IMG/VR virus record: IMGVR_UViG_3300046321_000078
Direction: 5' to 3' (one strand)
Length of the DNA stretch: 20,000 nt
Origin: an uncultured virus (IMG/VR IMGVR_UViG_3300046321_000078)
Lineage: Duplodnaviria > Heunggongvirae > Uroviricota > Caudoviricetes
Positions 1 through 20,000 of this stretch are shown here, in pieces (position 1 is the first letter of the stretch; each line of letters opens with the position of its first letter). A program made the translations under genes and the position numbers. The notes beneath the pieces are model-generated. The model did no database searches. It had not been told where the DNA came from and saw only the letters and a program-made list of their open reading frames with translations.

Positions 1-667
1 CGTTTTTATAGAATTGAGCAACGTGTGAGATGAAGTGTGTAAAAATGTGCATAGCTCCAGTTTGTTGTACACCTAATAACTCTTGTGTACGATCAGATAA
101 TCCGTGGATTAAGCCTTGTAAGTGATCTCCATTCAGGATTACGTGTAGATTTTTTACATCATTACGTCTACGAATCTTATACTCTGCTGTTTGTTTTGCC
201 ATGAATGCAGTTCTTCGACAAGCAATCTTCCAGTTGTATTCGTTTAGCCCGCCAATTTCAGAAGGGTCTACATTCAAACCGAAGTGTGTGTCTGTCAACA
301 TTACTACAACATCTCGGTCAAGCTTTGTTTTATTATTAAAATTAAGTACAGCTTTAGGTACTTTAATAGGAGCTATTACATTTTTCAATGTAGCAATGAT
401 GCGGTCTTCAAATAACTCTTTAGTTCCTACTGAATTTTCAAGCTTACGAATATATCCTGAAGTTTCTTTTAAAGAAGCAATGTCTTTTAAAGATTTCTCA
501 GTTTCTGGAAAATATGTTTTTTTAATAGCAGTATAGCCGCCATACTTTAATAATTGACGCTCCGAGATACCCATATCTTTTAAGTCTCTATTTTTAAGGT
601 CTTGCGGATTAGTTCCTGTGTCTGCACATACTTCTTTTATCTGTTTAACTATTTCTTTTAACGTCAT
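1..667 (-). CDS. Calcineurin-like metallophosphoesterase, partial (runs off the left edge)
   Basis: Not in the ORF track. Manual translation from ATG 667 (GGAG RBS) is open to the window edge: MTLKEIVKQIKEV...VVVMLTDTHFG...LHVILNGDHLQGLIH, which contains metallophosphoesterase motif I (DxH) and a motif II-like GD. Confidence 0.8.
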   Translation of the reverse strand, partial: MTLKEIVKQIKEVCADTGTNPQDLKNRDLKDMGISERQLLKYGGYTAIKKTYFPETEKSLKDIASLKETSGYIRKLENSVGTKELFEDRIIATLKNVIAPIKVPKAVLNFNNKTKLDRDVVVMLTDTHFGLNVDPSEIGGLNEYNWKIACRRTAFMAKQTAEYKIRRRNDVKNLHVILNGDHLQGLIHGLSDRTQELLGVQQTGAMHIFTHFISHVAQFYKN

Positions 668-962
668 GTTTTCTCCAGTGTAAGTACTCAGCTTGAGTAG
701 TATATGGCATTTTACCGATCTTGAAACTAGCATGAAATTGCCAGTATGTCAAGTAAAATATAACTTTTAATACTTTATTATAATCTTTCTTATTATTAGT
801 ATCTTCTTTTAAATATTTTGGCACATACCGAGGTCGTTCGTTGTATGTATACCAATCTATACCTAGTAGAAATAATAACTTTGGGCCAATATCCTCACTT
901 ACTTCGTGATCTTCTGGATATTCTAACCATAGTGATTTTGTTTTACACCAGTAGGAAGTCAT
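645..962 (-). CDS. Hypothetical protein
   Basis: 105-aa ORF, ATGA-coupled to the upstream gene; no motif recognised. Confidence 0.65.
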   Translation of the reverse strand: MTSYWCKTKSLWLEYPEDHEVSEDIGPKLLFLLGIDWYTYNERPRYVPKYLKEDTNNKKDYNKVLKVIFYLTYWQFHASFKIGKMPYTTQAEYLHWRKHDVKRNS

Positions 963-1150
963 AAATCTCTCACATATTTATAAGGTTGTCTTTTTTTAAT
1001 TAACTCATTAACCCATCTGATAGCATCCACTTCGTTAGAAAAAGACATAAGGTCTTCCCAATCTTTAGAGAAAAAAAAGTATAAGTACTGCTCTTGTACT
1101 TTAAAATCGTAACCATTTCCAACTATTCTAAACTTATTTAAGCTCTTCAT
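959..1150 (-). CDS. Small hypothetical protein (KFRIV...FF..W type)
   Basis: Start moved to ATG 1150 after GGGAG; resembles 1306-1488. Confidence 0.65.
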   Translation of the reverse strand: MKSLNKFRIVGNGYDFKVQEQYLYFFFSKDWEDLMSFSNEVDAIRWVNELIKKRQPYKYVRDL

Positions 1151-1313
1151 GTGATCTCCCGTAATTATCATCTATATCGTATTCAGCAGTAGCTGTAACT
1201 CTTAGTATAGGCTCTGTACATTGTTTTAGCATAACCTCATGAAACTTTCTACTAAGGAGATATTTATATACTTCATCGTAGGTTAATTTATCAACTAACT
1301 CTTTATTACTCAT
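1134..1313 (-). CDS. Hypothetical protein, 59 aa
   Basis: Manually translated MSNKELVDKLTY...RSHEELK; fills the gap between neighbours with short overlaps. Confidence 0.6.
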   Translation of the reverse strand: MSNKELVDKLTYDEVYKYLLSRKFHEVMLKQCTEPILRVTATAEYDIDDNYGRSHEELK

Positions 1314-1488
1314 AAGTTCTGACTACGAGTGGACAGGGTGTTACGTTTTGTTTAAACACATAATTTTCAGCACTATATATGTCGTTAAATGTACCTATTT
1401 GTTTCCAAAAAAACAATAAGAATCTGCGTTCAACTATAAATATTGGAGCAATATAGTAATCATCATATTTGACTATTCTAAATTTCAT
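1306..1488 (-). CDS. Small hypothetical protein (KFRIV...FFW type)
   Basis: GGGAG RBS, ATGA coupling; resembles 959-1150. Confidence 0.65.
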   Translation of the reverse strand: MKFRIVKYDDYYIAPIFIVERRFLLFFWKQIGTFNDIYSAENYVFKQNVTPCPLVVRTYE

Positions 1489-1697
1489 AATTCTCCCAAA
1501 TATGCAAATCTTTTTAAATGCTCTTCTGTTAACAAAGTTCTTTTGTATTTCTTACTTCTTTTGTTATTACCTTTGTACTCATATGTAACCACCCAAAATA
1601 TCACTTTATTATCCACATCATAACTCTGTTTAACATCTGATAGTAATACTATATATGCTTGATTTTTGGTTATGTAAACTCCGTCAGTAAATGTCAT
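1485..1697 (-). CDS. Hypothetical protein
   Basis: Likely start ATG 1697 (GGGAG RBS, TAATG overlap); ends YLGEL. Confidence 0.6.
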   Translation of the reverse strand: MTFTDGVYITKNQAYIVLLSDVKQSYDVDNKVIFWVVTYEYKGNNKRSKKYKRTLLTEEHLKRFAYLGEL

Positions 1698-1903
1698 TAG
1701 GTCTCCCACTTATTTATGTATATATCTTGACTTCCTTCTTCTATACAACCTGTGTCGCTATCTGGAATTTCTACTGCTATTTCTGGCGGTAACATGCCTA
1801 ATTTTTCAAATAGGTCGATAGCATTAGCAACTTGGTCTGCATTTACGAATACCGTATTATCTTTTGATTTTAATACTTGTTTTATAAACTTACTTTTTTT
1901 CAT
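1697..1903 (-). CDS. Hypothetical protein
   Basis: 68-aa ORF, GGGA RBS, ATGA coupling. Confidence 0.65.
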   Translation of the reverse strand: MKKSKFIKQVLKSKDNTVFVNADQVANAIDLFEKLGMLPPEIAVEIPDSDTGCIEEGSQDIYINKWET

Positions 1904-2277
1904 AAATTTTCCCTATACTTATCAAACATTTTAGCTAATCTGTGTTCTGGATTTATTCTTTTCATGTAAGCTGAGAACTCCAACATTGTCATATCTGATT
2001 TCATTCTATTACAATCCCAACAACAACCCGCTATATTAAATTCGGTATACCCTTTTTTGTTATTCAATCTATCAATACCTAATTCATTTTTTCTACCATC
2101 GAGTCCACAAATATAACATTTAGCTGTAATTAGTGAATAGAATCGTTCAAATGATATTAAAAACTTTAGACCTTTAAACTTAGCTCTTTTTTTATATTCA
2201 TCAAATTTATCACAATATTTTAAAAATAGATTAGTCTCAATGCCAACAATATCTTCAAATTTTTTAAGTTGATTCAT
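1900..2277 (-). CDS. HNH/His-Me finger endonuclease-like zinc-binding protein
   Basis: CYICG...GIDRLNNKKGY...NIAGCCWDCNRMK: two CxxC pairs around a beta-beta-alpha-Me-like motif, with DR where DH is usual. Confidence 0.75.
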   Translation of the reverse strand: MNQLKKFEDIVGIETNLFLKYCDKFDEYKKRAKFKGLKFLISFERFYSLITAKCYICGLDGRKNELGIDRLNNKKGYTEFNIAGCCWDCNRMKSDMTMLEFSAYMKRINPEHRLAKMFDKYRENL

Positions 2278-3083
2278 TACAATTCCTCCAATGCTTTCTT
2301 ATTCTTGTTTAAACTATAATTTAAGTACTGAGACATGTCAAGTATTGTCTTAAATATATTAAGGGTTGCGTGAACCCGTTTAACCAGATGTTCGGTATCA
2401 GCATCATTGTTATAATTTGATACAAGTTTTAAACCATACTTAATTTTAATCTCTTCCTTATATCCCTTTGTTTCATGTTCATCAGTTGCTTTGTTTTTTC
2501 GCATAATTGGAGCTTGTATCACTTGTTTACTTAATATAGCTGGATATAGTTGTACTCTATCACCCTCCTGAACATGAATATTAGCAATAGCATCGTATAC
2601 CTCAGTTTCATTTCTACGTATTTTCTTATCTAAGATGTCCTGTTCAACATAACCTTTACAGTTAAGTATTGGCTTTGTTATTGTTGCTTTCTTTGACCAT
2701 TGCATTATGTCAGTTGGAGCTTTAGCCATTTTTACATATTTCTTATATATAACATCAATATCTTCTAGTCTATGTTCAATCAAAGCTTTTACAATTTCTT
2801 GTATCATGTCTTTCATAATACTTTCAGTCTTTAGGGACTTCATGCTTGAACCTTTTATTTTTAACGTACCTTTATCATCTAGCATAATATAATTTTTAGC
2901 TTTAACAACAACAAAAGATGGAAAATATCCATCATGCTCAAATTTAATATTTTCTGGATATAGGGAGTTTAGCTCGTCCAATAAGAAATCCTGTTCATCT
3001 TTAGATATAACACTACCATCAGCTTTAGAGAAAGTAATACTATCCGTATCACAGTTGATGAGTGTAAAATTATGTGTCTTCAT
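2277..3083 (-). CDS. Family B DNA polymerase, C-terminal part (motif C palm plus thumb)
   Basis: Begins MKTHNFTLINCDTDSITF (motif C DTDS), then KAKNY and LKIKG. ATG 3083 follows a GAGGA SD-like sequence and overlaps the end of the upstream pol ORF. Confidence 0.88.
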   Translation of the reverse strand: MKTHNFTLINCDTDSITFSKADGSVISKDEQDFLLDELNSLYPENIKFEHDGYFPSFVVVKAKNYIMLDDKGTLKIKGSSMKSLKTESIMKDMIQEIVKALIEHRLEDIDVIYKKYVKMAKAPTDIMQWSKKATITKPILNCKGYVEQDILDKKIRRNETEVYDAIANIHVQEGDRVQLYPAILSKQVIQAPIMRKNKATDEHETKGYKEEIKIKYGLKLVSNYNNDADTEHLVKRVHATLNIFKTILDMSQYLNYSLNKNKKALEEL

Positions 3084-4767
3084 TTTCTTCTTCCTCAACT
3101 TTAGGATTTATCTCTTGATATGTTTTACTCGTTGCCCATAGTATACTCTTCTCCAGCACTTCGCGTCCATATCTAGTAACACTACTTCCCGCATCCATAT
3201 CGTTGAAGTTAAGACCTTTTGTTGTTAGGAAACCGTATGAACTGTTAATAAATATTTTTTGGGTTCCTTGTAAATCATCATAATATTTATCTCCAGTTAT
3301 TTTGGCAAGTTTTTTATTTTCAAATCGCTGTAGAGTAAAGTATTCCAACATCTTTAAAAAATTACCTAGATAGTCAGATGCAGGTTTAACTTCGTATTGT
3401 CTCATGATACTTGGATAGAGAGATGAAACATCGACTTTCATTGCGTTCTTATACAGTCCAGGATTACCGTAACTAATCGCACCTTGAAACTCTGATGTTT
3501 CTTGTCCCTTTGGTATTGACCATCCATCCTGTAGATAGCTGCGTACTATTAAGCTATTAATCTGTCCGCCAGTGTTTGTTTCTGTTACTATTTGAAATGG
3601 TTTAGGTATATATGCAGTAATTAAGAAAAACGGTGTAGCCATCAAATCAAATAGTTTTATCGGATCTTCACTATCGTCGATACAATACTGACAAATATCT
3701 TTACGTTTATTTAAATCAAACCAGTCATCTTTAATTTTAGAAGCATCATAGTGTGTTCTGCCTTCTTTTTCTAGTCCCTCAACTTTAATTACAGATTTAA
3801 GAGCATAGCTATCATATTTCTTTGTCGCCTGATCAGCTTTCAGTGTGACAATCCACATATCCACAATATCTCTTCCCCATACTTCAGGACGTTGATAGTC
3901 ATACTCTTGACTACCATCTTTACGTATCTTCCTGGGTGTTCGTCTATTTTCTAGAGCAAGTGATGATCCATCTCTTCCAATATTAATATTAAAATCATGT
4001 TTATTAGCAATTCCTAATAGGTAAGGAATGTCAAATAAATAAATATTATATCCAGTTATGATACTTGGATTCTTTTCCATAACCCATTTAGCCCAGGCTT
4101 GAATTAATTCCTTTTGTGAAGAATAATTATCCTCAGAGAAAAGCTTACGCTCATACTTATCATTATTTCGATAAGTACTACCAATGCATAGAACCTTAGC
4201 CTCCGATGCTGCCGGATCTATTGATGTAGTCTCTAAGTCAAATGATAAAATTGAGACATCTTTTAATTTTAAATTCTTATAGTATGTTATTCCTGTATCA
4301 ATCATAAATGATTCAACATTATTAGGAATAAAGTAAAAGTCATTCTTGTATAGTTTAGGCTTTATATCTTTAAATTCATTCTCTGAATAGTACTTTCGAT
4401 ACCTGTAGTGACCAGGCCCCTTTAGTTTATCAAATGAAGTGTTAACTTTACTAGGTGATAAAACAAACTGTTTGAATGTTTGCTTTTGCTCAGATATAAT
4501 ACCTAAATGTTCTTTAAATATATGAATATTATTATTTTTATACGCGATATTAACTATATTGGTTTGTTTATCTTTACCATTGATAACATCGTCAATTTTA
4601 GCCGGTAATAATGAATTAACTGAATTATATATATCAAACTCTATATCTTGACCATTCATTGTTCCATATATAGTATTATTAATTTGTTTTTTGATTTTCA
4701 ATGTACCATCATCTAAACATGATACATATTCATTAATAGATTCACTAGTATCTAATATATATTTCAA
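3070..4767 (-). CDS. Family B DNA polymerase, N-terminal part (3'-5' exonuclease, motif A, fingers/motif B)
   Basis: ExoI SFDLETT, ExoII GYNIYLFD, ExoIII YCIDD, motif A DVSSLYPS, motif B KIFINSSYG, VTRYGRE; no DTDS. TTG start with GGAG RBS. Confidence 0.93.
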   Translation of the reverse strand: MKYILDTSESINEYVSCLDDGTLKIKKQINNTIYGTMNGQDIEFDIYNSVNSLLPAKIDDVINGKDKQTNIVNIAYKNNNIHIFKEHLGIISEQKQTFKQFVLSPSKVNTSFDKLKGPGHYRYRKYYSENEFKDIKPKLYKNDFYFIPNNVESFMIDTGITYYKNLKLKDVSILSFDLETTSIDPAASEAKVLCIGSTYRNNDKYERKLFSEDNYSSQKELIQAWAKWVMEKNPSIITGYNIYLFDIPYLLGIANKHDFNINIGRDGSSLALENRRTPRKIRKDGSQEYDYQRPEVWGRDIVDMWIVTLKADQATKKYDSYALKSVIKVEGLEKEGRTHYDASKIKDDWFDLNKRKDICQYCIDDSEDPIKLFDLMATPFFLITAYIPKPFQIVTETNTGGQINSLIVRSYLQDGWSIPKGQETSEFQGAISYGNPGLYKNAMKVDVSSLYPSIMRQYEVKPASDYLGNFLKMLEYFTLQRFENKKLAKITGDKYYDDLQGTQKIFINSSYGFLTTKGLNFNDMDAGSSVTRYGREVLEKSILWATSKTYQEINPKVEEEENEDT

Positions 4768-4776
4768 TTAGGACTC

Positions 4777-5046
4777 CTATTGAAATGGATCACCAAATGG
4801 CTTCTTCTCTTCAACTTCGGGAATATCTGCGTCTGTTATCATCATAACCTCAGACATAGGTATAGCAACCTGAACGTCAATACTCTCTCCAAGATAATAG
4901 AAGTTCTCATCACAGTCAAGTAAAACATTCTTTATGATAGGATTACCTCCCAATGATGAATTCTCTTTTAATACTACAGATACAAACTTACCACCTAAAT
5001 GTTTCAATAACTTATTTGTCTGTACTTTTTTTCTAATCTTTTTCAT
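4777..5046 (-). CDS. Hypothetical protein, possible Sm/LSm-like fold
   Basis: Likely start ATG 5046 (GAGG). Pattern LGGKFVSVVL...VLLDCDENFYYLG...VAIPMSEVMMI resembles Sm1/Sm2 strands. The ORF is solid; the fold is inference. Confidence 0.5.
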   Translation of the reverse strand: MKKIRKKVQTNKLLKHLGGKFVSVVLKENSSLGGNPIIKNVLLDCDENFYYLGESIDVQVAIPMSEVMMITDADIPEVEEKKPFGDPFQ

Positions 5047-5305
5047 CAACTGCCTCGAGTAAGTATATACTGGTTTTCGTTTCAAGTTCATAACCTTTTA
5101 TATGTCTTGTAATATTTATAATAGGAGAGGTTGACAGTGCATCATCCCATCTTTTTCCTTGAATATGTACCCACATCTTATGTGAACGATGTATTAAAGA
5201 CGCTTGACCTTGTTGGGTATATCCTACAGGTATACTTGAGTAATGATCATCTTTTATTTTAATCTTTGTTAGTTTATATGTCTTATTTTTGTGTATTTTC
5301 AACAT
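5033..5305 (-). CDS. Hypothetical protein, probably leaderless
   Basis: 90-aa ORF; ATG lies 6 nt after a -10 box. Confidence 0.7.
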   Translation of the reverse strand: MLKIHKNKTYKLTKIKIKDDHYSSIPVGYTQQGQASLIHRSHKMWVHIQGKRWDDALSTSPIINITRHIKGYELETKTSIYLLEAVDEKD

Positions 5306-5311
5306 TGTTAT

Positions 5312-5340
5312 AATATATCAGGTTTTCTGTGTATTGTCAA
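5312..5340 (-). promoter_or_regulatory. Sigma70-type promoter
   Basis: TTGACA (5340-5335), 17 bp spacer, TATATT (5317-5312). Confidence 0.8.
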
Positions 5341-5345
5341 CAAAT

Positions 5346-5369
5346 AAAAAAGGGACAATTACGTTGCCC
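5346..5369 (-). terminator. Probable intrinsic terminator
   Basis: GGGCAA-cgtaa-TTGTCC hairpin (one G-U pair) followed by C and TTTTTT on the minus strand. Confidence 0.6.
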
Positions 5370-5589
5370 ACTCGGTTCACTTAAAATACGGTAGAACTCC
5401 CGCTATAGGTGGTGCGCTATTACCACTTCCTTGTACTTCGGAGCTAGAAAGACCTTCGTCACTTATATGACATGTTCGGCATGTTTCAAAGGAGAGGAAG
5501 TCTCAGTTCTAGTCTATGCTATTTCCAGATGCTCGAGTTTAGCTTATTATCACTTCCTGAACAGCACCAGCTTACACAGCTCTATAGAT
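5370..5589 (-). ncRNA. Putative structured non-coding RNA, family unknown
   Basis: No credible ORF, GC-richer than the flanks, nested stems: TGCTGTT-CAG/CTG-AATAGCA, CTAGAA/TTCTAG, CCTTTG/CGAAGG, GTCA/TGAC, GTGGT/ACCAC, CTATAG/CTATAG; ends at a terminator. Confidence 0.5.
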
Positions 5590-5844
5590 TTAAGATTTCA
5601 TTGGGGGTAATTTTGATACCTCATAAGTTTTCCAATCAGGAACAGAACTTAAGCGTTCTTCAGCTTTAGCTGCTGTTAAGAACCCTCGCTGCTCTAGTCC
5701 TTTAATTACATCTGCTGGTTTTTCTAAAATAAGCTTATCGCCCTTCTTTAAAACCATATCCTGTTCAACGGTAATAATAGACTTACCTGTTTTTGATTTA
5801 GACACATATCCAACTTTTCCAGCTGGTAACTTAAATTCGCTCAC
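5590..5844 (-). CDS. Hypothetical protein
   Basis: Start moved to GTG 5844 after an AAGGAG RBS; 84 aa. Confidence 0.7.
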   Translation of the reverse strand: MSEFKLPAGKVGYVSKSKTGKSIITVEQDMVLKKGDKLILEKPADVIKGLEQRGFLTAAKAEERLSSVPDWKTYEVSKLPPMKS

Positions 5845-6004
5845 TAGTTTCTCCTTCTTCAATCGCAGGTAATTCTGCTATTTCTTTTAATAATTCTTGT
5901 ATAAACTTAGCTTCTTCACTATCTAAGTCTTCTGACAGTAATGTAACATTTCTAGCCTTTAGCAAAGGTGTGATACCTTTTAGATAAGTAGTAATGGCTT
6001 TCAT
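5831..6004 (-). CDS. Hypothetical protein, 57 aa
   Basis: Manually translated MKAITTYLKG...ETSERI; GGAG RBS, TAATG overlap. Confidence 0.65.
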   Translation of the reverse strand: MKAITTYLKGITPLLKARNVTLLSEDLDSEEAKFIQELLKEIAELPAIEEGETSERI

Positions 6005-6342
6005 TACATCTCCTTTAATATTTTAGCCTTAGCCTCGTCAGACACTCCAGCAACACCTTCTGATAGCTTCTGCTTCATATCATTCTTCAACACTTCTTTT
6101 GCTTTTAAAACAACACTAACAGCTTGGTATAGCTTCTGAGCTTTGACATTCTGAAAACGGTCAGCTTCATAAGACATATCGGTCATTACAGCATTAAACA
6201 CTTTAGCTAAGGTTACATTATCTTTATGAGAAACTGTAAACTCCTTAATTAAATCTGTTGCTGTAATTTGTAAATTCTTGTACAACACTAATGCTGTACG
6301 TACTTCATCTTCTTGTGTTGGTGCTTGTTGTTCTTCAGACAT
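6004..6342 (-). CDS. Hypothetical helical protein
   Basis: 112-aa ORF with AAAGG RBS. Confidence 0.7.
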   Translation of the reverse strand: MSEEQQAPTQEDEVRTALVLYKNLQITATDLIKEFTVSHKDNVTLAKVFNAVMTDMSYEADRFQNVKAQKLYQAVSVVLKAKEVLKNDMKQKLSEGVAGVSDEAKAKILKEM

Positions 6343-6343
6343 T

Positions 6344-6496
6344 TTATTTTGTACCTTTCTTATTTCTATAGTACATAGGCGTTACTATACTGTTTTTAAT
6401 ATAATCAAGTTCTTTTACAAGCTCTTTATGCTCTACTTTTGTTATTGGTAATCCTGTTCTAAATTTAGAGCCTAGACTTTTTAATTCTTTTATCAT
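6344..6496 (-). CDS. Hypothetical protein, 50 aa
   Basis: Manually translated MIKELKSLG...KKGTK; fills the gap between neighbours. Confidence 0.5.
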   Translation of the reverse strand: MIKELKSLGSKFRTGLPITKVEHKELVKELDYIKNSIVTPMYYRNKKGTK

Positions 6497-6510
6497 TTTA
6501 TTTGATTTCA

Positions 6511-7074
6511 CTACAAATCATCTCCTGAGTTTGTTACTGTTGTAGCCGTTGGTTTTGTTGGTCTACGAAAAGATGGAGCAGGCTTGTTTACTTCAGCGGT
6601 TACTGGACTCAGATTCGTAGCGGGAGCAAATGCCGGATTAACTACTGGAGAGTTTGTCACAATTGTAACAGTTTCCATTTTACCGTGTGTATTTGTCGCA
6701 TCCGCATCTTTTGTATCGTCAATTAAGAATAAACCATTTAATGAATATTTTTTCGCGTAGGAGCTAGTTGAACCTGTAATTTGAGAACTACTCATTCCTT
6801 TAGCTTCGTCAGCTTCTCTAGCATAGGCAGAATTTGATAGTTTATTCTCTCCGTCGGTAATAGTTGACGTAGACTTTACATAAATTCTTCCGCCCAACTC
6901 AACCATCTCGTCATTAATAGTGAGAACCAGTCCTGACTCTTTTAATAACGGTTTTACTGCTTCTAGAATATCTTCACAGTTCCGGTAGTGGTAGTTTCCA
7001 AATTTATTGAATTGAGATTTTGGAGCCTTGAGGCTGACCTGTATCATTGCTACTTTTTTAATAAAATCTTTCAT
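6511..7074 (-). CDS. erf: ERF-family single-strand annealing protein
   Basis: LKAPKSQFNKFGNYHYRNCEDILEAVKP, AYARE, SQITGSTSSYAKKYSLNGLFLIDDTKDAD: ERF signature. Confidence 0.92.
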   Translation of the reverse strand: MKDFIKKVAMIQVSLKAPKSQFNKFGNYHYRNCEDILEAVKPLLKESGLVLTINDEMVELGGRIYVKSTSTITDGENKLSNSAYAREADEAKGMSSSQITGSTSSYAKKYSLNGLFLIDDTKDADATNTHGKMETVTIVTNSPVVNPAFAPATNLSPVTAEVNKPAPSFRRPTKPTATTVTNSGDDL

Positions 7075-7284
7075 TTAATTGCCCCCTCTACATAAAGATT
7101 CTAAATATAAATTTACGTCCGTATCACTGGGGTCTATTTTTTTGTTCATCATAACACTAGCTACTTCTAATTGAAAAAAAGTATTATCTACAACTTCATC
7201 AAGTGCTTCTTGACTTAAATTGTAATATTGATCTTTTACAATAAAATTGACATCTTCTGATGTTAGTTTATATCTTTGCTGCAT
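7075..7284 (-). CDS. Hypothetical protein
   Basis: 69 aa, GGAG RBS. Confidence 0.7.
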   Translation of the reverse strand: MQQRYKLTSEDVNFIVKDQYYNLSQEALDEVVDNTFFQLEVASVMMNKKIDPSDTDVNLYLESLCRGGN

Positions 7285-7292
7285 ATATTCTC

Positions 7293-7667
7293 CTATCGTT
7301 TTGGTTTATTCATACCGCTTAAAGGTAATCCGTTTAATACTCTAGCAATAGCTTCTTGACATCTAGCCTGAGCAACAGCCTTACTAGATTCTGATCGTAC
7401 AACACTATTGATTCGACATTCATTTGTTTGAGGGTTATATAATACTTCAGTTACATCCCACTTACCATGCTCATTTTTATTTACACCAAAAGATTGTTGC
7501 CACTTTGTTGTAGTATCTGCTAGTTTAGCTAAAGTATCTTTATGTGTTTCCATTACTTTCTTAGCTGCTTCTTTAAAATCTTCTTTTTTCTTTACTTCGA
7601 TAGTAGAGGAAGCTTCTTTTAAAAGAGCCTCTAACTCATCGTCCTCAAACACATTATTCTTTGCCAT
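7293..7667 (-). CDS. Hypothetical protein
   Basis: 124 aa, AAGGAG RBS, TAATG overlap. Confidence 0.75.
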   Translation of the reverse strand: MAKNNVFEDDELEALLKEASSTIEVKKKEDFKEAAKKVMETHKDTLAKLADTTTKWQQSFGVNKNEHGKWDVTEVLYNPQTNECRINSVVRSESSKAVAQARCQEAIARVLNGLPLSGMNKPKR

Positions 7668-7936
7668 TAAAACTCCTTCTTAAATGTTACAGATGTTGTA
7701 TCTTTTATCTTTATGCTAAAATTTCTATTTAACTTTACTGATATATCTACACCACTAGATGCTGCTACCATTGGTAAAATATACTCATAAACATAAGTTG
7801 GTGCAATATCTCTAGCTTTTAATTCAACGTTAGTAATCAATTCTGTAATGGATGGTTTGTGATAAGCATAGCTAATATATGCTTCATTGCAACCTTTTCC
7901 ATTTATACAAATTAATGCTACTAACATTTCTTCCAC
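7667..7936 (-). CDS. Hypothetical protein
   Basis: 89 aa, GTG start overlapping the upstream stop. Confidence 0.6.
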   Translation of the reverse strand: MEEMLVALICINGKGCNEAYISYAYHKPSITELITNVELKARDIAPTYVYEYILPMVAASSGVDISVKLNRNFSIKIKDTTSVTFKKEF

Positions 7937-8169
7937 TATTTATACCTGCACTGTTTGTCTATATCTTGCTGTAGCATATCAGAGTTGGTGTAGTTTGTCA
8001 AGTAATCTTTTTTATCAACAAACATACCAGCATACTTCTGTCCTTCTTTTGTATAAGTATAGGATAGATCCACACATGCCAGTTTTGTTTTAATAAAGCT
8101 TGGGTTATTGAAATCTGTTTTACTATTAATTAAAGCTGCCATGATTACAAATAAACCTGCGCTACTCAC
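7936..8169 (-). CDS. Hypothetical protein with hydrophobic N-terminus
   Basis: 77 aa, GGAGG RBS with GTG start. Confidence 0.65.
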   Translation of the reverse strand: MSSAGLFVIMAALINSKTDFNNPSFIKTKLACVDLSYTYTKEGQKYAGMFVDKKDYLTNYTNSDMLQQDIDKQCRYK

Positions 8170-8477
8170 TATGTACCTCCGGTTTGTGAAATAATAGATT
8201 TTAACTTTTCTACTTGACGCTCTAAGTATTTAATTGTATTTTTAGCGTCTTCTACAAATCTTCGGTTCATTTGATATACTTTTTCAGTAGCTTTTAATTG
8301 GGTTTCAAGTTCAAAAATAATATCTTCTTTGCATATCCTCTGATGAGTAATCTCATTCTTAAGATATTCGTAAGCTGAGTATTCAATAACGTGTATGTCC
8401 GTAGGATTCACTTTTTCTTCTGAAAAAACATCTCCATATGCTGTATCATATTTGAGATAATATTCTTTTTTGCTCAT
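8169..8477 (-). CDS. Hypothetical coiled-coil protein
   Basis: 102 aa, GAGGAG RBS, heptad-like C-terminal half. Confidence 0.7.
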   Translation of the reverse strand: MSKKEYYLKYDTAYGDVFSEEKVNPTDIHVIEYSAYEYLKNEITHQRICKEDIIFELETQLKATEKVYQMNRRFVEDAKNTIKYLERQVEKLKSIISQTGGT

Positions 8478-9595
8478 TTTGACTCCTCCTCTTTACATAG
8501 ACCTTTCATTGTTTTTCCACCAGACATACACAAATCTAAATATGGGCAGTTTCCTCCAAAGTGGTCACGGCACCTGTCTGTATTCTTTGGAAATATTCCA
8601 GTACCTATAGCCTGAGTCACTACATCAATATTTTCTATAGTCATAGTCTCAAATTGCTTCGGCATATCTTGTATAATTACTTGAAACTCGGCTTCCGGTG
8701 TTACCACTTCAGCCCAGTCTCCATTACATCTATAAGCTTTGCCTGTTCCAGGTCCTGTCATTGGAGGATCAATCATATTATCACAGGTCTTGTGACTACT
8801 TTTCCCAATGTGATTACATTCTTTACAAGTTTTAACTCTGTTATAATTAAGATTCTTTTTCATAACTATAAAACCAGCTTTTCTAGTATTATAGTTATCA
8901 CCTTCCATATGTACATACAAGGCTAGTTGTGTTGACTTACTTGGACTATCCCATTCATAATCCCTAGCCGATGATTTATTATCAAGGATGACCGTGCCGT
9001 GACCTTCTACGTCTGCTATAAAGTCAATAAATCCTGAAAGCTCATCTCCAGATCCATTATCTGCTTTAATTTCTTTTTGAACGCAATGTACTTTTGTTAT
9101 CTTTGGTAGTATTTTTGTTTTGTATCCTTCAATTATATACTTAGCTTTATTTTTCATACATAGCCAGTTATGTAGATTGAAGAATGACTTCTCGTCATCC
9201 GTAAGCTTATCCCAAGACTCTTCCTTCTTCTTTATTACTAATTCACTGAACTTGAATTGTTTGATTTCACCTGAAGCAATTCTTTTTGCAATTTCTTCGT
9301 AATCGCTCGGTGTAAGTAAACTAGACTCATAATCTTTGTTCGCGTATAATAATTTCGTAGTTGTCGGTATATAGATCGGAGCTTTGTTAATAACTCCATT
9401 TGTCCAACACTTAAGGAAAGTTTCATAGGGGTCATTCTCCGTTTTCATTAGTAATTCATTTATAGCTTTATCTAATGCATCACCAAAGATTAATGCTGAT
9501 GATGTCCAAGTAGGTCGTATTTTCTTTATATAATGATACTCGTACATTTTTGGGCATTGTAAGAATTTAGAGGTGGAGCTGTGGCTAATTTTCAT
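8474..9595 (-). CDS. PD-(D/E)xK nuclease, Cas4/AddB(RecB)-like exonuclease
   Basis: ISHSS...FLQCP at the N-terminus, GFIDFIA...ILDNKSS catalytic motifs, QLALY motif, and C-terminal C-x7-CP-x4-C; lies near ERF. Confidence 0.88.
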   Translation of the reverse strand: MKISHSSTSKFLQCPKMYEYHYIKKIRPTWTSSALIFGDALDKAINELLMKTENDPYETFLKCWTNGVINKAPIYIPTTTKLLYANKDYESSLLTPSDYEEIAKRIASGEIKQFKFSELVIKKKEESWDKLTDDEKSFFNLHNWLCMKNKAKYIIEGYKTKILPKITKVHCVQKEIKADNGSGDELSGFIDFIADVEGHGTVILDNKSSARDYEWDSPSKSTQLALYVHMEGDNYNTRKAGFIVMKKNLNYNRVKTCKECNHIGKSSHKTCDNMIDPPMTGPGTGKAYRCNGDWAEVVTPEAEFQVIIQDMPKQFETMTIENIDVVTQAIGTGIFPKNTDRCRDHFGGNCPYLDLCMSGGKTMKGLCKEEESK

Positions 9596-9601
9596 AATTT
9601 T

Positions 9602-9630
9602 ACTATATCCTAGATTTCAGTTATTGTCAA
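9602..9630 (-). promoter_or_regulatory. Sigma70-type promoter for the nuclease (leaderless)
   Basis: TTGACA (9630-9625), 17 bp, TATAGT (9607-9602), 6 nt, ATG 9595. Confidence 0.8.
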
Positions 9631-10125
9631 GCGTTTCCATTGCAGCTTCAGATCTTTGTACTTTCCTGCTGACTTTCTTTTTCCGGATATGTGTTTGCTT
9701 AACATACTCACTGATATTTTATAGCTTGCTGCCGCTTCTGCTAAAGTTTTAAATATTTCTCCAGTAGTTAAACATACTACAGGTATCTTTGTACCCTTTC
9801 CAGTGACTTTCAATTCTATAGGCTGTTCTTTCTTTGACAATACATCATAAGGTGTTTCAATACCTTGTGTAGTCATGTAGCAATTATACAACAGATGTTG
9901 TAGGGATATTCTTTTCTTAATAATCTTAGTCCGGTTGGACATAAAACACCTAGCAGCTTGTAGTATATTACCTATATAATTAACATCTGCACCACTCTCC
10001 AGTACTTTTAATATAGATTCATTAAGGATATCGTCTATTTCTATACCTCGATAACCTCGATACCTATAGCTTAGTTTCTTCTTGAGTTTTAAAATATTAT
10101 TTGAGGTCAAATTGCATTTGTTCAT
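9610..10125 (-). CDS. Putative DNA-binding protein: sigma-region-2-like N-terminus plus NUMOD1-like C-terminus
   Basis: Start ATG 10125 after GAGGAGG. N-terminal EIDDILNESILKVLE; C-terminal IPVVCLTTGEIFKTLAEAAASYKISVSMLSKHISGKRKSAGK...W matches the NUMOD1/IENR1 pattern. Confidence 0.6.
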   Translation of the reverse strand: MNKCNLTSNNILKLKKKLSYRYRGYRGIEIDDILNESILKVLESGADVNYIGNILQAARCFMSNRTKIIKKRISLQHLLYNCYMTTQGIETPYDVLSKKEQPIELKVTGKGTKIPVVCLTTGEIFKTLAEAAASYKISVSMLSKHISGKRKSAGKYKDLKLQWKRLTITEI

Positions 10126-10282
10126 CTGTAACCTCCTCAGCGTATTCAATAGTAATACAAGCTTCTAAGTCTGCTAAAACTTCACTCATTGCTTCGGTAG
10201 TTATATTTACATACCCGTGTTTATTTGTGCTTTTTATAGTGAATAATCTAAGTTGTTCTATGAGTTGAGTTTTTGTTAACAA
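10097..10282 (-). CDS. Hypothetical protein
   Basis: 61 aa, TTG start with AAAGG. Confidence 0.55.
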   Translation of the reverse strand: MLTKTQLIEQLRLFTIKSTNKHGYVNITTEAMSEVLADLEACITIEYAEEVTDEQMQFDLK

Positions 10283-10305
10283 GTGAATGCCTTTCTTTTG
10301 TGTGT

Positions 10306-10635
10306 TTAATTTTTTGAGCGCATGTTAAGGTCTTCGGATTCATTATTACAAGTAACACATTCTACACCTTCACGCTTTAATTGTAACTGCTCCAGTGTTA
10401 GATTGCTAGCCAAATACTCTTGTATATCATCCTGAGATAATCTATCTGTTACTTCTTGTAATTCTTTTACAGAGATGCCTTGAGAAAGAAGATTAAAAAC
10501 TTCTTCTTTCTTTTGTTCGGTATTTTGTTTTTCTATTTGTTTTTGAATTTCCTCAGCTACGTTTTTCAATGGCTCAGGCTTATTAGAACATCCATAAGAA
10601 CTACTTGCTAACAATAACATAATTAATAGTTTCAT
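10306..10635 (-). CDS. Putative lipoprotein or exported protein
   Basis: Start moved to ATG 10635 (GGGAG RBS, downstream of a promoter): MKLLIMLLLASSSYGC; C-terminal CVTC. Confidence 0.6.
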   Translation of the reverse strand: MKLLIMLLLASSSYGCSNKPEPLKNVAEEIQKQIEKQNTEQKKEEVFNLLSQGISVKELQEVTDRLSQDDIQEYLASNLTLEQLQLKREGVECVTCNNESEDLNMRSKN

Positions 10636-10657
10636 GATAATCTCCCTTGTTATAGAC

Positions 10658-10686
10658 AGATTATCATTACCAAAATGTAATGTCAA
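10658..10686 (-). promoter_or_regulatory. Sigma70-type promoter
   Basis: TTGACA (10686-10681), 17 bp, TAATCT. Confidence 0.65.
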
Positions 10687-10692
10687 TACTTA

Positions 10693-10962
10693 TTATTCGG
10701 TAATTCTAGGTTTTCTTACTTCTTTATCAAAATGACACCCAAGTTTAGCTAGTGTCTTTTTAATCTTAATCTTGATTTTATGAGGACTTGTTGCTTCTAG
10801 TGTGATGTGAGTTGTATCATTGCCTACTGACTTAACAAAGCCTTTTGTGGGGCTTCCGGCAACAAAACCTACCCTATACTCAATACCTGCTTCATTTTTT
10901 ATGTAATTCTGTGAGATAAAGTTCCCATTAATATCTTTGATATATCTAATTCTTTTATTCAT
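10693..10962 (-). CDS. Hypothetical basic protein
   Basis: 89 aa, AGGA RBS. Confidence 0.7.
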   Translation of the reverse strand: MNKRIRYIKDINGNFISQNYIKNEAGIEYRVGFVAGSPTKGFVKSVGNDTTHITLEATSPHKIKIKIKKTLAKLGCHFDKEVRKPRITE

Positions 10963-10970
10963 ATTTCATC

Positions 10971-11225
10971 CTAGTGAAGTGTTTCAAAGTCCTTGTAGTC
11001 TTCTTCTGTTATATAAAACTCTAATAATAATTTAATTCGACGGTCTTCAAAAGCTTCTTGAATAACGTACCTACTATACTTCCATTGCAAATCTACCGCC
11101 ACATTTGTTAGAACATAGTCATCGAAGGTCAAGTGGCTTCCAGCTTGCTCATATCGTTCGGCTAGTTTTGTTATGCTGTGAGCTATGTGGTCAGCAATAA
11201 AATAAATATCGTCTTCTGTTGTCAT
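10971..11225 (-). CDS. Hypothetical acidic protein, probably leaderless
   Basis: 84 aa; ATG lies 6 nt after a -10 box. Confidence 0.7.
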   Translation of the reverse strand: MTTEDDIYFIADHIAHSITKLAERYEQAGSHLTFDDYVLTNVAVDLQWKYSRYVIQEAFEDRRIKLLLEFYITEEDYKDFETLH

Positions 11226-11369
11226 TCAATTACTATGCCACATATTTGCGGATTTGTCAAGTATAATCCACCGATGAGTGAATGGTATGAATAAGTTAGT
11301 GCCTGAAACTAAAACTAAGTTATTTTCTAATACACCAATCTGGTCATAATGGTAACTATATACTAACAT
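11226..11369 (-). CDS. Hypothetical protein, 47 aa
   Basis: Manually translated MLVYSYHYDQIG...WHSN; AAGGA RBS. Confidence 0.5.
   Translation of the reverse strand: MLVYSYHYDQIGVLENNLVLVSGTNLFIPFTHRWIILDKSANMWHSN
11232..11260 (-). promoter_or_regulatory. Sigma70-type promoter with extended -10
   Basis: TTGACA (11260-11255), 17 bp, TGgCATAGT, 6 nt, ATG 11225. Confidence 0.75.
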
Positions 11370-11370
11370 T

Positions 11371-11580
11371 TTATTCCTTTGTCTCAAGTCCTAGAGTTTT
11401 ATCATCATGATCTAAGTAATACTCACCGTCTTTGTCTTGTCTTAACTGCACACTATTATCATTTATTTCAATGTAAGGATCTGAGTGTACTATTTTTATG
11501 TCTCTAAATTCTCCATCTTTGGTGTACTGTCTTATGTAAGAATTTCCGTCCATATTTAGTAGAATTCCTTTTATTTTCAC
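11371..11580 (-). CDS. Hypothetical protein
   Basis: 69 aa, GTG start abutting the upstream stop. Confidence 0.65.
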   Translation of the reverse strand: MKIKGILLNMDGNSYIRQYTKDGEFRDIKIVHSDPYIEINDNSVQLRQDKDGEYYLDHDDKTLGLETKE

Positions 11581-12333
11581 TTAAATATCCTTAATCCTAT
11601 TATACATAAGAGTTGCGTATTCCAACTCTCCTCGATCTTCCCAGTATTTAATATTATTAAGGTTCCAATATTTATTTAGAAACTTATATAATTTTATTGC
11701 ATACTTTCCATACACTAGTGCCATGCAGAAATGCTGATTCTCTTCTGGGTATTTTTGAAAACTATGAAAGATTAAATCTAAGATATAGCACGGAATACTT
11801 AATAATAGGATGGGGTATAGTGTATAGAATTTTCCAGCTAGTATCATGTGACCTATATGCTGTGGTAACAATATATCTGCGCAGTCAAATACTTTGCGTT
11901 CTATAGTAGCACCTTGGTATGCTAAATCTTCTTTATGAAATACCGTTGTTACGTTTGGATTACTGTCTTTATAAAAATAATGTAATTGTTGATATTTTGT
12001 AGATCCGGCGGCATCTCTTTCTGTATTTTGTGCAAAAAAGAAAGATTTTAATCTATTTATAAGATTACTACGAACATAAGCTCTACCTGTGGTTGTTAAT
12101 GAAAGGCCAGCCACTAAGCATAGCATCTGATCTCTGCTGAAGTTTTTTGGATTTGTTGCTTTTGGAGTTTTTGGTCCACGTACAAACTCACTTGTCGTGC
12201 TTATGACGTAGTCGTTAGGATTGGGAGCTAAGTCACTCCGGCACACGTTTAACACTCCAGTCCTTACCGCACTATCCATGTAGTCTTCAGAGATAATGTC
12301 AGTAGGGTATCCATCTTGATCTAGTTTAATCAT
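11581..12333 (-). CDS. Hypothetical protein with an internal hydrophobic segment
   Basis: 250 aa, GAGG RBS; DYMDSAVRTG and FSRDQ motifs; LYPILLLSIPCYILDLIF is hydrophobic. Confidence 0.8.
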   Translation of the reverse strand: MIKLDQDGYPTDIISEDYMDSAVRTGVLNVCRSDLAPNPNDYVISTTSEFVRGPKTPKATNPKNFSRDQMLCLVAGLSLTTTGRAYVRSNLINRLKSFFFAQNTERDAAGSTKYQQLHYFYKDSNPNVTTVFHKEDLAYQGATIERKVFDCADILLPQHIGHMILAGKFYTLYPILLLSIPCYILDLIFHSFQKYPEENQHFCMALVYGKYAIKLYKFLNKYWNLNNIKYWEDRGELEYATLMYNRIKDI

Positions 12334-12345
12334 GTGATCCTCTGT

Positions 12346-12789
12346 TTAAAATTCGTAACCTAATCCAAATAATAATCCAGAACCTCTAGTGACGTCTAGT
12401 CCAATAAGGGGAGTTATACCATTGTCGAATTGATACTGATAAATCAAAGATGGTATATATCCAGTTTCAACTACGCCTTCTGCTATTTGTGTTGATCCTG
12501 ATGTAAAACTTTTGGCCCTTACATCAATCACGCTTTTGTGTCCGAGAATGGAAATAATATGTTTTTTAATCTTAGTCACTTCTTTAGTAGTTTCAATTGT
12601 TTCTATTTTTGTAATGACTACCGGCGGAGACTTTAGTTGTTTTTTAAGTCTAGCAATTTCAGAATATGCGTTTTTTAACCGTTCATCGCAGGTCTTTACC
12701 GGATTACATTGATATTCGGTATCGCCATCTTTTATTGTTTTACCGAAGCTTAGTGTTGACAGTAGTGTTATTAGTATTAGGTATTTCAT
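12346..12789 (-). CDS. Exported protein with C-terminal outer-membrane beta-signal
   Basis: Signal peptide MKYLILITLLSTLSFG, short coiled coil, alternating C-terminal strands ending GLLFGLGYEF. Confidence 0.65.
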   Translation of the reverse strand: MKYLILITLLSTLSFGKTIKDGDTEYQCNPVKTCDERLKNAYSEIARLKKQLKSPPVVITKIETIETTKEVTKIKKHIISILGHKSVIDVRAKSFTSGSTQIAEGVVETGYIPSLIYQYQFDNGITPLIGLDVTRGSGLLFGLGYEF

Positions 12790-13688
12790 TATTGAGCCTG
12801 TAATGTGCCGTTAGATAGCACTTTAAAGTTACAATTCATCCCATCGGTAGTTCGGTATATAATGTTTATACCAAGTTCCGCTAAGTATACCTTGTCAAGA
12901 TCGTCACATTGTCCGTATACATTCATTGCTGCATAGTATTTTCCACCGACTTTGATGAACATCTCTTTAGCATTAGCGCACGGAGCTTTAACCATAGTCA
13001 TCTGTTGACCGTTAACAATATTTGTAAGATTGGTCACGGTATTGTTTAGGTTGGTTACTTGCGTACTTAGGTTGTTGACTGTCCCACTTAGTGCGTTAAA
13101 CATAGCAATAGTAGCAAAGTTATTGTTAATATATAGTCGTAGATCTGCCAATTCTTGGTCAGTAGCTCCATTATTCTCTAGATTGATTACTCGATTTGTT
13201 AAGTTAGAAATAGATATATTTAAAGCATCTAGCGCGGCTTGTTGAACGCCGCTATTATTTGTAATATTTGTAAATTGCTGATTAACGTATTGAGTAACTG
13301 ATACGTTCAATGTTGATATTTGTGAACCGACCGATTGTTGTATAGTTGTCAGCTGTGCTTGAAGGTTTTGATCTGCCACAATACGATTGTTTATTTCAGT
13401 TTGTAAAACTTGCTGTTGATTAGCATCTGCGGTTTGCATTTCTAGGCGCAATTGTGCAATTTGCGAATGTAAACTAACGTGTTGTTGTGTCATATTTGCT
13501 TGAGTTGCTTCTAAAGCTGAAACTCTAGCGGCTAGTAAAGCATCGTTATTGAAGTTAAGTAATAACGATTGTTCCAAAGCAACTACTCTTGAGTTGTCTG
13601 CTGGAGTAGCTTCAACTCTCACCGTTTCAGTTTCTTTAGCGCATCCTAGTCCGACTAATACTACTAATGTTAAAATAAGCTGTTTCAT
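12789..13688 (-). CDS. Lipoprotein with a long coiled coil and a Cys-containing C-terminal domain
   Basis: MKQLILTLVVLVGLGC lipobox; N/Q/T-rich heptads (VNNLSTQVTNLNNTVTNL); C-terminal APC...YRTTDGMNCNF. Confidence 0.75.
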   Translation of the reverse strand: MKQLILTLVVLVGLGCAKETETVRVEATPADNSRVVALEQSLLLNFNNDALLAARVSALEATQANMTQQHVSLHSQIAQLRLEMQTADANQQQVLQTEINNRIVADQNLQAQLTTIQQSVGSQISTLNVSVTQYVNQQFTNITNNSGVQQAALDALNISISNLTNRVINLENNGATDQELADLRLYINNNFATIAMFNALSGTVNNLSTQVTNLNNTVTNLTNIVNGQQMTMVKAPCANAKEMFIKVGGKYYAAMNVYGQCDDLDKVYLAELGINIIYRTTDGMNCNFKVLSNGTLQAQ

Positions 13689-13705
13689 GTTTCTCCCTTT
13701 TTGTT

Positions 13706-13734
13706 AGTATATACTATTTAATCACATAAGTCAA
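13706..13734 (-). promoter_or_regulatory. Sigma70-type promoter
   Basis: TTGACT (13734-13729), 17 bp, TATACT (13711-13706), then GGGAG RBS and ATG 13688. Confidence 0.8.
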
Positions 13735-13867
13735 GTGCAAAATCTAAAATATCTGAATCATCCATAACTCTTAAATCTTCTAATTGTTCTTCTGATAAAG
13801 CAAAACCATCTACTACCCACCGATAAACTTGACTGATCGGTAGTTGTCTTAGTTCGTTCTTTGACAT
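13718..13867 (-). CDS. Small acidic protein, 49 aa
   Basis: Perfect AAGGAGGT RBS; MSKNELRQLP...DILDFALDLCD; not in the ORF track. Confidence 0.65.
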   Translation of the reverse strand: MSKNELRQLPISQVYRWVVDGFALSEEQLEDLRVMDDSDILDFALDLCD

Positions 13868-14015
13868 AAATACCTCCTTTTAAAATATTATATCCTTTAT
13901 TTTCTTTATGCAAATTATATTTATAAACTTTATCAATTTGATACACAAAAACTAATACTCCAGCTAAAATGCTATGTAAACTGTAATAAGTTAGCCATAT
14001 TTCAATTATTCCCAT
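13758..14015 (-). CDS. Hypothetical membrane protein (3' end overlaps the next gene)
   Basis: Hydrophobic N-terminal half; the C-terminal 110 nt overlap 13718-13867. Confidence 0.45.
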   Translation of the reverse strand: MGIIEIWLTYYSLHSILAGVLVFVYQIDKVYKYNLHKENKGYNILKGGIYVKERTKTTTDQSSLSVGSRWFCFIRRTIRRFKSYG

Positions 14016-14236
14016 CTTACACTCTTTTCATTTTCTGGTATACAGATATTTATTTTCAAAGCAGTTTTCATGTCCATATCTATCTTCCTAAAAAATCCAA
14101 ATACTCTTTGGTTTGATCCTATGATTGTTGCGCAGTAGTAACGAATTGCAGTCTCTTCTAATCTATAAAATTTCAGATTCTTATTCAATGCTTGTAACAT
14201 AGGTTGATCTTCATCTGCTATTAATTCGTAAACCAC
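14006..14236 (-). CDS. Hypothetical protein
   Basis: 76 aa, AGGAG RBS with GTG start. Confidence 0.65.
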   Translation of the reverse strand: MVYELIADEDQPMLQALNKNLKFYRLEETAIRYYCATIIGSNQRVFGFFRKIDMDMKTALKINICIPENEKSVRWE

Positions 14237-14370
14237 TGAAGTCTCCTAATCACGCCATTGACTCTATATTCAATTATATATTTACCTAGTAGGTAATACT
14301 GATCGACAATATGAGTGTCTTCTGAGGCCAATACAATACCTTTAAATACCAGATCTGATACTGTAATCAT
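14221..14370 (-). CDS. Hypothetical protein, 49 aa
   Basis: Manually translated MITVSDLVFKG...QWFTN; ATGA-coupled to the protease stop. Confidence 0.5.
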   Translation of the reverse strand: MITVSDLVFKGIVLASEDTHIVDQYYLLGKYIIEYRVNGVIRRLQWFTN

Positions 14371-14909
14371 TTGTACACCGATTTTAAATTATTAACATCA
14401 TATTCTGTAGTTTTTACCCTGTTCTCTTGGATGGCTAGATATCTATACATAACTGAACTACTGTTATCGTTATCAACCAGTCCTAGAGTATGTCCAAGCT
14501 CGTGCAATATTAAAGCGTCCATGTTGTAACCAGACTGACGTTCTCCGGTTCGATAATAATAGAAGTCTCTCATGTTTACAGATATATTTACTGAGTATAT
14601 ACAAGTACCCGACCATCGAGCCGATGTCATAGCTTGCTGTCGATTTGAATACTCCCAGGCTAAGGTGTTATTTACTGTATTTTTTGAAGACTCTGATAGT
14701 ACGAATAATGTTTTATTAAATTTAGTATTCCATTCATTGATGGCATATACTACAGACTCTTTTGTTTTAGCATCTAAACTATTAGTGTTTATTTCCAACG
14801 GTAAAGAACATTGAATAATACTCTCACCGTATACATTATGATTAAATCCGTTGTTTAATGTCGGTTTAACTGTGCATCCGGTTAAAAATAATAGTATTAA
14901 GTATTTCAT
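14367..14909 (-). CDS. Matrixin/M10-like zinc metalloprotease, lipoprotein
   Basis: HELGHTLGLVD (HExGHxxGLx[H/D]), Met-turn SVMY, AINEWN helix, lipobox FLTGC. Confidence 0.85.
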   Translation of the reverse strand: MKYLILLFLTGCTVKPTLNNGFNHNVYGESIIQCSLPLEINTNSLDAKTKESVVYAINEWNTKFNKTLFVLSESSKNTVNNTLAWEYSNRQQAMTSARWSGTCIYSVNISVNMRDFYYYRTGERQSGYNMDALILHELGHTLGLVDNDNSSSVMYRYLAIQENRVKTTEYDVNNLKSVYK

Positions 14910-15061
14910 AATTCTACCACTTTTTCATCTCCATGCTGATCAACCCATACTTGATACTCACTACCATCTTTACTTAAATATTGATAGTAGTGTACCCATA
15001 ATCCCTCTCCTTGTAAAGGATTATCGCAGATAAAAATATCAGTCTTATCATTTTTATACAT
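14906..15061 (-). CDS. Hypothetical protein, 51 aa
   Basis: Manually translated MYKNDKTDIF...EKVVEL; ATGA coupling. Confidence 0.5.
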   Translation of the reverse strand: MYKNDKTDIFICDNPLQGEGLWVHYYQYLSKDGSEYQVWVDQHGDEKVVEL

Positions 15062-15071
15062 TTCTTGGTAC

Positions 15072-15302
15072 TTATCCACAATGACTTCCTTTGTCTATTT
15101 TTATCTTAGATATCTCTAAATTACCATAACTACACCCAACAGTTGAGTACAACCATTGACTATCTCCACACTTCTGTACTTTTTCGAACTTTCTATTTCC
15201 CTTTTGTCTATTAATTTCAGCTTGAGCTAATTCGAATTTTGAAAATATACCCAATATAGTTCGATCGCTTTCTAGATCTTCAGTAACTAAAAATACATTC
15301 AT
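15072..15302 (-). CDS. Hypothetical phage protein
   Basis: MNVFLV...ILGIFSKFELAQ pattern common in small phage proteins; GAGG RBS. Confidence 0.7.
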   Translation of the reverse strand: MNVFLVTEDLESDRTILGIFSKFELAQAEINRQKGNRKFEKVQKCGDSQWLYSTVGCSYGNLEISKIKIDKGSHCG

Positions 15303-15303
15303 A

Positions 15304-15492
15304 CTAATCGTCCTCTTTAATTATTTTTTTTAAATAATTATAATCGTCATCTGTTAGTTCGACAAAGTGTACCATAGTAAAATAATGAATTAATGCTAAT
15401 GTTATGGCTAATGGTGGATTGGCAAAGAATGCAACTAATGTAATGACCGGTGAGTAAACAATTAGGTAAGAAATAATAATTATAATTATCAT
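15304..15492 (-). CDS. Small membrane protein
   Basis: Two hydrophobic segments; GGAG RBS. Confidence 0.65.
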   Translation of the reverse strand: MIIIIIISYLIVYSPVITLVAFFANPPLAITLALIHYFTMVHFVELTDDDYNYLKKIIKEDD

Positions 15493-15692
15493 AACATGTC
15501 TCCTATTGCTAGTATTTTGTTTTTAATTGTAAATACTTCTAAAACGTAACCATTGATTAATTCTGCCATATATTTTGCTGATTGTAAAGTGGCGTATGTA
15601 CGAATTATGTTATCATCTTTGTCTACATGAGCATATTCTAGAGATGCTGACGTAAAACTTGTTGGTTGTGATGTTATATCCTTTATGTTCAT
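15489..15692 (-). CDS. Hypothetical protein
   Basis: 67 aa, AAGG RBS. Confidence 0.65.
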   Translation of the reverse strand: MNIKDITSQPTSFTSASLEYAHVDKDDNIIRTYATLQSAKYMAELINGYVLEVFTIKNKILAIGDML

Positions 15693-15693
15693 G

Positions 15694-16059
15694 CTAACCT
15701 TTACAACAAGCTGATACTATAATAGAAAGAATAGTTTCATAGTGGTTGATATTCTCATATACGGCTGGGATATTTGGTTTAAAGAATCTGCGTATTTTTG
15801 GTGTTTTAAGTAGACGTTCTGTTTTTAAAATAACTTGGCGAGTGCTATCTTCCACTTTAAAACCTAAGGCTTTGAGTTTTTTAACATGAGAAGTATTAAA
15901 ATCTATACGACCATAGTAAGGATCTAAGGTACAGTGTTGCCAATCAAAACAACACGACCCTCCGTTGCTTACTACAGCATTTATCATCTGTTTAATTGTG
16001 TCATCAAAGTTCTTAGCCTTAAGTCTTTTTACTTCTTTACAAACAGCTTTTGCATTCAT
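15694..16059 (-). CDS. Hypothetical protein
   Basis: 121 aa, GAGGTG RBS, directly downstream of a promoter. Confidence 0.75.
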   Translation of the reverse strand: MNAKAVCKEVKRLKAKNFDDTIKQMINAVVSNGGSCCFDWQHCTLDPYYGRIDFNTSHVKKLKALGFKVEDSTRQVILKTERLLKTPKIRRFFKPNIPAVYENINHYETILSIIVSACCKG

Positions 16060-16077
16060 TTATCACCTCTTGTTTAT

Positions 16078-16106
16078 AGTTTATATCGTTATACTCGTGT
16101 TGTCAA
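16078..16106 (-). promoter_or_regulatory. Sigma70-type promoter (leftward member of a divergent pair)
   Basis: TTGACA (16106-16101), 17 bp, TAAACT (16083-16078). Confidence 0.75.
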
Positions 16107-16113
16107 TAACTAC

Positions 16114-16142
16114 TTGACAAATTTGTTATTATGTGTCATATT
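16114..16142 (+). promoter_or_regulatory. Sigma70-type promoter (rightward member of a divergent pair)
   Basis: TTGACA (16114-16119), 17 bp, TGtCATATT (16137-16142). Confidence 0.65.
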
Positions 16143-16148
16143 GATAAC

Positions 16149-16430
16149 GCTTCAGAACATCGAAGCTATGATCAGACACTTGGAACGTCAACAACCGGTA
16201 TTTACTTAGTGATGAGTTTATATCGAACTAGACCGACTATCAGGGATACCTGCGGTTTGTGAGGAATGCGTCTTAGAGGAAGCTCTCACCGTGTAACAAC
16301 TGTTCTGATCGAGACTATAAGGTTCTATGGAAATATTGAGACGTGAGATATCTCTATGTAGTAAATAGAAAACCGAAAGCCTTAGTTACAGAGTAACTAT
16401 AGCCATAGGTACGTCCAAAACGTATCATTA
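16149..16430 (+). ncRNA. Putative structured non-coding RNA, family unknown
   Basis: Starts at the expected +1 of the rightward promoter; no RBS-led ORF; stems GCTTC/GAAGC, GATCAGA/TCTGATC, CGGT/ACCG, CAGG/CCTG, GTGAG/CTCAC, CTATGG/CCATAG, TAGTTAC/GTAACTA, TACGT/ACGTA. Confidence 0.55.
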
Positions 16431-16431
16431 T

Positions 16432-16710
16432 TCAGGGTATTATGTCAGTAAGATCTGCTTCTCCTACGGAAACATCATATCCTAGTTTTTTATAAATAGA
16501 AACTATGTGTCTACTTAATATTATTTCAGAAGGGCCTTTAATGACTCCATCTGATAACAACTTAGAGATAAATCTAGTTGCTATGCCTTGTCTTCTATGT
16601 TCTTTATGTATGTTAATACTGAACAGACTATTATTGTGAAGACTATATGCACCTACGATAACACCATTTTCTGTAATAGCAATTTCTGGTGGGGATGAGC
16701 ATAGATTCAT
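16432..16710 (-). CDS. Small GNAT-family acetyltransferase
   Basis: INIHKEHRRQGIATRFI (acetyl-CoA motif A, R/QxxGxA) and IYKKLGY; AGGAGG RBS. Confidence 0.8.
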   Translation of the reverse strand: MNLCSSPPEIAITENGVIVGAYSLHNNSLFSINIHKEHRRQGIATRFISKLLSDGVIKGPSEIILSRHIVSIYKKLGYDVSVGEADLTDIIP

Positions 16711-16726
16711 AGTTCCTCCTATTCGT

Positions 16727-16755
16727 ATTATCGCACGGGTTGCTTTATAAGTCTA
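16727..16755 (-). promoter_or_regulatory. Sigma70-type promoter for the GNAT gene
   Basis: TAGACT (16755-16750), 17 bp, TGcGATAAT (16732-16727). Confidence 0.65.
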
Positions 16756-16856
16756 CAATAAAAATAGTCCGGCTGTATAGAACTACAATCCTATTTCCGA
16801 TTTAATTATCATTACAAACTCAATAGGTATCTTAAGCATAAAAATTACATAAAGCA

Positions 16857-16924
16857 ACGTTAATATGAGACTGTCTCAATTAGATACGAATTATAATGAT
16901 ACATATCCTGTTTCATAATGATAA
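16857..16924. repeat. Array of imperfect 15-bp palindromes (GTNTCA-N3-TGANAC-like)
   Basis: ACGTTA-ATA-TGAGAC 16857-16871, GTCTCA-ATT-AGATAC 16873-16887, GAATTA-TAA-TGATAC 16888-16902, GTTTCA-TAA-TGATAA 16910-16924; includes the perfect TGAGAC-T-GTCTCA. Confidence 0.5.
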
Positions 16925-16932
16925 TAGATTAG

Positions 16933-17208
16933 TTAATGTCTAACAATATCAGATAGATAGAATGTTGGGTTTTTTCCCGCATAGTTACCATAGATTAAGC
17001 CTTGTTGTTCCATTTTATACAATTCAAGCATTGCAGCATCTCTGTCAACGCTCTCTGGATATAACTTCAAGTATTCAACTTGTGATATATAACCCTGTTC
17101 TGTAATGATTTCATATGAACTAATTATTGGTTTTAGTTGATCTTTTTTCAAATTGCACCTCGTAATGATTGTCTGTTGTTCGTGGCTGGCGTTGCATATA
17201 AAGAGCAC
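16933..17208 (-). CDS. Hypothetical protein, possible winged helix; true start may lie downstream
   Basis: RDAAMLELYKMEQQGLIY resembles a wHTH; the 5' end overlaps the next ORF. Confidence 0.55.
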   Translation of the reverse strand: MLFICNASHEQQTIITRCNLKKDQLKPIISSYEIITEQGYISQVEYLKLYPESVDRDAAMLELYKMEQQGLIYGNYAGKNPTFYLSDIVRH

Positions 17209-17323
17209 CTTTGCATGTTGGGCAAGTAGTACCGCCTAACCTAGTCTTAAGAATATATTTGCCTGCCTTGGGCGAGCATGACGAGCTATCACAGAACCCG
17301 ACAATGATATATTTATTTTTCAT
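17120..17323 (-). CDS. Small zinc-ribbon protein
   Basis: CDSSSC and CPTCK cysteine pairs. Confidence 0.55.
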   Translation of the reverse strand: MKNKYIIVGFCDSSSCSPKAGKYILKTRLGGTTCPTCKGALYMQRQPRTTDNHYEVQFEKRSTKTNN

Positions 17324-17441
17324 AAGTAATCACCAAAAGAGTTAAGGCAACGGCATTCAATAATACATAAGGCATTACTGGATGGAAAACAATACAAGCC
17401 ATATTAGCGATTATTAAAAATACTGTGATAGTATTATGCAT
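17313..17441 (-). CDS. Small membrane peptide
   Basis: Start moved to ATG 17441 after GGGAGG; two hydrophobic stretches. Confidence 0.55.
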   Translation of the reverse strand: MHNTITVFLIIANMACIVFHPVMPYVLLNAVALTLLVITYEK

Positions 17442-17634
17442 AAACAACCTCCCCATTAAATTCATAATTATAAAAATCAGATGATGCCATTTTTTCAATC
17501 AGCTCAACGTTAGCACTTAGTGGGCTAGCTTGATCAAACATTTCAACATCCTGCAATGTATCGAATAAATCAAGTCTGGCTATTAGTTGAGCCTGTGGAG
17601 TCAATTCATTATATTTAAATGTCTTCATTTTCAA
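17434..17634 (-). CDS. Hypothetical protein
   Basis: 66 aa, GGAGG RBS; FKYNELTPQAQ. Confidence 0.65.
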   Translation of the reverse strand: MKMKTFKYNELTPQAQLIARLDLFDTLQDVEMFDQASPLSANVELIEKMASSDFYNYEFNGEVVYA

Positions 17635-17788
17635 GGGCCTCCATTTTGTTTTTTAGTTTCAAAAGTTCGTCGTTTAATAGATCCTCTCGAAATTGGTTGC
17701 AGACATTAAGCTCACGTCTGATAGATTCAAGATTATCGTTAAGCATATCTAGCTTTTTTAATTTGTCAGATAATTCTTTTATTGTCAT
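17615..17788 (-). CDS. Small coiled-coil protein
   Basis: Likely start ATG 17788 (MTIKELSDK...). Confidence 0.6.
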   Translation of the reverse strand: MTIKELSDKLKKLDMLNDNLESIRRELNVCNQFREDLLNDELLKLKNKMEALENEDI

Positions 17789-17854
17789 TTTACACCCGCC
17801 ACAACAAAGCAATATAAATAAAACCCCAGTATTATGACTAATATAAGCATCATG

Positions 17855-18169
17855 CTATACCCTTTTCCCTAATTGTTTTAATTTTGACTCTGTTTGGATT
17901 AAAATGTTTCCTGTGCTTCTATAAACTGACTCCATTTTATCACCCCAAATATCGTTTTGACCATAGGCGCATCTACCGATCAACTGATTCAAAAAACTCG
18001 CTGTATTATTCTGCATTTCAATAATTTCCAAAAGTTGTGAGATTGTCTTGGCACTAATTAAATGTTGATATTCTGCACCGTCGATGTAATCAGCAGATTT
18101 TTTCATAGGCTCATCAAACTCTGTCAATTTCTTTTTTAATTCTGTAAAGTCAATCATGCTATACCTCAC
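17855..18169 (-). CDS. Hypothetical protein
   Basis: 104-aa ORF; the start may be the internal MIDF after GAGGT. Confidence 0.7.
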   Translation of the reverse strand: MRYSMIDFTELKKKLTEFDEPMKKSADYIDGAEYQHLISAKTISQLLEIIEMQNNTASFLNQLIGRCAYGQNDIWGDKMESVYRSTGNILIQTESKLKQLGKRV

Positions 18170-18371
18170 CTATTGACATAGCTAATAGCATAGCTTTGTC
18201 GTTATCGCTTAACGTTGGCTCTGTTACGAGCTTTAAATGACTAGCGTGACTAATACGCTGTATATTAATTTCGTAACTTGTCGCCTCATGGTTCCAAGAC
18301 TTCTTTTTATGTGCTTTGGTTTTTAGTTCAATAAATTTAAAATAAGCTTGTTGTATTGTGTATTGTTTCAT
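18159..18371 (-). CDS. Hypothetical protein
   Basis: 70 aa, AAGGA RBS, TAATG overlap. Confidence 0.65.
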   Translation of the reverse strand: MKQYTIQQAYFKFIELKTKAHKKKSWNHEATSYEINIQRISHASHLKLVTEPTLSDNDKAMLLAMSIGEV

Positions 18372-18616
18372 TATTTATTTTCCTTTTTATATAATTCAGA
18401 TGCAATACGTTTAGCTGTGGACAAATTAACAGGCTTAGACATAACGCTGTAGCTAAAATAATTATGATCAAGTGTTGCCATATTAGCGTAACGTCTAGCA
18501 TCATACACAACAAACTTAGTGTTAACTTGTCTTAATATAAAATTATTATCCCATTGACTAGACCTAAAAAATAGCTCTCTTGATTCATTTAATAAATTTC
18601 TAGCAATCCAAATCAT
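18371..18616 (-). CDS. Hypothetical protein
   Basis: Start moved to ATG 18616 after GAGG. Confidence 0.6.
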   Translation of the reverse strand: MIWIARNLLNESRELFFRSSQWDNNFILRQVNTKFVVYDARRYANMATLDHNYFSYSVMSKPVNLSTAKRIASELYKKENK

Positions 18617-18617
18617 A

Positions 18618-18860
18618 CTATTTAAACCTCTCAAGTAAAGATTCCATTTTTTCAAGACTCTTTTTACCAATCAATGGTAATGCACAGTCTTTATAAGCTC
18701 CGTTATTTTCAGCAACAGCAATTAGGCTTATTGCTATTTGCAGAGCCTCTAGTAATTCAGGTGCTGCTGAAATTAGATTTAAATCTACCTTTGAACCCGT
18801 AGACCCCTCAACATAATACTGACCTGTTATGTCTTTATAAGTTACATGCCATGATTTCAT
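18618..18860 (-). CDS. Phage protein of the 'LIAAAPELLEAL' type
   Basis: NLISAAPELLEAL motif. Confidence 0.7.
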   Translation of the reverse strand: MKSWHVTYKDITGQYYVEGSTGSKVDLNLISAAPELLEALQIAISLIAVAENNGAYKDCALPLIGKKSLEKMESLLERFK

Positions 18861-18862
18861 AT

Positions 18863-19150
18863 TTAAGTCCCCTTTGCTTTTTTAATTACAGTTTCAACGG
18901 CTCGCAAGCTAACAGCATCGACATTTTGCCCTTGACCTAACATTTCAACGTATAAACCTTCTAATACTTTCAACATATCAGGGGCTGCCGCAATAAGTTT
19001 AGCATTACTTCGATCGGTTGAATCATTAAAATCGTCCATAGATCTATCATCGGCATAGATACTAGATAAAATGTTGCGCCCATCACTGCCGATTATTTCT
19101 AAAAATCTAGAGCTGTCGTTAAATACCCAAGGTCCCTTTGTATGTGACAT
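18863..19150 (-). CDS. Phage protein of the 'HTPGPW...LIAAAP' type
   Basis: MSHTKGPW...NAKLIAAAPDMLKVL. Confidence 0.75.
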   Translation of the reverse strand: MSHTKGPWVFNDSSRFLEIIGSDGRNILSSIYADDRSMDDFNDSTDRSNAKLIAAAPDMLKVLEGLYVEMLGQGQNVDAVSLRAVETVIKKAKGT

Positions 19151-19151
19151 A

Positions 19152-19565
19152 CTAGTTCTCTTCTTTATAAGATTGATAATCTTGTGCTACCGATTCAAGA
19201 GCATACCACGTCATAACATTAAAAATTTGATTAGTGTTGTATTCGTCCGATAGCTCACCCGAAAATACTCGGTCAATTTCATGGGTAGTTATATCTGAAT
19301 TACTTTTTAAATGACTGAATGTTGAAACCATAGCAGTCAATGTTGTACCAAATTCAAAGGCGTCATTACAAGCCATCTTAAGAATGTCTTTTTTATTCTT
19401 TTTATAAAATGCTACAGTGTCAGAATGGTAACAAAAATCACCATGACCGCCGTCTGCGCCATGATTAGCAACATCAATCAGTGATTCAATGTCACCTAAT
19501 CCTGATATTACAGCCTTGCGTAGTTTAGGACTAGTCTTGCCTTGATATTTTAAAAATGATTTCAT
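19152..19565 (-). CDS. Conserved phage early protein (HGxxGG...Y type)
   Basis: DVANHGADGGHGDFCYHSDTVAFY...MTWYALESVA; function unknown. Confidence 0.75.
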   Translation of the reverse strand: MKSFLKYQGKTSPKLRKAVISGLGDIESLIDVANHGADGGHGDFCYHSDTVAFYKKNKKDILKMACNDAFEFGTTLTAMVSTFSHLKSNSDITTHEIDRVFSGELSDEYNTNQIFNVMTWYALESVAQDYQSYKEEN

Positions 19566-19566
19566 A

Positions 19567-20000
19567 CTATCCTGCTTTCTTTAAATATTTTAGAGTATTC
19601 TTTACAGTAACTAATAAATATTGCAAATCAAAATCAGTATAGCCGTTGTTTTTTCCGTCTATTAAGTATCTAGCTAAAAAGTCTTTAAAGCTTGTATACT
19701 CTTTACAGCCTATGATAATAAAACTCGAGTTGATAGTTATTGAAAAGTTAAAGCCTATAATATTAATAAGGTCTCTTCTTGATTTTGTTTGCATTTTTAA
19801 AGAAACCCTAGCATCGCCAGAAACCCTAGCATCGCCAGAAACCCTAGCATCGCCAAAAACCCTAGCATCGCCAAAAACACTAGCATTGCCAAAAACACTA
19901 GCATTGCCAGAAACACTAGCATCGCCAAAAACCCTAGCATTGCCAAAAACACTAGCATTGCCAAAAACACTAGCATCGCCAGAAACACTAGCATCGCCAA
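19567..20000 (-). CDS. Hexapeptide-repeat (left-handed beta-helix) protein, 5'-partial
   Basis: The frame reading G[D/N]A[S/R]V[S/F] repeats continues as ...GDARVS-LK-MQTKSRR in frame into the 19567-19794 ORF; C-terminal IIIGC motif. Confidence 0.85.
   Translation of the reverse strand, partial: GDASVSGDASVFGNASVFGNARVFGDASVSGNASVFGNASVFGDARVFGDARVSGDARVSGDARVSLKMQTKSRRDLINIIGFNFSITINSSFIIIGCKEYTSFKDFLARYLIDGKNNGYTDFDLQYLLVTVKNTLKYLKKAG
19801..20000. repeat. 18-bp coding tandem repeat, about 11 copies visible
   Basis: Unit a[g/a]aaac[c/a]ctagcat[c/t]gcc repeats to the window end. Confidence 0.95.

Follow-up and report, generated by a model that had tools for sequence, protein, structure and literature searches.

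The stretch of DNA analysed here, called the window throughout, is 20,000 nucleotides long and comes from an uncultured phage whose DNA is AT-rich, with about 30% G+C (IMG/VR record IMGVR_UViG_3300046321_000078). All of its ORFs of at least 125 aa lie on the minus strand, hereafter the gene strand, and the genes so oriented include those for a family B DNA polymerase, an exonuclease and an Erf-like protein. Within this block is a non-coding gap of 372 nt (positions 16060-16431), bordered on one side by the start of a 121-aa ORF (15694-16059, minus) and on the other by the stop of a GNAT-like ORF (16432-16710, minus; 92 aa, Pfam Acetyltransf_10 at 4.5e-06 over profile positions 35-110 of 128). 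A first-pass annotation had placed in this gap a standalone structured RNA of about 280 nt, transcribed rightward from its own promoter. The 21 sequencing runs listed as containing window DNA were all freshwater metagenomes, and no RNA run was among them.

One homologous locus was found, in an IMG/VR contig of 81,942 bp that is 98% complete (L003, the same contig as L032 and G001). Comparisons are therefore between the window and L003 only, which limits the case for a plus-strand RNA. The L003 exonuclease is 77% identical to that of the window, and gene order around the locus is common to both. Two other IMG/VR contigs, L002 and L004, are distant relatives of the window phage; protein searches with the two flanking genes, a 299-aa protein, the exonuclease and a two-sequence alignment of a 67-aa protein returned L002, L003 and L004 only. 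A search with the promoter pattern found the L003 contig only, and BLAST of the gap against the whole records of the three relatives found the promoter block in L003 (G001) only. The block pattern GAGACTATA-N60-90-CTATAGCC matched 101 stretches in IMG/VR, 100 of them unrelated by eye and one being the L003 contig. A stricter block pattern gave four matches in metagenome contigs, none with a BLAST match to window 15000-18000 and all unrelated by eye, and one in a genome contig, an archaeal MAG, which was taken as a chance match without comparison to the window. The exonuclease search of genome contigs found nothing, a distant DNA search with the 372-nt gap gave no match in 50,697 phage records, and a 21-mer from the first domain of the proposed RNA had no match in IMG/VR. 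Covariance model R1 recovered L003 itself and, beyond it, a single 14-bit match (E 1.5) at a non-syntenic place in G002. Strain contigs from the freshwater runs contained no variants inside 16100-16440, only loose ends.

Several features lie elsewhere in these genomes. For the family B DNA polymerase ORF (window 2277-4767 region, 565 aa), the profile match is restricted to positions 21-419 of 856, and a 273-aa ORF without family match overlaps it downstream; the polymerase gene may have been split or hit by a frameshift. Two ORFs of the minus strand, 16933-17208 and 17120-17323, share 89 nt in different frames, and their L003 homologues (1349-1543 and 1458-1733) overlap likewise. An 18-nt unit repeated 11 times with 93% matches occupies window 19803-20000, inside minus-strand ORFs, and continues past the window end; it may encode a protein repeat of 6 residues or represent a series of iterons. 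Window 5306-5670 is a second place where plus-strand activity is possible. Small ORFs of the plus strand (5431-5610 and 5472-5669) occur there together with terminator-like hairpins at 5407-5428 (plus) and 5369-5353 (minus), and the minus strand has a strong promoter (5340-5312, 11/12 with TG). The gene strand of L002, a 94.5-kb contig, encodes a full-length tmRNA (3279-3655, +; Rfam 98.7 bits) with the tag peptide AESNDFAFQNAA as given by ARAGORN. L002 also has a tRNA-Ser at 12633-12704.

Two sigma-70-type promoters stand back to back at the left end of the gap, as had been proposed. The leftward one, which serves the 121-aa gene, reads TTGACA-17-TAAACT (16106-16078, minus; 10/12 in the scan), and its L003 counterpart, TTGACA-17-TAGAAT, scores 11/12. 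The rightward one (16113-16142, plus) consists of TTGACA at 16114-16119, a 17-nt spacer and the extended -10 box TGtCATATT; it scores 10/12, and likewise in L003, also with the extended TG. The two -35 boxes form the palindrome TTGTCAA-N7-TTGACAA inside a divergent-promoter block (16100-16144) that is identical to L003 3089-3044 at 43 of 46 aligned positions. No other non-coding stretch of the locus is as well conserved between the two phages, and the rightward promoter itself is identical at 30 of 31 positions. The flanking proteins, by comparison, are 55-78% identical, a difference in favour of a plus-strand RNA.

The hexamers, the 16-18 nt spacing and the conservation in a relative that characterize sigma-70-type promoters are thus all present at the rightward site. 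It also has in common with a gene-strand site at 11232-11261 a motif of 20 positions, CTTGACAAAT-N8-ATGTGnCATAnT, and that site is itself conserved, its L003 counterpart at 7579-7608 departing from the motif at 2 positions. The motif occurs at two sites per 20-21 kb in each phage versus 0.00-0.01 expected, which again speaks for a plus-strand RNA; as the pattern was built from the two window sites, its independent check consists of the L003 sites only. Being conserved in L003 and having its motif in common with a second conserved promoter, the rightward promoter looks real, as judged from these comparisons. Its predicted start, G16149, is the first base of GCTTC...GAAGC, as first described. 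The statement that this was the only convincing plus-strand unit was too strong, since the scan lists further plus-strand TTGACA sites at 13861 and 7247. At the gene-strand site 11232-11261, which overlaps the stop of ORF 11226-11387, the -10 box ends 7 nt ahead of the start codon of ORF 10971-11225; this suggests that the mRNA of the latter ORF is leaderless or has a very short leader.

The gap is non-coding. It contains no gene-strand ORF of at least 40 aa, stop codons being found throughout all three gene-strand frames, and a plausible plus-strand ORF was not found either. In the conserved block at its right end, the plus-strand ORFs (13 and 12 codons) have no similarity between the window and L003 by eye. 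Reading TGA as Trp was rejected, because window genes in general get no longer under this recoding. ARAGORN, which does detect the tmRNA of L002, found no tRNA or tmRNA gene in the window or in L003, and this class was rejected, in line with the first description. Rfam 15 gave no match at gathering score in the window, so the locus stays unclassified as initially stated; at E ≤10 there were two matches to unrelated families in the window (16.7 and 18.6 bits versus cut-offs of 55 and 63) and six in L003 1750-3150, all far under their cut-offs. The locus contains GACUAUA...UAUAGCC, which we take to be reminiscent of P7 of group I introns. A group I intron was nevertheless rejected: Intron_gpI gave nothing on either strand at E ≤10, and exons are lacking, conservation stopping at the promoter and at 16443.

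Base composition sets the locus apart. G+C is 0.41-0.44 at 16150-16350 versus about 0.30 in flanking DNA, and GC skew on the proposed RNA strand is +0.16 to +0.27 in the window. The excess of G over C on that strand, found in both the window and L003, agrees with a plus-strand RNA, as does the fact that both compact genomes keep at least 260 nt of non-coding DNA here, with G+C above that of the surroundings.

The folding energy of 16149-16430 is lower than that of shuffled sequences on the plus strand (z -2.29, with 4 of 200 shuffles as good) and close to it on the minus strand (z -0.38). For the first domain alone (16167-16316) the values are -2.40 and -0.60, again to the advantage of a plus-strand RNA. 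A control scan of 76 stretches of 280 nt, taken on both strands of the first 5.4 kb of the window, had a mean z of -0.10 (sd 1.04), and one of the 76 reached -2.29 or less, which tells against the RNA reading. A fold better than chance is thus weakly supported, the plus-strand signal being modest and only mildly unusual. A clear plus-strand terminator was not found in the window by the terminator scan, another point against a plus-strand RNA.

In the minimum-energy fold, a 5' hairpin GCUUC-8 nt-GAAGC (16149-16166, plus) lies at the predicted start. It is followed by a domain (16169-16311, plus) closed by a long-range helix, P1, which pairs 16169-16176 with 16304-16311 and holds three hairpins (16177-16303), one with a GUGA loop. 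Of the helices first proposed for this part, GCTTC/GAAGC, GATCAGA/TCTGATC, CAGG/CCTG and GTGAG/CTCAC are recovered in this fold, and CGGT/ACCG is missing. In the second domain, TAGTTAC/GTAACTA and TACGT/ACGTA are recovered; the helix CTATGG/CCATAG, supposed to close it, is missing from the fold and has no counterpart in L003.

The layout is alike in both phages, with a 5' hairpin and then a P1-closed domain. The hairpin at the 5' position in L003 is another, longer one. The P1 strands are UGAUCAGA with UCUGAUCG in the window and CGAUUAG with CUAAUCG in L003, so that the helix is kept through a double change (C-G to U-A) and a one-sided change (U.G to C-G), in support of a plus-strand RNA. The local copy of P1 in L003 forms 9 pairs in the minimum-energy fold; by hand arithmetic, the chance of finding a 7-nt complement within 330 nt is about 0.02-0.1. 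The interiors of the two P1 domains could not be aligned between the window and L003, and the sequence of the first domain is not conserved. Nor does the L003 counterpart have an energy signal: its 331-nt 5' region gave z -0.13 in the RNA sense and 0.12 on the gene strand, the first 148 nt of this region gave -0.17 and -1.26, and the region without its inserted cassette (see below), joined by script, gave 0.06 and -0.58. This absence on either strand counts against a plus-strand RNA, and the idea of a ~280-nt fold conserved as one unit does not survive the comparison.

Between the promoter block and the conserved 3' block, the window has 162 nt, and L003 has about 330 nt of non-coding DNA plus two gene-strand ORFs, an HNH_3 endonuclease ORF (153 aa, 7.4e-07) and a 74-aa helix-turn-helix ORF. 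These ORFs lie in a 912-nt segment (L003 1984-2903) flanked by an 8-nt direct repeat, GCTAATCG, at 2903-2896 and 1991-1984. A promoter-like TTTCCA-17-TATAGT stands directly ahead of them at 1953-1981. Cassettes with a free-standing HNH homing endonuclease are known from intergenic regions of phages, and the L003 locus with its HNH_3 ORF corresponds to them. The proposed RNA would be antisense to this cassette, which is encoded on the gene strand. An intron was rejected, there being no group I model match and no conserved exons. As the cassette separates P1 from the 3' block, the L003 RNA would either reach about 1.2 kb or be split, which argues against a plus-strand RNA.

At the other end of the gap, gene-strand homology with L003 breaks off at 16934 and is found again from 16443. 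L003, in which the GNAT protein has no match, lacks the GNAT gene, and so do strain variants, whose contigs diverge at 16425/16440 and 16784/16795. The GNAT-like ORF is thus, by these comparisons, an insertion and no part of the RNA element. As it is missing from both L003 and the strain variants, the RNA locus exists without it, and the suggestion of a GNAT-linked regulator is refuted, the L003 contig being nearly complete. The insertion comprises the ORF and the 222-nt gap before it (16432-16932), contains a promoter-like site with TG at 16755-16727, and looks like a moron.

The conserved 3' block (16305-16443) is 139 nt long and 64% identical to L003 1990-1857 (140 columns), and its homology ends at 16443, where the GNAT insertion starts. 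Invariant islands are ATCGAGACTATA, GAAAGC and CTATAGCCrTAGGT. RNAalifold finds conserved pairing on both strands of this block: the plus-strand consensus has 22 pairs, 7 of them changed on both sides, and the gene-strand consensus 23 pairs, 9 changed on both sides, with no pair broken in either. Slid controls gave 0-1 pairs changed on both sides, a control that favours the consensus structures, as these were derived from the two sequences being tested. The 3' block shows compensatory changes relative to its one homologue; all of this covariation comes from two sequences, with structures derived from those two, which counts against a plus-strand RNA, and the strand is ambiguous.

To compare the strands, columns were shuffled. 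The plus-strand consensus had z -2.33 (12 of 500 shuffles as low) and the gene-strand consensus -3.71 (0 of 500). In the identical column-shuffle test, 36 coding alignments of the window phage with L003 had a mean z of -0.24 (sd 1.18); three of these controls reached -2.33 and none reached -3.71. The gene strand of the block therefore has the stronger signal, and the plus-strand value falls within the coding controls, which counts against a plus-strand RNA. The additional gene-strand signal comes from a hairpin, T1, and a 4-pair outer helix.

T1 (16378-16404, minus) reads GGCUAUAGUUAC-UCU-GUAACUAAGGCU and is followed by a U-rich tail (16377-16363), UUCGGUUUUCUAUUU. By reading, the stem comprises 11 pairs, 4 of them G-C, and is interrupted by one mismatch. 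The hairpin pairs in both the window and L003, with 2 double changes, and its G.U pairs would be A.C on the plus strand. Part of what had been described as the second RNA domain is thus better accommodated by the gene strand, where it makes a terminator-like hairpin. T1 is likely the terminator of the upstream leftward operon. It resembles an intrinsic (Rho-independent) terminator in being a hairpin followed by a U-rich stretch, 20 nt past a stop codon and kept in relatives; unlike classic ones, its stem is AU-rich with an internal mismatch, its U tract is interrupted, and it was not listed by the terminator scan of the window.

Two other elements of the block are plus-strand structures. The helix P2 (16311-16316 with 16378-16383) has two G-C to G.U changes, which preserve pairing on that strand alone and so favour a plus-strand RNA. 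An alternative hairpin, Pd (16393-16412, plus; GUAACUAU-AGCC-AUAGGUAC), overlaps T1. Among its 7 pairs there are 1 double change and 2 one-sided changes, U-A to U.G, and the latter keep pairing on the plus strand only. In L003, Pd is followed by GCCUUUUU; the window has no U run there.

The hairpin at 16323-16370 belongs to the consensus folds of both strands. Its helices, Pa (16323-16327 with 16366-16370) and Pb (16334-16339 with 16353-16358), can pair on either strand; between the window and L003, 6 of their 10 pairs are changed on both sides and none is broken, which we count for the plus-strand RNA. They enclose an internal loop (16328-16333 and 16359-16365) whose cores, GAAA and AGUAA, do not differ between the two phages. 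On the plus strand only, this loop reads GAA opposite AGUA, the sarcin-ricin consensus AGUA/GAA (PMC1865062), and this also favours a plus-strand RNA. Like sarcin-ricin/loop E (bulged-G) motifs, the locus loop lies between covarying helices in the correct orientation, GAA 5' and AGUA 3', in both phages, and its flanking positions can form A-U and G.A pairs. The likeness is a sequence match to a short motif, noticed after the fact, which lowers its weight for a plus-strand RNA. We refer to 16323-16370 as the S-turn hairpin. S-turn motifs are usually docking sites for a protein or another RNA. On the gene strand the same loop is made of pyrimidines, in which we know of no motif.

Tentatively, and somewhat short of an even chance in our judgement, we read the locus as the place where the end of the upstream leftward operon, marked by T1, and a rightward non-coding RNA converge. 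A strong host-type promoter would drive a small non-coding unit in the direction opposite to that of all neighbouring genes, with its start at about 16149. We infer both the synthesis of this RNA and its end point from sequence features. The RNA would consist of the 5' hairpin, the P1-closed domain, whose interior varies by phage, and the conserved 3' hairpin at 16323-16370; its conserved parts would be the promoter, helix P1 and the S-turn hairpin. The S-turn hairpin would work on the plus strand, its loop serving as a docking handle, and the RNA might then act by binding a protein or RNA partner. It would collide head-on with the end of the upstream leftward operon, T1 overlapping its last hairpin. 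Further, it could act on the upstream transcript as an antisense RNA to its 3' end.

The conserved structure may instead serve the gene-strand transcript. The 3' block would then be a 3'-end module of the upstream operon, in which another hairpin and an enclosing helix accompany T1 and its U-rich tail; what remains of the gap would serve as a spacer where insertions gather (GNAT in the window, the HNH cassette in L003). Transcription from the rightward promoter might occur, and its transcript would have no fold-dependent role, amounting at most to convergent or antisense transcription. We regard this as somewhat unlikely. In its favour are a gene-strand z of -3.71, reached by none of 500 shuffles and beyond all 36 coding controls, with 9 of 23 pairs changed on both sides, and the G.U pairs of T1 and of the outer helix that would be A.C on the plus strand. 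T1 lies 20 nt past the GNAT stop codon, and a third strain variant, read by hand from a 30-letter contig end, keeps a T1-like hairpin with a different 3' arm. The 5' bodies of the two phages are moreover unrelated in sequence, and that of L003 lacks an energy signal. However, the terminator scan lists nothing at T1, whose U tract is interrupted, and a spacer of at least 260 nt would be unusual in such tightly packed genomes. It also leaves unexplained why the rightward promoter is the best-conserved piece (30/31 positions), why P1 is kept with a double change, and why the GAA/AGUA loop is conserved, the gene strand offering there pyrimidines that match no motif we know of.

That the 3' block could be the decaying remnant of a small gene-strand gene, and the gap a scar of mobile-DNA traffic, seems very unlikely to us, even though a 61-aa ORF spans the block in L003 and a similar in-frame peptide, TYGYSY...AF.F, is found in the window directly past the GNAT stop. 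The frame is kept for about 19 codons in the window, in L003 and in the third variant (a contig loose end), four differences within this stretch are synonymous, and the GNAT gene and HNH cassette indicate that the site accepts insertions. Yet the window has two in-frame stop codons, one variant, read from a contig loose end, has no start codon, and differences by codon position (17, 10 and 16 of 37 each) show no third-position excess. The 61-aa ORF has no homologue among the proteins of 33-107 aa and no Pfam match, and six paired double changes are not expected under neutral decay. More remote in our estimate is a transcription-activated replication origin, at which the rightward G-rich RNA would stay on its template as a primer. 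By analogy, ColE1 RNA II and phage T4 origins work with primer RNAs; the promoter here is strong and conserved, the RNA strand has more G than C (skew +0.16 to +0.27), and replication genes (DNA polymerase, exonuclease, Erf) lie in the same gene block. On the other side, no iterons or tandem repeats are present in window 15900-17300, and past the 3' block there is no conserved AT-rich unwinding stretch, the downstream sequence differing between variants.

The converging non-coding RNA that we prefer has partial parallels among known phage RNAs. The oop RNA of phage lambda, one of several convergent small RNAs of this sort in phages, is 77 nt long, ends at a strong terminator and overlaps cII. 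Like it, the candidate would be a short opposite-strand unit in a one-directional gene block, with its own host-type promoter, facing the 3' end of an upstream gene; unlike it, the candidate is about 280 nt long and without a clear plus-strand terminator, and the gene it faces varies (GNAT in the window, none in L003). The phi29 packaging RNA, GOLLD and ROOL, all in Rfam, are phage-borne structured ncRNAs with their own promoters, as proposed here. The window phage, however, has a genome of about 82 kb and is not phi29-like, the locus matches no Rfam family at gathering score, and the candidate RNA is far smaller than GOLLD or ROOL.

Taken from the sequence, the locus is a modest, unproven ncRNA candidate, of which part of the proposed fold is kept in L003. 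We consider it unlikely, and raise it as a speculation, that it represents a new family of modular phage small RNAs, in which a conserved promoter and an S-turn protein handle would be joined through P1 to a domain swapped between related phages, each domain aiming the handle at another partner, as a decoy, scaffold or guide. The present value of the locus is that of a lead, from two sequences and a predicted transcript. It also carries a caution, as part of an apparent single RNA fold is better read as a terminator of the opposite strand. To our knowledge, phage ncRNAs other than tRNAs are few, and their function is mostly obscure. If the reading is true, the locus would add a tractable case from phages that are abundant in freshwater, namely an RNA driven by its own promoter and combining a recognizable protein-docking motif with a swappable domain.
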